Part shown: piece by piece, positions 1-64,000 of the stretch
Layout of the letters: each line of letters opens with the position of its first letter
How positions within the stretch are numbered: position 1 is the stretch's first letter
Origin: Planctomycetota bacterium
GTDB lineage: Bacteria > Planctomycetota > Planctomycetia > JALXBF01
DNA length: 64,000 bases
Assembly: GCA_026991575.1 (NCBI GenBank)
Contig: JALXBF010000118.1
Location: 62,001 to 126,000, forward strand
Direction: 5' to 3'
The notes under the pieces: generated by a model
Databases searched by the model: none
Seen by the model: the letters and a program-made list of their open reading frames with translations, nothing else
What the model was told of the DNA's origin: nothing
Program-made: the position numbers and the translations under genes

Positions 1-1113
1 CCCGATCATCCGCGCAGCGGCCATCGCACGACAGGGTGCCTTACTTGAGCAGGACACCGATCTTCCTGTATGTCCTTAAGGCACGGTTCCGCTCAGCGAC
101 AGTAGCTCTGCGCGTAGTCATACTGAGGTGCCTTAGCCCTGGCAGAGGATGCGAAAACGGATGCCATGTCCGGAAGACGCTGGTCGGGAGGTTTGGTTAG
201 CGCTCATGCGGTGTACCATCGAGACAAGCTGCCATCCGATTTGCTGGCTGGTCAACTCGCATCCAGAAGCAATGCCTGCCTTGGCATCTGGCTCGGCACG
301 GATGGGCCAGGCGCGTCAGGGGCTCGGAATGCAGCCCTGGTGACAGCGCCGGTAGCGCTCGACCCAGGGTACCTGGTCGTCATTACGACAGAAAGTGGGA
401 TACGTGTGGGGCCTGAGATGGTCCTACCGGAAAACCGTTACAGCGTCGTGCCAGGGCTGGCGCGCGCCACGTGGCACACGACAATTGTAGCAGGAATGTT
501 GCTTGCAGCATGCCAGCGGTTCCAGTTCACAACGACGGCGTTTGTGGTGCCAGGTACACTGGTTAGACCTACGTCGCTTGCCTATCGACGAAGCGCGGTC
601 ACGCCGTCAATGTGGTACGCATCGTTCTTGTTGGCTCTCCTACGCATGAAGCCAGTCCATATGAGGGCAACTTCCCGTCGCATCCCGGATCGCCTACGCT
701 GCATGAGCGTGGGCACGGCTGGCCAAGTGTCCGACCTGGGGGAGTTGCAGGCATAAGGAGCCTGTGCGTGGTGGCTCGTCGCATGCAGACTACTGCGTGG
801 TCCCAACAGTTTGTGGAAGGGCGACATTCCGGGACGGGGACAGGCCCTCGTTGGGCACAGAGTGTGTGTCTGTGCTTTGCGTCATGCGGCGGTCTTCAAG
901 ACTTCCAGTCCACGGCGGGTTAACCATGATGCTGGCCCGTAGTGAGGCGAGGCACCAACAGGGCGGTGTTCGCTGTGATTGGGCGTCGGCGCGCTTTCAG
1001 CTGGGCGCCGTCGCACGGATGCCGTCAACGATGCTTAGCCTATTCGTGCGTAGAGTTTCGGGAGGGTGGGGCATATCCGTGGCATGATTGGGCATTCTCC
1101 GAGAACTGCCCGT

Positions 1114-1890
1114 TCATGCGGCGGGCCGGTGCACGCGGCGGCGGCGGTGGCAGCGGATGGCCCAGGCCGCGGGAAGCAAGGCCCACAGCAGCACGCTCGA
1201 AGGCTCAGGATTCACGTAGAACTTCACGTCCGCGAAGTGGCCGCGACCGGTGTCCGGGCTCGAACCAGCTCCCCAGAACACGTACGTGCCGCTGTACGAG
1301 AAGCCTTTGTAACCGCTGTGCAGCAACGACCCGTTCACGTACAGGTCGGCCTCAGCCCGGACCGGATCGTAAATCAGTTCGTAAAGGTTGTACTGTCCGC
1401 CGAGTCCGGTTAACGTGTAGTCCACAGAAGGCCCGCTGGGGCCGCCATACAGGCGGACGATCGGATCACCGCCTGTTGTCGTGCCAAAATGTAGCTGCCA
1501 ACTCTTCGTTCCATCCCGGTACAGCACCATGGGAGATCCGCCCGCGGTACCCGAGCCCGATAGCACCCGTATGTACGCACTCAGCTTCCACCCGTAAACG
1601 TTCCCAAGAGCCACCAGCGTTGCCGAAACTGGTGCCGAGTAGCCGCCCAGATCGCCCAGGGCAGTCCCAGTGTCGTATACGTACCAGGCGTCGATTCCCG
1701 TGCCCAGATCGTTCACGACGGGCCCGGCGGTTACCGCTGCTGAGCCGAAATACACCTGAGTCCAGCCTTCGGTGAGCGGATCAGTTGCGCCGGAGTGCGC
1801 TGCGACCAGAATCGAACCACCGTAGACCTGAGGGGCAAGAAAAAGCGGTAGGAGGAACCAAGCACCGAAGAGCAACCGACGTCCGCGCAT
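1114..1890 (-). CDS. PEP-CTERM sorting-domain surface protein with a lectin-like beta-sandwich domain
   Basis: N-terminal signal peptide (MRGRRLLFGAWFLLPLFLAPQVYG). C-terminal NPEPSS motif, then a hydrophobic helix, then an Arg-rich tail (RRRRVHR). Confidence 0.85.
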   Translation of the reverse strand: MRGRRLLFGAWFLLPLFLAPQVYGGSILVAAHSGATDPLTEGWTQVYFGSAAVTAGPVVNDLGTGIDAWYVYDTGTALGDLGGYSAPVSATLVALGNVYGWKLSAYIRVLSGSGTAGGSPMVLYRDGTKSWQLHFGTTTGGDPIVRLYGGPSGPSVDYTLTGLGGQYNLYELIYDPVRAEADLYVNGSLLHSGYKGFSYSGTYVFWGAGSSPDTGRGHFADVKFYVNPEPSSVLLWALLPAAWAIRCHRRRRVHRPAA

Positions 1891-2145
1891 CACACCGACT
1901 CTCCGTCGGCGTCGGGCAGCGGTCCCATCTGCGACATTATCCTATCGACAAGGCGGCTGCCCCGGCAAGCCGAAACGCACCCGGGGTGTGTTCCAGCCTT
2001 TGCAGCACAGCGGGGCCGCCGGGGCAGTGCCTCGGCGTCGCACCGTGTCATGGGGTGGGGTGGGAACCGGCGGGGTGTTGGTCGCGTGGCAAGCGGGAGC
2101 CGGACCAATCAGGCAGCCTATTTCGGCGGACCCGGGCGGCTTCAC

Positions 2146-2333
2146 GCCCACCCCGCCGCAGGTTGATTGGATGGCGCCGTGGTATCCTCGCGGATCTCTT
2201 CTTGTCCTGCCGCCGCGGGCGCAGGCCGCGGCGGCAGGACAGCGCTCGAGAGCCGTGCCGCGGGAGGGCGCGGCCGCAGCACGGCGCCAACAGTTTTTGT
2301 TCCGCTGCGCTATCCAATCAACCTTGTGGGGGG
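2146..2333. ncRNA. Candidate structured RNA or long imperfect inverted repeat
   Basis: Perfect 16-bp stem 2203-2218/2226-2241; 10-bp pairing 2172-2181/2280-2289; 18-bp pairing 2160-2177/2307-2324 with one non-Watson-Crick pair. No credible ORF. Confidence 0.4.
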
Positions 2334-2550
2334 CAAAGACCCCCCAGCCGCCCATTCGAGCAAGCGACGCTTGATCTGCCTGAGAGTTCTCGAAATGGCC
2401 GCGTGCCGTGGGTAGCGCCGCCACGGCCGTCTCGCCGACACACAGTCAGCGGTCCACGGGCAGAGTCGCTCCCGAAGCTGGAACGCTTCTCCGGAGCAGT
2501 GGAATGATCGAGCCCGTGCACTTTGGCGGAGGATCGGTGCGCGCGCGGCG

Positions 2551-3027
2551 TCAGGGCGCTGTGTCGTCGAGGTCGTCGATCAGGCGCCTGAGCTGATCGT
2601 GGGTGAAGTTCATTGGTTGCGGCGAGCGTTTCCTCGTGCTGCGGTCATAGCGGTACCGTCTGAGGGTGGCCCGGCCGGCGGGGCCGTGCACATGGGCTTC
2701 GTAGTATTCCGGGCCTTGAGCGGTTTGGGCTGGAGGGCGGCTGCGAACAATGGCTTCGTTGGCCTGGTCGTCGGTCTCGATTACCTCGACAGGCTCCAGC
2801 AGATACCGGGCGCGACGCGCGAACTCGTCTGCCCAGCGCCGCGCCTGCCCGTTTTCCAACGGGGTCGATCTCGTTGCTTCGACTTCGTCGACGGCGGCCC
2901 CGATGCCTTCGACACGGCGCGCCTTGACCCGCACCTGAGTCCGCCTGCCGTGGACCGTGATATCCACGGGTCCGCCACTGCGTGCCGCTTGCTTCAGCCG
3001 CTCCACGGCACGCGCTCCCACCGTCAT
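2551..3027 (-). CDS. Hypothetical protein, fourth gene of the prkA-yeaH-spoVR operon
   Basis: 158-aa ORF with protein-like composition; its ATG overlaps the spoVR stop (ATGA). Confidence 0.8.
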   Translation of the reverse strand: MTVGARAVERLKQAARSGGPVDITVHGRRTQVRVKARRVEGIGAAVDEVEATRSTPLENGQARRWADEFARRARYLLEPVEVIETDDQANEAIVRSRPPAQTAQGPEYYEAHVHGPAGRATLRRYRYDRSTRKRSPQPMNFTHDQLRRLIDDLDDTAP

Positions 3028-4544
3028 GACGCTCCTCCAAGGATCCGTTTGCGGTGCTCGTTACCGTCGTAGCACAGCAGCACACGACGATCGTCGATGA
3101 TGGTTTCTAGGTAAACGGGCCGGGTCCACAGTTTGAAGACGTTTTGCAGCGTTGCACGGGCGTAGGGAATGTCCAGGTCTACACCAGCGTAACGGTGCCA
3201 CAAGTACAGTTCGCCCCGGTTCTCGTAATTGCCATCCATCACATAAATGGCAGGCCGGCCCAGGTTCGTCAGGCTGAACAGCAGGCGCTCCTTGATCTTT
3301 TTGAACTGACGGCTTTCGATGACATACTGTTCACGGTCCTCGTCATACCGGTAAGCGAACAGGCGATGGCGTTCGCAGAACTCAGGGGTCAAGAACTCAT
3401 CGATGAACGTCACATCGTTATAGATCCGTCGCACTTCGAAGATCTTTTGGCGGCCGAGTCCGAGTTTCTTGTCCCAGTTGCGTCGTGCCTGCCAATCGTC
3501 ACACGCATCATAGTCGGGACCAAACTTCCCTGTGTCCCAGCGGTGTTCGATGTCACGGAACAGTTCGAGTCCGAGCTTGTATGGGTTGAGTCGACCGGGA
3601 TGCATGGCGACCGTGCCGGAGTGGTGGTCCGCGTAATCTACGACTTCCGCGTCACGCAGGCCTTTCTGGGTCATGATCGTCGAGTGCCAGTACGATGCCC
3701 ATCCTTCGTTCATGATTTTGGTCTGGGCCTGAGGGGCGAAGTAGTATGCCTCGGCGCGGATGATCTGCAGGACTTCACGCTGCCAGTCGGCCAGCGGGGC
3801 GTACTCGAGCAGGAAGAGCAGAAGGTCTTTTTCGGGCTGTTCGGGTAGGCGTGCCGGAGATGCTGCTGCTGCCTTCTCCGGATCTTCTGCGTCGTCGTTC
3901 TCCTCCCGCGGGCGCGGGTTGATGAACGGGTCCATGTACGACTTGCTGGGCAGCTTGCCTGGCTGACTGCCAGTGTTGTCTTCCTCTTCCTCTTCTCGCC
4001 CCGGACGCAGGGGGCGCCGCCGAATGAACGGGCTGTGGATGTCAATCTGATCTTCGAGCGACAGGCAAGTGTCGATGAACGCCTCCACGCGGTCGACGCC
4101 CTGCCTGTTCATGATTTCGCGGATGCGAACCGCATGGTTCGCCATCTGATCGATCATCTTGCGGTTGGTGCGGGAAAACCAGATGTTGTTCTTGAAGAAG
4201 TCGCAATGGGCGTAGACATGGGCCATGACGAGTCGCTGATCGGTGAGGCTATTGGAGGCGAGCAGGTAGGCGTAGCAGGGATCGTTGTTGATGACCAGTT
4301 CGTAGATGCGGTGCAGGCCGTACGCGTAGCTTTTCGAGAGCCGCTCATACTCCATGCCCCACCGCCAGTGGGGGTAGCGGACCGGGAAGCCGCCGTAGGC
4401 GGCGATCTGGTTCATTTCGCGGTAGTTGACCAGTTCGAACACGACCGGGAAGAAGTCGAGACCGAAGGAGCGGGCGTGCTGCTCCATCTCGCGTTGTGCT
4501 TCCCTCAGTTCCGGAGGGAATGGTCGTCGCATGGGCCGGGACAT
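3024..4544 (-). CDS. spoVR: SpoVR/YcgB family protein
   Basis: Motifs [58 protein letters not shown]. Confidence 0.95.
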
Positions 4545-4568
4545 GGCGGTCCTCCAGCGGTGCGCGCG

Positions 4569-5672
4569 TCAGCGTCCCTTGCCCAGGAACACTTTCAGTG
4601 CGTCGTAGATGTTCTCTCGATCGCGAATCTCGGCTAGAGCGACGTTTTCCGCTTCGCCCACGGCTTCCTCCAGGTAATGCAGGAACAACCCACTGCCGTA
4701 CGGGCTCTCGACTTGCCCGTAGCAGAACAGGTTGCACGCGGGCAGCAAGTCCTCCTTCACGATGCGAATGGCATCGTTGTTGTCTTCTCCCCAGTTGTCG
4801 CCGTCGGAAAAGTGGAACGCGTAGATGTTCCACTCTTCGGGCGGGAAGTTCTGGCGAATCAGTTGGGCACAGAGCCGGTAGGCCGACGAAATCTTTGTGC
4901 CGCCACTTTCTCGAATGTGATAGAACGTCTCGCGATCAACCTCTGCCGCTTCCGCATCGTGTACGATGTAGCGGACCTCGACCCCCTTGTAGTGGGCTCG
5001 CAGCCAGGTGTCGATCCAGAAGGCGGTGATCCGGACAATCTCTTTCTGGTCGTCGGTCATCGATCCGGACACATCCATCATGTAGATGATGACAGCGTTA
5101 GCCTCGGGTTGTTGGATCCATTTCCGTGCCCGGTAGCGCTTGTCTTCTGGGAAAGGAACGATCTTGGGGCGCTGTGGGTCGTACTCTCCGGAGGCGATCG
5201 TGCGGCGTAATGCCTGCTTGAGCGTGCGTTTCATGTGCCGCAGCGACTCCGGGCCGGTCTGGCGGATGCTCGTGTATCGCGGGGACTGCTCGACGATGTT
5301 CTTCTTGCCCTTCGGCTCAATGCGGGGCAGTTCGAGTTCCTCGCCCAGCATCTGGGCAAGTTCCTCCAGTTCGATCTCCACTTCCAGGACGTGCTTGCCT
5401 GGCTCCTGGCCCGCCTCGCCGCTGCCGCCGTCGCCGGGGGCGGTTCCGATCGGGTCACCGACGTCACCATCCCCCTGACCCACCCCCCCATTGCCGCGGT
5501 TGCCATGACGGAAGTGGGGGATGTCGATCTGGGGGACCGGGATGGTGACCACGTGGCGGCCGTGTCGCCCGATCAGTTCCTCACGTGTCAAGTATTTGCG
5601 AAGGTTCTGGCGGATCTTGCCCCGCACGATCTCGCGGAAGCGCGCGTTGTCACGTTCGATCCGCTGAATCAC
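4569..5672 (-). CDS. yeaH: YeaH/YhbH (DUF444) VWA-like protein
   Basis: MMDVSGSM MIDAS-like motif, ESGGTKISSAY, WNIYAFHFSDGDNW; lies between prkA and spoVR. Confidence 0.93.
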   Translation of the reverse strand: MIQRIERDNARFREIVRGKIRQNLRKYLTREELIGRHGRHVVTIPVPQIDIPHFRHGNRGNGGVGQGDGDVGDPIGTAPGDGGSGEAGQEPGKHVLEVEIELEELAQMLGEELELPRIEPKGKKNIVEQSPRYTSIRQTGPESLRHMKRTLKQALRRTIASGEYDPQRPKIVPFPEDKRYRARKWIQQPEANAVIIYMMDVSGSMTDDQKEIVRITAFWIDTWLRAHYKGVEVRYIVHDAEAAEVDRETFYHIRESGGTKISSAYRLCAQLIRQNFPPEEWNIYAFHFSDGDNWGEDNNDAIRIVKEDLLPACNLFCYGQVESPYGSGLFLHYLEEAVGEAENVALAEIRDRENIYDALKVFLGKGR

Positions 5673-5711
5673 GAGTCACCTGCCCCGATGACCTGCGTCT
5701 TGCCCAAGGGG

Positions 5712-7763
5712 CTATTTGCGCGAGTCACCGCGTGCAAAGATGCTGGCTACGAAGCTAAGCACGTCCGAAGCACACACCTCACAGTAGCCGTAGTTGCGGA
5801 TGAGCCTTCCTTTGACGATGTCGATCTTCTCCTGAGTTGCTTCGTCGACCACGCCGGTCAGCAGACTGGTCAGCTTGATGGTGTCCTTCTGGTCCTCGAA
5901 CAGCTTCAGCTCGAGTGCCTTGTGCAGCCGCTCGTTCGTGCGGTAGTCGAATTGTTTGCCGTCCAGTGCCAGGGCCCCGATGTAGTTCATGATCTCGCGC
6001 CGGAAATCGTCCTTGCGACTCTCCGGAATGTCGATCTTCTCTTCGATCGACCGCATCAACCGCTCGTCCGGTTCTTCAAGCTGACCGGTGTACTTGTTGC
6101 GCACCTTCTCGCGCAGCGTGTACGCCCGTACGTGGTCGATGTAGTTAGCACACAGCCGCGCGAGGGCTTCCTCGTCGGCTGCGATCGCCCGCTGCACCTC
6201 GTTCTTCACGATGTTCTCGTACTCCTCCTTAACCACCTGGATCAGCTGGCGGCATTCCTGACGCTGCTCCTCGTGCGTGATGAGCGCATGGTGCTTCAGG
6301 CCGTCTTCCAGCTCATTCAGCACCATGAACGGATTGATGCAGCGTTCCTCAGGGTGTGCTACGAGCGCATTGGAGATCTTGTCCTGGACGTATCGGGGCG
6401 AAATCCCCTTCATGCCCTCCCGAGGCGCTTCCTCGCGAAGCTCTTCGATCATGTCCTCCGTGAAGCCAGGCAGCATCTTGCCGTCATACAGGCGCAGCTT
6501 CTGGAGCCTGGTGATGTTGCCCCGCTTGGGATCCTCCAGCCTTGTGAGCACAGCCCACATGGCGGCCATCTCCAGAGTGTGCGGCGCGATGTGCTTGCCC
6601 CGAACGGTCTTCTCGTTGAAGTACTTTTCGTAGATCTTGATTTCGTCCGATAAGCGGGTCACGTACGGGATGTCGATCTTGATCGTCCGGTCCCGAAGCG
6701 CTTCCATGAACTCATTGGATTGCAGCTTCCGGTACTCAGGCTCATTTGTATGCCCGATGATCACCTCGTCGATGTCCGTCTGAGGGAACTTTTTGGGCTT
6801 GATCTTGTGCTCCTGTGATGCACCGAGCAGGTCGTACAGGAAGGCAACGTCCAGCTTCAGAACCTCGACAAACTCAATCAGGCCACGGTTGGCCACGTTG
6901 AACTCACCGTCGAAGTTGAACGCGCGCGGGTCGGAATCACAGCCGTACTCGGCGATCTTGCGATAGTTAATGTCGCCGGTCAGCTCGGTCGAGTCTTGGT
7001 TCTTCTCGTCCTTCGGTTGGAACGTGCCAATGCCGACGCGGTCCTGCTCGGAAAGCAGTAGTCGATACACGCGCACGTCCTGGATGACCTTCAGCCAGTC
7101 GCCATGGTACTTCCGTAACCGTTCGGAGAACATCCGCCGGCAGAACGGGCAGAGATCACCTTCAATGACCACGTGGAAGTCGTCCGGCCCTCGGCCTTCA
7201 TTCAACCAGGCAAGGACCTGCGGCCGCATCTCCGTGGGAACCAGGTGCAGCGGTTCCTCGTGCATCGGACAAGGGGCAAAGTCCCGGCCGTCACCCGGAT
7301 CACGCCAACCAAACGTATACAGAGCCCCCTCGTCAGTGCGGCTGTAGCGTTCCAATCCTTTCTTCAGCAATCGAACAATCGTGCTCTTGGAGCTGCCAAC
7401 CGGGCCATGCAACAGCAACACACGCCGCTCAGGGCCCAGCCGTAGAGCGGCCGACTTGAGCACGTTGACGAGCTCTTGCAGCGGACGCTCAAGCCCGAAA
7501 ATAGCGTCCTGACCGCCGTCATCCGGGTCGTCGAAGAAGCGGTATCGGATCAGCTTCTGTTTGCCGATTCGGATCTCCTCGGTGCCATAGGAGAGGATCA
7601 TGTCGTACAGCCGCTGGAAGGCCGTCCGGGTGACTTCCGGACGCCGCCGCACGATCTCCAGATACTCTTCGAACGTCCCCTCCCAGTACTGCCGCGCGTG
7701 GGCCTCGCGCTGCTGCTCACTAAGGCGCTGCAAGAACGCACGGGTGTCGGTCACGCTGCTCAT
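5712..7763 (-). CDS. prkA: PrkA/YeaG family AAA+ serine protein kinase
   Basis: [52 protein letters not shown] 7763 is preceded by GGAGG. Confidence 0.95.
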
Positions 7764-8007
7764 GAACCTCGCCTCCCGCCAGGACCGGCGCACGCTGCAT
7801 GGCTGGCGCGGTTGTGCCCGTTCTCTGGCTGATTACTGCCCGCTGGTGACTTGATCTCCGAAACTGGAAGCAGCCCCACGGAAGGGTGTGCAATCCCCCC
7901 GGACCGGACGGAGCGGTCTGCCACCTCGGACCCGCTCCACTATCCCGTCTGGCCGCCGCGCTCCAATGTGCTCGTTGCGGCGCCATCGGACGCTGTGCTC
8001 CTGCTGA

Positions 8008-8013
8008 ATTCTA
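8008..8013 (-). promoter_or_regulatory. Possible sigma70-type -10 box (TAGAAT) for the prkA operon
   Basis: AT-rich TAGAAT hexamer in a GC-rich intergenic region. The same hexamer precedes other genes at 21871, 26671 and 34636. Confidence 0.3.
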
Positions 8014-8458
8014 CCTTGCACTACGCCGATGTGGTGCTCACGTGTTCACCCGTCGATGACTGTGGGGCAAACGTTTCGCGAGCACCGCAATTCCGGGGAG
8101 GGTCTACACACCACGGGAGGGCAGCCGACATGTGCCTCAAACACACACCCGACGCGGACGACTCTGTGGTGGTCTCGCAACGGTGGGCTCATCCAGGCCT
8201 GCGTTCAGGCCACGGCTGTACGCCGCGGTTTGTTTGCACACGGGATAGCCGTCCCTGCCGGCCAGGACTTCCTGTGGCGTCGGGGAGGCATTCGGCTCAC
8301 CGTAGTGCCTCCCGCTACCTACGACACCTAAATTGTGCACCTCGCCTCGCCTCGCGTCAACACGAATTCCAGCCGAACGCGCTGCACAACACAAACTGCT
8401 CCGAACCACACCGCCGGCCGACCACACGCACGGACGCACGATACGGTACCACGCCCAG

Positions 8459-9526
8459 TCACTCCCCGTGCGCTGCGAGCAGCTCGGCCAAGGCCGGGAC
8501 CTGCACCGGGGCGTGCTCTTGCAGACTCCGGGCGACGGCGTCCGTAAACGCCATATAACGCAAGCCGGTGATCGGATCGGTGAAGCGGACCGGAGCGCCG
8601 GAGCGGATTGAGTTGATGAAGTCGGCTTCTACCTGCCAGCCACGCCGCCGCGCGGGAGGAACAGGTAATTCGCGAAATTCACCGCCAGCCTCGGCGACCG
8701 TCACCTCTTCCGTCGTACCAAACCGGCACTGCAACGTGGCTTTGCTTCCATACAGGGTGATCGAAACGCCTGGGCCGCCGTGCGCCACATGGCTCATGTG
8801 GTAGATGCCCATCGCGCCGCCCGGGAAGCGGGCCAGCACATGGACCGCATCCGGCAGCTCCACGGGAACCACCGCTCCGGTCGTCGGGTCTACCCGTTCG
8901 GGTACGAAAGCTTGAGCCTGAGCAAAAACCTCCACCGGGTCGGGCAGCCAGCGGATGAGCGTTTCGTGCAGGATGCCCAGCATCACCATGTTGATGCCGC
9001 TCAGCTCACGCACCTGCCGCCAACTCAGCGGCACCTGCTCATCCGCCCACTGGTCGTTCACCGCGACCACCACCACTTCCCGTAACTTCCCCAGCCTGCC
9101 GCTCTTCAGGTACTCAAGAACCGCATCGTGAATCTCCAGACCGAACGGGCTAGGGACAATCTGCAGTACCAGCTCCGGATGGCGCCGCGCCGCTTCTACC
9201 ATGAGCTGCGCTTCATGCAGAGAGCGTGCCATACGCGCTTCGCACAGCACGTGTTTACCCTGCTCCAGAGCTGCGACTGTGATCGGCGCGTGCAAATAGG
9301 GCCAGGTGCCGATGAGGATCGCGTCGATCTCGGGGTCCCGGACAAGGTCTTGCCATCGCTCATACCGGCGAGGAATGCCGTACTCGGCGGCTGCGCGCTG
9401 GGTCGAAGCAGGCGTACGGTTGCAGACGGCGACGATCTCCACATCGTCGCACCGCTGCAGGCCCGGGACGTGCCGCTCTCGGCAGTTGCGACCGAGCCCC
9501 ACGATCCCGACGCGTATCCGCGCCAT
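8459..9526 (-). CDS. Gfo/Idh/MocA family oxidoreductase
   Basis: IRVGIVGLG Rossmann start; IDAILIGTWPYLH; GKHVLCEARM. Confidence 0.92.
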   Translation of the reverse strand: MARIRVGIVGLGRNCRERHVPGLQRCDDVEIVAVCNRTPASTQRAAAEYGIPRRYERWQDLVRDPEIDAILIGTWPYLHAPITVAALEQGKHVLCEARMARSLHEAQLMVEAARRHPELVLQIVPSPFGLEIHDAVLEYLKSGRLGKLREVVVVAVNDQWADEQVPLSWRQVRELSGINMVMLGILHETLIRWLPDPVEVFAQAQAFVPERVDPTTGAVVPVELPDAVHVLARFPGGAMGIYHMSHVAHGGPGVSITLYGSKATLQCRFGTTEEVTVAEAGGEFRELPVPPARRRGWQVEADFINSIRSGAPVRFTDPITGLRYMAFTDAVARSLQEHAPVQVPALAELLAAHGE

Positions 9527-9584
9527 CCCATCTCCTCCCTCCGCCCGGAATCACGCCACCGGTTGCCACCCGGCGCCACGTATC

Positions 9585-10889
9585 CTACGGGTTCTTTCGC
9601 AAAAAGAGCCACACCCACCCGTGGTACTCGCGCGATCGGGGTAGTTGGGAGGAGATCTGCCGGTACTCGGTCAGCGTCTTCTGCAGCTGCTCTTGCAGCG
9701 TCGCCCGAGCCTGGGGGTCCTTGGCGCGGGCAAGCTGTCTGGCCAGTCGAGCATACTCGGCAAGCTTCTGCTGAGCTTTCTCGCGCAACGCAGCGACCCG
9801 CTCGGATTGCTCGCTGCTGAGGCTCTGCGGACCGGGCCGCCACGAGCAAAAGTCGCCCAGCAGAATGTCCAGCAAGCCATCGCCGTTGTAATCGGTGACG
9901 CAGATCTTTGCACGCATACCGTGGCGAGGCTTGTCGGGACGGTCGCTTGCCCCAGGGCCAATGATCTGACGGCCGGCAGCAAGCCGCGGTGACTCGCGGC
10001 TGCCGACGTTCTCAAAGAGCCACACGCTGCCGTTGCCTGCGCCGACGAGCAGATCCAGATCACCGTCACCGTCCCAGTCGGCCACGGCGGGACCGGCATC
10101 GCCGGAGGCGACTCTCAGAGGCTTGCCCTGGACCAGAAGCTTCTCTGCCGGACCGAACGCAGGCGCTTTCGGCGTACCTTCGTTGGGAACGAGCCAGACG
10201 TTGCCCCGAATGTCACCGACGATGAGATCGTAGTCCCCGTCACCGTCCCAGTCAGCCACACAAACAGCCGACGCGCAGCCAGTCCGCCCCACCGGGGTGC
10301 CGGCTGGAAACTCGTGACGCTGCCCGTTATAGATGACGACAGTCTTCTGGTCCGTTTGTTCGATCTCGGCATCACCAACCACAACCACCATGCGGCCTGA
10401 CTTGCGGATGCCGCCGCCAACGTTGATGACCCGACCGTCCTGATGCCTGAGCTTCTGTGGAGCGGCAAAATCACCGTTCGGCAGTCGCTTGAAGAAGTAG
10501 ATTTCACCGGGCCACGAGCCAGAGATCAGGTCCGTGAGACCGTCACCGTCCAGGTCCACTAACTGTGGACCAAAGCCGATGCATCACCCAGCAGGGACAC
10601 AGCCCTCCGGCTTGCCGTCTTTGAACAGCTTGCCGGGGCCGAAGCGGGGGGCATCGTTCGTACCGACGTTCTTGAAGATCCAAAGCTTACCGCCTCCGAA
10701 CTGGCCGACCAGCAGATCCCGGACTCCATCACCGTCGAAGTCGGCCAGTAGCGGTGCTGCATGGCCGACCTCAACATCGATCGGTTTCCCATCTGCTTCA
10801 ATGCGAACCGGTGGGTGGAACAGTTCATCAGCCCAGGCACCAGCCGTCAGCGCCGCAACAGCGGCAAGTACTGCAGAGCTTAGACGCAT
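9585..10889 (-). CDS. Secreted FG-GAP/VCBS-repeat protein, 434 aa, with in-frame UGA (putative selenocysteine 102, G-U-C)
   Basis: ORFs 10584..10907 and 9585..10559 share a frame and are separated only by TGA 10586-10584. Read-through gives CVPAG-U-CIGFGPQLVDLDGDG. Repeated DxDGDGxxDL motifs, signal peptide, GGAGG RBS, SECIS-like hairpin. Confidence 0.8.
10553..10571 (-). promoter_or_regulatory. Putative bacterial SECIS hairpin
   Basis: GGTCCAC-AGTTA-GTGGACC, a perfect 7-bp stem starting 12 nt after the in-frame TGA. Confidence 0.7.
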
Positions 10890-11803
10890 CGCTTGGCCTC
10901 CCGACAATCACCGAGGTGCAGTCGACGAACACGACCACCAGTATAGCGAATCGAACGGCCCAGCCGACGATGCCGTCGTCGGGGCGACGAAGGCACCTCC
11001 GCTGTCCCCGGTACATCGGCGTTGCCGGTCACGCACGTGCCGTCTCGGCCAGCTGGTCGGAGCAACGGAGCATTTGCCGAAGCGTTGCGCCATAAACACG
11101 CCGCTTTCTTGCATGCATTCTTCGGGGGGGGAATACGAAGGCACCATGACGAGGCGCGGGTAACGACCGCTCCCAGATACCGAGGGGGGTACGACCTGGG
11201 CCGATGGCGGCGCATCGGGGCTCGACTGGGCGGACAAACCCGTGGAAGGGCGTAACGGCCCACCTGGTGCGTTGAAGTACGACGCCCTTGCGTTCTGGCT
11301 TCTGGGCGGTGGTGCAGCACTGCCGAATTGTCACTGCCGGGCCATGATGCAGCGACGAGCGGTGACATGGTGTCGATCGATGAGTGGTCTCCGAGCCCAT
11401 CGTCTAGCTCACCGAGGACATCGCACTGCTGCTCCTGCTGCCAGGCACATCTTCCAACGGTGGCAGCCCAAGCGTGTCGTCAACCAAGGATGGTCATAGC
11501 GCGGCGTGGTGTGCATCCGGGGGCGGTGAGGTGGTGGACGCGGGTCTGTGGCATTACTTCGGCCGGTGTTCCAGGCGTCGTTGTCGCCGTCGTGGGGCGG
11601 GGAAGCCCGGGGCGGTACCGGACGGTGCCGAATCGCAGGAGCGATTGGCATGCCAGCTGGCCGAGGTCGCTTGCTGCGGCCTTGGTTGGGCGACCGTGTA
11701 CGCAGCGGCTGAACGGGCCCCAGGGGCCCGCCAGCCGGTTTGCATCGGCGAGGCGGCTCGCTAAGCTAGTAGACAGTGACGCGACCGTTTCAGGGAGAAC
11801 GCC

Positions 11804-12802
11804 ATGGCTGGAGCGAACCGAGCCGATCTGAGCCGTAGGTCATTTCTGAAGCTGTCTGGTACAGCGGCGGGGGCCCTGTGGTTGGCGAAGAGAACTGAGG
11901 GTGCCGATCCGAGGCCACAGCGGGTGCCGCAAACGGTGTTGGGGAGGACGGGACAGCAGGTTTCGCGGCTTGGCGTTGGCTGTGCTCCCCTGCAGCGGCC
12001 TCACGTGAAGCGTGAGGATATCGAGGAGCTGGTGGACCGGGCGCTGAGCCTCGGCGTGAACTACTTCGATGTCGCCCCGAATTACGGCAACCCGCAGATC
12101 GGCTTTTCCGAAGAGAAGCTGGGACCGGTGATCAAGCACGTGCGTGAAGAGATCTTCCTGGTGACGAAGACTGAGGAGCCGACCTACGAGGGCACGTGGC
12201 GCCTGCTGCGCCAGAGTCTCCGTCGTCTGCAGACCGATTACCTTGATCTGGTGCACCTGCACAACTTCGGCTACGAGCCGCGATTTAAGGACCTGGAGTT
12301 GGTTTTCAGCGATCGTGGTGCGCTCGGTGCGCTGCGTGAGGCGAAGCGGAAAGGAGTGATCCGTTTCATCGGTGCCAGCGGCCACCTGCATCCGTCCCGT
12401 TTCCACGCCGTCCTGGACACGGGCGAGATCGACGTGCTGATGAATGCCGTCAACTTCATCGTCTGCCACGTCTATGACTTCGAGCACAAGGTCTGGTCGC
12501 GGGCGCGGCGTGAGAATTTGGGGTTGGTCGCCATGAAGGTCCTGGGCGGTCGTGGTCGAGAAGGGGGCTTCAGGATACCGGAGCAGTTCTACGAGCAGGC
12601 GATCCGGTATGCGCTATCCATTCCTGGGGTGCACGTTGCGGTGATTGGGACGGAGAACGCTCGCGAGCTACAGGAGGCTGCCGACGTAGTCGCTGCCTTT
12701 CGGCCGCTCAGCCCGGAAGAGAAGCATCGGCTGCTGATGGAGGGGTTGCGGTTGGCCGCGACCCCGGCCTGGCGCACCGCATACGGAACGCCCACTCTGT
12801 AA
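11804..12802 (+). CDS. Tat-exported aldo/keto reductase
   Basis: Twin-arginine signal SRRSFLK; LGRTGQQVSRLGVG, GVNYFDVAPNYG, LVTK, DYLDLVHLH. Confidence 0.92.
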   Translation: MAGANRADLSRRSFLKLSGTAAGALWLAKRTEGADPRPQRVPQTVLGRTGQQVSRLGVGCAPLQRPHVKREDIEELVDRALSLGVNYFDVAPNYGNPQIGFSEEKLGPVIKHVREEIFLVTKTEEPTYEGTWRLLRQSLRRLQTDYLDLVHLHNFGYEPRFKDLELVFSDRGALGALREAKRKGVIRFIGASGHLHPSRFHAVLDTGEIDVLMNAVNFIVCHVYDFEHKVWSRARRENLGLVAMKVLGGRGREGGFRIPEQFYEQAIRYALSIPGVHVAVIGTENARELQEAADVVAAFRPLSPEEKHRLLMEGLRLAATPAWRTAYGTPTL

Positions 12803-12864
12803 TCTCTGCGGCGAGGCTGCCGCAGCACACCCTCCGCGAACCCGATGACCTGTCAGCGTGTGGA

Positions 12865-14157
12865 ATGTCGATGAGCGATCAGCCGAGACCCACCGACGAA
12901 CGGAAGAAGTGGTACGCAGGCGTTACAACCTACCATTGGATCGTGCTTGCCATCGCCTCAGCTGGCTGGGTGTTTGACGTCTTCGAAGGCCAGCTGTTCA
13001 ATCTAACCCGTGCCCAGATGCTTCCGGAAATCCTGGGCGTACCGCCTGAGCACGAGAAAGTGAAGTTTTTTGGCGACGTGATGCTGGCTGTGTTCCTGGT
13101 GGGGGGCACGGTGGGCGGGGTGCTGTTCGGGTCGCTCGCGGACCGAATCGGACGACGTCCAACGATGGTCATCACGATTCTGGTGTATTCGGTCTTCTCT
13201 GGACTGACGTACTTCGCGACCCATTGGGTCCACGTTGCCGTGCTCCGGTTCCTGGTGGCGATGGGCGTCGGCGGCGAATGGGCGGTTGCTGCCGCACTGG
13301 TGGCCGAAGTTTTCCCTGGCGGAGCGCGCGCGGTGGCCGGTGGCATCTTTCACGCCAGCAGCGTATTGGGCACCTGGGGCGCATCGGTCGTGGCGCTGGC
13401 AGTGGGGGCGAACTGGCGGTACGCCTACCTGATCGGCATTGCCCCGGCGCTGCTGACGCTCTTGGTACGCTGGCTGGTGCGGGAGTCGGAGATGTGGCAG
13501 GAATCGGTGGATGAGGGGGAGAGTACGGGCAGTGTCCGTGAGTTGCTGGCCAGCTCTCCGTGGCGCCTGCGTGCCATCTGCGCCATGCTCCTGGCGGCCG
13601 TTGGCCTGGCAACCTTCTGGGGGATCACGGTTGCCGGTCAGGACCTGGCGCGCGAGCGGCTGATTGCCGAGGGCGTGAGTCCTGAGGTCGCGGCAGAGCG
13701 GGCCAAGTTTGCCTACGGCTGGATCCAGACCCTCGGAGGCGGTCTGGGATTGATTGCATTTGCACCGTTTGCGAATCGCTTTGGGCGCCGTCGTGCCTTT
13801 GTGCTCTTTCACCTCGGGGCCGTTGCATCCGTGCTTGCCGTCTGCTATTTGCCGCGTAGTTACAACCAGCTTCTCGTGCTGCTGCCGATCTTCGGGTTTC
13901 TGACGCTGGGCATGCACGCCGGCTATGCGATCTATTTCCCGGAGCTTTTTCCCACGCGGCTACGTGCCACGGGAACAAGCTTCGGCTTCAACGTGGGCCG
14001 GTTGGTAGCAGCGCCGATGCTATGGGTATCCGGTCATCTCAAAGGAACGCTGGGACTGCCCAAGGCCCTGCTGCTGCTGTCGCTGCTGTACATCGTCGGC
14101 CTGCTTGCGTTACTACCGTTGCCGGAGACCCGCGGGCGTGAGTTGATCCAGCGGTGA
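12865..14157 (+). CDS. MFS transporter
   Basis: About 12 TM helices; GSLADRIGRRP, GVGGEW, PELFPTRLRATG. Confidence 0.93.
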   Translation: MSMSDQPRPTDERKKWYAGVTTYHWIVLAIASAGWVFDVFEGQLFNLTRAQMLPEILGVPPEHEKVKFFGDVMLAVFLVGGTVGGVLFGSLADRIGRRPTMVITILVYSVFSGLTYFATHWVHVAVLRFLVAMGVGGEWAVAAALVAEVFPGGARAVAGGIFHASSVLGTWGASVVALAVGANWRYAYLIGIAPALLTLLVRWLVRESEMWQESVDEGESTGSVRELLASSPWRLRAICAMLLAAVGLATFWGITVAGQDLARERLIAEGVSPEVAAERAKFAYGWIQTLGGGLGLIAFAPFANRFGRRRAFVLFHLGAVASVLAVCYLPRSYNQLLVLLPIFGFLTLGMHAGYAIYFPELFPTRLRATGTSFGFNVGRLVAAPMLWVSGHLKGTLGLPKALLLLSLLYIVGLLALLPLPETRGRELIQR

Positions 14158-14159
14158 GC

Positions 14160-15083
14160 TCAGTCGGCGAACGCGAACCGGATGATGGCCCACAGGGCTG
14201 GGAAGGCGTCCTTCCACGAGATCTTCTTGCCCTCGCTATAGTCACGGCCTGAGTAGCTGATGGGCATCTCGTACACACGCAACCGCCGACGTGCAACCTT
14301 GGCGGTCAGCTCCGGTTCGATCCCGAAACGATTCGACTTCAGCGTGGGCGCGATCTCCTGAATCACTTCCCGTCGGAACACTTTGTAGCAGGTTTCCATG
14401 TCGGTTAGGTTCAGATTGGTGAACATATTCGAGATGGTCGTCAGGACCTTGTTGCCCACATAATGCCAGAAGAACAGCACGCGATGGGTCTCGCCAATGA
14501 ACCGGGAACCGTACACAACGTCGGCGCGACCATCAAGAATGGGCTGAATCAGCAGTGGGTACTCTTCCGGGTTGTACTCGAGGTCCGCATCCTGCACGAC
14601 CACGATGTCGCCGGTAACCTTCTGGAAGCCGGTCTTCAGGGCGGCTCCCTTGCCCCGGTTCACCTCGTGGTAGTAGACGCGGAGCTCATTGAGCACGCCG
14701 CGATCATCGACCTCACTGCCACGTTCCTCGGCCCAGGCGCGGTGTTCCCGTTCGATTTCCCGAAGTAGCTCCCGGGTTCCGTCCGTGCTGCAGTCCTCGA
14801 CCACGACGATTTCCTTCGGGATCCGCACCTGACGCACCCGCTTCAGGATCTCCCGGATCGTATTCCTTTCGTTGTAGACGGGCATGACGACTGAGAGTTT
14901 GAAGTCGGGTGGATAGTCGATGAACAGCCCGAGCCTTCGGCATACCGCTTCGCCCAACAGCTCCCGCAGCGCGACGCGAAGCCGCTCCAGCTCCTCAGGC
15001 TCCAGCACTTCCACGGCCCGTGCCAAGGCCTCTTTTCTCTGTGCTGCTCCTGTCGTTTCGTTTCTTGTTTCGTGTCGGTCCAC
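14160..15083 (-). CDS. GT2 glycosyltransferase (DPM1-like)
   Basis: [41 protein letters not shown]. Start uncertain (GTG 15083 with GGAGG, or ATG 15134). Confidence 0.9.
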
Positions 15084-15185
15084 AGCCAAGCCTGACCTCC
15101 GCAACAGAGCTGTGCCTATGCCCGCGGAGTACACATGCGCGAGCGGATATCTTCCCTTGTTACGTAGAACAATTCGGTCGCGGTT

Positions 15186-16142
15186 TCAATGCCAACGTTC
15201 GCGTCGGAACCAAGCGGCGAAATGTCGGATGCCGTCCTCGATCGGTACCTTCGGCTCGTAGCCGAACCATTCCCGGGCTCGCGTGATGTCGGCACACGTG
15301 ATCGGCATTTCGCCCAGCTGTGCCGGCAACTCCTCCACCTGTGCCCTCTTGCCCAGAGCTTCCTCCAGGAGCCCGACGATACGCCGGATTTCGACCGGGC
15401 GGTGGTTGCCCAGGTTTACCTCCGTACCCACTCGATCGCTCCGCCAGGCAGCGACCGTGCCATCGATGATATCGTCGATGTACGTGAAATCACGCCGGGC
15501 CCGCCCACCGGCAAAGAGCGGTAACGGGCGGCCGTCACGGATTGCGGACGCGAAGATGTGCATGGCGAGGTCCGGGCGAAGTCGTGGGCCGTAGACACTG
15601 AAGTAGCGCAGACTCAACGTGGGCAGGCCGTAAAGCTGGTGATACAGCCTGCAGAGGTGTTCGGTAGTTCGTTTGGTCACGCCGTACGGGCTGGCCGGGA
15701 CGCTGCCGAGCCGGTCCTCACGGAAAGGAGCCTGTGCATCGGCGCCATAGACCGTGGAGGAAGAGGCTGAAATGAACCGCCGGCAGCCCACGTCGCGTGC
15801 CACTTCTAGCAGCGTCAGGGTGCCGGTAATGTTGACGTCCACATACCGGAACGGCTCCCGGATGCTGGGCCGAACGCCCGCGTGGGCCGCCAGATGAATG
15901 ATGTCGGTAACCGCGTACCGACGGCATACGTTCCGCAGCAGGTTGGCGTCCCGAATGTCGCCTTCCACGAGCACGAAACGGTCGTGACCGACCACGCCCC
16001 GTAGGTTCTCACGCTTCCAGCGCGGGTCGTAGAAGTCGTTGAAGTTATCCAGACAGACGACCGTCTCCTCAGTATCCCGGAGCAGGCGTTCCACAAGGTG
16101 GCTACCGATGAAGCCGGCGCCTCCCGTTACCAGAATGCTCAT
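15186..16142 (-). CDS. NAD-dependent nucleotide-sugar epimerase (UDP-glucuronate 4-epimerase-like)
   Basis: ILVTGGAGFIGSH, HLAAHAGVRPSI, SPYGVTK, YGPRLRPDLA. Confidence 0.9.
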   Translation of the reverse strand: MSILVTGGAGFIGSHLVERLLRDTEETVVCLDNFNDFYDPRWKRENLRGVVGHDRFVLVEGDIRDANLLRNVCRRYAVTDIIHLAAHAGVRPSIREPFRYVDVNITGTLTLLEVARDVGCRRFISASSSTVYGADAQAPFREDRLGSVPASPYGVTKRTTEHLCRLYHQLYGLPTLSLRYFSVYGPRLRPDLAMHIFASAIRDGRPLPLFAGGRARRDFTYIDDIIDGTVAAWRSDRVGTEVNLGNHRPVEIRRIVGLLEEALGKRAQVEELPAQLGEMPITCADITRAREWFGYEPKVPIEDGIRHFAAWFRRERWH

Positions 16143-16172
16143 GGCACCTCGTCCTTACCCCTCGCTACCAGC

Positions 16173-16901
16173 TCACTTGCGCTTGGCGACAATCAGACCC
16201 ACCATACCGGCCAGCCCCAGGCCGGCGATCAGCACCACGGCGCGTACCGCTTCGCCCGCGTTGATCTTTGACTGCCCGTATCTGCGATCGCGGAACACGA
16301 TGGGCACCTCGCGGAAAAGTGCCCCGGTTAGCCTGAGCCGAAACAGGATCTCCTCCTGAAAAGAGTAGCCCCGAGACCAGATGTCAGCCCAGTCCAGCAG
16401 CCGCAGGACGTCGCTGCGGTACAGGCGGTAGGCGCCGCTGATGTCGCGGACCGTCAGGCCAAGCCATAACCGGCCGTAGGTGTTGATGAGCAAGCTCATG
16501 AGCTGCCGGTGCCAGGGCCAGTTCACGACGCCTCCGCCGTGCGTGTATCGCGATCCGATGGCGACGTCTGCTCCGGCGGCGAACGCACGCAGCAGGCCAG
16601 GGAGATAGCAGGGATCGTGGCTGAAGTCCGCGTCCATCACGATCACGGCCTCGGCACCCCACTGCAAACCGGCCTTGAGCCCCGCGATCGTGGCAGTTCC
16701 CAGCCCGAGCTTCCCGGGACGGTGCAGCACGTGAACGCGGCTACACTCGGCGGCGAGCCGCTCTGCGATCTGGCCGGTTCCGTCCGGCGAGTTATCGTCG
16801 ATGACGAGCACGTGGAGGCGGTCGTCGGCGGCCAGCACCTGCCGTACCAGCGGCTCGATATTCTCCCGCTCGTTGTACGTCGGAATCACAACGAGGATCA
16901 T
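16173..16901 (-). CDS. Polyprenol monophosphomannose synthase-like GT2
   Basis: IPTYNERENI, DDNSPDGT, RPGKLGLGTA, MDADFSHDP, GYSFQEE. Confidence 0.9.
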   Translation of the reverse strand: MILVVIPTYNERENIEPLVRQVLAADDRLHVLVIDDNSPDGTGQIAERLAAECSRVHVLHRPGKLGLGTATIAGLKAGLQWGAEAVIVMDADFSHDPCYLPGLLRAFAAGADVAIGSRYTHGGGVVNWPWHRQLMSLLINTYGRLWLGLTVRDISGAYRLYRSDVLRLLDWADIWSRGYSFQEEILFRLRLTGALFREVPIVFRDRRYGQSKINAGEAVRAVVLIAGLGLAGMVGLIVAKRK

Positions 16902-17038
16902 CAGCGCAGCCGAATTATCGGAGCACGGGGATCGACGGCTCTGCTGGGCGTTGGCCCAACGGGTAGGGGCCCCATCGACTTGCTGCAGTCGCGGTTCGGC
17001 CGGTGCTGCGGCAGACGCTCCGAGCCAGCTCCCTACGG

Positions 17039-18001
17039 TTATCCTGACTGGGCGATCGGTTTGCCGTAAATGGTTGCGTAGTAAGCGACCGTGCGACGGA
17101 GCCCCTCTTCGAACGGCACGACGACATCGTAGCCGAGCTCGCGTCGCGCCCGTTCGATGTCCGCCTGGCTGTGTCGGACGTCACCCGGCCGCGGCGGACC
17201 GTGTACCGGTTCTACGTCCACGCCGATGATCCGTTTCAGGGCCTCGACGAGTTCCAGCAGGTTAATGCGCGAGCCGGTCGCTACGTTGTATACTCTGCCC
17301 GCAACGTGGTCACCGGCGCGGGCTGCCAGCAGGTTGGCGTGGACGACGTTGTCGATGTAGGTGAAGTCGCGCGACTGCCGGCCGTCGCCGTGGATCGTCG
17401 GTGGTTCGCCGTGGAGCAGGGCACGGATGAACAGTGGGATGACGGCCGAGTACGGGCTGTTTGGATCCTGGCGCGGGCCGAACACGTTGAAGTAGCGGAG
17501 CCGGACGGTCTGCAGGCCATAAACCTCGTAGAACGCCGCGCAGTAGTGTTCGCCGGCCAACTTGGCAGCGGCGTAAGGCGACAGAGGGTTCAATGGGGCA
17601 TCTTCGCGGATCGGTAGCCGGTCGCTGCCACCGTAAGCGCTGGAGCTGGCCGCATACACAAAACGGCGCACGCCCGCATCGCGCGCCGCCAGCAGTGTGC
17701 AAAGCGTGCCCGTGACGCAGGCCTCATGAGTAGCCTCCGGATCATCCACACTACGTGCCACCGAAGCCAGCGCAGCCTGATGAAAGACAATCTCCACACC
17801 GCGGCACGCCTCGGCGATGAACGAACGGTCGGCTACTGATCCCTGGCGAAAATCGATCCGATCGAGCACGTCGTGCAGGTTATCCAGGCTCCCGGTGCTG
17901 AGGTCGTCGACAACCACAACCTCCGCGCCCTGCTCGACAAGCTTTCGCACAAGATGGGATCCGATGAAGCCGGCACCACCCGTAACTAGGATCCTGCTCA
18001 C
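17039..18001 (-). CDS. SDR family UDP-GlcNAc/UDP-glucose 4-epimerase (WbpP-like)
   Basis: LVTGGAGFIGSH, HQAALASVARS, SPYAAAK, RYFNVFGPRQDPNSPYSAVIP. Confidence 0.92.
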   Translation of the reverse strand: MSRILVTGGAGFIGSHLVRKLVEQGAEVVVVDDLSTGSLDNLHDVLDRIDFRQGSVADRSFIAEACRGVEIVFHQAALASVARSVDDPEATHEACVTGTLCTLLAARDAGVRRFVYAASSSAYGGSDRLPIREDAPLNPLSPYAAAKLAGEHYCAAFYEVYGLQTVRLRYFNVFGPRQDPNSPYSAVIPLFIRALLHGEPPTIHGDGRQSRDFTYIDNVVHANLLAARAGDHVAGRVYNVATGSRINLLELVEALKRIIGVDVEPVHGPPRPGDVRHSQADIERARRELGYDVVVPFEEGLRRTVAYYATIYGKPIAQSG

Positions 18002-18247
18002 CGCTTTGCACCTTTCCTCTGGTACCGTCTGTGCGTCACATGGGACCATCTGTGGGCTACACTTCGCCGAAGGTAGGCTCTCTTTAGCATAGCATGCGTG
18101 TGCCCGCTCACCGTGTGTGGCAACCTACGACCGGGGGGGGCGATGCCCCCGTCCTCGGCTACCTCGTCAGCAGCAGGCTCCCGTCTCCTGGACCGCCGGC
18201 CGAAGCCGCGGCGCTTGAGTACAGTGGCACAGCCCTGAGTCGCGGGA

Positions 18248-19237
18248 CTAGCCCGTCGGAGGCGGCACGACCACCTCGGGGCGGCACCGGCCTGCGAGCA
18301 CGTCGATGATGTTCCACGCGGCACCGACGGCCATCAGATAGAGGGCATCTTCGTCGATCCCGGCCACGTGGGGCGATAGCACCACGGTATCAAACTGCAG
18401 TAGGGGGCTGTCTTCTGCAGGGGGCTCCTGGACGAACACGTCCAGCCCGGCACCGGCCACGTGGCCGTCGCGCAGAGCCTCGACCAGGTCCTCTTCCACG
18501 ATCAGGCCGCCGCGGGCAGTATTGATCAGAATCACGCCGCGCTTCATCTTGGCCAGTGTATGGCGGTTGATCATTCCGGAAGTTGCCTCAGTCAATGGCG
18601 TGTGCAGGCTGATGAAGTCAGCTTCGGCCAGCAGTTCGTCCAGTTCGACCAGGGCCACAGAAAGCCGGCGGGCGGCTGATCGGTTCGGGAAGGTGTCATA
18701 GGCGATCGTCCGCAATCCGAACGCGGCCGCTCGCTCGGCCACCGCCTGCCCGATTCGACCGAAGCCGATCAGCCCCAACGTACGACCGCGCAGTGCGGTC
18801 AGCGGTTCCCGGCTCCAACGTCCGGTCCGTACCTCACGGTCACGCCGCACAACCTGCCGCGCCACGGCCAGCAGCAAGGCGAACGTGTGTTCGGCGACTG
18901 CTTCATGGTTCGTGTTCGGCGTAATCGTGACCGTGATGCCACGCTCAGCGGCGGCGGCTACGTCGACGGAGTCGCTGCCCACGCCGGCGCGAGAGATGAC
19001 CCTCAGGCCGGCCGCCCGCTCGATGACGCGTCGCGTGTACGGCTCACCCCCGGCAATCACCGCTACGATGCGATCATCTGCCAGCCATTCGATCAAGTCC
19101 TCCTCGGTGGCTGCCTCGACGAAGCGTGGTGGAAAAACCGGCTGTAGCCCGTGGCGCATCAGGAGGTGGTAGTAGTCGGTCTTTTGCTCGTAGAGCGGCG
19201 GGCTGACCACAAGCACCCGGTTTGCGTCGGTTGGCAT
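18248..19237 (-). CDS. D-isomer-specific 2-hydroxyacid dehydrogenase (phosphoglycerate dehydrogenase-like)
   Basis: GLIGFGRIG, INTARGG, GAGLDVFVQEP, SPHVAG. ATG 19237 has an AGGAG RBS. Confidence 0.9.
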   Translation of the reverse strand: MPTDANRVLVVSPPLYEQKTDYYHLLMRHGLQPVFPPRFVEAATEEDLIEWLADDRIVAVIAGGEPYTRRVIERAAGLRVISRAGVGSDSVDVAAAAERGITVTITPNTNHEAVAEHTFALLLAVARQVVRRDREVRTGRWSREPLTALRGRTLGLIGFGRIGQAVAERAAAFGLRTIAYDTFPNRSAARRLSVALVELDELLAEADFISLHTPLTEATSGMINRHTLAKMKRGVILINTARGGLIVEEDLVEALRDGHVAGAGLDVFVQEPPAEDSPLLQFDTVVLSPHVAGIDEDALYLMAVGAAWNIIDVLAGRCRPEVVVPPPTG

Positions 19238-19448
19238 GAGCTTTCTCCTGGAGCACAAGCAGGCAACATCGCGCGATTCTACCGGCGAGGCCGGCGACGC
19301 TAAAGCTGCGGCGCGTACGCGATCGATCAATGGTAGTAGCTGGTGACGGCAGCCGAGCCGCCGGTGGCCAATGCTGACGGCGGTCTACTGGCGCACTGGC
19401 CTGTGTCGGGCCGGTTTCGGTTCCGGGTAAGGCGTAGGAGATGCGGGA

Positions 19449-20927
19449 ATGTACCAGCGTTTCTTCGGCATGGAACGCAAACCGTTCGGGGTCTCGCCGC
19501 GGCTGTCGTCCTACTGCCCCGTGCCGGAGCATGAGGAGGCGATCGCGGCACTGCGCTACGTTGTGCTGCAGGGTGCCGGGATCGGGCTCGTGCTGGGCGA
19601 CTCCGGCATGGGCAAGACGACCGTGTGCTTGCGGCTCAGCCAGTTGCTCGATCCGACCTACGCCATTGCGTTCGTGACCCAGACGAACTTCGCCACCGTG
19701 AAGGCCTTCTACCAGGCGATTCATTACGACCTCGGCCTGCCGTACTACGGCATGGATGAGCAGGAGCTGAGGCTGTCGTTCAGCGACTTTGCGCTGGCCC
19801 GGTTGGCCGCCGGTGGCAAGACTGTCCTCATTGTGGACGAGGGCCAGAACTTGACCGACCGCATCCTGGAGGAGATCCGGCTGCTGGCCGACGTCGACGC
19901 CCAGGACAAGGGCATGGTGCAGGTGATCCTGGCTGCCCGTCCGGAGCTGAAAGAACGGCTGGCCGATCCATTCTTCGGCAGCCTTCGCCAGAGGATCGCC
20001 ATCACCGTCCAGCTACAACCGCTGAGCCTGCTGGACACGATCGGCTACGTCAGGAGTCAGATTCGGGCAGCCGGAGCCGAGCCGGAGCGGCTCATCAGCG
20101 AGGACGCGATCGAACGCGTGCACGAATTGAGCGGTGGTGTGCCACGTGTCATCAACCGACTCTGCGACCACGCCTTCTTGATTGCGTTCGCGGCGGAAAA
20201 ACCAATGGTCGACCGCGACACGATCGACGCCGCGTGGGTCGAGCTCCAGGAGGTCGAACTGGCTAACCAGCAGATCCAGGCACCGGACGTTGCTGAAGCG
20301 ACCCCGTCGCTCAAGACACAGCAGGAGGTGCCGCCGAGCCGGTTGCGTCAGCGTCGGGAGCCGGCCCCGGCGAACCTCCCAGCAGGCGATCTCGGCGGTG
20401 TCAAGGAGGGTGAGGCCGCAGGACTACCATTTGCGGACAGCGCACTCGTGTATGTCGAAGCGGACGGAATCGGCACCACCGCAGCGGCCGAGAGTACCAT
20501 GCTGATGCCGCCGGAATCGGCCGAAGGGGCAGAAGTGTTTGTAACGGCCTCAACCGGTGAAGCATCGGCTGTGCCGGCTGACCCCGTCCCAGTCGACGAC
20601 CCGTACCGCCTGATGGATGCCCGACTGCAAGGGCAGCAGTTGCCGGCCGCCCCTGGTGCGGCAGAGCCAGGCGGTGGCGCGGCGGAAGCGGCGGCCGATG
20701 AACCGCAGGCAGCACACGTTGCCGAAGAGTGGGACGCCGTCGAAATCGGGCCGGAAGACGGTGCAGACATCTCGCACGGCCTCGGCATGGTCTCAGGCCT
20801 ACAGCAGGTACTGCCCGAGAAGGACATCACCACACATCCACCGCACGGCGACGAGAAGCGGAAACCGCACGACGTGCGTCAAACGGCGAAGCGGATCTTC
20901 TCGCGGCTCCAGCAGCGCTATGACTGA
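19449..20927 (+). CDS. ExeA/GspA-like AAA ATPase with long acidic C-terminal tail
   Basis: MYQRFFGMERKPF start, Walker A GDSGMGKT, Walker B LIVDEGQ, LRQRI, SGGVPRVINRLCD. Confidence 0.88.
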   Translation: MYQRFFGMERKPFGVSPRLSSYCPVPEHEEAIAALRYVVLQGAGIGLVLGDSGMGKTTVCLRLSQLLDPTYAIAFVTQTNFATVKAFYQAIHYDLGLPYYGMDEQELRLSFSDFALARLAAGGKTVLIVDEGQNLTDRILEEIRLLADVDAQDKGMVQVILAARPELKERLADPFFGSLRQRIAITVQLQPLSLLDTIGYVRSQIRAAGAEPERLISEDAIERVHELSGGVPRVINRLCDHAFLIAFAAEKPMVDRDTIDAAWVELQEVELANQQIQAPDVAEATPSLKTQQEVPPSRLRQRREPAPANLPAGDLGGVKEGEAAGLPFADSALVYVEADGIGTTAAAESTMLMPPESAEGAEVFVTASTGEASAVPADPVPVDDPYRLMDARLQGQQLPAAPGAAEPGGGAAEAAADEPQAAHVAEEWDAVEIGPEDGADISHGLGMVSGLQQVLPEKDITTHPPHGDEKRKPHDVRQTAKRIFSRLQQRYD

Positions 20928-20946
20928 TCGGCTCGCAAGCGGTGTG

Positions 20947-21507
20947 TCAGTCGCAGTGCAGCTTACGGAGTCGCGGGGACAGACGCAACAGCCAATGGAC
21001 CCGCTCCAGCTCGTTGAGCCACTCGCTGACCATGGCGCGGAGCAGCTCTTGCTCGTCTTTCGGTGCTCCGGCGACCGTCTGCCCCAGCTCTCGGCTGGCA
21101 AGGTACCGGTAGCGGCTGAGCGTGCGGTCGCCGTAGCGGGCTGCTTCGTAGCCGTCCTCACTGAGAAAGAGCACCACGGGAATCCGACGGCCACCGTTGA
21201 CGAGGAGCTGATCGCGTAGCTCGGGCACTTCGTCCCGCTCAAGCAAGCGGAGCTTGACGCGTTCGGTTTCGGCGGCAAACCGGCCGAGGATGGGGACCTG
21301 CAGGGTGCAGTCGCCGCACCAGGGGCTTGCCAAACACAGGAGCAACACGTCGCGCTGGAATGACTGGAGCAATTGCCGCTGCGGCTCGCTCAGCTCGACC
21401 CGTTCGTACTGTTCTTGCCACCGTTGGCGGGCGTCGTCGAGTCCGTACTTTAGGAGGAATTCCTCGTAGGGCAGCCCCTGCTCAAAGTACTCCAGCCAGA
21501 CACTCAT
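20947..21507 (-). CDS. Thioredoxin family protein
   Basis: WCGDC motif, NGGRRIPVVLF (cis-Pro loop), GGAGGTGA RBS. Confidence 0.9.
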   Translation of the reverse strand: MSVWLEYFEQGLPYEEFLLKYGLDDARQRWQEQYERVELSEPQRQLLQSFQRDVLLLCLASPWCGDCTLQVPILGRFAAETERVKLRLLERDEVPELRDQLLVNGGRRIPVVLFLSEDGYEAARYGDRTLSRYRYLASRELGQTVAGAPKDEQELLRAMVSEWLNELERVHWLLRLSPRLRKLHCD

Positions 21508-21877
21508 CGGCTCACCTCCCAAGCTCTCCTGGCTGGCCCGTGGTGGTGTCGCGGGTCAAGGTTTCGGCCGGCTGGCATGCGGAACTGACGGTCATGACGA
21601 TTTTGCATCCTAGTCGCTGCGGGACGGGGCTGACAACCAGTGCACCACGTGTCATAATACCCCCCGGGGCATCTCCTGCCCGGTAGGGCGCGGCCGCCTG
21701 TGCGGCGAGTGGTTGTGCCCGTCGGTCTGTCTCGGTAGGCAGGGTGCCCCGGAGCGGCCGGGTGTCACCAGCGGCCATAGCTCCGGGCGTCCGGCCGGCG
21801 CGAGCTGGGCATGCCGGTTGACGTCGGCTGTGAGGTCTGTGCAAAATGGGTGGAGTGCATGGCGGTAGCGTAGAATG

Positions 21878-21975
21878 AAGCGCGAGCTGTTGGAAGGCAT
21901 TGGGCGCAAAGGGTATGGGACGCTGATCGCACCCCCGTGAGGGGACCGATGGCAGCCTGGCATGCGATAGCTTCC
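21878..21975 (+). promoter_or_regulatory. Possible c-di-GMP-I (GEMM)-like leader element
   Basis: GGGCGCAAAG and ATGGCAGCC in GEMM-like order, just after a TAGAAT box. P2 pairing is weak. Confidence 0.25.
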
Positions 21976-22058
21976 CCTTCCGGCCCGTTTCCCGTTGTCT
22001 GTCCCTGGCAGCCCAAGTCTTCTTCTTGGATCTGACAACCGAGCGACGGGCTACGGCC

Positions 22059-23984
22059 ATGGCTAAAGTAGCAACGCAGGCCTTCATCATTGCAAGATCC
22101 GGGCCGGCCAAGGACGAGGTATGGCTTGTCGATCCGCACAAGCGGAGCACGATCGGGCGGCAACGCAGCGCGCACATCTACTTGAACGATCGCTGGTGCA
22201 GCCGCCGCCACGCGGAGATCTGGTACGACGGCACCCAGTGGTGGATACGCGACTGTGGTAGTCGCAACGGCACATGGGTCAACGGGGAACCGCTGACCGC
22301 GCCGCGCACGCTCGCGCCGAACGATGTCATCCAGATCGGCGAAAGCGAACTGGTCTTTGCACGCGACCTGTCCGCCCTGCCCGAAGAGAAGCGTCCGAAC
22401 ATCTCTGATCTGGAGTCCGACTCGAAGGTGATCGAGGACCCGGAGACACACCTGTCGGTCACGGCCACCATCCCGGTTAAGGAGCGCCAAAGCGGCGCGA
22501 TCGAGTTGGCCGAAAGTGCGCAGATCTTCGGGGCCGTGTACCGAACGGCGCGGCGGCTTCTGCTGCGGCTGTATCGAGAAACCGACCCGGCTGCCCTGGC
22601 CGAGACCGTCGCACAGGTGCTGAAGAAGGGTACCGAGGCGGATGCTACGGTCATCGTCGGCTACCGTGACCCGACGAACCAGAGGGTCTGGGCACGAGCC
22701 GGGGAGCTTGCTCAAGGCTACAGCCGCCGTCTGGCCGAACTGGCAATGGAGCAGCACACCGGCCTGCTTGCCAAGGACATCCCAGGCGATCGCGAGTTGG
22801 CCGGGAGAGCGAGTGTGAGCCGGATCGGCGCAACCAGTGTCGTGTGCGTCCCGGTCTATGCGTTCAGTGGGCCGGTTGCGCTGCTGTACGCCTACCGCTT
22901 CGACCGCAGCCGCCCGCTGCGCGAAAGCGACCTGGAGTTTGCCCTAACCGTCGCCGAGGACTATGGCCGGGCCCTCGAAGCGCTCGGCCGCGGCACGTTC
23001 CAGCGCTGGGTCGGGTTGCTCGAGCAGGAACGCGACCTCGATACGGAAATCATCGGTCAAAGTCCTGCGATCCGCCGCATCCTGGAGATGGTCCGACGCG
23101 TGGCAAAGACTCAGTCGACGGTGCTGATTCGGGGCGAGAGCGGTGTTGGCAAGGAACTGGTGGCCCGCGCAATCCATGCCAACAGCGTCCGGGCAGACGG
23201 CCCGTTCGTGTGCCTGAACTGCGCCGCACTGACAGAGACGCTGCTTGAAAGTGAACTGTTCGGCCACGAGAAGGGCGCGTTCACCGGGGCCACGCAGAAG
23301 AAGATCGGCAAGTTCGAGGCGGCCGACGGCGGAACCATCTTCCTGGACGAAATCGGCGAAATGAAGCCCGCGACGCAGGCGAAGCTGCTGCGGGTTCTGG
23401 AGGGCCATCCGTTTGAGCGAGTGGGCGGTGGCGAACTGGTTGAGGTCGATGTACGCGTGGTGGCAGCGACGAACCGGCCCCTGGAGAAGATGGTCGAAGA
23501 GGGCACGTTCCGGAGAGACCTGTTCTTCAGGCTGCAGGTTGTCGAGATCTACGTGCCGCCCCTGCGCGAGCGCAAAGAAGACGTGGCTCTGCTAGCCGAG
23601 CACTTCCTCAGAGTGTACGCTCGCCAGACCGGTCGCGACGTCAAGGGCTTCTCGCGCGAGGCGCTGGAGAAACTCAAGAACTACCACTGGCCCGGAAACG
23701 TTCGCGAACTGAAGAACGTCGTCGAACGCGCCGTGGTGCTGGGTCAGGGCGACATGGTTCTGCCCGAAGATATCATCCTGACAAACATCCCGCTCGGAGG
23801 GGATGAACCAGAGAAAGGCCCTGGCGGATACCGGCCAACCAGCCTGGAGGAGGTAGAGAAGAAGCACATCGAGGCGACGCTGGCCTACACGAAGTGGAAC
23901 AAGACTCGAGCGGCAGCCATCCTGGGGATCGAACGCTCCACGCTCGATCGGAAAATCCACAAGTACGGCCTCAAACGCGTCTAA
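22059..23984 (+). CDS. FHA-GAF sigma54-dependent transcriptional activator
   Basis: FHA motifs ([17 protein letters not shown]), [31 protein letters not shown], Fis-type HTH. Confidence 0.95.
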
Positions 23985-24459
23985 CCCGGGGGCCATTCCC
24001 GTCTCGGACTCGTTCCCGCACACGACTTGACCAACTGCTGTATGCCCTCGATGCTCAAGTGCCGCGCCCGGCACGTCGTTCCCAACACCCCGTGGCTAGG
24101 AGTTCGCCGCCTGGACCCGAGGCGGCCTCTACCTACACCACCGCCCAAGAGGGTAAGAAGGCGGTCGCTTCCGATCGGTTCGTACTGGGGCAGGCATCAC
24201 GCCAGCTGAGCTGACGACTTCCATGGATCATCTCTCCTCCGCGGCGAAGGGGTCCTGCCGCCGGGACATCCGAGCTGGCTATTGACGGAGACGACAGCAT
24301 GACCCGATGCGTTGTTGACCCGTTGGTCCGTCCGACGGGCGCGGTGCCGCGCAGGACGCAGGCCACGTAGTCTCGTTCCTCACCGGTCTTGGCACCAGGC
24401 CGCAAACTGCCGGACTGACTTGCCGGTTGGCAGCGCGTGAACGGATGCCGGCCGCTGCG

Positions 24460-25800
24460 CTAGCTACGCGGGCTGGAAAGGTCCAGCACGCCGTTGCCTG
24501 TGCCCGCAATCCGTTCAGGCAGGAATGCGACCTGACCATGTAGTTGTTGCACACGCCCAACCGCCGACCGGGGTAGTCGACACGTGACCTCCGCCTGACC
24601 ATTGTCCTGTGCCTGGTGCTCGACGATAGCGTGCGTGCGCAGGAAGCTGGAGAGTTTCCAGTTCGTGGTGTCAAACGTCACACGCACATAGGCGAATTGC
24701 TCGGCCAGCTTCTCAAGCACCTTGGCAGCCAACCGGTCCAGGCCTTGGCCAGTCTGGGCGCTGACGACGACCGTGTCTGGCAGTCGGGCCCGCAGCAGCT
24801 CGATGTAGCTGCGATCGGGGACAATGTCCGCTTTGTTCAGCACGTGGATGGCCGGCTTCTTCGCGCAGCCGAGTTCGGCCAACACCTCGTGCACTGCCCG
24901 CGCCTGGTCCAGAGCATGCACGTTCGCTGCGTCGATGACGTGCAGCAACAGATCCGCCTGGCGCACTTCCTCCAGCGTTGCCCGGAAGGACGCGACTAGG
25001 TGGTGAGGCAGATCCCGGATGAAGCCGACCGTATCGCTCAGCAGCACCTGGCCCCAGCCGGGCAGTTTCCAGCGGCGGGTGCGCGTATCGAGTGTGGCGA
25101 ACAGGGCGTCCTCCACGAACACTCCGGCGCCGGTGAGCGCGTTCATCAACGTGCTCTTGCCGGCATTCGTGTAGCCTACGAGGCTGACGGTAATCTCGTC
25201 GCCCCGGCTGGCCACCGTCTGCGCCTTGCGCCGCTCAATGGCCCGCAGCTGCCGTTTCAGGTCCGTGATCCGGCGGGCGATCACCCGGCGGTCTTCTTCG
25301 AGCTGTTGCTCACCGGGCCCGCGCATTCCGATACCGCCCTTGATACGGCCCAGGTGGGTCCACATCCGCCGCAACCTGGGCAAGGCATACTGCAGCTGCG
25401 CCAACTCCACCTGCAGCCGCGCCTCGTGCGTACGTGCCCGGGTGGCGAAGATGTCCAGGATCAGCTCGGTGCGGTCCAGCACACGAGCGCGGACCACTCG
25501 TTCGAGGTTGCGGACCTGGGCAGGTGACAAGTCGTTGTCGAAGATGACGATGTCGGCCTTGTGCGCTTTTACCAGCTCGGCAAGCTCCTGCGTCTTGCCC
25601 CGGCCAATGTAGGTCGATGCGTCCGGCTTCTGACGCTTCTGGACCAATGTTGCGACGACGTGGGCACCGGCCGTTTCGGCCAGTCCGTACAGCTCTTCCA
25701 GAGGGTTGCGGTCGTCCCAGGTCTTCCCGGGCAGGATAACGCCGACAAGGATCGCCCGCTCATTGCGGACTTTCAGCTGGATATCAGCGAACTTCGCCAC
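24460..25800 (-). CDS. hflX: Ribosome-splitting GTPase HflX
   Basis: LILDIFATRA, RGPGEQQLE, VGYTNAGKSTL, LFATLD, SDTVGFI, NKAD. Confidence 0.96.
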   Translation of the reverse strand: MAKFADIQLKVRNERAILVGVILPGKTWDDRNPLEELYGLAETAGAHVVATLVQKRQKPDASTYIGRGKTQELAELVKAHKADIVIFDNDLSPAQVRNLERVVRARVLDRTELILDIFATRARTHEARLQVELAQLQYALPRLRRMWTHLGRIKGGIGMRGPGEQQLEEDRRVIARRITDLKRQLRAIERRKAQTVASRGDEITVSLVGYTNAGKSTLMNALTGAGVFVEDALFATLDTRTRRWKLPGWGQVLLSDTVGFIRDLPHHLVASFRATLEEVRQADLLLHVIDAANVHALDQARAVHEVLAELGCAKKPAIHVLNKADIVPDRSYIELLRARLPDTVVVSAQTGQGLDRLAAKVLEKLAEQFAYVRVTFDTTNWKLSSFLRTHAIVEHQAQDNGQAEVTCRLPRSAVGRVQQLHGQVAFLPERIAGTGNGVLDLSSPRS

Positions 25801-26108
25801 GTTGTTCTCGTTACGCGGTGCCGAACCTCAGGTCCTCTCGTTCCAGGAGTTCTTCCCAAGCTGCCCATCCCGGCCCTAGCTTCGACGGACCGAGCCGGCT
25901 TGCCGTTCCAGCGCCATGATAAATGTGGGCCGCCAGGTGGTCAACGACCGGTCCACGCCTCACCTGCGACCCACACGTACGCCCGGTCGTTCCGATCGTG
26001 CAACAAGTTGGTGTTGCTGTCTGCCTCCAACGAGAAACGCGTGACCGGGGACGGTCGCGCGCTCAGGGCGCTGGCGTGAGCGAAGCGGTCACGCACGCGG
26101 GGTGGTTG

Positions 26109-26540
26109 TCACAGTGCCAAAGGGCCGTCCCATTCGGGCGGGCCCGGTGGACTGCAGAAGTTGCCGGGCAGGGCCGCCAGGAAGCGGCCGCCAATCTGGT
26201 AGTAGCCCCGAGTGGTGAACTTCACCCAGCGCGGCTGAAACAGCATGTGGCACCAGGGCCGATCCTCGGTCCAGAAACTCAACACGGCCTGCTCCGTACG
26301 TAGCAGCTGTTTCACGATCAGTCCAAAGCCACCGGCAGAGATGTCGGTTACCAGCGCGTGGAACGATTCCTCCGGCAGTGCGCGGCCCGACTTAGGGTCG
26401 ATCGGGGTAACGGTCACAGGCTGGTGCAGCGGATAACGCCGAGCCTGCCGCCGTTCGCGACGCGTGACGACGAACCCGTTTGCTTCCAGAATGCGCGTGA
26501 TCGCCTGATCAAGATCTGGGCTGAAGGCGGCTTGCTTCAC
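26109..26540 (-). CDS. Stand-alone PilZ domain protein
   Basis: RRQARR (RxxxR) and DISAGG (DxSxxG) c-di-GMP-binding motifs. Confidence 0.82.
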   Translation of the reverse strand: MKQAAFSPDLDQAITRILEANGFVVTRRERRQARRYPLHQPVTVTPIDPKSGRALPEESFHALVTDISAGGFGLIVKQLLRTEQAVLSFWTEDRPWCHMLFQPRWVKFTTRGYYQIGGRFLAALPGNFCSPPGPPEWDGPLAL

Positions 26541-26718
26541 GGTTGCCCCCCACGTTCGACGGTGACATGAAGGCGGTGAGCGTCCCCGAGATGTTGCTCA
26601 CTCTAACCTAGCTTGCGATCCGGGCGCGGCAAACTGCGGCGGCTCAGAATGCTGTCGCCAGGCGGCGCAGTAGAATAGGTCCTCCCGTGAACGGCCCACC
26701 GAGCTTGGAGGTTCAGCC

Positions 26719-27384
26719 ATGTTACGTACAGCCCTTTCGGTGGCAGGTGCCGCTGCGCTGGCTCTAGCCCTGGCCAACCTCGCCGCAACCGCTCCGTCGC
26801 CTGGTGCAGAAGACGGATACGTGTCGATCTTCAACGGCAAAGATCTGACGGGGTGGATCGAGCGCGGATCTAAAGGCGGTTGGATCGTCGAGAACGGCCT
26901 GTTGGTGTGCACGCCGAAAGGCCGCTTCCTGTTCACGGAAAAGGAGTACTCGGATTTCAGCTTCAAGTTCGAGTTCAAGCTGACGCCCGGAGCGAACAAC
27001 GGCGTCTGCATCCGGTCCCCACTGCAGGGCAATCCTGCCTACGACGGGATCGAGATTCAGATTCTTGACGACTACCACCCGCGGTACCTCGGTCGGCTCC
27101 GACCAGCTCAGTACCACGGCTCCATTTACGACGTGTGGCCGGCACGGCGGGGGTTCCTGCGCGAGGCGGGCGAGTGGAACGAGGAGGAGATCATTTGCAG
27201 GGGCCCGAAGATCAAGGTGATCCTCAACGGCGCCGTGATTGTTGATGCCGACCTGACGAAGGCGACCGATCCGAAAGTGCTTGCAAGACATCCGGGCCTA
27301 AAGCGCACCAAGGGGCACCTGGGCTTCTTCGGCCACGGGGATCGCGTCGAGTTTCGGAACTTGCGCGTGAAGGAGTTCAAGTAG
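26719..27384 (+). CDS. DUF1080 / 3-keto-disaccharide hydrolase family secreted protein
   Basis: Signal peptide; IFNGKDLTGW, EIQILDD, GEWNEEEI, VEFRNL. Confidence 0.92.
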   Translation: MLRTALSVAGAAALALALANLAATAPSPGAEDGYVSIFNGKDLTGWIERGSKGGWIVENGLLVCTPKGRFLFTEKEYSDFSFKFEFKLTPGANNGVCIRSPLQGNPAYDGIEIQILDDYHPRYLGRLRPAQYHGSIYDVWPARRGFLREAGEWNEEEIICRGPKIKVILNGAVIVDADLTKATDPKVLARHPGLKRTKGHLGFFGHGDRVEFRNLRVKEFK

Positions 27385-27400
27385 GCCGTACGGCAGCACG

Positions 27401-28975
27401 GTGTTCGGAGCGCTACTGAGCACTGCAGCAGCGACCAGCGAAGGCCATCCGTATGGCCTCTGGTCGCTGTTGCCCGCTGTGGTCGCCATTGTCCTTGCTT
27501 TCTGGACACGCAACGTGCTGCTTGCTCTGTTCGTTGCCGTGCTGACCGGTTCCGCGGTGCTCTATGCCCATAGTGGGCGGCTGGAGGATTGGAACTTCCT
27601 GGAGCGGTTCTTCCTTCCGGCGCTTGGCACGCCGGGATACGCCCGGATACTGCTCATTTATCTCTGGTTCCTAGGGGGGATCCTTGGGCTGTGGGAGTAC
27701 ACGGGAGCGGCCCGCCACTTCGCCGAATGGGCCGCCCGGCTGGTGCGCGGCCCGCGCTCTGCGAAGTTTGTCGCCTGGTTGCTGGGCTGTGTGTTCCACC
27801 AGGGGGGGACCGTGAGCACGGTGCTGGCCGGCACCACGGCCCGCCCGGTAGCGGAACGCCATCGCGTCAGCCACGAGGAGCTCGCCTACATCGTTGACTC
27901 CACCGCCTCACCCGTGGCCACCATCATCCCGCTGAATGTCTGGCCGGCATACGTGGCGGGCTTGATCGCCGGCGTGAGCCTGCAGGGCCAGGTGCTGGTG
28001 GCCGATGCGTCCGAAGGCGTGCGCTGGTTTCTGCGCGCGCTGCCGTTCAACTTCTACGCGATGTTCGCCGTCGGCATGACGCTGCTGTTCAGTCTGGACC
28101 TGTGGCCGTTCATGGGGCGGAAAATGCGGGAAGCACGCCGGCGGGCCCGGTCACTAGGCCAGCTCGACCGACCCGGTGCCCAACCGATGCTCACCGGCAC
28201 ACCGGGACCCGAGGCGGCCACGGACTACCCGGTGTCGCTAGCCGACTTCTTAGTGCCGCTGCTTGTGCTGATCGTCGTGGCACTGGTGCCGCATGTCGCT
28301 CACTGGGCCGGTGTTACCCATTTGCCCTACTTTGGTACGCGACGCGATGCGATCAACGAAGCATTCTTTCTGGGCACGGCCAGCGCAATCGCGCTGGCCA
28401 TTTTCAAGGGCTTGCGACCGGGCCAACTTGTGGATGCGTTTGTGCGTGGGTGTCAGAACATGACGCTAGGGGCCATGATCCTTGGGCTGGCCGTGACGCT
28501 GGGCCAGGTTGCCAGGGTGCTGGATCCCGCTGGCTATCTTGTCCAGCTTCTTGCCCGGCACGTACCGTATTGGGCCCTGCCGGCTGCCCTGATGCTGCTG
28601 TGCATGGTCGTTTCCTTCTCGATCGGGTCGTCCTGGGGCACTTACGCGGTGGTCTACCCGATGGCACTGCCCCTGGCGTTTGCCGTGGCGGTTCGAACGT
28701 ACGGTGTTGAGGTGGCTGGTCTCGCCGAGTTGGCTCGGCACGACCCGGCCGCGGCAGCAGCAATCAACCGGTACGTGGCCGTTTGCTTCGCGGCCGTGCT
28801 CGGTGGCGCAGTGTTCGGGGACCAGTGTTCGCCGATATCCGACACTACAGTACTGTCAGCCCTGTTCACGGGCTGCGACCTGATGGACCATGTCGAAACG
28901 CAGTTGCCGATGGCCCTGATGGCCGCCGCTGCCGCAGCGGCAGCCGCCACGTTAACCGTGCTGTTGCTGTGCTGA
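27401..28975 (+). CDS. Na+/H+ antiporter NhaC family transporter
   Basis: WSLLPAVVAI, ELAYIVDSTASP, GSSWGT, GAVFGDQCSPISDTTVLSA, DHVETQ. Confidence 0.9.
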   Translation: MFGALLSTAAATSEGHPYGLWSLLPAVVAIVLAFWTRNVLLALFVAVLTGSAVLYAHSGRLEDWNFLERFFLPALGTPGYARILLIYLWFLGGILGLWEYTGAARHFAEWAARLVRGPRSAKFVAWLLGCVFHQGGTVSTVLAGTTARPVAERHRVSHEELAYIVDSTASPVATIIPLNVWPAYVAGLIAGVSLQGQVLVADASEGVRWFLRALPFNFYAMFAVGMTLLFSLDLWPFMGRKMREARRRARSLGQLDRPGAQPMLTGTPGPEAATDYPVSLADFLVPLLVLIVVALVPHVAHWAGVTHLPYFGTRRDAINEAFFLGTASAIALAIFKGLRPGQLVDAFVRGCQNMTLGAMILGLAVTLGQVARVLDPAGYLVQLLARHVPYWALPAALMLLCMVVSFSIGSSWGTYAVVYPMALPLAFAVAVRTYGVEVAGLAELARHDPAAAAAINRYVAVCFAAVLGGAVFGDQCSPISDTTVLSALFTGCDLMDHVETQLPMALMAAAAAAAAATLTVLLLC

Positions 28976-29488
28976 GGCGGCCCGCACGACTTGCTGGAGC
29001 AGGGCAACGTTCCGTTCCACCGCCGCGTACTCGAAGAAGTAGCTGACCAGGTTGAAGCCGACGGCCACCAGCGCGGCCGAAAGGTGAACCCAGGAGGGCA
29101 CGGATCCGTTGTCGCAGGCTGCGCCGAGAATGGTGGTCACAATGATGAGCACCATGCTGAAGAAAGCGAACGGGAAGCAACGCGCCTTCAGCTTACGCGT
29201 GGCTCGTTCCAGGGCCGGGTCCAATCGCCACCTGGCCACCGCTTCTTTCACCCACCGTCCTGTGCCGATGAAATAAGTCATGACGATACTGTGCACCAGA
29301 AGCGTGGCGATACCGGCCAGGAGGCCGACAAGGAAGTGGCGATGGAACGCTGCGTTCAGTGCCTGGATCCGGGATGCTTCCACCGTGGCTGCGACCGCTT
29401 CACGTGGCTCCGCGTGCAGACCGAGCCAGAAAGCGGCCGCCAGCAGCAGGAGGTTCAAGACGGTGAGGCCCGTTAAGATGCGTTGCAC
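28952..29488 (-). CDS. Four-helix membrane protein of unknown function
   Basis: Hydrophobic ORF from GTG 29488 with GGAGG RBS; HSIVMTYFIGTGRWVKE. The upstream part of the track ORF is antisense shadow. Confidence 0.75.
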   Translation of the reverse strand: MQRILTGLTVLNLLLLAAAFWLGLHAEPREAVAATVEASRIQALNAAFHRHFLVGLLAGIATLLVHSIVMTYFIGTGRWVKEAVARWRLDPALERATRKLKARCFPFAFFSMVLIIVTTILGAACDNGSVPSWVHLSAALVAVGFNLVSYFFEYAAVERNVALLQQVVRAASAQQQHG

Positions 29489-29545
29489 GCCATCCTCCGG
29501 CAACTGGACATCGGTCTCGCGATGATTGAATCGGGGTAGTCGCTC

Positions 29546-32092
29546 GTGAGCAACCGGGCAAGTGGCCCCGTAACCCGCTACCTGATCGGCTGGCTGCTGG
29601 TTTTCGCCACCACGCTTGCCGCCGTCACCGCCACATTGGACGACCCCGGGCTGACGTGGGATGAACCAGCCTACCTGCACAGCGCCCGGGGGGATCTCCG
29701 CGTCCCGCCGGGGCCGCCGCAGTCTGTATCGGATTATTATCACCGCCAGTGCGGTGCTCTCCGATGGCTCAGGCGTGTGATCGGGGCCGCCTCGGCTGAG
29801 GAGCGTCGTCGGTTGTTGTCCCGCGACGCCGTGCTGAGGGCATGGGACTACAACCGCTATGGGCCGAATTTCCACCCACCGCTTAGCGGGTTAATGGCGA
29901 TCGCCGGCCACTTGGTGAGTCGCCCGTGGTTGTCGGAGCTGGCCTCGTGGCGTTTTGCCAGCGGTGTGCAGTTTGCGGCCGTTGTAGCCTGCCTGTACGT
30001 CGTGATCGCTGCCCGTTTCGGCCCCTGGCCTGGCCTGGTCGCCGCCGCAGCCTTGGGGCTGACACCCCGTGTCTTTGGTCACGCACACATCTTCGGTACA
30101 GATACCCCCACGCTGTTCATTTGGGTGCTGACCGCGCTGGCGTTCTGGCGCGGGTTCCGCAGCCGGCCGGCACGCTTGGCCTTCGGCGCGCTGGCAGGGC
30201 TGGCATTCATCACCAAGATGAACGCGCTGGCTGTGCTGCTGCCGCTGACGGTGTGGACCGCGTTCTCATGGCTCAACGGTGCGCGGCCAACGCTGCGAAC
30301 TGCTGCTGCCGGGGCACTTATCTTGGCTGCTCTGGCCCCGCTGGCACTGGCGGTGGCCGAGGTCGACCGGCAGGCGCGCCTGATCCGGGTGCAGACCAAG
30401 AGGGAACTTCTGCGACAGGCTGCCACGCTGTTGCAGGTTCCACTGCCTCGCGGTCTGGACGCCGCTGATGAAAGCCGGCTCGAGACGATGGCTCTGCAGA
30501 TTGCGGAGCAGGCCGCTCAACGGCGGGGGATCCTGCCGCAACAAGCCCCTGAGTCCCCGGCCGCACGGCTACGCCAGCTCGCACAGCAGCTCGCAGTGCC
30601 GCAACTAGTCCTGGACGACTACATCAAATACATCTGGGCCGACCAGCTCAGGGTGCCCTCGGCGATTTCTCGCGTGGTCCTCGCACTGCCTCTGGTTCCG
30701 CTGGCGGTATGGCTGCTGGCGGTGCCGGCCCGCGTGGCATCCCAGAACCCGGCCATAGCAACCGCGGAGATGGTTCTGACAGGGGCCGCATTCGGTCCGA
30801 TCGTTGCCATCGCGTTGAATCCCACCTGGTGGTTCGATACGTACACCCAGCTTGCGCTGTACTACCTGGTCAGCGTTGGCCGCAAGGGGGCACTTCCGGA
30901 CATCGAAGTGTTCTACCTGGCCCAGAAGTACATCTACAGCCTGCCGTGGCACAACGGCTTCGTGCTGGTCGCCGTCACCGTTCCCGTGCTGCTGCTAGTG
31001 TGGGCGGTCGTAGGGCTGTCGTGGGGCCTGGGCGTGCGGTCACAAAGAGCCTGGACACTGTACGTCGCGGCGCATCTGCTGACGCTCCCATTGCTGCGCA
31101 TGTTCCCCGTACCGGCACACGACGGGGTTCGCCTGATGTTGCCGACGTTCTGGTTCCTGGCTGCGGCCGTCGGGCTCGGCTTTGCTGCGTTGGGAGCGCT
31201 GTTGCGTCGATTCGAGGCGGGCTGGGGGGGCCGACATGCGACCTTTGCGCTCGCGGCGCTCGTGACGCTGCTGCCGTGTGCCGTGCAGCTCGTACGGATC
31301 CATCCATACGAGCTCTCCTACTACAACCTTGCCGTAGGGGGGCTCCCCGGTGCCCAACAGCTCGGCTTCGAAACCACCTACTGGTACGATGCTGTCACCG
31401 ACGAGGTCTTGGCCAAGATGAACGACCTTCGCCGCGGCTTGCCCCGCGGTGCCGTGCTACACCCGCCGTCACCGAAGAGCAACACGCCGGTCTTTGGCGA
31501 GTTGCAGGATATGGGAAAGCTCCGCGAAGACATCAGGCTCGACGTGGCACCGGCCAGTGGCTTTCCGTACATGTGGCTGCTGACACATTCCGCAAAGTCC
31601 ACCCCGTTCAGTCGTGTGCTCTACGCGCTGGCACCGCGCCTGGAGCACTCCTGGAACGGCGTCCGCCTGTTCAGCATTTACGATCCCCGACAGGTGGCGC
31701 GTGCCTATGCGCTGACGTTGTTCCTGCGCGACGTGGACGCGGAGCCGGGGCCGAGAGTGGCAACGGAGCTGGTTCGCGTTGCGCGCGAAAGTCCCTCTGC
31801 GGTTGTGCAGGCAGCAGTGCTGCTGGTTGAACTCGGACCGGACCAGGCTCAAGCGCGGCTAAGCCGCCAGCGTCGGCCGGTGCGGGTCGTTGTGGCGCAC
31901 CTACTGCGGCAACGCCATGACCTGGACCAACTCCTGCAACGGGCACCGGGCGCGTTAACGGAGGCTGCCGAGATCCTGGTCCAGGCTGCCCAGCAACGTC
32001 CGGAAGTGCTGCACAAGCTGATCGAGTACCCCGGTTACTTGAGCCACGCGGAACTAGGCGAATTCCTCGACGCCAGCTACCAACGCCCTTGA
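29546..32092 (+). CDS. ArnT/PMT-like (GT-C fold) glycosyltransferase
   Basis: GLTWDEP acidic loop, HPPL, PRVFGHAH, HDGVRL, SYYN; multiple TM segments. Confidence 0.85.
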   Translation: MSNRASGPVTRYLIGWLLVFATTLAAVTATLDDPGLTWDEPAYLHSARGDLRVPPGPPQSVSDYYHRQCGALRWLRRVIGAASAEERRRLLSRDAVLRAWDYNRYGPNFHPPLSGLMAIAGHLVSRPWLSELASWRFASGVQFAAVVACLYVVIAARFGPWPGLVAAAALGLTPRVFGHAHIFGTDTPTLFIWVLTALAFWRGFRSRPARLAFGALAGLAFITKMNALAVLLPLTVWTAFSWLNGARPTLRTAAAGALILAALAPLALAVAEVDRQARLIRVQTKRELLRQAATLLQVPLPRGLDAADESRLETMALQIAEQAAQRRGILPQQAPESPAARLRQLAQQLAVPQLVLDDYIKYIWADQLRVPSAISRVVLALPLVPLAVWLLAVPARVASQNPAIATAEMVLTGAAFGPIVAIALNPTWWFDTYTQLALYYLVSVGRKGALPDIEVFYLAQKYIYSLPWHNGFVLVAVTVPVLLLVWAVVGLSWGLGVRSQRAWTLYVAAHLLTLPLLRMFPVPAHDGVRLMLPTFWFLAAAVGLGFAALGALLRRFEAGWGGRHATFALAALVTLLPCAVQLVRIHPYELSYYNLAVGGLPGAQQLGFETTYWYDAVTDEVLAKMNDLRRGLPRGAVLHPPSPKSNTPVFGELQDMGKLREDIRLDVAPASGFPYMWLLTHSAKSTPFSRVLYALAPRLEHSWNGVRLFSIYDPRQVARAYALTLFLRDVDAEPGPRVATELVRVARESPSAVVQAAVLLVELGPDQAQARLSRQRRPVRVVVAHLLRQRHDLDQLLQRAPGALTEAAEILVQAAQQRPEVLHKLIEYPGYLSHAELGEFLDASYQRP

Positions 32093-32234
32093 GTGACTCA
32101 ACCACCCCCGCCCCCGTTCCCGTCGGCCGACTGCCTCTGCCGGCCCGTCGCAGGGTAACCGCAGGGCAGTACAGTTACAGCTGCCAGAACCTGCGGGGCG
32201 GGAGATGTGGCGGCTCTAGTTCCGGCTGATAACG

Positions 32235-34205
32235 ATGGCAGAAAGGTCCAGGCTTGATGCATTGCTCATCTTCGTTGCCGTCGCCGTGCCACTGCTGGTT
32301 ACGGCCGAGGGGCCAGGGATGGTCTGGGATGAGGGGTACACTGTGGACCGTGTCGAGAAGGTGGCCAAGTGGTTCGACCGGCTGGTCCGCGGCGAGCTGG
32401 ACTGGCGACAAGCCATTTCGGCACAAGCCATCGACCATTACTGGCCGTTTGCACGGGAGGAGCCCGATGGCCACCCTCCCTTGTACGCCCTGGTTGCTTT
32501 TGCCGGCTGGATTGTCGGCCGGGTGCTCCTGCCACCGCTGGCAGCGTACCGGCTTGGCCCGATTCTGCTGATCGCTACCACGATGACTGCCGCTTACGTG
32601 TTTCTCCGCGGCCGGCTCGGGCCATGGCCCGCGGCCGCGGCCGTGTTGCTGTGTGTCTACTGTCCGAGGCTGTTCAGCCATGCGCACTTTGCTCTGTACG
32701 ACATGCCACTTGCGTGCTGGTGGCTGCTGACGGCGATTGCCTTCTGGCGTGCGGCTGAGGCGGCACAGCGGAGCTGGTGGCAGGCGCTTAGCTGGTCAGG
32801 CGCGACCGCCGTGCTTCTAGCCGCATGTGCCGCGACGAAGTTCACCGGTTGGCTTGTGCCGGTGCCACTGCTGGTTGCCACCTGGATCTGTTGGCCACGG
32901 GCAGGCCGCGACATGGCGGACGCGGTACCAGGACCTGGCATGCGGGCGAAGCTGCTGCTGACCGCCGTGACGGCCCTACCGATCGTGGTCGGAGCCTGGC
33001 CGGTGCTTCGGCAGGTACGAACGCTGGAGCGGATCGACGGGGAGCTGCGTCGCGAGCTGGCCGCAGTCGAGCCGGCGCGTCAGCGTCTGATTCCGCGGCT
33101 GGTAGCAGACCGGTACCGCCGCGAACATCCTTCGGAGGTGCCAGGCTGGTTGCTTTTCGGTGCAGGCCCCCTGCTGGCTGCCTTCGCGCTTGTCCGCTTC
33201 AACTACCCCCAGCGCGGCCGGCGGTTTACGGCCTGGGAGCTGTGGTTTGTGCTCCTGGGGCTGACCCCGCTGGCGACGGTGATGCTTGTGCCCAGCTGGT
33301 GGCCAGATCCGGTGCAGCGGATCGCGCTGTTCTTGTGGTCCAATCTCACGCGGGCCCGGACGACTTGGATTCCGACGCTTTTCTTCGGTCAGGTCTACGA
33401 GTTTGGGCTTCCGTGGTATAACACGCTGGCCTGGTTGGTGCTGGCTATGCCGCCGTTGACGCTGCTTCTGGTGGCTATCGGCCTGGGAGCTGCGGTCGCC
33501 GGGCTGCTTTCGCGAGGGCGCAGCGGCTCGGGTAGCGCCATGTTGCTCGTCTATCTTGCGATCCATGCTGCGACGCTGCTGGTCGTGCGTGCCCTGCCGA
33601 ATGCTCCAGGGCATGACGGAATTCGCCAGCTGGTGCCTTCCTTCGTGTTCCTGACGTTAGTAGCCGGTGGCGCGCTAGGCCGAAGCGGCGCTGTGGTGCA
33701 CCGTCTGCTCGGTGGCGCGGCGGTCCTGTGGACAATCGCTGCAACGGCCGTCTATCATCCGGTGCAACTGTCGTACTACAGCTTGCTCGTGGGGGGACTA
33801 CCCGGGGCGACGCGCCTGGGCATGGAGCCCACGTACTATTGGGATGCTCTGGATGCGCGCGTGCGGGCCTGGCTGACGGAGCATACGTCCGCGGAAGAGA
33901 AAATCGCGTTCTCATCGCTGCCGCTGAGTTTCCATTACCTGAGAAGTTGGGGCTATCTGCCCGTGCGCTTTCTGCCTGACGAGCCGGGTCGCATCCGCTG
34001 GTACGTGCTACAGAACCGGCCTGGCATGTTCGTCGCCCGGCCTCTGGATCGGACGCTGGCCGAGCGGGGCAGGGCCGCTTACGTGCGTCGGCGGCTTGGG
34101 GTGCCGCTGATCTGGGTGTTTCCGATCGAAGAGCTTGACCGGCTGAAGCGAGAAAACGTCGGAGGACGTGGCGATGCAGCAGGTTCCTGGGGCGGGGGGA
34201 GCTGA
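32235..34205 (+). CDS. ArnT/PMT-like (GT-C fold) glycosyltransferase, paralog of the preceding gene
   Basis: GMVWDEG, GHPPL, PRLFSHAH, HDGIRQ, SYYS. Confidence 0.85.
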   Translation: MAERSRLDALLIFVAVAVPLLVTAEGPGMVWDEGYTVDRVEKVAKWFDRLVRGELDWRQAISAQAIDHYWPFAREEPDGHPPLYALVAFAGWIVGRVLLPPLAAYRLGPILLIATTMTAAYVFLRGRLGPWPAAAAVLLCVYCPRLFSHAHFALYDMPLACWWLLTAIAFWRAAEAAQRSWWQALSWSGATAVLLAACAATKFTGWLVPVPLLVATWICWPRAGRDMADAVPGPGMRAKLLLTAVTALPIVVGAWPVLRQVRTLERIDGELRRELAAVEPARQRLIPRLVADRYRREHPSEVPGWLLFGAGPLLAAFALVRFNYPQRGRRFTAWELWFVLLGLTPLATVMLVPSWWPDPVQRIALFLWSNLTRARTTWIPTLFFGQVYEFGLPWYNTLAWLVLAMPPLTLLLVAIGLGAAVAGLLSRGRSGSGSAMLLVYLAIHAATLLVVRALPNAPGHDGIRQLVPSFVFLTLVAGGALGRSGAVVHRLLGGAAVLWTIAATAVYHPVQLSYYSLLVGGLPGATRLGMEPTYYWDALDARVRAWLTEHTSAEEKIAFSSLPLSFHYLRSWGYLPVRFLPDEPGRIRWYVLQNRPGMFVARPLDRTLAERGRAAYVRRRLGVPLIWVFPIEELDRLKRENVGGRGDAAGSWGGGS

Positions 34206-34500
34206 ACTGCCGGGGGCTGGGCCGCAGCCACCAGACCTGGTCACCGTTGTGCTGCTCACGGCAGCGCTGGTCGGGCTTGTGCTTCTGTCCGCCGTCGCCG
34301 TCGCCCTAGCCCGGCGGTTCCTGCTGGAGCGACAAGGGGGGACTGAGGAGGTCTTCGACACAGCACGGCTGCTTGCCCAGTACGATCGGCTCCGCGAGCA
34401 GGGTCAGTTGAGCGAAGAGGAATACCGCCGGATCCGGGCGCGGTTACTGGGGCAGGCGGTAGAAGACGGTGATGATGCTCACCGGGGTGACGAGCCGTGA
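34174..34500 (+). CDS. Small membrane protein with SHOCT-like C-terminus
   Basis: One TM helix followed by LREQGQLSEEEYRRIRARLL. Confidence 0.7.
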   Translation: MQQVPGAGGAELPGAGPQPPDLVTVVLLTAALVGLVLLSAVAVALARRFLLERQGGTEEVFDTARLLAQYDRLREQGQLSEEEYRRIRARLLGQAVEDGDDAHRGDEP

Positions 34501-34751
34501 CGGGCCAGCCGCGTATGATCCGAGACGCGGCCGTGATGCCGCCCGCACGGGAACCGGCGCGTGGGCCAGACCGCGACTTTGCCGGTACGATGTTAGGAAC
34601 GCCTGCTGGATGGCCGCTTGCAGCATGCCGTGGGCTAGAATGCCTACGGTTCGCTGGAGGGACGGCACGAGCCGGTTGCGTCATAATCGGTCACGTGTGA
34701 GCAAAGGTCATCTTTGGCATTGTGCCTGGGAGAGATTCGTTTAGGCTTAAA

Positions 34752-34766
34752 CTGGCGCGCGTTTGG
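34752..34766 (+). promoter_or_regulatory. Possible sigma54 -24/-12 promoter upstream of clpX
   Basis: TGGCGCG-CGTT-TGGC has correct GG-N10-GC spacing but an imperfect -12 box. Confidence 0.25.
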
Positions 34767-34834
34767 CAGCCGATGCTGACAGCGCCCCTGGTCGGCCTGG
34801 ACTGCAACGTGGAGTACACTCGTTCGAGGGCCCT

Positions 34835-36136
34835 ATGCCTTCAGGAAAGGACCAATCGGGAAAGCGGCGCGGTATGGGCAGCTCCTCTTCCAGACGGAAT
34901 GCGTACTGCTCGTTTTGCCGCAAGAGCTATCGCGAAGTCGGCCCGCTAGTGGAAGGGCCTGGCGACGTGTACATTTGCGGCGAGTGCGTTGAGCTGTGCC
35001 AGCAGATTCTCGACCAGGACCGGCGCCGTCGGGGTGTCGCCCGCGGGATGATCCGCGAGGTGCCCTCGCCGCGCGCGATCAAGGAGTACCTGGACCGCTA
35101 CGTGGTCGGGCAGGATCGGGCCAAGCGGGTGCTGGCCGTTGCCGTCCACAACCACTACAAGCGGCTGCTGCATGCTGAAGAGGGTGATTCGGACGTCGAA
35201 ATCGAGAAGAGCAACATCCTGCTCATCGGGCCAACTGGCTGCGGCAAGACGTTGCTTGCCCGCACACTCGCCCGCCTCATGAAGGTGCCGTTCGCCATCG
35301 GTGACGCAACCACCCTGACCGAAGCTGGCTACGTGGGCGAGGATGTCGAGAACATTCTGCTAAAACTCCTCCACGCTGCCGACTTTGACATCGAAGCCGC
35401 ACAGCGTGGCATCGTGTACATCGATGAGATCGACAAGATCCGCAAGACCTCGGGCAACCTCTCCATCACGCGGGATGTCTCCGGCGAGGGCGTCCAGCAG
35501 GCCCTACTGAAAATCCTCGAAGGCACCATTGCTAACGTGCCGCCTCAGGGGGGGCGGAAACACCCCGAGCAACAGTACATCCAAATGGATACCACGAACA
35601 TCCTGTTCATCTGCGGCGGTACGTTTGTGGGATTAGAGCAGATCATTGCCCGCAGGCTGGGCAAGAAGAAGATCGGCTTTGTTGCCCAGGCCACTGGCGT
35701 GGAACGAGACCGACAACTTGGCGAGCTCCTTGCCGAAGTGACCGCCGACGACGTGGTCGAGTTCGGGATGATTCCGGAGTTCGTTGGGCGGTTGCCCGTG
35801 ATCTGCCCGCTCGAGCCGCTGACCGAAGAAGCCCTGGTGCGGATCCTCACCGAGCCGAAAAACGCGCTGGTACGACAGTACCAGAAGCTGTTCGCCATGG
35901 ACGGCTGTGAGCTGCGGTTCACACCCGGCGCGCTAGCTGAGATTGCCCGCATGGCACGCAAACGAGACACCGGAGCCCGAGGGCTTCGGGCCATCGTGGA
36001 AGGTATCATCTGCGACGCAATGTTCGAGTTGCCCGAACACCCCGAAGGGACGGTCTTCGAGGTTACCGAGGCACACGTCCGCGGTGAGAAGCCGCTAAAG
36101 CCGCTGCCGCAACGGCGCCAGAAGGAAAGCGCGTAA
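34835..36136 (+). CDS. clpX: ATP-dependent Clp protease ATP-binding subunit ClpX
   Basis: Zn finger CSFC...[44 protein letters not shown] loop. Confidence 0.97.
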
Positions 36137-36305
36137 CCGGCCGCAGTTCGGGCCACGGGCACATCGCTACCTCCGATCGTGTCGATCGGCGGTTACCCGC
36201 CCGCTCTGCTCAAGACCGGACCAGGGCACAACGGCAGCGGACCGTGGCTGCGGACGCGCTCGCGGCAAGCGCAGGCCTACACCCGCAGGCTACCCGTGCC
36301 CGCGC

Positions 36306-37286
36306 TTATCGCCCGCCGAGCAGCTTCCGCTCGATGAACTCTCGCATCGCTGAGAAATAGCCGTCCTGTCGGCGGGCCCGTAGCAGCACGTGGCATTCCG
36401 CGCCAACCTCATCGGCCTTCTGCTTCAATTTCCAACACAGCACCGGGTGGTGGATGCCATGGCCCACGTCGAAGGCGGGCACATGGACGCTGCCGAAAGC
36501 TTCCATGAAAACCGGCGGATCGTCCTTATCGACGTGGTAGTATGGGGAGAATTTGCGTGCAACGTCGCGGTACTTTTCGTAGTTCGCCAGCACATCCTCA
36601 GGGCTTGATGCCCCCACGGCCTGCCACACCATTGGGTGCTGGACGATGGCGTCCCCAACCCACTCTCGGACCAACCGAGCATCGATGGCTGTCTGCGGCG
36701 CGAAGACCGCCGCGCAGGTTGGCTTGGTGGACTGCCGCGCGACGGGGTCCGGGGAATCAGGATCTGCCAGGTCGTCGTGATACGCCAGCCACAGGCTGGT
36801 GCAACCGCCAGCGGAGCCCCCGGTCAGTGCGACCCGCGTCGGATCGATGCCCCATTCCGCAGCTTTCGACCTCACGAACTGGACCGCACGGGCAGCGTCA
36901 AGGACGGGTACGGGAAGCAGATTCTTCCGCCCGCGCATGAGCCGGTATTCGACCGATACCACGGAAATGCCACGGTTCAGGTAGTAGTCCTCGGCGATCT
37001 GTTCCAGCGCTCGACCCCCGCGCCAGCCTCCACCGTGGATGTGGATCAGCACAGGCGTGGGCTCCTTGCCAGGCGCTTTCCAGTAATTCACGTAGTTGGC
37101 AGGGTCCGGGCCGTAACGCACATGCCTGAGCGTTGGCTCCACCAGCCGCTTCCGCTGCGCCCAGAGGATGCGCAGCTCCGCCAGCCGGCGGGTCAGCGAA
37201 CTGCCTTCCATCTGTCCCCAGGCAGGCAGCGAAAGACAGCTGGCCATGACAGCGATAAGGACGCGGACGCAAGAGGCCATTCTCAT
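36306..37286 (-). CDS. Secreted alpha/beta hydrolase (HSL-like esterase)
   Basis: Signal peptide, HIHGGGW oxyanion motif, GGSAGG nucleophile elbow. Confidence 0.9.
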   Translation of the reverse strand: MRMASCVRVLIAVMASCLSLPAWGQMEGSSLTRRLAELRILWAQRKRLVEPTLRHVRYGPDPANYVNYWKAPGKEPTPVLIHIHGGGWRGGRALEQIAEDYYLNRGISVVSVEYRLMRGRKNLLPVPVLDAARAVQFVRSKAAEWGIDPTRVALTGGSAGGCTSLWLAYHDDLADPDSPDPVARQSTKPTCAAVFAPQTAIDARLVREWVGDAIVQHPMVWQAVGASSPEDVLANYEKYRDVARKFSPYYHVDKDDPPVFMEAFGSVHVPAFDVGHGIHHPVLCWKLKQKADEVGAECHVLLRARRQDGYFSAMREFIERKLLGGR

Positions 37287-37492
37287 CGGAGCGTCTCCCC
37301 AAACGAATCCGGCTGCTGCTGGTCAACTGCGCCAGCGTACGGTTCCGGTACAGCTCGCACACGGGGGGCAACTCTTCCGGTCGTCTCCACCAACCGCAGC
37401 CGCCGCGTTTGGCCAAAGGGACTGCTCAGCTGCAGGCCCGGCCCGCAGGCGGTGCCGGCCAGGAAAATTCCCCACTGCGCGCCGGGAACCGG

Positions 37493-37578
37493 TCCCACGT
37501 TGGCTTCGGGCCATCCGACGCCTCGCCTCGACCAGTAAACCGCCACCCGGGAGTCGATCCTACGTTGGCTTCGGGCTA
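37493..37578. repeat. Two-copy 21-bp direct repeat with 65-bp period
   Basis: TCCCACGTTGGCTTCGGGCCA (37493-37513) and TCCTACGTTGGCTTCGGGCTA (37558-37578); identical 15-bp core. Confidence 0.7.
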
Positions 37579-37760
37579 GACCCGCAGCGCACGCAACGGC
37601 TGCTGCCCAACAACGCAGTATCATAGGGCACGACCGTTCCGGGATGGGGCGTAGAGTCACGCTGAAGGAGCTGGGAGGGCAAGCGAAGGGACCGAGGCAC
37701 GTTTGCTTCGGCGCGGCGACGTCGGCGGGCGAAGTTAACGAGTGTCCGGAGAGTTGGGCA

Positions 37761-38879
37761 ATGAGTGAACACTGGATAGCCGCTCGTGCACGCCAGATCG
37801 ACGCGTCGGGCATACGCAAGGTGTTCGACCTTGCGGCCACGATGCAGAATCCGATCGATCTGAGCATTGGGCAGCCGGACATGGACGTTCCGGAACCGGC
37901 CAGGCAAGCGTGTATCGAAGCCATCCAGTCCGGCAAGAACGGGTATACGGTGACGCAGGGAATCGGGCCGCTGCGCGAGCGACTGCTGGAACGCGTTGCC
38001 GAACAGTTGCCCGGTCAGCAGCGGGACCTGATCATCACGAGCGGCACCACGGGGGGGCTGGTCCTGGCCATCATGACGCTGGTTGACCCCGGAGACGAGG
38101 TGATCGTTTTCGACCCCTACTTTGTCATGTACCGCCATCTGGTCGTCATGGCCGGGGGCGTACCAGTGCTCGTAGACACTTACCCGGACTTCCGCATTGA
38201 CCTGGACCGCGTGCGTGCCGCGGTGACCGACCGGACCAAGGGCATCATCGTCAACAGTCCAGCGAACCCGACGGGTGCAGTAGCTTCGGTGGACGAGCTG
38301 CGCGGGCTTGCAGAGCTTGCGGCCGAGCGGGAACTGTTCCTGCTGAGCGATGAGGTCTACCGAGCCTTCTGCTATGACACCGAGTACGCGACCCCGGCAA
38401 CCTGGTACGACCAGACGATCGTGGTCGACGGTTTCAGCAAGGCGTACAGCATGACCGGCTGGCGACTGGGCTATGCCCACGGGCCGCGTGAGGTGATTCA
38501 GGAGATGGCTAAGTTGCAGCAGTTCACCTTTGTCTGTGCACCGCAGCCGGTGCAGTGGGCGGGGATCGCGGCGTTGGATGTGGAGCTGGACCAGCGCATC
38601 GATCGGTTCCGCCAGCGGCGTGACCGGCTGGTCCAGGCCCTGTCCGAGTACTACGAGATCCCGCGCGCCGACGGCGCTTTCTATCTGTTCCCCAGAGCGC
38701 CATGGGGGACCGGTACCGAGTTCGTCCAGGCAGCCATCCGGAACGGCCTGCTCATCATCCCGGGCAACGTTTTCAGTAGCCGGGACACGCATTTTCGGCT
38801 CTCGTATGCTGCGAGCGAAGAGACGATCGAACGGGGCATCGAGAAGCTGATCGAGCTGGCGAGGCGCGGCCCGCGGTGA
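37761..38879 (+). CDS. PLP-dependent aminotransferase class I/II
   Basis: LSIGQPD, NSPANPTG, SDEVY, FSKAYSMTGWRLGY. Confidence 0.94.
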   Translation: MSEHWIAARARQIDASGIRKVFDLAATMQNPIDLSIGQPDMDVPEPARQACIEAIQSGKNGYTVTQGIGPLRERLLERVAEQLPGQQRDLIITSGTTGGLVLAIMTLVDPGDEVIVFDPYFVMYRHLVVMAGGVPVLVDTYPDFRIDLDRVRAAVTDRTKGIIVNSPANPTGAVASVDELRGLAELAAERELFLLSDEVYRAFCYDTEYATPATWYDQTIVVDGFSKAYSMTGWRLGYAHGPREVIQEMAKLQQFTFVCAPQPVQWAGIAALDVELDQRIDRFRQRRDRLVQALSEYYEIPRADGAFYLFPRAPWGTGTEFVQAAIRNGLLIIPGNVFSSRDTHFRLSYAASEETIERGIEKLIELARRGPR

Positions 38880-39063
38880 ACGCTGCCGGTGGTCGCTCGG
38901 CGCCGGGTGCATTTCAACGTTCACACGCTGGCGGGCCTGAACGGCTTCGCTAAAATCGGCGGGATCCGATAGCATTCCGTGTGGCCCTCCCGGAGCCGGA
39001 CATCAGCGTGCTTGTCAGGGCTCCGAATCGATGAGCAAGACCGTAGCAGCCGAGAGATTCCTC

Positions 39064-42000
39064 ATGCCAAGACGTGTCCTACCCGTCCTCGGAACAATCG
39101 GCCTTTCCCTGCTTCTTTTGTTTGGCTGGAGCTATGCCCAACGCGGAACCATCGCCCCCCGCGGAGTGCAGTGGATTTGGACCGACGAGGGGGAACCTTT
39201 GAAACAGGCCCCGACCGGGTTGCGGTTCTTCCGCGCCTTGTTTGAAGTGGACCGTGATCCGGCAGAAGTGAAACTTTACCTCGTGTGCGACGATGCGTTC
39301 GTTGCGTACGTCAACGGAGTGCGCGTCGGCAGCTCCCGCAGCTGGCAAAGCGGATCCGTGTTCGACATCACGGACAAGGTGCGCATCGGACGCAACGCGC
39401 TTGCGGTAGAGGCGACCAACCGTGGCGGGCCGGCCGGCCTGGCAGGTTGGGTCTTTGTTCGGACAAAGCCGGGCAACCACTACGTCTATCCGACCAATCA
39501 GTCGTGGCGTTGGGCCACCGAGCCGTCCGAAGGGTGGATGATGCCCGAGTTCCCCCACGACCGCTGGCGACCGGTGAAGGTGCTCGGAGCGTTCGGTACG
39601 GTGGGACCATGGGGCGAAATAGGCTTCGGGACGGAGGGGCGGTTCCGGGCGCTGGAGGGGTTCCACGTCGAGATGGTTGCCGACCCGGAGCTGACCGGAT
39701 CCATTATCGCCTTTGGCTTCGATACACAGGGCTTGCCGCTACTTTCGGTTGAACGCGGCCCGATCATCCGGCTCCATGACGACGACGGCGATGGCGTCTA
39801 CGAACGCAAGTCCGTCGTCTGCGACCAGGTCAGCTACTGCCAGGGGCTGCTGGCGTACGATCCGAAGACGTACTACTTTGTCGGCATGCAGCAGCAGGGC
39901 AAGAAAGTTGTCACCGGGCTGTGGCGGGGCCTGGACGAGGATGAAGATGGCAAAGTGGACAAGGTGGAGTTGCTGCACCAGGTGCGGGGTCGAATCGCGG
40001 AGCACGGTCCTCACGCGATCCTCGTCGGACCGGATGGTTATCTCTACTTCGTCACCGGCAATCACGCGTGGGTGAACCTGGACCCGCCTGCCCACTCGCC
40101 GGTGCGCATGCTGTACGAAGGGGTGCTCTTGCCTCGCTACGAGGATGCACACGGCCATGCTCGGGGGATTCGCGTGCCGGGTGGCACGATCTGGCGGCTG
40201 GATCCGGACGCTCGCGACTGGACGCTCGAGACCGCCGGGTTCCGCAACGAGTACGACATCGGTTTCAACCGCGTCGGTGAGGTGTTCACCTTTGACAGCG
40301 ACATGGAGTGGGACGAGGGCTTGCCGTGGTATCGGCCCGTGCGCGTCAATCATTGCCCCTCGGGCGCGGAATTCGGCTGGCGCAGCGGCTGCGCGAAGTG
40401 GCCGCCTTACTACGTGGACAGTTTGCCCGCGACCGTGGACATCGGCCGCGGCTCTCCTACGGGTGTGGTCTTCTACCACCACACCGTTTACCCGGCCAGA
40501 TTCCACGACGCGTTCTTCATTGCTGACTGGTCGTACGGCCGGATTTTTGCCGTTTCCTTCAAACGCCAGGGGGCTTCGTACTCGGGCGAAGCGGAGCTCT
40601 TCCTGCTGGGCAAACCGCTGAACGTGACCGACCTGGACGTTGGCCCAGATGGGTTCCTGTACTTCACCACGGGGGGGCGAGGTACAGAGGGGGGCCTGTA
40701 CCGCGTGGTCTACGGCGAGGCCGGTTCGGCTGGCCCGCCGCTGGCGGACCTCGAGGGTGAAGAGGCCGTGCTTGCGGCCCTGCAACAGCCGCAGCCCTGG
40801 TCAGCCTGGGGACGCGAACGCGTACGGAAGCTGAAGGCGGCCGCGGGTGACGCCTGGCAGCGCGTTCTGAACCGCGTCATCCTGGACGAAGAGGAGGGCA
40901 CCGGCACACGCGTGCTGGCACTGTCGTATCTGCTGCAGTTCGGCCCCGAGCCCGACATGAAGCTGACCCGCCGGTTGATGCGCAGCAGCGATCGGGAACT
41001 GCGTGCGTGGGCAGCCGTGCTGATTGCGCGGTTAGGCCCGAAGGATGCGGAGAAACTTCTAGGCGAACTGCTTCAGGACTCGGAGCCGATTGTGCAGCGT
41101 CGGGCCATCGAGGGCTTCCTGCGGCTGACCCGCCCGGTCCCCAAACCGTTGCTCCGACCTGTGCTCGCCAGCACCGACCGCTTCCTGCGGTTTGCCGGTC
41201 TGCTGGCCCTGGAGCGGACCGATCCGGAAAGCTGGGCTGATTGGCTCGATGAACAAGACCGCCGCGTTGCCATCATGGCCGTCGTGGCGCTGAACCGGGG
41301 CGGTGCCGTGGCTCGCTCTGATCACTGGACCAACCAGGCGTTCAGCACCTGCTGGCGGCTGTTGCAGACGACCACCGGTGCCGATGATGAGCTGGAGGTC
41401 CTGCGCGGCATCCAGTTGTCGCTGATTAACTCCGAAAAGCGGACTCGCCCCGAACAACTCGTGGAGCAGATCGCAGAAGAGATCCTGCGCCGCTTCCCGT
41501 CCGGTGACTGGAGGGTTAACCGTGAATACGCTCGGCTATTGGCTTACCTTGAACCGGACGGCACGGTGGAGAAGCTGGTCGAGGCGCTGGAGTCGTGCGG
41601 CACGGTGGACCAGGCAGACCGGGCCCAGGCGATCCACTACGCCCGCTGTCTGGTTGCGTGCGAGAAGGGATGGACGGGGCAGTTGCGAAGGCGATATCTG
41701 AAGTGGTTCGATGTGTCGGCTGATTGGGACGGCGGTCACAGTTACCGTGGCTACCTGATGAACTTCCTGCGGGATTTCCTCCGGCGAGTGCCCGAAGAGG
41801 AAAAGCTTGCGCTCGTGGCCGACGCCGCACAGTACCGGCTGGCCGCGCTGGAGATCGTCCGGCGGCTTGATCAGAACAACGGAGCGGCGTACGTGCCGCT
41901 GCTGGACGAGGCGCTGCGCGAAGGCACGCTGCCGAGAGAGGATGTGCTGCTGGCACTGGGAAGAGTCCGTCAGCCAGAGGCAGAGCGGATCGTGTTGCAC

Positions 42001-42855
42001 TGGTACCGCAGCCATCCTGAGGATCGACCGGCAGCCTTGATCGCACTGGCCAACTATGCCAAGCAGGCGTACCGGGAGATTTTCCTGCAAGGACTCAAGC
42101 ACGACGATCCACGCGTGGTCCGTGCCGCGCTACAGGGGCTGCGTCGGTGCCAGCCGGAAGGACCGGACGACTACCGGGCGGTCCTCGAAACCGCACTCCG
42201 GTTGGGCCAACCGGTCGGCATGGCGGCCGTCCATACATTGCGTCGCTGGACCGGTAAGGACTTCGGGGCGAAGCCGGAGCAGTGGCGCAACGAATTGGAT
42301 CAGTTCCTGGCATGGTACCGCGAAACGTATCCCAATGCCGCACCGGTGGGTGGCTCCGGTAAGTACCGTGAGTGGACGCTGGAAGAATTGCTGGAGGCCG
42401 TGGAGCAGCACATCGGGTCCGCCGATCCGGAACGGGGCAAGCTGGTGTTCATGAAGGCCAGTTGCGTGAACTGCCACAAGGTCGGCTCATTCGGTAAAGG
42501 GATCGGCCCGGACCTGAGCACCCTGGGCAATCGTTTCTCGCGGAAGGACATCTTGGAGGCAATACTCACCCCCTCGAAAACGATTTCCGATCAATACAAA
42601 ACCTACACCATCCTGACAACTCGCGGCCAGATCATTAACGGCATGCGAGCCCCGGATGAGGATGGGAAGATCGTGCTGCTGCTCTCTGATGCCACCACCG
42701 TCAGGATTCCGAAGGACGAAGTCGAGGAGATTGTGGAATCGTCGGTGAGCATTATGCCGGACGGCCTGCTGAACACGCTGAGTGCTCAGGAGATCGCTGA
42801 CCTGGTGGCGTTCCTCGAAGCCGCGCAGGTGGAGACCGCTTCGGGCAGTCGGTAG
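39064..42855 (+). CDS. PVC-type membrane-bound dehydrogenase-like protein (sugar-binding domain, beta-propeller, HEAT repeats, cytochrome c)
   Basis: EHGPHAI, GPDGYLY, GFRNEYD, FTFDSDMEWD, GRGSPTG, heme motif CVNCH, GPDLS, SIMPDGL. Start is 39031 or 39064. Confidence 0.9.
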   Translation: MPRRVLPVLGTIGLSLLLLFGWSYAQRGTIAPRGVQWIWTDEGEPLKQAPTGLRFFRALFEVDRDPAEVKLYLVCDDAFVAYVNGVRVGSSRSWQSGSVFDITDKVRIGRNALAVEATNRGGPAGLAGWVFVRTKPGNHYVYPTNQSWRWATEPSEGWMMPEFPHDRWRPVKVLGAFGTVGPWGEIGFGTEGRFRALEGFHVEMVADPELTGSIIAFGFDTQGLPLLSVERGPIIRLHDDDGDGVYERKSVVCDQVSYCQGLLAYDPKTYYFVGMQQQGKKVVTGLWRGLDEDEDGKVDKVELLHQVRGRIAEHGPHAILVGPDGYLYFVTGNHAWVNLDPPAHSPVRMLYEGVLLPRYEDAHGHARGIRVPGGTIWRLDPDARDWTLETAGFRNEYDIGFNRVGEVFTFDSDMEWDEGLPWYRPVRVNHCPSGAEFGWRSGCAKWPPYYVDSLPATVDIGRGSPTGVVFYHHTVYPARFHDAFFIADWSYGRIFAVSFKRQGASYSGEAELFLLGKPLNVTDLDVGPDGFLYFTTGGRGTEGGLYRVVYGEAGSAGPPLADLEGEEAVLAALQQPQPWSAWGRERVRKLKAAAGDAWQRVLNRVILDEEEGTGTRVLALSYLLQFGPEPDMKLTRRLMRSSDRELRAWAAVLIARLGPKDAEKLLGELLQDSEPIVQRRAIEGFLRLTRPVPKPLLRPVLASTDRFLRFAGLLALERTDPESWADWLDEQDRRVAIMAVVALNRGGAVARSDHWTNQAFSTCWRLLQTTTGADDELEVLRGIQLSLINSEKRTRPEQLVEQIAEEILRRFPSGDWRVNREYARLLAYLEPDGTVEKLVEALESCGTVDQADRAQAIHYARCLVACEKGWTGQLRRRYLKWFDVSADWDGGHSYRGYLMNFLRDFLRRVPEEEKLALVADAAQYRLAALEIVRRLDQNNGAAYVPLLDEALREGTLPREDVLLALGRVRQPEAERIVLHWYRSHPEDRPAALIALANYAKQAYREIFLQGLKHDDPRVVRAALQGLRRCQPEGPDDYRAVLETALRLGQPVGMAAVHTLRRWTGKDFGAKPEQWRNELDQFLAWYRETYPNAAPVGGSGKYREWTLEELLEAVEQHIGSADPERGKLVFMKASCVNCHKVGSFGKGIGPDLSTLGNRFSRKDILEAILTPSKTISDQYKTYTILTTRGQIINGMRAPDEDGKIVLLLSDATTVRIPKDEVEEIVESSVSIMPDGLLNTLSAQEIADLVAFLEAAQVETASGSR

Positions 42856-42870
42856 AGGTGAGGCGCAGTC

Positions 42871-43221
42871 ATGGCGAAGACGATCAACTGGTACTACCAC
42901 CGACCCGGGTGAAGGACCTGCGGTCGAGCGCAGGAGTTTCTTGCGCGCAAGGCTGTACGCATCAAACAGGAAGTCAGCGCAACAAAGGACAAGCAGGGAC
43001 CAGAGAAGGCCCTGGAGCTAGCTCGGGCCGCGAACAAAGTCATCGTGGCTCGGGGCAAGAAGGTTCATGAGTTCAACATGAAGAAGGACCCGCCCGATGA
43101 CGAAACGCTGCTGAAGCACATGCTGGGGCCCACCGGTAACCTGCGCGCCCCCACGATGGTCATTGGCAAGACGGTGTACGTCGGATTCGAGGAAGAATCG
43201 CTCTCGAAGTTACTGGGCTAA
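42871..43221 (+). CDS. ArsC/Spx-family thioredoxin-fold (seleno)protein, 116 aa, with U14-x-x-C17; absent from the ORF track
   Basis: Manual translation: MAKTINWYYHRPG-U-RTCGRAQEFLARK...LLKHMLGPTGNLRAPTMVIGKTVYVGFEEESLSKLLG*. TGA at 42910-42912; GAGGTGAGG RBS; fills the gap between two + strand genes. Confidence 0.9.
42928..42946 (+). promoter_or_regulatory. Putative bacterial SECIS hairpin
   Basis: GCGCAGG-AGTTT-CTTGCGC, a 7-bp stem (one G-U) starting 15 nt after the in-frame TGA. Confidence 0.65.
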
Positions 43222-43251
43222 CGCCCAGGTTCCGCAGCGGCAGGGCCCTCG

Positions 43252-46107
43252 ATGAGTTGGTACCAGGCAACGCTTAGCTTCACGCTGGCCAGCCTGCTGA
43301 TGGCGACCGCCATGCCAGCAGACGGCCCGGTGGGTGTCCGCATCGAGTTCGGTGTCGGAGCGAAGCAGACCGCAGTGTGGGCGGGCCGCGTTGTGCGACC
43401 ACAACAGGCGGTCCAGCGAGTGACCCCATGGCGGTTCCTCAACGGGCGGGTTCAGCCCGGCCAGAACGCGTGGACGACGAGGACCGTGCTGCTGCCGGCG
43501 CCCTTCGAGCGGAACCCGATCCAGGGGGCCAATTTTCCCCAGCCCAGGCGGGTGCCGTGGTCAGCCGGCGTCGACGTGGTGTTGAAAGACAGCGCCGATG
43601 TCCTGCGTGTCAGCTGGCAGAAGCCCGAGGGCATCGCCCCGCTCGAGGTGCCGCTCAACAGGCTGCGCTACGGCCAGGTGCAGTCGGTTGGAGAACACGT
43701 CGCGCTGCACCGCTTCGTGCCCTACGTTGCCGAAACGGCGCCAGAGGACGGGGTCCACGATGACCTGCCGTCCATGGCCATCGCGCCGGACGGTGTGCTG
43801 TGGCTTGCCTGGCGGCGGTATCAGCAAGCAGCGGACCGGATCGTGGTCGCAACGGTCGATCCACGCACCGGGCGGTTGAGTCCCCCCGAATGGCGCTCGA
43901 ACGCGGGGGACCACGGAGGCCCTGCGATCGCTGTTGACGGCAGCGGGACCGTGTGGGTCGCGTACGCTGCGCAGCACAACGGCAACTGGGACATTTATGT
44001 CGTGAGCCGACGGGAGGGGCGCTGGAGCAGACCGCAGCGCGTCTCGGACCATCCGCAACCCGACCTGCATCCGGTACTCGTCGGTCTGACATCCGGCGCA
44101 GCGTTGGCCTGGCAGGGCTTCCGCGAAGGTCAGAGCGATATCTTCTACACCGAAATCACGGTCAGCGGCGAACTCCGCGGCGTGCACCGGCTCAGCCCCT
44201 CGCGGCGGAACGACTGGTTCCCCGCGATCGCTACCGACGGCCGCGGGACGGTGTACGTCGCGTGGGACAGCTACGACGCAGGCAACTACGACGTGCTCTT
44301 GCGCCCGGTAGTCGGCGGCAAGCCGGGAAAGCTGGTTGCTGTGGCTTCGACCGACCTGTTTGAGGCGAATGCATCGGTTGCCTGCGACCGTGACGGCGGT
44401 GTCTGGGTTGCTTACGACGAGGGAACGAAGGCCTGGGGCAAGGACTACGGCTTCTGGTGGTGGTATCTGGACTGGCCGCGAGGGACTCGGCTGTATGAGC
44501 GGCGGGTGTTGCGGATCCGCAAGATCGAAGGTGACAGATCGTTGGCTGTGCAGCCCGACCTCGTGGGCTCGCTGCCCAGAGCGATGCGGGAGTATTCTGA
44601 GTACCCGCAGCTCTGCATCGACCAGCGGAATCGTCTCTGGGTCGTGTTCCGCCACCGCACGGCGCGCAGCCCTCGGGCCGACGGCTGGGCCGCCGCCGGC
44701 TGGTGGGAACCCTACCTGTGCTTCTGGGATGGCAAGCGGTGGAGCGACCCGATACCGCTTGAGCGTTCGCTCGGTCGCCAGGACATGCGGACCGCTCTGG
44801 TCGCGGGCGGCAACCGCCTGTGGTTGGCCTGGGCCACCGACAGCCGCACGGCTCGCCAGCCGACAACGGGAGGCCACCTCAAGATACAGGTGGGACAGGT
44901 TTCGCTGGATCAGATTGCCGCTCTGCCAGGCAGCGGACTGCCGCCCGTCGGGCGTTACAGACGTCCGGAGCTGGCGGACGAGTCGATCCGCAACGTCCAT
45001 CCCAACGAGGAAGCCGATCTGGAGCGGATCCGGTCGTACCGAGTCGACTACCGGGGCAAGCAGCTGGCGATTTATCGCGGAGACCTGCACCGGCACACGG
45101 ACATTTCGTTTGACGGTGTCGGCGACGGGAGTCTGACGGATTTCTACCGTTACGCGCTGGATGCGGCCAGCCTGGACTACGTCCTCGTCGGTGACCACGG
45201 CATGGGACACGACCGTGAGTATCCGTGGTGGCGCACGCAGAAGTCGAACGACATGTACTTCGTGAGCGGCAGGTTTGTGCCGCTGTACGGTTACGAACGG
45301 TCGATTCCCTATCCGTGGGGCCACCGGAACATTATCTGGACTAAACGAGGTTTCCGAACATTTCCGATGACCAGGGATCCGCGGGCCAAACGGCGGCGGC
45401 CGGCACCGGACGACACGCTCCAGCTGTATCGCGAGATCCGACGCACCGGCGGTATCGTCACGCTGCACACGTCAGCAACCAACCAGGGCACCAACTGGGA
45501 GACGGGCTACGATCCTGAGCTGGAACCCGTCGTTGAGCTGTTCCAGGGCTATCACACTTCGTACGAAGGGCGACGCCAGCCGCTGGCGGTAGACGAAAAC
45601 ACGCCGATTCTGCACGGGCCGTTCAAGCCGGATGGCTACGTGTGGCACGCGTTGGAGAAGGGCTACTGGCTGGGCTTCCAGGCATCCAGCGACCACATCG
45701 CGACGCACAACAGCTACGCGTGCGTGCTGGCCGAGGAGTTCTCGCGGGAAGGTCTGGTTGAAGCCATGAAGGCCCGCCACACGTACGCTGCCACGGACAA
45801 TATCGTGCTGGAGTTTCGATCAGGTGATGCGCTGATGGGCGATCGGGTGCGGTACCGCGGTGGCCCGGTCCGCCTCTCAGCCCGCATCTGGGGTACCGCG
45901 CCGATCGCGTTCGTGGAGGTGGTGCGCAACGCCAGTGTCGTCTACTCGATGAAAGTCGACGGGGCCAGTCAGGTGGAGTTTGCCTGGACCGACACCGCCG
46001 TGCCTGACCGCAGCTTCAACTACTACTACGTGCGGGTGATTCAGGTCGACCGCAACGTCGCGTGGGCCTCTCCGATCTGGTTCGTCAAGGACGACCTGCG
46101 GCGCTAA
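43252..46107 (+). CDS. Secreted beta-propeller + PHP-like metallohydrolase (DUF3604/CehA-McbA-like)
   Basis: Signal peptide, repeated P.IA.DG.G.V.VAW blades, GDLHRHT, GDH, SSDH, YYYVRVIQ...AWASPIW. Confidence 0.85.
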   Translation: MSWYQATLSFTLASLLMATAMPADGPVGVRIEFGVGAKQTAVWAGRVVRPQQAVQRVTPWRFLNGRVQPGQNAWTTRTVLLPAPFERNPIQGANFPQPRRVPWSAGVDVVLKDSADVLRVSWQKPEGIAPLEVPLNRLRYGQVQSVGEHVALHRFVPYVAETAPEDGVHDDLPSMAIAPDGVLWLAWRRYQQAADRIVVATVDPRTGRLSPPEWRSNAGDHGGPAIAVDGSGTVWVAYAAQHNGNWDIYVVSRREGRWSRPQRVSDHPQPDLHPVLVGLTSGAALAWQGFREGQSDIFYTEITVSGELRGVHRLSPSRRNDWFPAIATDGRGTVYVAWDSYDAGNYDVLLRPVVGGKPGKLVAVASTDLFEANASVACDRDGGVWVAYDEGTKAWGKDYGFWWWYLDWPRGTRLYERRVLRIRKIEGDRSLAVQPDLVGSLPRAMREYSEYPQLCIDQRNRLWVVFRHRTARSPRADGWAAAGWWEPYLCFWDGKRWSDPIPLERSLGRQDMRTALVAGGNRLWLAWATDSRTARQPTTGGHLKIQVGQVSLDQIAALPGSGLPPVGRYRRPELADESIRNVHPNEEADLERIRSYRVDYRGKQLAIYRGDLHRHTDISFDGVGDGSLTDFYRYALDAASLDYVLVGDHGMGHDREYPWWRTQKSNDMYFVSGRFVPLYGYERSIPYPWGHRNIIWTKRGFRTFPMTRDPRAKRRRPAPDDTLQLYREIRRTGGIVTLHTSATNQGTNWETGYDPELEPVVELFQGYHTSYEGRRQPLAVDENTPILHGPFKPDGYVWHALEKGYWLGFQASSDHIATHNSYACVLAEEFSREGLVEAMKARHTYAATDNIVLEFRSGDALMGDRVRYRGGPVRLSARIWGTAPIAFVEVVRNASVVYSMKVDGASQVEFAWTDTAVPDRSFNYYYVRVIQVDRNVAWASPIWFVKDDLRR

Positions 46108-46332
46108 CGCACAGGCGAGCAGCCATACCCGCGATGAGCCACGTAGCCGTGCGAGCGTAGAGCTAAGGGGGTACCGGCGGGGTAGGCCCGTGGGGGGCGT
46201 GATTGCCGGACGCATGGCTGACTGCTGGGACAGCCGCGTATGCCGTATGAGCAGTCCCTGCCCCCGGCAGGCTGCCGGCGTGTGCCGAGCGGCTGAGTTG
46301 CCGTGTGCTGCTGCATAAGCGAGTAGCAGGCG

Positions 46333-47469
46333 ATGTCATCGTATCTGGATCTTTCACGCTATCCGCTGCCGCCTCGTGGTGAACTGCCGACGCCGGCGTT
46401 GGTCTTCTACAAGCCACTCATTGAGGCGAATCTGCAGGCCATGCTTGCTGCCGTCGGAGGCAACCCGGACCGCTTGCGGCCCCATGTGAAGACGGTCAAG
46501 TGTGCCGCCGTTGTACACCTTGAACTGGGGCTGGGCATCACCAAGCACAAGTGCAGCACACTGCGCGAGGCGATGTTGCTTGCCGAGTGTGGCGTGCCGG
46601 ACGTGCTGCTTGCCTATGTCCTGGTCGGCCCGGCGGTACGATCATTCGTCGAGCTATGTGTGCGGTACCCTGCCACAACGTTCCGTGTAACGGTGGATTC
46701 GCGGCAAGCAGTCGAACAGCTAGAGTGGGCGGCCGCCAAAGCGGGGATTACCGTGTCGGTGCTAGCGGACATGGATCCCGGCCTGCACCGTAGCGGGGTT
46801 GCCCCCGAGAGGCTGGCGGATTTTTGTCGCTTGATTGTAGCTCAGCGTCACCTCCGGCTCGACGGCCTGCACTGCTATGACGGGCACATCAAGGATTCCG
46901 ATCCTGAACTGCGACACCAGCGAGCCGCGCAGGTGTGGCAGCAGCTGGTGAAGGTGCTCGAGGAAGTGAGGCCGATAGCGGGCGATTCACTGCGGCTGGT
47001 CTGCGGTGGTACGCCGACATTTCCGTTCTTTGCTTCGCTTGGCCGTAGCGATGTCGAATGCTCGCCGGGCACGTGCGTCCTGCACGACTGCGGCTACGGG
47101 CGGAAGTTTCCGGATCTACCGTTTGTCCCGGCCGCGTTCGTGCTCACGCGCGTGTTATCCGTACCCGGTCCGGACCGATACTGCCTGGATTGTGGCTACA
47201 AGGCGATTGCATCCGATCCACCGCCTGCGGAACGTTTCCTGGTCGTGGGCCGGGAGGACGCTCGGATCGTGTTACAGAACGAAGAGCACTCGGTCGTGGA
47301 AGCACCGGGGGCGCAGTGGGACGTTGGGGAAGAGCTGTTGTTGTGTCCGACGCACGTCTGCCCAACGGTAGCGTTGCACGATGTGGCGTACGTACTGGAT
47401 GGTTCAGGTCGGGTCTGCGACCGCTGGTTGATCGGTGCACGGACTCGGTTGCTTGGTTTGTCGGCTTGA
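46333..47469 (+). CDS. D-threonine aldolase / D-serine dehydratase family PLP enzyme
   Basis: TPAL, LRPHVKTVK, GLHCYDGH, GGTPTF, NEEH, PTHVCPTV. Confidence 0.9.
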   Translation: MSSYLDLSRYPLPPRGELPTPALVFYKPLIEANLQAMLAAVGGNPDRLRPHVKTVKCAAVVHLELGLGITKHKCSTLREAMLLAECGVPDVLLAYVLVGPAVRSFVELCVRYPATTFRVTVDSRQAVEQLEWAAAKAGITVSVLADMDPGLHRSGVAPERLADFCRLIVAQRHLRLDGLHCYDGHIKDSDPELRHQRAAQVWQQLVKVLEEVRPIAGDSLRLVCGGTPTFPFFASLGRSDVECSPGTCVLHDCGYGRKFPDLPFVPAAFVLTRVLSVPGPDRYCLDCGYKAIASDPPPAERFLVVGREDARIVLQNEEHSVVEAPGAQWDVGEELLLCPTHVCPTVALHDVAYVLDGSGRVCDRWLIGARTRLLGLSA

Positions 47470-47624
47470 ACCAAACCGCTTGACAGCACGGTGCGGGAGC
47501 CGGCGCGGCGGACGTTGTCCGACTCGACCGCTTCACACAGCTGGCCAGAATGTGACGTGGCGATCGTATGGTGGTCTTCAGCGGCACGCCGCGTAGGGGG
47601 GACGGTTCGGCACCTTGCCGTCGG

Positions 47625-48638
47625 TCACCGGGCGTCCGCCGAGACGACCAGCACACCGGATCCCTGAAAGCGGTCTCGCTTCAGCTCGAGCAGCCCGCGA
47701 TTTGCTTCTTCGAATGGGACCGTGGTGACGTGGGGCCGCAGCGGGATGCGTACGGCCAGTTCGAGCAGCTCGTGGCCGTCTTCACGGGTGTTGGCCGTCA
47801 CGCTGCGTACCTCTTTTTCGAAGTACAGGTGTTTCTCGTAGTTCAGTTCGGGCACCGGGCTCAAGTAGATGCCGGCGATCGCCAGGATGCCGCCTTTGTC
47901 CAGGTACTCCAGGACTGGTGGCACGAGCTTGCCGGAGGGCGCAAAGAGGATTGCATGTTCGAGCTTGCGCGGGATCTCTTCCCCGATGGTTCCTACCCAG
48001 GCGGCTCCCATCTGGCGGGCCAATTCGCGATGGTGTGGCTGGCGGCTGAAGACGAACACCTCACAGCCCCAGTAGTTTGCCACCTCCATGACGATGTGGG
48101 CGGAGGAACCAAAGCCGACGATCCCGAGCGTGCTACCGGGCCGGACGTCAGCCCGTTTTAGGGCGCGGTAACCGATGATGCCGGCGCAGAGCAGCGGAGC
48201 GGTCAGCACCGGGTCGACCTCCGCCGGGAGGCGATACGCGTACTCGGCGGGGACCGTGGCATACTCCGCGTAGCCGCCGTCATGGTCCCAGCCGGTGAAG
48301 GTGGCGTGCTCGCAGAGGTTCTCTCGGCCGCGCTGGCAGTAGCGACATTGTTGGCAGGTGGAGCGTAGCCAGGCGATGCCGGCACGATCGCCGATGTTCC
48401 AGTTCTGGACGCCGGGGCCGAGTTTCTCGACGACGCCAACGATCTGGTGGCCGGGGACCACGGGCTGTTTGTGAGGAGGCAGCTCACCTTCGACGATGTG
48501 CAGGTCCGTGCGACAGATGCCACAGCAGAGGACGCGAACGAGCAGTTCGCCCCGGCCGGGTTCGGGTACGGCCACTTCCTCCAGCGTCAGCGGTTCGGCC
48601 TCCACAGGGGCTGGCTTGTGCAGCAAATGGGCTCTCAT
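47625..48638 (-). CDS. Zinc-dependent alcohol dehydrogenase
   Basis: CGICRTDLH, PGHQIVG, CQQCRYC...NLC, APLLCAG, GFGSSAH. Confidence 0.94.
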   Translation of the reverse strand: MRAHLLHKPAPVEAEPLTLEEVAVPEPGRGELLVRVLCCGICRTDLHIVEGELPPHKQPVVPGHQIVGVVEKLGPGVQNWNIGDRAGIAWLRSTCQQCRYCQRGRENLCEHATFTGWDHDGGYAEYATVPAEYAYRLPAEVDPVLTAPLLCAGIIGYRALKRADVRPGSTLGIVGFGSSAHIVMEVANYWGCEVFVFSRQPHHRELARQMGAAWVGTIGEEIPRKLEHAILFAPSGKLVPPVLEYLDKGGILAIAGIYLSPVPELNYEKHLYFEKEVRSVTANTREDGHELLELAVRIPLRPHVTTVPFEEANRGLLELKRDRFQGSGVLVVSADAR

Positions 48639-48896
48639 GTGCACAATCCCGGCGCGTGCTACCTCAGAGTGCTATGCAGCTGGACCACCGTGGACCGAAA
48701 TCACCGATTGCTGGGCACCGCGAAAGGCGTTCGACTACCCCCTCAGCCGCTCATCCAAGGCTATCAGTGAACGCGCCACGATTCAACCCGCTGGCTCGTT
48801 TGGCCGGGTTGGTTGGCCTTGCCCTACTGTTGCCAAAGGGCTAGTCTCAGTCGGGAGACCGGACGAAAGCGGAAGGCAGAACGCACGGAGGGCGAC

Positions 48897-49946
48897 GTGC
48901 GCCGGATTGCGATTCTCAACCAGAAAGGGGGCGTGGGTAAGACGACGACCACCGTGAACCTCGCCGCGGCCCTGGCGCGCCTGGGTTACCGGGTGCTCGT
49001 CCTGGATATGGACCCGCAAGCCCACGCCACACTGCATTTCGGCGTCGATCCGACTACGCTGGATCATTCGATGTACGAGCTGCTTACGAGCGGCACCTCG
49101 CTGCGCGAAGCGGTTCGGCACCTGGCGCCCAACCTGAGTCTCGTCGGGTCGCATATCGACCTGGCGGCCGCTGAAGTTGAGCTGGTCGGGGTTGTGGGCC
49201 GAGAGGTTATCCTACGTGACTTGCTCCGGAAAGAACTCTCCTGCGACGAACAGGGCGCGACGCCGGCGATGCCGTTGCGGTGCGGCGCAACCGCGTTCGC
49301 GCTAACGCTTGATCGCGACCGGCACGAGCCCCCGGACTTCCTGCTGATGGACTGCCCCCCGTCACTGGGCATCCTGACCCTGAACGCCCTGACGGCAGCC
49401 AACGAGGTGTTGATCCCGCTGCAGCCGCACTTCCTTGCCTTGCACGGGATGTCCAAGCTGCTGGAAACGATCGCGCTCGTGCACCAGCGAATCAACCGAC
49501 AGCTTCGTGTCACCGGCGTCGTGTTGTGCATGGTGGAGACCAACACGAAGCTTGCCGCCGAGGTGGAAGCCGACCTGCGCGATTTCCTCGAGCGGCGCCG
49601 CGACAGCCGATTACCCTGGGCCGAAGCGGTCATCTTCGACACACGTATCCGGCGCAACATCCGTCTGGCCGAGTGCCCCAGCCATGGCAAGACCATTTTC
49701 GAGTATGCCCCGACCAGCAACGGGGCGCGCGACTACTTCGATCTGGCCCTGGAACTGGTTCGCCGCCACGAGGGCGAGCACGATGCGGCCACGGCGCCGA
49801 CCGGTGCCGGCGTTGCCCTGCAAGAATCGGCGCGATCGGAGGATCAGTTGGACGGCGCAAGCCGCCAGCCGTCGCAGCACGATGCAACCGAACCTGCGAT
49901 CTGCGTCGGAGAAACCAAGCCGGCAGAAGGGGAATGCACGCAATGA
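48897..49946 (+). CDS. ParA/Soj family ATPase
   Basis: NQKGGVGKTTT, DMDPQ, DCPPSLG, IRRNIRLAECPSHG. GTG start with GGAGG. Confidence 0.92.
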   Translation: MRRIAILNQKGGVGKTTTTVNLAAALARLGYRVLVLDMDPQAHATLHFGVDPTTLDHSMYELLTSGTSLREAVRHLAPNLSLVGSHIDLAAAEVELVGVVGREVILRDLLRKELSCDEQGATPAMPLRCGATAFALTLDRDRHEPPDFLLMDCPPSLGILTLNALTAANEVLIPLQPHFLALHGMSKLLETIALVHQRINRQLRVTGVVLCMVETNTKLAAEVEADLRDFLERRRDSRLPWAEAVIFDTRIRRNIRLAECPSHGKTIFEYAPTSNGARDYFDLALELVRRHEGEHDAATAPTGAGVALQESARSEDQLDGASRQPSQHDATEPAICVGETKPAEGECTQ

Positions 49947-50242
49947 GCTGGCCGCAAGCGCTTCGCCCTGAGACCGAAGTGGTGTTGCGCTGGCTTGAAT
50001 GCGAGGAAGGCATCCAGGACCAGGTGTCCGATCTTGTGGCCGCGGCGGTCCGCGGAGTCCACGGCCAAGAAGCACGTTTGCAAGCAGCCGCAGCGGCAGT
50101 GCGTCGGTGGATCGAAGAACGTAACCCGCTGCGCGGAGAAGTGAGCCTCTTCTCGGAGCTGATCCGAATCGCTCTCGATCGGGTCGAATGGACTGCCGTG
50201 GCCGAGTGGCTTGTCCCGGAAGAGGAACCCCTCTCCGACTAG
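49943..50242 (+). CDS. Small hypothetical helical protein coupled to parA
   Basis: 99 aa (MSWPQALRPETEVVLRWLE...ALDRVEWTAVAEWL); ATGA overlap with the parA stop. Confidence 0.7.
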   Translation: MSWPQALRPETEVVLRWLECEEGIQDQVSDLVAAAVRGVHGQEARLQAAAAAVRRWIEERNPLRGEVSLFSELIRIALDRVEWTAVAEWLVPEEEPLSD

Positions 50243-50809
50243 CCGGGCACTTTCCGGGCAAGCTGGCCGCTCCGCGGGCCGGCAGATCCGGACGCCGTTC
50301 TGCCGTCGCGGATGGTACCACGAGCGGACTCCCCACAACACAGGTGGGGTAGCCGTGTCGGGAGTTTGCCGCCGAATCGGACCGGTTTATGGCCGAGGGG
50401 CCCGAGCGGCCTTCAGCGAACCGCATCTGTCGAGTGAGCTCCACACACCCGTCCCGACACGCAAGCCCACGGGCGAAGCCATTTCGTGGTTCTCGGAATG
50501 GCGCAGGTGCTCTGCGCCGGCGGCTGGCAGGGCCCGGCGATGCCCACGGGACGCTGGCCCACGACTAGAGACCGCGCAGCGGCCCTCTTGGACGCTGCGG
50601 AGCTGGTGAGGTGGCCACAGTCGTTCGAGCAACCTGACCGGCTGCGCCGCGGGTACGGGTCGAGATGCCGTGGGGTCCCCCGGCCTCATCCAGAGTCACC
50701 GTGTCGAACTGCCGCAGCGCGGAGCAGAGCTGCATGTTGTGCCACGGTGTGGCGACCCGGCGTGAGCTATATTTCGGCGGCGGATCAACGGCATGTCCGA
50801 TAGGGAACC

Positions 50810-52192
50810 GTGATGCGCGTGTTGATGGTGAACAAGTTCCTTTATGCGCGTGCCGGTGCGGAAACGCAAATGTTGCGGCTGGGCGCGGCGCTGGAGCGGG
50901 TAGGGGTCGAAGTGGCGTACTTCGGTACGGCGGACCGAAGGAACGAAACGCCGCCCGACCGTTCCTACACCTTCGCCTGCCCGCAAAACGAGCACTGTCG
51001 GTCGCTACGCGACCGCTTCATTGCCCTGGCCAACCTCTTCACTGGACGCGGTGGCCAGAACGTCTTTCTACGTGCCCTTCGCGAGTTCCGTCCCGACGTC
51101 GTGCACACGCACAACGTGTATCATCAGATCGGCTGCGCGCTGCTCCCGATTGCACGCGACCGCGGTATCCCGCTGGTGATGACCGTACACGATTACAAGA
51201 TCATATGCCCGACTTACAACCTGCACGACGGCAACAGTCCTTGTTTTGCCTGCCGTCATCGCCGTTTTTGGCACGCTCCGCTTAAGAACTGCCATCACTT
51301 CGGCCGCACGGCCAGCGCGCTGCTGGCGGCGGAGAGCTTCTGGAACGAGCTCAACCGGTTCTACCTGCGGGGCGTCGATCGGTTCGTGGTTCCCAGTCGC
51401 TACATAGCCCGGCTGCTCGCCGATAGCGGCATTCCAAGCCGCCGGATTCTGGTACTGCACAATGCGGTGGACACGCACGGGTGGCGGCCCGCGTCTGGAC
51501 CGGGCGGTTACTTCCTGTACGCGGGACGGCTGGCTGCGGAGAAGGGGATCGGGGTTCTCCTGGAGGCGTTCCGCTCGTTGCCGGGCGTCCCGCTGAAAAT
51601 CGCGGGCACCGGGCCGCTACAGGACGAGGTATCTCGGGCCGCGGTCAGCTGCCCTTGGATCGAGTACCTTGGCCACGTCTCGCACGAGGACGTACGCCGG
51701 CTGCTGTCGGACTGCCGCGCCGTCATTCTCCCAAGCGTCTGGGCGGAGAACTGTCCGATGATCCTGCTGGAGGCGTTTGCGTGCGGACGCCCGGCCATCG
51801 CCAGCCAGATTGGCGGCATCCCCGAGCTGTTCGAGTACCCGCAGACGATTCCGCCGGGATTGCTTGTGCCTCCGGGCCGCGCGGAGCTGTTGGCCGAGGC
51901 GGTGCGCACCCTATGGCAGTCGCCAGGCTTGGTCGAGGAGCTCGGCCACGCGGCCCGGTGCGCGGCAGAGAAACGCTTCGCGCTGGACCGCTACGTGCAG
52001 GAGATTCTTGCACTGTACGGCCGTCTGTGCGCCAGCTGCCGATCCCGGCCCGATTGCTCCTCAGCGGTTGGTTTGACTCATGCGAGCTCCGCCTTCAGCG
52101 ACTCCAGCAACCGCACGGCCGCGGCGATGTCCCGCTTCTGGCGCTCCGGATCGTGCGGGATCTCGCGCTCGATGGTCAGCGGCCCGGTGTAG
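50810..52192 (+). CDS. GT4 glycosyltransferase
   Basis: RVLMVNKFLY, PDVVHTHN, YAGRLAAEKG, ENCPMILLEA, IGGIPEL. The 3' end overlaps the convergent gene. Confidence 0.9.
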   Translation: MMRVLMVNKFLYARAGAETQMLRLGAALERVGVEVAYFGTADRRNETPPDRSYTFACPQNEHCRSLRDRFIALANLFTGRGGQNVFLRALREFRPDVVHTHNVYHQIGCALLPIARDRGIPLVMTVHDYKIICPTYNLHDGNSPCFACRHRRFWHAPLKNCHHFGRTASALLAAESFWNELNRFYLRGVDRFVVPSRYIARLLADSGIPSRRILVLHNAVDTHGWRPASGPGGYFLYAGRLAAEKGIGVLLEAFRSLPGVPLKIAGTGPLQDEVSRAAVSCPWIEYLGHVSHEDVRRLLSDCRAVILPSVWAENCPMILLEAFACGRPAIASQIGGIPELFEYPQTIPPGLLVPPGRAELLAEAVRTLWQSPGLVEELGHAARCAAEKRFALDRYVQEILALYGRLCASCRSRPDCSSAVGLTHASSAFSDSSNRTAAAMSRFWRSGSCGISRSMVSGPV

Positions 52193-52926
52193 CCGAATTC
52201 GTCCAGCGTGCGGAGGAACGCCTCGAAGTCAACGTCGCCCTGGCCTAGAGGCACCTCTTCGCCCCACTCCTCGCCCGGCCGTGCAGCCCACTTGGCATCC
52301 TTACAGTGCACGCTGCGCACACGGCTGCCGACCTTCCTCAAAGCCTCAATCGGGTCCCCCGTGCCGTAGAGGATCATGTTGGCTGGATCGAAGTTGATGA
52401 ACAGGTTGTCGCGGCCCACGGCATCCATGAACGCCAGCAGCGTATCGGCGGTCTCCTGTCCGGTCTCCAGATGCAGGTTCTGGCCGTTGCCTTTCAGATA
52501 ATCGCAGATTTCCTGGGTCACCGCGACCAACTCCTTGAAGTCCGGGTCGTCGGGGGATTCGGGAATGAAGCCGATGTGAATGCCCAGCGCGGGCACACCA
52601 AGCAGCTTGCCGAAATCTGAGATGCTTTTCAGCTCCGCAACCCGTTCGGCCCTGGTCTCTTTGGGCACCAGGCCCACCGTGCGCCGCACGGTCGGGATGT
52701 CGGCGTAACTTTCCCCTTCGAACCCGCCAAACATCACCGTGATCGTGATGCCGGCATCGCGACACTCCTTCAAGAACCGCTCGGCTGCCTCCGGGGTACG
52801 GTTCTGGCGGCTGGGCGTGTGCAGGTGAACGGTTGGAATCTTGAGTTCTTTGACCACGTCGAACCGTACGCCAAGGCCGGCGTCAATCGAGGTAAAGACA
52901 CCAATCGGCCACTTCTCCATCGGCAT
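52078..52926 (-). CDS. Sugar phosphate isomerase/epimerase (xylose isomerase-like TIM barrel)
   Basis: HIGF, LETGQE, NFDPAN, VHCKD, GQGDVD, TIERE. Confidence 0.92.
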   Translation of the reverse strand: MPMEKWPIGVFTSIDAGLGVRFDVVKELKIPTVHLHTPSRQNRTPEAAERFLKECRDAGITITVMFGGFEGESYADIPTVRRTVGLVPKETRAERVAELKSISDFGKLLGVPALGIHIGFIPESPDDPDFKELVAVTQEICDYLKGNGQNLHLETGQETADTLLAFMDAVGRDNLFINFDPANMILYGTGDPIEALRKVGSRVRSVHCKDAKWAARPGEEWGEEVPLGQGDVDFEAFLRTLDEFGYTGPLTIEREIPHDPERQKRDIAAAVRLLESLKAELA

Positions 52927-53102
52927 CCCCCTGTCAGTCGGGTTCGTACGGCGTTCCCTTCGGCAAGTAGTCTCGTATCATAGCGGGTTCGTCGCCTGAG
53001 GGCGAGACGGTTGCTGGCCGGGTACAGCTGCGGGCGAGCAAAGTTCCTCAATCGCTGGCTGCGGTTCCGTCGATGATCACAGTGAGTCCGATACACGGGG
53101 AC

Positions 53103-54230
53103 ATGACGGTCGGAGGGAGTGCGACGGACGCCGTGGCCACAAGAGCGGGTGGGAACAAGCCGCTGCTGAGCGTTGTGCTGTCTACGACCGTCCTGCTGGC
53201 TGGGGGCTGCTGGCATTGGCTCGATAAGTTGCCGTCGCGCCGGCCGCCGGCCACGTTCCGACCGGTCCAGAGCCCGGTGCCACGAGCAACGCTCGACGGG
53301 ATGATCCTGCCGGTGACCGGAGACCGGCCGTTCGCTCCGTACGACAACTACCGGTTGCGGCCCGGGGACCAGTTACTCTTCACGCTGAACATCCCCACCA
53401 GGCCAGTCGCCGACAGCTACCGGATCCGCGTCGGAGATACGCTGCGCGTGGAATACCTCCACGAACCGGCTCAGCAACGGCGGCCGATCGAGCTGAGGGT
53501 CAAGCCCGATGGCACAATCGATCTGCCACTCATTGGCAACGTGCGTGTGGCCGGCGTCACGGTGGCCCAGGCTCGCCGGCAGATTCTTGCCCGGGCCCGC
53601 CGCTACTGGAAACGGCCGCGGATCGAGCTCACTGTCGTAGACCCGTTCCAGCTCGCTGAAGAGCTGCGCAAGACGTTTTCCGTGGGCAGCTTTTTCAACC
53701 AGTCGCTCACGTTGCCGGTTGGACCGGACGGCCGGATCCAACTGCCTCTGATCGGCCCGGTCAACGCATTCGGTCGCACCCTGCCAGAGGTGCAGCAGGA
53801 GGTCACGGCTCGCTACCGCGAGCAGATCCCGGGCATCGAGGTGGCAGTGCACCTGTCGCAGCGAGCCCCGGATCGGGTGTACGTCATTGGCGAGGTGCGC
53901 AATCCTGGGGTGCTTGAGATCGATCGCCCCACGACCGTCATCCAGGCGATTGCCCAGGCGGGCAGCTTCCTCCCGTCTGCTGAGCTCCGCGACGTCATCC
54001 TGATCCGCGGCTACGCTGAAGGCACACCGCAGGTTGCCGTGCTGAACCTGGACCGGGCGATCGATCGGGAGTGGCGGCGCGGCGACGTCAATCTCTGGGA
54101 CGACACCTGGTTACGTGACGGCGACATCATCATCGTGCCCAAGGACCATGTGCAGGATGTCAACGACTTCGTGCGTCGTGTGATCTCCGAGACTTTCTAC
54201 GGCGCGTTCCCCGCGACGTTCTGGGACTAG
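53103..54230 (+). CDS. Wza/OPX polysaccharide export lipoprotein with tandem Poly_export domains
   Basis: Lipobox-like LAGGC; two PDG.I.LPLIG motifs; SLBB (VYVIGEVRNPG); LRDGDIIIVPK. Start uncertain. Confidence 0.88.
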   Translation: MTVGGSATDAVATRAGGNKPLLSVVLSTTVLLAGGCWHWLDKLPSRRPPATFRPVQSPVPRATLDGMILPVTGDRPFAPYDNYRLRPGDQLLFTLNIPTRPVADSYRIRVGDTLRVEYLHEPAQQRRPIELRVKPDGTIDLPLIGNVRVAGVTVAQARRQILARARRYWKRPRIELTVVDPFQLAEELRKTFSVGSFFNQSLTLPVGPDGRIQLPLIGPVNAFGRTLPEVQQEVTARYREQIPGIEVAVHLSQRAPDRVYVIGEVRNPGVLEIDRPTTVIQAIAQAGSFLPSAELRDVILIRGYAEGTPQVAVLNLDRAIDREWRRGDVNLWDDTWLRDGDIIIVPKDHVQDVNDFVRRVISETFYGAFPATFWD

Positions 54231-54245
54231 TGAGGAACCGACCAG

Positions 54246-55748
54246 ATGCCGCCACGTGAAGCAGCGCCCAAGACGACGGCCCGTGAGCTGTTGCGGGTGG
54301 TGTTCCTGTATAAGCATCTGGTTGTCGGCGTCGCGGTCCTTTTTGCGGCGGTTGCCGGTCTGGCAGCCTATCTGAGCCCGGACCAGTATCAGGCATCGGC
54401 CCGCCTCTGGGTCCGCGACGAAACGGCCCTGCTACGGAGCATGGGGGAAAGTCCTCGCGAGCAACACGAGCGGATCCAGGTGGCGGCGGCCAACTTCCGT
54501 GAAGCCATGCTTTCCCGCTCCGTGCTGGCCACCGTGCTCGAGAGGCTTGAAGGAGGGCGGTTTGAGCGGCTGGGCGAGCGGCAGCGCCAGCGGCTCATCA
54601 AACGGCTGCGGCGACGCGTCGGCTTCTCGCTGGCGCGCTCCTCCGAGTTCGGCGCCAGTCAGGTCATCGAGGTCACCGTGCGCGACGAGCATCCCGAGCG
54701 TGCCCGGAGACTGCTCCAGCTGATGCTCGAGGAAGCAGACAGGCTGCTGCAAGAAGTTGGTCGTCGTCGGGCTGAGCAGCTTATGGCCAAGACGGAGCGG
54801 GAGTGGCGGGAAGCGCGCGCTGAGCTGGATAAAGCCGCAGCCAACCTGCACCGGCTCGTCGCAGCACTGGGCGGGGAGCTGCTGGACGTGCAGGCGATGA
54901 GCGGCAGCCCTGTCGGTGACTCCGTCACCCGACACATGCTCAGCCAGGTCCAGCAGCAGCTCGTCGAGCTACAGGCACGTATTCTCCAGCGCCGCGCCCT
55001 GCTGGAACGGATCCGTTCCGGGTCGGTGCCGGACCGGCTATCAGGAGAGCTGGCCGAGTTGCTCGGAGAACGCTTCGACCAACTGGTGCGTGTTCAGCAG
55101 GCCCTGGTGGATGCCCGGGTGCGCGAACGGGTGCTGCAGGCGAGCATGACGGACGCTCACCCGGATCTGCAAGAGGCCCGCGAACGGCGGGCTCACCTGG
55201 AGGAGTTGTACCGTTCGGAACTGGGCAAACTGATCGCTGCCCTCCAGGAGGAGCTGACCGTTCTGGAGGCGACCGCGCAGTCGCTGCAGAGCGAGCGGAA
55301 CCGGCTTGCCGAGGAGCTTGCCCGCGTAGCCGGACGGTACCCGGAGTTCCTGGCGCTGCGGACCGAGTACGAAATACGCGCCGATGCGCTGCGTCAGGCA
55401 GCGCTAAAGCGGGAACAGGCCCGCACGCAGCTGGCGATCGCGTCCCAGAATGCCGTGTTCGTGCCACTGGACGCGTTGCACGTTTCGAACCGGCCGGTCA
55501 CGGTCAGTGATACCGCCGCGGCACTGGCGGGAGGTTTGCTGGGCATGATCTGCGGGCTCGGTCTGGCGTTCGTGGCGAACTACTACAGCCACACGGTGCG
55601 CGACGCGGGTGACCTGCGCCGCTGGGGCATCGACGTGCCAGTGCTGGCGAGCGTGCCTGCGGTGGACGACCCGCTGCTGCTCGAGGGGCGCCGAAAGGTT
55701 GCCTCCAGCAGGATGCGCACTGACGGGCGCGGCCGGCAGCACACCTAG
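54246..55748 (+). CDS. Polysaccharide co-polymerase (GumC / Wzc N-terminal part)
   Basis: Two TM helices flanking a long coiled coil, TDAHPD, C-terminal VPVLASVP. Confidence 0.85.
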   Translation: MPPREAAPKTTARELLRVVFLYKHLVVGVAVLFAAVAGLAAYLSPDQYQASARLWVRDETALLRSMGESPREQHERIQVAAANFREAMLSRSVLATVLERLEGGRFERLGERQRQRLIKRLRRRVGFSLARSSEFGASQVIEVTVRDEHPERARRLLQLMLEEADRLLQEVGRRRAEQLMAKTEREWREARAELDKAAANLHRLVAALGGELLDVQAMSGSPVGDSVTRHMLSQVQQQLVELQARILQRRALLERIRSGSVPDRLSGELAELLGERFDQLVRVQQALVDARVRERVLQASMTDAHPDLQEARERRAHLEELYRSELGKLIAALQEELTVLEATAQSLQSERNRLAEELARVAGRYPEFLALRTEYEIRADALRQAALKREQARTQLAIASQNAVFVPLDALHVSNRPVTVSDTAAALAGGLLGMICGLGLAFVANYYSHTVRDAGDLRRWGIDVPVLASVPAVDDPLLLEGRRKVASSRMRTDGRGRQHT

Positions 55749-55822
55749 GCGGCTCTGCTCCCCGGCGGGAAAGCTGGTGACGCAGCCCGGCAAACGCCCA
55801 CGTGCAGATGAGGTGCGGGAGT

Positions 55823-56599
55823 ATGGGGCTGTTCCAAACGGTCTTGGAGAAAGCAGGGAGGTGGCACCGGGATGATTCCGGGGCAGGCGCGGTTATGACC
55901 AGTCCGGGAGAAGTGCTCAGCGGCGCCGCCCTACCGCCGATTCCATTTCCCCAACCGGCTGAGCAACTGGACGCTTCCCTGGAGGAACTCTGGACTCACC
56001 TGTCCGTCAGCGATGATGCGAACACGGCCGCTCAGCGCGGTCCGTATTTCTTCGCGCACTGGCACGAGCCGGCGGGCGCAACCACGCTGACCTTGTTGCT
56101 GGCCGCCAAGGCTTCGACACTCGACCCAGACCTGTCCTTCTGTGTCGTCGACCTCGACTTGCACAAGCGAAGTCTCAGCCGCCTGTTGGGGCTGGGCCGC
56201 TGTGCCGGTGTGAGCGAGATCATCAACCATGATGCCGTGCTCGAAACATGCCTTGTACCAACCCGGTGCGAGAACGTCGTTGTCCTGCCGGCTGGAACAG
56301 GTTGGGGGGGCCGGGCGCGGGTGCTGCGTCGAGAGCACGCCCGGGCGCTGATCCAAATGCTCTGTGAGCAGTTCCAGTACGTGCTGGCTGACATGCCCGC
56401 ACTGAAGACCAATCCGGCCTCGCTCGTCTGGGCCTCGGGACGCGGTACAGCCGTGCTGGTGGTTCCCGCAGGCCAGATCAAGTGCGAAAGCGTTGACCGT
56501 GCCTTGGGGGCGCTGCGCCGTTCCAAGGTCAAGATTGCCGGGCTGGTGTTGAACAGGCAGCACTTCCCGTTGCCGCGCTGGCTCTATCGCTGGACGTGA
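55823..56599 (+). CDS. CpsD/CapB BY-kinase-like protein with degenerate Walker A
   Basis: EPAGATT where GEGKT/S is expected; VVDLDLHK (Walker A'); VLADMP (Walker B); GLVLNR. Confidence 0.8.
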   Translation: MGLFQTVLEKAGRWHRDDSGAGAVMTSPGEVLSGAALPPIPFPQPAEQLDASLEELWTHLSVSDDANTAAQRGPYFFAHWHEPAGATTLTLLLAAKASTLDPDLSFCVVDLDLHKRSLSRLLGLGRCAGVSEIINHDAVLETCLVPTRCENVVVLPAGTGWGGRARVLRREHARALIQMLCEQFQYVLADMPALKTNPASLVWASGRGTAVLVVPAGQIKCESVDRALGALRRSKVKIAGLVLNRQHFPLPRWLYRWT

Positions 56600-56661
56600 T
56601 CACTCGTGCTCCCAAGAGGTTGCTTCCCGCTGAAGCGTCGGCGGGCTTGTCGAGGTAAGCG

Positions 56662-58080
56662 ATGGTCGTGCTCCTGGTCCTGGCTGCACTTGCCGCGCTG
56701 TCCTGGTCGGTCGCGCTAGCAATCCCCTTTAGTGCCTTCGGACCGGGCATGCTCACGTGGCTGGCTGCCTCCGTGTACGGGCCCACCACGGTCCGCTGGG
56801 AGATCGGCCCCTGGACGCTGTCGCCGGACCGGGCCGTGCTCTTCTGGTTCCTCTTGTTCGTCACCGCCCGATGGTTGCTGGGGCACAGCCACCCGAGCCA
56901 ACTGCGCCGCGATCCGGCCGTCTGGGCCGGCCTTGCCTTCGGCGTGCTGGCGGCCCTGCAAGCATTCCTGCTACCCTGGAACCCCACGGCTCCTGAAGAC
57001 ATGCCGCCGCCCATTCGGCTAGCGTACGTGTCGGTCTTCCCGCTGATCTTGTACGTTGGAGTCGCTGCCGAGCCGACGGGGCGCGGTGGCGACCGGCGTC
57101 TGGCGTTGCTGATCGTCGTCCTGTGGCTGTTCGGCTTGTACCTTGCGGTGACCGCACTGGCAGAGCAGCTTGGCGTGACCTCGGTGATCTTTCCCAAACA
57201 CATCCTCAGGCCCCGTGTGCTCTATCCCGGGCGGCCAGTTGGACCATTCCTGTCGACGCCGCTACTGGGCACCACACTGGTCGTTTGCACTGCGGCGACA
57301 GTCCTCGTTGCGCTCAGAGGCCGAGGGGTGTTGCGCGGCGCTGCCCTGTGCAGCCTGCCGTTGCTTCTGGCCGCGATCGTGGCTACCGAGACCCGCTCAG
57401 TCTGGATCGGCGCGGTTGCTGTCGCAGGGCTTCTGCTCGTTGCGCTCGCCGGTAGGGACCTTCGCTACGGACTGCTTCTGCTCGGGGGGGCTGCCGCGGT
57501 GCTCGCCGGTGTCTTCGCCGGATCCAGTTTCGTCAATCCGGAGCGCGTCGAGGGATCACAGCTCGTTGAGTACAGCTTCCTGCAGCGGCTTGCGTTGATG
57601 GATGGGGCTGTGACGCTGTTTGTGCAGAAGCCCGTGCTTGGGTGGGGGTTCGGTCAGTTCGAACGCGTGGTGCGGTTGCATGTTGGTGGCGGCCTGCTCG
57701 GGTTCTGGGCCACCGGAGCGGCGGAGGGCTTATCGTCGCACAGCCTGCCGCTCCGCCTGCTGGCCGAGACAGGAGCCGTTGGCACCGGTCTGTGGCTTTC
57801 GATGTGGGCGGTCTGGTGCCGACGTGCGCTGGCGCTGTGGCGCAGCGGTGAGGCGGACAATCGGGCCGCCGGGCTACTATTCCTTGCAGGCACACTAGCA
57901 TACTGGTCCGAGACGCTGTTTCACGACACCAGCTTCCTGCCTGCTGGCAATCTCATGATCGCCCTGCTGGCAGCCGTAGTGACCGGAAGGCTCGCGGCGT
58001 CACGTAGTGACGCGATACGGGCGGAGGTGTTCGCTAGCCGTGCCACCGAGCGATTCCGCGTGGGCGTACATCAACGGTGA
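56662..58080 (+). CDS. O-antigen ligase / Wzy polymerase family membrane protein
   Basis: Many TM helices; RPVGPF, TETRSVWIG, KPVLGWGFGQF, SHSLPLRLLAETG. Confidence 0.85.
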   Translation: MVVLLVLAALAALSWSVALAIPFSAFGPGMLTWLAASVYGPTTVRWEIGPWTLSPDRAVLFWFLLFVTARWLLGHSHPSQLRRDPAVWAGLAFGVLAALQAFLLPWNPTAPEDMPPPIRLAYVSVFPLILYVGVAAEPTGRGGDRRLALLIVVLWLFGLYLAVTALAEQLGVTSVIFPKHILRPRVLYPGRPVGPFLSTPLLGTTLVVCTAATVLVALRGRGVLRGAALCSLPLLLAAIVATETRSVWIGAVAVAGLLLVALAGRDLRYGLLLLGGAAAVLAGVFAGSSFVNPERVEGSQLVEYSFLQRLALMDGAVTLFVQKPVLGWGFGQFERVVRLHVGGGLLGFWATGAAEGLSSHSLPLRLLAETGAVGTGLWLSMWAVWCRRALALWRSGEADNRAAGLLFLAGTLAYWSETLFHDTSFLPAGNLMIALLAAVVTGRLAASRSDAIRAEVFASRATERFRVGVHQR

Positions 58081-58939
58081 GTTCGTTCCACTGCAACGGG
58101 CAGCTCTGCCCGTATTCGATGCTGGCTTTGTTTACGGGGCGACCGTCAGCGACGTGCTGCGCACATTCAACCGACGCTGGTTTCGCTTCGACGATCACGC
58201 CCGTCGTTTCCTGCGCTCCTGCCGCTACGTGGGCATCGAGCTTGCTGTGGACCCTGGCACGCTTCGGTCGATTGCCAATCAGCTGCTAGTCCGCACCGGA
58301 GGCCAGGAGTGCGGACTGGTCATGCTCGCCACGCCAGGCATCGTGCCGCTGTACGCCGGATTGCCCCGCGAGGCGGCGGCGGAGCACGGACCGAACCTGG
58401 TGCTGCACGTCTTTCCGCTGCGGCCAGGGCAGTTCCGCCCGCTGTACGAACGCGGCGTGCACGCCGTCGTAGCTGCCAATCGCCAGGTCCCGGTCGACTG
58501 CTGGGACCCGAAGGCTAAGTGCCGTAGCCGACTGCACTGGTGGCTGGCCCAGCGGCAGGTCCAGTCACTCGATCCGGAGGCAGTCCCGATTCTCTTGGAC
58601 CATCACGGCAACTTGACCGAAAGCGCTACCGCGAATGTGGTCGTCGTCATCGACGGCAGGATCTATTCGGTGCCGCCAGACCGCATCCTCTGGGGGATCA
58701 GCCTGCAGACCCTGCAGGAACTGTGTCAGGCACACGGCATTCCCTTCGATACGAGGCCGCTACAAGCGTACCATGCTGCTATTGCCGATGAAATCATCCT
58801 AACCAACTCGCTTTACTCGCTTGCGCCAGTAACCCGTTTCAACGGGCGGCCAGTGGCCACCGGGAAGCCGGGCCCGGTGTTTCGGCGGCTGTATCAGGCC
58901 TGGTCTGGACTGGTTGGCCGCGAGCTGGCCGAAGCATAG
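58040..58939 (+). CDS. Aminotransferase class IV (BCAT/PabC/DAT-like)
   Basis: AYINGEFVP, DAGFVYG, HARRF, LTESATAN, ILWGIS, GKPGPV. GTG 58040 follows GGAGG. Confidence 0.9.
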   Translation: MPPSDSAWAYINGEFVPLQRAALPVFDAGFVYGATVSDVLRTFNRRWFRFDDHARRFLRSCRYVGIELAVDPGTLRSIANQLLVRTGGQECGLVMLATPGIVPLYAGLPREAAAEHGPNLVLHVFPLRPGQFRPLYERGVHAVVAANRQVPVDCWDPKAKCRSRLHWWLAQRQVQSLDPEAVPILLDHHGNLTESATANVVVVIDGRIYSVPPDRILWGISLQTLQELCQAHGIPFDTRPLQAYHAAIADEIILTNSLYSLAPVTRFNGRPVATGKPGPVFRRLYQAWSGLVGRELAEA

Positions 58940-59200
58940 TTGCTTCCCTATGACCTCACGTTCCGCGTGTCTCGCATCCGTTGCAGCCACCGGTCGCGGG
59001 GCCCGGGCCCGAGGGGGGACGTCGTGCGGGGGACGGGCGCCGCGGACGCGGTGGTAAAATAGGCAACTGTGGTGGGCTGGGGTGTGCTTGCCCATGTCAC
59101 GCTCACCGTACCGCTTGACCCGCCCGCTTGCAGCCGCCCATGCGCTTCCGGGTCTGTCCAGAGGCCGGATCGATTAAGAAGGCACCGTGAGGTCGAAATT

Positions 59201-61735
59201 ATGGTCCGTCGTCTACTGATCGGTATCTGCCTTGGGCTTTGCCTGGCTGTGTCCGCGTTCGCGCAGCTGGCGCCCTTCAATGCCAAGCCCAGGTCGGTGC
59301 GCACGCGGACGTTTGACACCGAGCACCTGAAGCTCGAATTGCGGTTTGACTGGGACCGCCGCACCGTCACCGGTACCGCCACGCTCACGCTGACGCCGTT
59401 CCGAGAGCTGCATCAACTGGAACTGGACGCAGTCGAGTTACGAGTCGAGGACGTGTGGGTTGGAACGGGGCCGGATCGGCTCGCACGGAGCCGTTTTCAG
59501 CGTCGGCCCGGGCGGCTCGTCGTCCTGCCAGAGAAGCGGTTGCGGCCAGGGAAGAAATACTGGGTGAAGGTGCAGTACACGGTGGTGGAGCCACGCCGGG
59601 GGGTGCACTTCGTGGTTCCCGGCCCCAAAGAGCCCCACAAGCATCGGGTGGTGTGGACCCAGAATGAGCCGGAATTCGCACGGTACTGGATCCCTTGCTA
59701 TGACGCACCCAACGATCGCCTGACCAGTGAGACGCTGGTCACGGTGCCCAAAGAGATGTTTGTCCTGTCGAATGGCGTGCTTCGCGGGCGTTCCGAGAAT
59801 GATGACGGCACGGTGACCTGGCACTGGGTCCAGGAGCAAGACCACGTTGTTTACCTCGTATCCGTCGTCGCGGGCACGTTCGTGCCGTATGAGCAGAAGT
59901 GGCGCGACGTTCCGATCGTCTCGTATGTGCCGCCCGAGTACGTGCACCTGGCCGAGAACTCCTTCGTGCACACCCCTGCAATGATGGACCTGTTCTCGCG
60001 GCTGATCGGTGTGAAGTATCCGTGGCCGAAGTATGCACAGATTTGCTGCGACGAGTATGGCGGCGGCATGGAGCACACGTCGGCCACGACGCTCGCGCTC
60101 GACACGCTGCACGACGACCGCGCGCACCTGGACGTCAGCAGCGAAGGGCTGGTGGCCCACGAACTAGCCCACCAGTGGTGGGGCAATCTGCTGACGTGCA
60201 AGGACTGGGCTGAGATCTGGTTAAACGAGAGCTTCGCCACGTACTTCGCCACCCTTTGGACCGAACACCACAAGGGCTGGGACGAGGCGACCTGGGAGCG
60301 TTACCAGCATCAGCTGCGGTACCTGCGCGAGGCGCGGCGTTATCGCCGGCCAATTGTCACGTACCGTTACCCATCGCCGGGGGCCATGTTCGATGCCCAC
60401 AGCTATCCCAAGGGCGGACGCGTCCTGCACACACTGCGTTATGTCCTGGGAGACCGGCTGTTCTATCGGGCACTTCGCCACTACGCCCGCAAGAACGCGT
60501 TCCGGGTGGTCGAGACCGCGGACCTGCGTACGGCCATTGAGGAGGCCACCGGCTATGGCATGAACTGGTTCTTCGACCAGTGGATCTACGGTGCCGGGCA
60601 TCCGGTGTTTCGGGTTACCGGTTCCTGGGATGGCGACGCGGGCGCATTCAAACTAGTCGTCGAGCAGACGCAGGAGGGGGAGGCGGTCCCGGAGGTGTAC
60701 CGCACGCCGGTTGAGCTGACGGTGTTGTCAGAGAAGGGGGAGCCAGTTCTGACGCGGCGGCTTTGGATTGATGAGCGGCGGCAAGTTTTCGTGTTGCCGC
60801 TCAAGCACGCGCCGGCCTCCTGGTGCTTTGATGGTCCGGACTGGGTGCTGGAGGTACACGACATTCGCAGGAGCGACGCTGAGTGGCGTTTTCGCGCGTT
60901 GCGTGATCCCCACCTGCTGTGTCGCCTTGAGGCCGTGCAGAAGCTCGATCGCCGGGGCGTCCGTGAGCGGTTTGTCGCGACGCTGGCTAGGGTGGCCGAG
61001 CGCGACCCGTTTTGGGCCGTACGCGCGGAGGCAGCCCGCGTGCTCGGTCGCGCGGGCGGGCCGCAGGCCAAGGCAGCTCTCCTGCGCGTAGCACGTCGGG
61101 ATACGAAGTCGGCGGTGCGCACGGCCGCCCTGCAGGCTCTCGGTTCCTACCGGGGTAAGGATGTGGCGGACGCACTGGAGGCGGCTGCGCGCACGGACAG
61201 ATCCTACTTCGCCGTTGCTGCCGCCCTGCGCAGCCTCACCCGCGTTGCCCCGGATCGGGCACGCCCGCTGCTGAAGCAGGCACTCCACCAACCCAGCTAC
61301 CGCGAAATCCTGCTGCGCGCTGCCGTGGACGGACTCGTCCAACTCGGTGATCGCTCCGTGACGGAGCGGATCAAGCAAATCCTCAAAGGACCGTCCACCG
61401 TACGGCAACGGCTGGCCGTGTACCGGGCTGCACTGCAGTTGGCAGAGGGCAAGGAACGCGAGCAGATCATCGACCTGCTCCTTGAAGACATGGACGATCC
61501 CAGACGGGGCATCCGTCAAAGCCTTGCCGCGATCCTGGGCGACAGCGGCAGCGCGCGGGCGCTGCAAGCACTACGCAAGATGCGTAGCCAGGAAGAGTGG
61601 GCCTGGGTTCGGCAGTCGCTGGATGATGCCATCGAGCGGCTGGAACAGAGCCTTCAACGGCAGCAGTCACTGGAGCGCCGCATCGAGCAGCTCGAACGGA
61701 AGATACGCCAGTTGGAGCAATCCAAGCCGAACTGA
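59201..61735 (+). CDS. M1 family aminopeptidase with HEAT repeats and C-terminal coiled coil
   Basis: GGMEH, HELAHQW...WLNESFA (HEXXH-18-E), SYPKGG; predicted signal peptide. Confidence 0.93.
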   Translation: MVRRLLIGICLGLCLAVSAFAQLAPFNAKPRSVRTRTFDTEHLKLELRFDWDRRTVTGTATLTLTPFRELHQLELDAVELRVEDVWVGTGPDRLARSRFQRRPGRLVVLPEKRLRPGKKYWVKVQYTVVEPRRGVHFVVPGPKEPHKHRVVWTQNEPEFARYWIPCYDAPNDRLTSETLVTVPKEMFVLSNGVLRGRSENDDGTVTWHWVQEQDHVVYLVSVVAGTFVPYEQKWRDVPIVSYVPPEYVHLAENSFVHTPAMMDLFSRLIGVKYPWPKYAQICCDEYGGGMEHTSATTLALDTLHDDRAHLDVSSEGLVAHELAHQWWGNLLTCKDWAEIWLNESFATYFATLWTEHHKGWDEATWERYQHQLRYLREARRYRRPIVTYRYPSPGAMFDAHSYPKGGRVLHTLRYVLGDRLFYRALRHYARKNAFRVVETADLRTAIEEATGYGMNWFFDQWIYGAGHPVFRVTGSWDGDAGAFKLVVEQTQEGEAVPEVYRTPVELTVLSEKGEPVLTRRLWIDERRQVFVLPLKHAPASWCFDGPDWVLEVHDIRRSDAEWRFRALRDPHLLCRLEAVQKLDRRGVRERFVATLARVAERDPFWAVRAEAARVLGRAGGPQAKAALLRVARRDTKSAVRTAALQALGSYRGKDVADALEAAARTDRSYFAVAAALRSLTRVAPDRARPLLKQALHQPSYREILLRAAVDGLVQLGDRSVTERIKQILKGPSTVRQRLAVYRAALQLAEGKEREQIIDLLLEDMDDPRRGIRQSLAAILGDSGSARALQALRKMRSQEEWAWVRQSLDDAIERLEQSLQRQQSLERRIEQLERKIRQLEQSKPN

Positions 61736-62014
61736 GCCTCCTACGGGCGATAGCGCCGCCCCACGCCGTACGGATCCGGTCAGGGGGGCCAGGTCGGCCG
61801 ATCCGCGCTCGCAGCCGGTCCTGGGGGCCGTGCGACGGCGTGGCCACGCCAAACGCTGACGGAACACGCCTGCGCGACGGCGTGCACGGCGGGACCGGGC
61901 AGGCTACCCGGCTGTCGATCGCCTAAGCTGCTGCCGGAACTCCCTCCCGTGTGTTCCGGAGCGGTGGCCTCCGTGACCGGTCCTGCTTTCCCTTGCCGCC
62001 GCGACGGATCGCGG

Positions 62015-63130
62015 TTAGTCGATCCAGTCCTGTTCTTTCAACTTGCGTGGCAGGTAGTCCGTGGTGAGGTAGCGGAAGTCCTTGTTGGCCAGCGCGTCCA
62101 GCTCGTACTTCAGACCCGTCTCCAGCATGTGCTTGATTTCGCGCTGCCATACCCTCTTAGAGAACCACGGGTACCTCAGCAGCTCCTTGGCACGGCGGAT
62201 GTCGCTGGGAGTCAGCTTGATGCCGACGTTTCGGGGGAGACCGTGCTTCTCCGGGTCGAAGCTACTGAGTCCTAGGAACTTCGCGTCCGGGATGGCCATT
62301 CGCTGGCTTTCGAACGCCAGGTTGATCGAACCCTGCTTGATGACCGAGTAGATGTAGTATCCCCAGGGATCGTTGTCGACCAACACGTAGATGGGCAGGC
62401 CGTATTCGTCGTGTAGCCGCCGGGCAAGCCGGCGGACACCCCGTGGTGGCTGGCCATTGCCGGTCATGAGGATACAGTTGTGCTTCTTCCAGAACTTGTC
62501 CTCCGACAGCCGGTTGAACTGCGTGCCCTTCTCGACGATGAGGACGAAATCGGCAGTGACTTTCTTGATGTCCAGTTCGCCTGGCTCGACGATCGACGGT
62601 ACGGTCTTGCCCGCCTTGCCCTGGCGGGTGCAGTCGATGACATCGCCGCCCTCGACAAAGACGATCGGGCCGACGATGGAACCGGATTCGGCCGCTCGTA
62701 CGTTGAGCTCCTCACGGAGGAGCGACAGGGTCACTTCCAGATCTTCGATTACCGTGTCAGACTCGTTTTGATCGTCAAACGTGTTCTCGTTCGTTCCGGG
62801 AATGGTGTGCTTGGTGCGGTAGTAGATCTCTCGCAAGGAGGTGCTGAAGTTTTCTGACTGCAGCACCTTCAGGGCATCGGCCACGAGGAGCGTTTGCATG
62901 AACTTCTTGGCCATGCCCAGGTTGAAGAAGGTGCGCTGCGTCTTGTTGTTGCCCATCTCGATCATGCCGCGCTTCTTGTTGAACGAGACGTTCGACAGGG
63001 CGCGGACCGGTACCTGGATGCACGGATCGCGCCCTTCGCGCGCGGCCTGGATCACGATGTCCGCCAGGCTCTCCAGAGCCTTCGCGACTTCTCTATTGGT
63101 CTTTCGCTTCCTACGTGTTACGGTTGCCAT
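62015..63130 (-). CDS. top6A: DNA topoisomerase VI subunit A
   Basis: Catalytic SLREIYY, FDDQNESD, TOPRIM IVEK and VDNDPWG, GQP, YELDAL. Confidence 0.95.
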   Translation of the reverse strand: MATVTRRKRKTNREVAKALESLADIVIQAAREGRDPCIQVPVRALSNVSFNKKRGMIEMGNNKTQRTFFNLGMAKKFMQTLLVADALKVLQSENFSTSLREIYYRTKHTIPGTNENTFDDQNESDTVIEDLEVTLSLLREELNVRAAESGSIVGPIVFVEGGDVIDCTRQGKAGKTVPSIVEPGELDIKKVTADFVLIVEKGTQFNRLSEDKFWKKHNCILMTGNGQPPRGVRRLARRLHDEYGLPIYVLVDNDPWGYYIYSVIKQGSINLAFESQRMAIPDAKFLGLSSFDPEKHGLPRNVGIKLTPSDIRRAKELLRYPWFSKRVWQREIKHMLETGLKYELDALANKDFRYLTTDYLPRKLKEQDWID

Positions 63131-63184
63131 TGCGCTCTTCCGTCACGTTTCGCCGGTGCCGTGCTTGGGGGGCTACCAGATGGG

Positions 63185-64000
63185 CTAACGCTTACGGGAG
63201 CGGACTTGCCGGGCCGCCGCCTGAGCGGCCAGTTCGTGGACGTCGCCCTTCAGTTGGCCGTCCTCGGTACGGATGACCGCGCCGGCCAGTTCCGGATCAT
63301 CCTCTGCAGCTTTGACTCGCTTCAGGATGCGGTCCGTTTCGATGCCGCCGGTGACCTCTTCGGCGATGCGGAGCAGCTGTTTCTTGAGCCGTTCTTTGCT
63401 GATCTTGCCGTCCTTGAGGCGGTAGCACGCCTCGGCCACTTCCTCGATGTAGCGCGCAAAGGTGAATCGGCGCTGCAGCTCGTTGCGTGCCTGCTGGCGC
63501 TTGCGCAACCAGATGGCTAGCTTCCGGCCGCATTCCTGCAGCGCCAGCCGGATCTCACGAACAATTTCGTCATATTCGGCGATTGCCTCTTTCGCTTCGT
63601 TCGTGAACGGCACCCAGACGCTGGCCATGTGGATGACGATGGTCATCGGTCCCTGGGGCAGGGCTCCTTTGGACTGGGACAGGCCGTAGTTGCGCCAGTT
63701 CGTGTTCAGCACGGCCTTGTAGGTTGCGCACGCGGACTGCTGGTAGATAAGCGGCACGCGGTTGGCGAAGCGAATCACCCGGGCCAGTTCGGTATTGTCC
63801 TTGCCCTTCTGTTCCCCCTCCGCCTGGGCCTCACCATTACCACCATTAGCTAGTTCCTCGGCCACCTTGCTCAGGCTCCCGCCGTCTCCTCTGCCATAGG
63901 CGATCGCGACCTCGATCTGGAACGGGTTGCCGCGGTAGACGGCTGGTGCCCGGGTTGTTGCCACGTAGAAGTCCGCCGGGATGGTCTTGACCAACCCGGA
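63185..64000 (-). CDS. top6B: DNA topoisomerase VI subunit B (C-terminal part, truncated by the window edge)
   Basis: YRGNPFQIE, RFANRVPL, WRNYGL, SVWVPFTNEAKEAIA. Frame is open to position 64000. Confidence 0.93.
   Translation of the reverse strand, partial: SGLVKTIPADFYVATTRAPAVYRGNPFQIEVAIAYGRGDGGSLSKVAEELANGGNGEAQAEGEQKGKDNTELARVIRFANRVPLIYQQSACATYKAVLNTNWRNYGLSQSKGALPQGPMTIVIHMASVWVPFTNEAKEAIAEYDEIVREIRLALQECGRKLAIWLRKRQQARNELQRRFTFARYIEEVAEACYRLKDGKISKERLKKQLLRIAEEVTGGIETDRILKRVKAAEDDPELAGAVIRTEDGQLKGDVHELAAQAAARQVRSRKR

Follow-up and report, generated by a model that had tools for sequence, protein, structure and literature searches.

A mid-gene UGA, almost certainly read as selenocysteine, joins two annotated fragments into one FG-GAP beta-propeller protein

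The interrupted gene and the propeller it encodes

The gene studied here lies on the minus strand of the window, i.e., the whole 64,000-nucleotide stretch of planctomycete DNA that was analysed. A check of the sequence confirmed the preliminary description of two open reading frames, 10907..10584 and 10559..9585, that share one frame and are divided only by a TGA at 10586-10584; eight sense codons lie between this TGA and the second frame. Read through from the ATG at 10889-10887 with TGA translated as U, the region 9585..10889 comprises 434 codons and a TAG stop (9585-9587), and the product runs ...KPEGCVPAG-U-CIGFGPQLVDLDGDGLTDL..., where U is residue 102 (TGA, 10584..10586) and the next residue is Cys103 (TGC, 10581..10583), forming a U-C motif. 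Aside from this TGA, the frame is intact. A GGGAGG at 10897..10902, 7 nt before the ATG, resembles a Shine-Dalgarno sequence and may act as one, and a sigma-70-type promoter scan of 9300-11900 returned no site. Sequencing runs listed for the gene comprise no RNA run and one DNA run, probably from the source sample. When the run from which this DNA probably derives was assembled independently (contig depth about 41), the result showed 0 differences over 10400-10800, and the TGA was thus reproduced.

The first 20 residues (MRLSSAVLAAVAALTAGAWA, 10830..10889), followed by DE, combine a basic start, a hydrophobic core and an AxA site and are likely cut before D21; the AlphaFold pLDDT is below 60 over these residues, and the orthologues have similar hydrophobic N-termini. 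As had been proposed, the N-terminus looks like a Sec-type signal peptide, from which we infer export of the 434-residue, 46-kDa protein. The neighbours of the gene in the window are a Gfo/Idh/MocA oxidoreductase and a Tat-signal aldo/keto reductase, neither of which is conserved. Among 28 family loci with 1.5-kb flanks, no shared neighbour gene was found, and the commonest neighbours among 51 family loci with 3-kb flanks were ECF-sigma-like proteins, present in only 8 and 6 loci and therefore too few to suggest an operon.

The Pfam models FG-GAP_3 (PF13517, 86.8 bits, cut-off 26.9) and FG-GAP (PF01839, 60.9 bits, cut-off 22.1) both matched the protein. An AlphaFold model of the joined 434-residue chain (pLDDT 92.2, pTM 0.87) is all-beta with five DxDxDG-bearing repeats, and it matches the propellers of the Psathyrella velutina lectin (2bwr), integrin alpha subunits, CRTAC1 (9etn) and TcB, to which we consider this protein close. 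The five loops, which are predicted from their sequence to bind Ca, are DFDGDG in repeat 1 (residues 50-55, 10725..10742; D50 and G53 invariant in the 38-row alignment A1), DLDGDG in repeat 2 (residues 112-117, 10539..10556; D112, D116 and G117 invariant in A1), DWDGDG in repeat 3 (residues 213-218, 10236..10253; D213, W214, D217 and G218 at least 90% conserved), DWDGDG in repeat 4 (residues 271-276, 10062..10079; D271 invariant) and DYNGDG in repeat 5 (residues 333-338, 9876..9893; D333, D337 and G338 invariant). A helical hairpin (residues 359-413, 9651..9815; helices 359-388 and 392-413 by DSSP on the model), the length of which varies among orthologues, is inserted before the last strand, the conserved GWVWLFL (residues 423-429, 9603..9623; G424 invariant, W427 and L430 at least 90% conserved). 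In the model, the propeller includes both the N-terminal strands and this last strand, which probably closes it; the two "fragments" thus supply its first and last strands and are parts of one folded unit. Judging from the model, the propeller most likely has five blades rather than the classical seven.

Distribution of Sec and Cys forms in the family

The next question is whether the TGA is peculiar to this gene or shared by its relatives. We examined 140 related loci, 129 of them distinct, and made the Sec/Cys counts on the latter; a subset of 80 loci was chosen partly by a peptide pattern covering hairpin-encoded residues and is biased in this respect, whereas a class sample of 401 genomes was not chosen by peptide pattern. 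The codon aligned with residue 102 was TGA in 104 distinct loci, Cys in 18 and another codon in 7. The expectation that relatives would carry TGA or Cys here, with conservation on both sides, was thus borne out in 122 of 129 loci, and the column is invariant (Sec or Cys) in A1. The TGA forms span many families and at least two phyla, and the reading frame of the Cys forms is uninterrupted at the site. In the class sample, 56 of the 401 genomes carry the propeller family (41 with Sec, 12 with Cys and 3 with other forms). Sec forms also occur in several closed genomes of this sample. Up to six Sec-containing copies occur in some genomes.

The pairing with Cys103 is nearly as constant: Cys follows Sec in 100 of the 104 Sec forms (U-D in 2, U-S in 1 and U-H in 1) and follows Cys in 17 of the 18 Cys forms. 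The U-C motif noted in the preliminary description therefore holds for most of the family but is not universal, and Cys is missing from the site altogether in a few relatives. The 7 loci with neither Sec nor Cys have, e.g., G-Y, N-K, T or P, and full-length database relatives show C-C, C-R, C-Y and C-A as well as W-N, P-D and G-R-C, indicating that the Sec site is dispensable in some branches. Among all Cys and Sec residues of the protein, only positions 102 and 103 are conserved family-wide.

The occurrence of the two forms follows that of the selenocysteine synthase gene. In the class sample, SelA was matched in 40 of the 41 Sec-form genomes, the exception being a genome 76% complete, and in 3 of the 12 Cys-form genomes (cross-tabulated by hand). 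In one genus (g17), every one of the 8 family members is a Cys form, and SelA was found in 0 of 13 genomes. A quick tree groups the 6 Cys rows in a single clade (SH-aLRT 100) that falls within the Sec forms. Sec thus appears to be the older state, with the Cys-Cys forms constituting one nested clade found mostly in genomes without SelA.

That automatic annotation would split such genes had been anticipated, and the databases agree: the best 120 relatives, named "hypothetical" or "FG-GAP-like repeat", are all 322-349 aa long with 71-76% query coverage, corresponding to the part after the TGA, and several database representatives start exactly at query residue 111. A search of 1.84 billion representatives gave 1364 matches at E <=1e-30, mostly giant multi-repeat FG-GAP proteins, so this figure is not a family count; the search served to select the full-length Cys-type relatives. 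Every Sec form of the family is cut in two by gene callers. Because the best 120 relatives are all C-terminal pieces, it follows that public records contain hundreds of wrong genes and that too few selenoproteins are counted for Planctomycetota, Verrucomicrobiota and their neighbours; a profile for the propeller family would let annotation pipelines call the Sec forms correctly.

The hairpin after the UGA and the decoding machinery

Twelve nucleotides after the UGA lies a perfect 7-bp hairpin (10553..10571, minus strand), composed of GGUCCAC (10571-10565), the loop AGUUA (10564-10560) and GUGGACC (10559-10553) and encoding G-P-Q-L-V-D. The sequence agrees with the earlier account of this hairpin, including its position over the supposed start of the second frame, the GTG of which sits within the 3' arm, together with the first codon of the repeat 2 loop. 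Taken from the TGA onwards, a 47-nt segment folds at -19.4 kcal/mol (z = -2.79), a value reached by 2 of 200 shuffles. For bacterial SECIS elements, the model of Zhang and Gladyshev, as summarised in PMC13188914, gives a loop of 3-9 nt, a stem of 4-16 bp, a G in the first two loop positions, a distance of 16-37 nt from the UGA and an MFE <= -7.5 kcal/mol. The hairpin of this gene lies within all of these limits, with its 5-nt loop, 7 bp, 19 nt from UGA to loop and -11.3 kcal/mol for the hairpin alone. In the same genome, the tip of the selD hairpin is similar (CACAGGUUGUG versus CACAGUUAGUG in the propeller gene). An Rfam scan of 10300-10800 at E <=10 found no family, only two chance matches far below gathering scores. 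A lower stem around the hairpin (CAUCG.. with ..CGGUG, 10544..10581) is a tentative feature of the predicted fold; its pairs are held in only 14 to 45 of 45 orthologues, with weak covariation.

The SECIS overlies the most conserved FG-GAP peptide (PQ[LF]VD and DxDG), so that the constraints on RNA and protein coincide, a natural example of one stretch bound by both. Over the 104 Sec forms, the five core stem pairs are kept in 80-104 cases, with compensatory variants: UA in 102, CG in 104, CG in 100, AU in 80 (plus CG 4, GC 4, GU 6) and CG in 100 (plus UA 1). Even where the peptide has changed to PRVVD, PHVVD, PMLGD, PCVMD, PQLAD, PQVAD or RPRFGD, the hairpin is retained through compensatory changes. 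In the Cys forms it is absent, and the mean MFE of the 19-nt window is -1.15 kcal/mol (n=18) versus -8.6 kcal/mol in the Sec forms (n=104). For the hairpin, 81.6% of cells are paired versus 22-44% when the partners are slid. The formal covariation statistics are modest (45 sequences; 2 pairs changed on both sides; 12 of 500 shuffles reach the score) because most stem pairs never vary.

Synonymous codon choice, tested in 45 genes with the remainder of these genes as background, is also distinctive over the hairpin. The Pro codon is CCA in 40 of 44 genes (background 8.1%), the Val codon is GTG in 43 of 44 (background 35%), the loop Leu codons are TTR in 22 of 22 (background 13.5%), and the variable codon preceding these conserved ones has T as its third letter in 44 of 45 (background 11.4%). 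Sec forms retain PQ[LF]VD with rare codons, whereas Cys forms drift to PRFVD with free codons. The preliminary description had singled out the rare TTA in the loop: its rarity stands, as TTA accounts for 1.4% of the Leu codons in long ORFs of this genome (GC 64.2%), but the codon itself is not conserved, being TTG, TTT, TTC or TTA among orthologues, and thus the constraint falls on the loop letters UU. The proposal that the hairpin is a SECIS is therefore upheld by its fit to the model, the compensatory changes, the rare codons and its absence in the Cys forms.

The source genome contains all four genes that had been named as necessary, selA, selB, selC and selD, in a selD(U)-selB-selA-tRNA-Sec cluster on one contig (C184). 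The profile scores are 484 bits for SelA, 70.7 bits for the SelB wing domain and 358 bits for SelD; the SelD gene has its own in-frame TGA, and tRNA-SeC(tca) directly follows selA. RF2 is present (493.9 bits, cut-off 370), and TGA is the commonest ordinary stop of the genome (851 of 1837 open frames of at least 400 codons). UGA-102 would be decoded as Sec by the ordinary bacterial route, in which the mRNA hairpin would serve as the SECIS and recruit SelB carrying Sec-tRNA(Sec), supplied by the genome's own cluster, so that the ribosome would insert Sec instead of stopping. In these respects the gene resembles the bacterial genes with SECIS elements within the ORF (E. coli fdhF and selD), which likewise have an in-frame UGA followed at 16-37 nt by a stem-loop within the coding region whose small apical loop contains G-U, depend on selA/B/C/D and have Cys homologues at the same position.

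Could the TGA instead be a true stop, ending a 107-residue secreted fragment and leaving a separate 324-residue protein to start at GTG 10559? The public calls of relatives do begin after the TGA, and TGA is a normal stop in this genome, but the GTG is buried in the 3' arm of a conserved hairpin, the eight codons that separate TGA from GTG are kept as protein (CIGFGPQL) in more than 100 loci, the Cys forms run on uninterrupted, the joined chain models as one propeller, and the C-terminal piece would be without a signal peptide; such an arrangement is highly improbable. Less credible still, to the point of being negligible, is a pseudogene or a sequencing or assembly error, i.e., an ordinary Cys-Cys FG-GAP gene that has recently suffered a nonsense change. 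TGA is only one base from TGC or TGT, and six relatives in draft MAGs (L033, L042, L050, L070, L081 and L082) look damaged, with extra TGA, TAG or truncated frames; however, the TGA here is common to the 104 distinct loci across many families, the independent assembly at a depth of about 41 agrees, the frame is otherwise intact, and the downstream RNA hairpin is under selection.

Read-through of stop codons in other systems can be stimulated by downstream structures, and the UGA might accordingly be read without selenium by a near-cognate tRNA (Trp, Cys or Arg) or through a local recoding signal, with the hairpin as a stimulator rather than a SelB site. We rate this as low as the true stop, because 40 of the 41 genomes with a TGA form have SelA and SelA-less lineages carry Cys, the SelB-type SECIS model accommodates the hairpin, which is also like that of selD in this genome, and the UGA is replaced in relatives by Cys, the classical counterpart of Sec. 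The results obtained directly by computation are that the UGA is conserved, that Sec alternates with Cys at this position, that a SECIS and the Sec machinery are present, and that the chain is modelled as a propeller. The mid-gene TGA is almost certainly read as selenocysteine, making the two annotated fragments one exported beta-propeller protein, and we have high confidence that 9585-10889 (minus strand) is a single gene for a 434-residue exported FG-GAP propeller with UGA-102 decoded as Sec.

Relation to known selenoproteins and the U-C pair

To our knowledge, nearly all known selenoproteins are thioredoxin-like or metal-cofactor enzymes. The present protein has U-C without a spacer, no thioredoxin-type Pfam or NCBIfam match and a propeller model, which sets it apart from the thioredoxin-fold UxxC/CxxU proteins. 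FG-GAP proteins had been taken to lie outside the classical selenoprotein families, and no FG-GAP family appears in the 2026 catalogue of 119 prokaryotic selenoprotein families (PMC13188914), where the hosts are thioredoxin-fold, molybdopterin and other proteins, unlike the FG-GAP propeller found here. In a scan of NCBIfam release 20.0, no selenoprotein model matched, the sole match being a chance one to an ISL3 transposase (15.8 bits, cut-off 180), and a literature search for selenoproteins with FG-GAP, VCBS, beta-propeller or Planctomycetota returned nothing relevant. The propeller family is thus a widespread selenoprotein family missing from current catalogues (the 2026 list and NCBIfam).

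The earlier view of FG-GAP proteins nevertheless has to be qualified, since S9 Table of Kim et al. (2016, PLoS One, PMC4807772) lists ASPIC/UnbV and FG-GAP selenoprotein candidates in planctomycetes P1 and P2. Like the present gene, these candidates have planctomycete FG-GAP repeats, an in-frame TGA that splits them into two IMG calls and, mostly, a predicted SECIS. Their domain make-up is different: they carry an ASPIC/UnbV domain, for which no Pfam match at E <=0.1 was obtained in the 434-residue protein, and their closest match has Gly at the site, whereas our protein pairs with Cys. The same table contains a further "hypothetical" P1 candidate with Cys in Rhodopirellula sallentina, which is given there by description alone, without sequence.

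Adjacent Sec and Cys are also found in the CopZ-like (2Fe-2S)-binding protein form 1 (GxUC) and in the CU families SaoL, SaoC, HgcA, MbdU and KCU-star, according to Table 1 of PMC13188914. These families share with our protein the direct Sec-Cys neighbourhood, with Gly before Sec in the subfamily to which our protein belongs (G-U-C). Pfam and NCBIfam scans found no relation in sequence or fold, and the catalogued families are small cytoplasmic or metal-handling proteins, whereas the present family consists of exported propellers of 400-490 aa.

What, then, could be the role of the U-C pair? In the proposed product, a Ca-loop-bearing FG-GAP beta-propeller, most likely with five blades and closed by its C-terminal strand, Sec102 and Cys103 would stand side by side in a long loop (residues 89-106) leading into the inner strand of blade 2. 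If the geometry of integrin-type propellers holds for this protein, which we assume, the loop would be placed close to the central axis, on the side of the propeller away from the Ca loops. The pair is probably a redox or soft-metal site. It may form a strained vicinal selenenylsulfide and, as a redox-active centre, act on a substrate bound within the propeller cup; we give its working as such a centre roughly an even chance. The chemical model is the C-terminal Gly-Cys-Sec-Gly of mammalian thioredoxin reductase, in which vicinal Cys and Sec can close an eight-membered selenenylsulfide ring; this is an analogy only, as the order is reversed (U-C) and the position internal in our protein, and the two proteins have nothing in common in fold, compartment or domain of life.

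Alternatively, the U-C pair of a genuine selenoprotein might bind a soft metal or metalloid (Hg, Cu(I), Cd, As) or a cofactor with no redox cycling, as part of a periplasmic metal-handling propeller. The adjacent Cys/Sec families of the 2026 catalogue are mostly metal-related (the CopZ-like 2Fe-2S-binding protein with GxUC and CU, the MerB-like SaoL, HgcA and MbdU), the run with this DNA is recorded as a hydrothermal vent metagenome, and additional Cys residues immediately precede the inner strands in other blades (PCWAD and ICTRP in one subfamily, HCCPVVADWD in Cys forms), where they could cluster near the central axis. These additional Cys residues are, however, subfamily-specific, no metal-resistance or transport gene is among the conserved neighbours in the flanks analysed, and the family is found alike in freshwater, soil, groundwater and marine MAGs, judging by record titles; we consider a metal site less likely than a redox centre, though well ahead of the explanations that deny selenium at this codon.

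On the redox reading, the full picture would be that of the first beta-propeller selenoenzyme: exported, Ca-dependent and five-bladed, with a catalytic Sec102-Cys103 selenenylsulfide at the mouth of the central channel, ancestral in Planctomycetota and their relatives and replaced by Cys-Cys where the Sec machinery was lost. As a whole, we advance it tentatively, as a possibility somewhat short of even. A vicinal U-C within an exported Ca-loop propeller places selenium in a new structural context and raises the testable question of the role of a selenenylsulfide outside the cytoplasm. If the picture is true, the multiple Sec copies in some genomes mean that, outside the cytoplasm, these bacteria could put selenium to a major use in this family that has so far gone uncounted.

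Gene layout and selenocysteine machinery

The 434-residue, probably exported FG-GAP propeller encoded at 9585..10889 (-) is, in our reading, one gene, and its in-frame TGA is very probably a genuine selenocysteine (Sec) codon. The TGA at 10586-10584 (-) closes an open reading frame (10907..10584) with which a second frame, 9585..10559 (-), is in phase. Read-through from the ATG at 10889, which has a GGGAGG 7 nt upstream (-), yields 434 residues including ...CVPAG-U-CIGFGPQLVDLDGDG..., and the GTG at which gene callers begin the second frame lies inside the 3' arm of a perfect hairpin (GGTCCAC-AGTTA-GTGGACC, 10571-10553 (-)) 12 nt past the TGA. The preliminary description had proposed two frames split by the TGA, a 434-aa product and a 7-bp hairpin burying the GTG, and direct reading and translation of the window bore out all three. 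Positions 10400-10800 are identical in an independent assembly of the probable source run (contig depth about 41), which speaks against an assembly error at the TGA.

The search for selA, selB, selC and selD in the source genome (4.96 Mb, 191 contigs, 97.8% complete) located all four on contig C184, where selD, selB, selA and tRNA-SeC(tca) are consecutive at about 25019-29791 (loci L001-L003). The selD gene (358 bits) is itself a selenoprotein gene, whose in-frame TGA falls at the canonical site SCAG-U-AGK; selB was recognized by its wing domain (70.7 bits), and selA (484 bits) is followed by the tRNA. Genome-wide reassignment of TGA can be ruled out, since TGA is the commonest ordinary stop, ending 851 of the 1837 open frames with 400 or more codons, and RF2 is present (493.9 bits against a cut-off of 370).

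Within its final codons (HGWVWLFL), at 9609-9624 (-) and about 20 nt ahead of the stop, the propeller gene contains a terminator-like hairpin with a T-run, CCACGGGTGGGTGTGG CTCTTTTT. A Gfo/Idh/MocA oxidoreductase gene (8459-9526) follows, beginning 58 nt past that stop. On the other side, about 900 nt (10890-11803) separate the propeller start from a divergent Tat-signal aldo/keto reductase gene (11804-12802); the open frames in this gap are overlapping mechanical ones, none of them convincing, and nothing there matched a sigma-70-type promoter.

The codon aligned with the TGA in relatives

When 401 genomes from the source organism's class were searched in six frames, 58 gave matches (E up to 1e-17), two of them repeat-only; the codon aligned with the TGA was TGA (Sec form) in 41 genomes, Cys (Cys form) in 12 and something else in three. 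Scanned by pattern plus tblastn, a set with one genome per species gave at least 352 relatives, the best 80 of which were used. According to their labels, these 80 comprise Planctomycetota (Pirellulales, Gemmatales, Isosphaerales, Planctomycetales, Phycisphaerae/Sedimentisphaerales), some Verrucomicrobiota and a few MAGs labelled Armatimonadota, Bacteroidales or Alcaligenaceae. The resulting pool of 140 loci, which includes these best 80 of at least 352, was reduced to 129 by removal of 11 duplicates. In this pool, TGA or Cys, as expected at residue 102, was found in 104 and 18 of the 129 loci, respectively, and another codon in seven; directly after this codon, 100 of the 104 Sec forms encode Cys (the others D in two, S in one and H in one), as do 17 of the 18 Cys forms. 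Every row of an alignment of 38 complete genes, picked out of 60 class-sample loci, has Sec or Cys in this column. Among the 22 loci omitted were truncated, frameshifted and end-of-contig copies, three that are diverged (L044, L049, L072) and seven Sec-form genes that look complete (L031, L046, L051, L062 and L079 among them).

Full-length relatives in a library of 1.84 billion proteins carry C-C, C-R, C-Y or C-A at the site, and likewise W-N, P-D or G-R-C, so some branches have wholly lost it. A non-Cys residue here had been named as refuting Sec; such residues do occur, and they tell against a universal requirement for the site, not against Sec in the forms that keep the TGA.

SelA matches were found in 244 of the 401 genomes and in 40 of the 41 Sec-form genomes, the exception (G211) being 76% complete in 1110 contigs. 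Among the 12 Cys-form genomes, two have a strong match, one a weak match (E 1.7e-24) and nine none; in genus g17, all eight family members are Cys-Cys and none of the 13 genomes has SelA. This cross-table was made by hand from two 401-genome searches, and since related genomes are not independent, the co-occurrence should be taken as a pattern rather than as a statistical test. SelA-type matches are very uneven among families of the class (82/88 in f7, 17/98 in f6), and several genera have only weak ones (E 1e-27 to 1e-35), which may be paralogous PLP enzymes rather than SelA.

In a quick maximum-likelihood tree built from the 38-row alignment, the six Cys forms make up a single clade (SH-aLRT 100) that lies inside the 'IY-U-C' subfamily of Sec forms (supports 99 and 87), and L061 sits on a long branch. 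One Sec-to-Cys replacement followed by spread among SelA-less lineages fits this topology; the direction of the change is likely and, the tree being unrooted, unproven.

Several genomes hold more than one copy: one Planctomycetota MAG (CBDFNI01) has six on three contigs (L103, L113, L128, L133, L143, L146), all with the in-frame TGA, and G343, G351, G363 and G395 have two apiece from different subfamilies. Locus L033 (G315) has a second in-frame TGA at the Trp position of DWDGDG (ATD*DGDG), for which a sequencing error, pseudogene status or a further recoded codon are possible explanations. Frames are broken or truncated in L035, L042, L050, L070, L081 and L082, all from draft MAGs.

The SECIS and the standing of the family

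The hairpin at 10571-10553 is a SECIS. In the consensus bacterial model set out in a 2026 review of the prokaryotic selenoproteome (PMC13188914), the apical loop is 3-9 nt (here 5 nt) and has G within its first two positions (AGUUA), the upper stem 4-16 bp (7 bp), the UGA-to-loop distance 16-37 nt (19 nt) and the MFE at or below -7.5 kcal/mol (-11.3 kcal/mol for the hairpin on its own). A 47-nt stretch beginning at the TGA has a folding energy of -19.4 kcal/mol (z = -2.79), a value matched by 2 of 200 shuffles.

Across the 104 Sec forms of the pool that includes the best 80 of at least 352 loci, core pair 1 is UA in 102, pair 2 CG in all 104, pair 3 CG in 100, pair 4 AU in 80 (GC 4, CG 4, GU 6, unpaired C/U 10) and pair 5 CG in 100 and UA in one. 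These best loci were found partly with a pattern that overlaps the hairpin, P[QR][FL]VD[LIF]DxDG; the class sample, free of that bias, gives the same picture. Through two-sided changes, the hairpin survives in the variants PRVVD, PHVVD, PMLGD, PCVMD, PQLAD, PQVAD and RPRFGD (for example, CCGCG-UGU-CGCGG, CUCCCA-UGU-UGGGAG and CGUCCCC-GGUUC-GGGGACG). The mean MFE of the 19-nt window in the same pool is -8.6 kcal/mol for Sec forms (n=104) versus -1.15 for Cys forms (n=18). In the 45 Sec forms of the class sample, 81.6% of cells are paired versus 22-44% with partners slid by 1-3 columns, and the covariation score was reached by 12 of 500 shuffles, shuffle statistics being modest because three of the seven pairs are invariant.

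Judged from the aligned genes, the strongest signal for a SECIS comes from synonymous sites, with the remainder of the same 45 genes as background. At the hairpin, Pro is CCA in 40/44 (background 8.1%), Val GTG in 43/44 (35%) and Gln CAG in 44/44 (68.8%), and the codon just before, which encodes Gly, Thr, Ser, Cys or Val, ends in T in 44/45 (11.4%). Loop Leu codons are TTR in 22/22 (13.5%); the rare TTA pointed out earlier is indeed present, as one case of this constraint on the loop UU. The host selD SECIS, CCGCACAGGUUGUGCGG, begins about 25 nt after the selD UGA and has a similar tip, CACAGGUUGUG. The lower stem predicted for the window is patchily kept among orthologues, and no Rfam family matched at the hairpin region.

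The recoding mechanism is wholly canonical, and the protein family is not. Table 1 of the review lists 119 families and subfamilies with domain identifiers (PMC13188914), and no FG-GAP, VCBS or propeller entry is among them. NCBIfam 20.0 has no model for such a family, the nine new families named in the deep-Sep paper do not include it, and a full-text literature search found no description. Nearest in print are the ASPIC/UnbV + FG-GAP candidates of two planctomycetes in S9 Table of Kim et al. 2016 (PMC4807772), which, as tabulated there, differ in having Gly in the closest match and another domain make-up. The placing of FG-GAP outside the classical selenoproteins agrees with the 119-family table and is qualified by these different candidates. 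The propeller family described here is an uncatalogued one within a known kind of system, which matters for annotation and for the range of folds that use selenium.

Fold and possible function of the Sec-Cys site

Pfam recognizes FG-GAP_3 (86.8 bits) and FG-GAP (60.9 bits) in the 434-aa protein. The AlphaFold2 model built on the 38-row alignment (pLDDT 92.2, pTM 0.87) has a disordered, signal-peptide-like N-terminus (residues 1-20, MRLSSAVLAAVAALTAGAWA|DE); the signal peptide noted earlier is a probable one. The body is all-beta, with five DxDxDG-bearing repeats (residues 50, 112, 213, 271 and 333). The model also has a six-strand insert (about 134-205, strands 160-203) confined in the alignment to the window's subfamily, a helical hairpin (359-413) and a conserved last strand, HGWVWLFLRK (423-429). 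Sec102-Cys103 lies within a confident 18-residue loop (89-106, pLDDT about 90) joining the outer strand of blade 1 (83-88) to the inner strand of blade 2 (107-111). The counterpart of this loop in integrin-type propellers sits across from the Ca loops, on the side where binding usually takes place. An S-G-S motif (S123, S125) is conserved in blade 2 alone, the other blades having V-G-x, and may belong to the same site.

Among the family loci examined there was no conserved neighbouring gene, and the window gene's own neighbours are unrelated oxidoreductases; the reading of function draws on predicted export, Ca-loop motifs, the cup-shaped fold and the vicinal Sec-Cys pair. On this basis, Sec102-Cys103 could plausibly act as a redox-active selenenylsulfide centre, a proposal about which we are evenly divided. 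The main rival, a soft-metal or cofactor-binding site at the pair, is possible and on the unlikely side; it is given this weight because the families with adjacent Cys and Sec catalogued in the review are mostly metal-related (PMC13188914).

Additional cysteines occur in some subfamilies. Just ahead of the blade 4 inner strand, at the equivalent position, Cys-form rows L048, L055, L057 and L064 (genus g17 and relatives) show a second vicinal Cys pair, HCCPVVADWD; in the 'VW-U-CTSS' subfamily, blades 1 and 3 each have one Cys at the corresponding place (PCWAD, ICTRP). These residues hint at a putative thiol cluster around the propeller axis.
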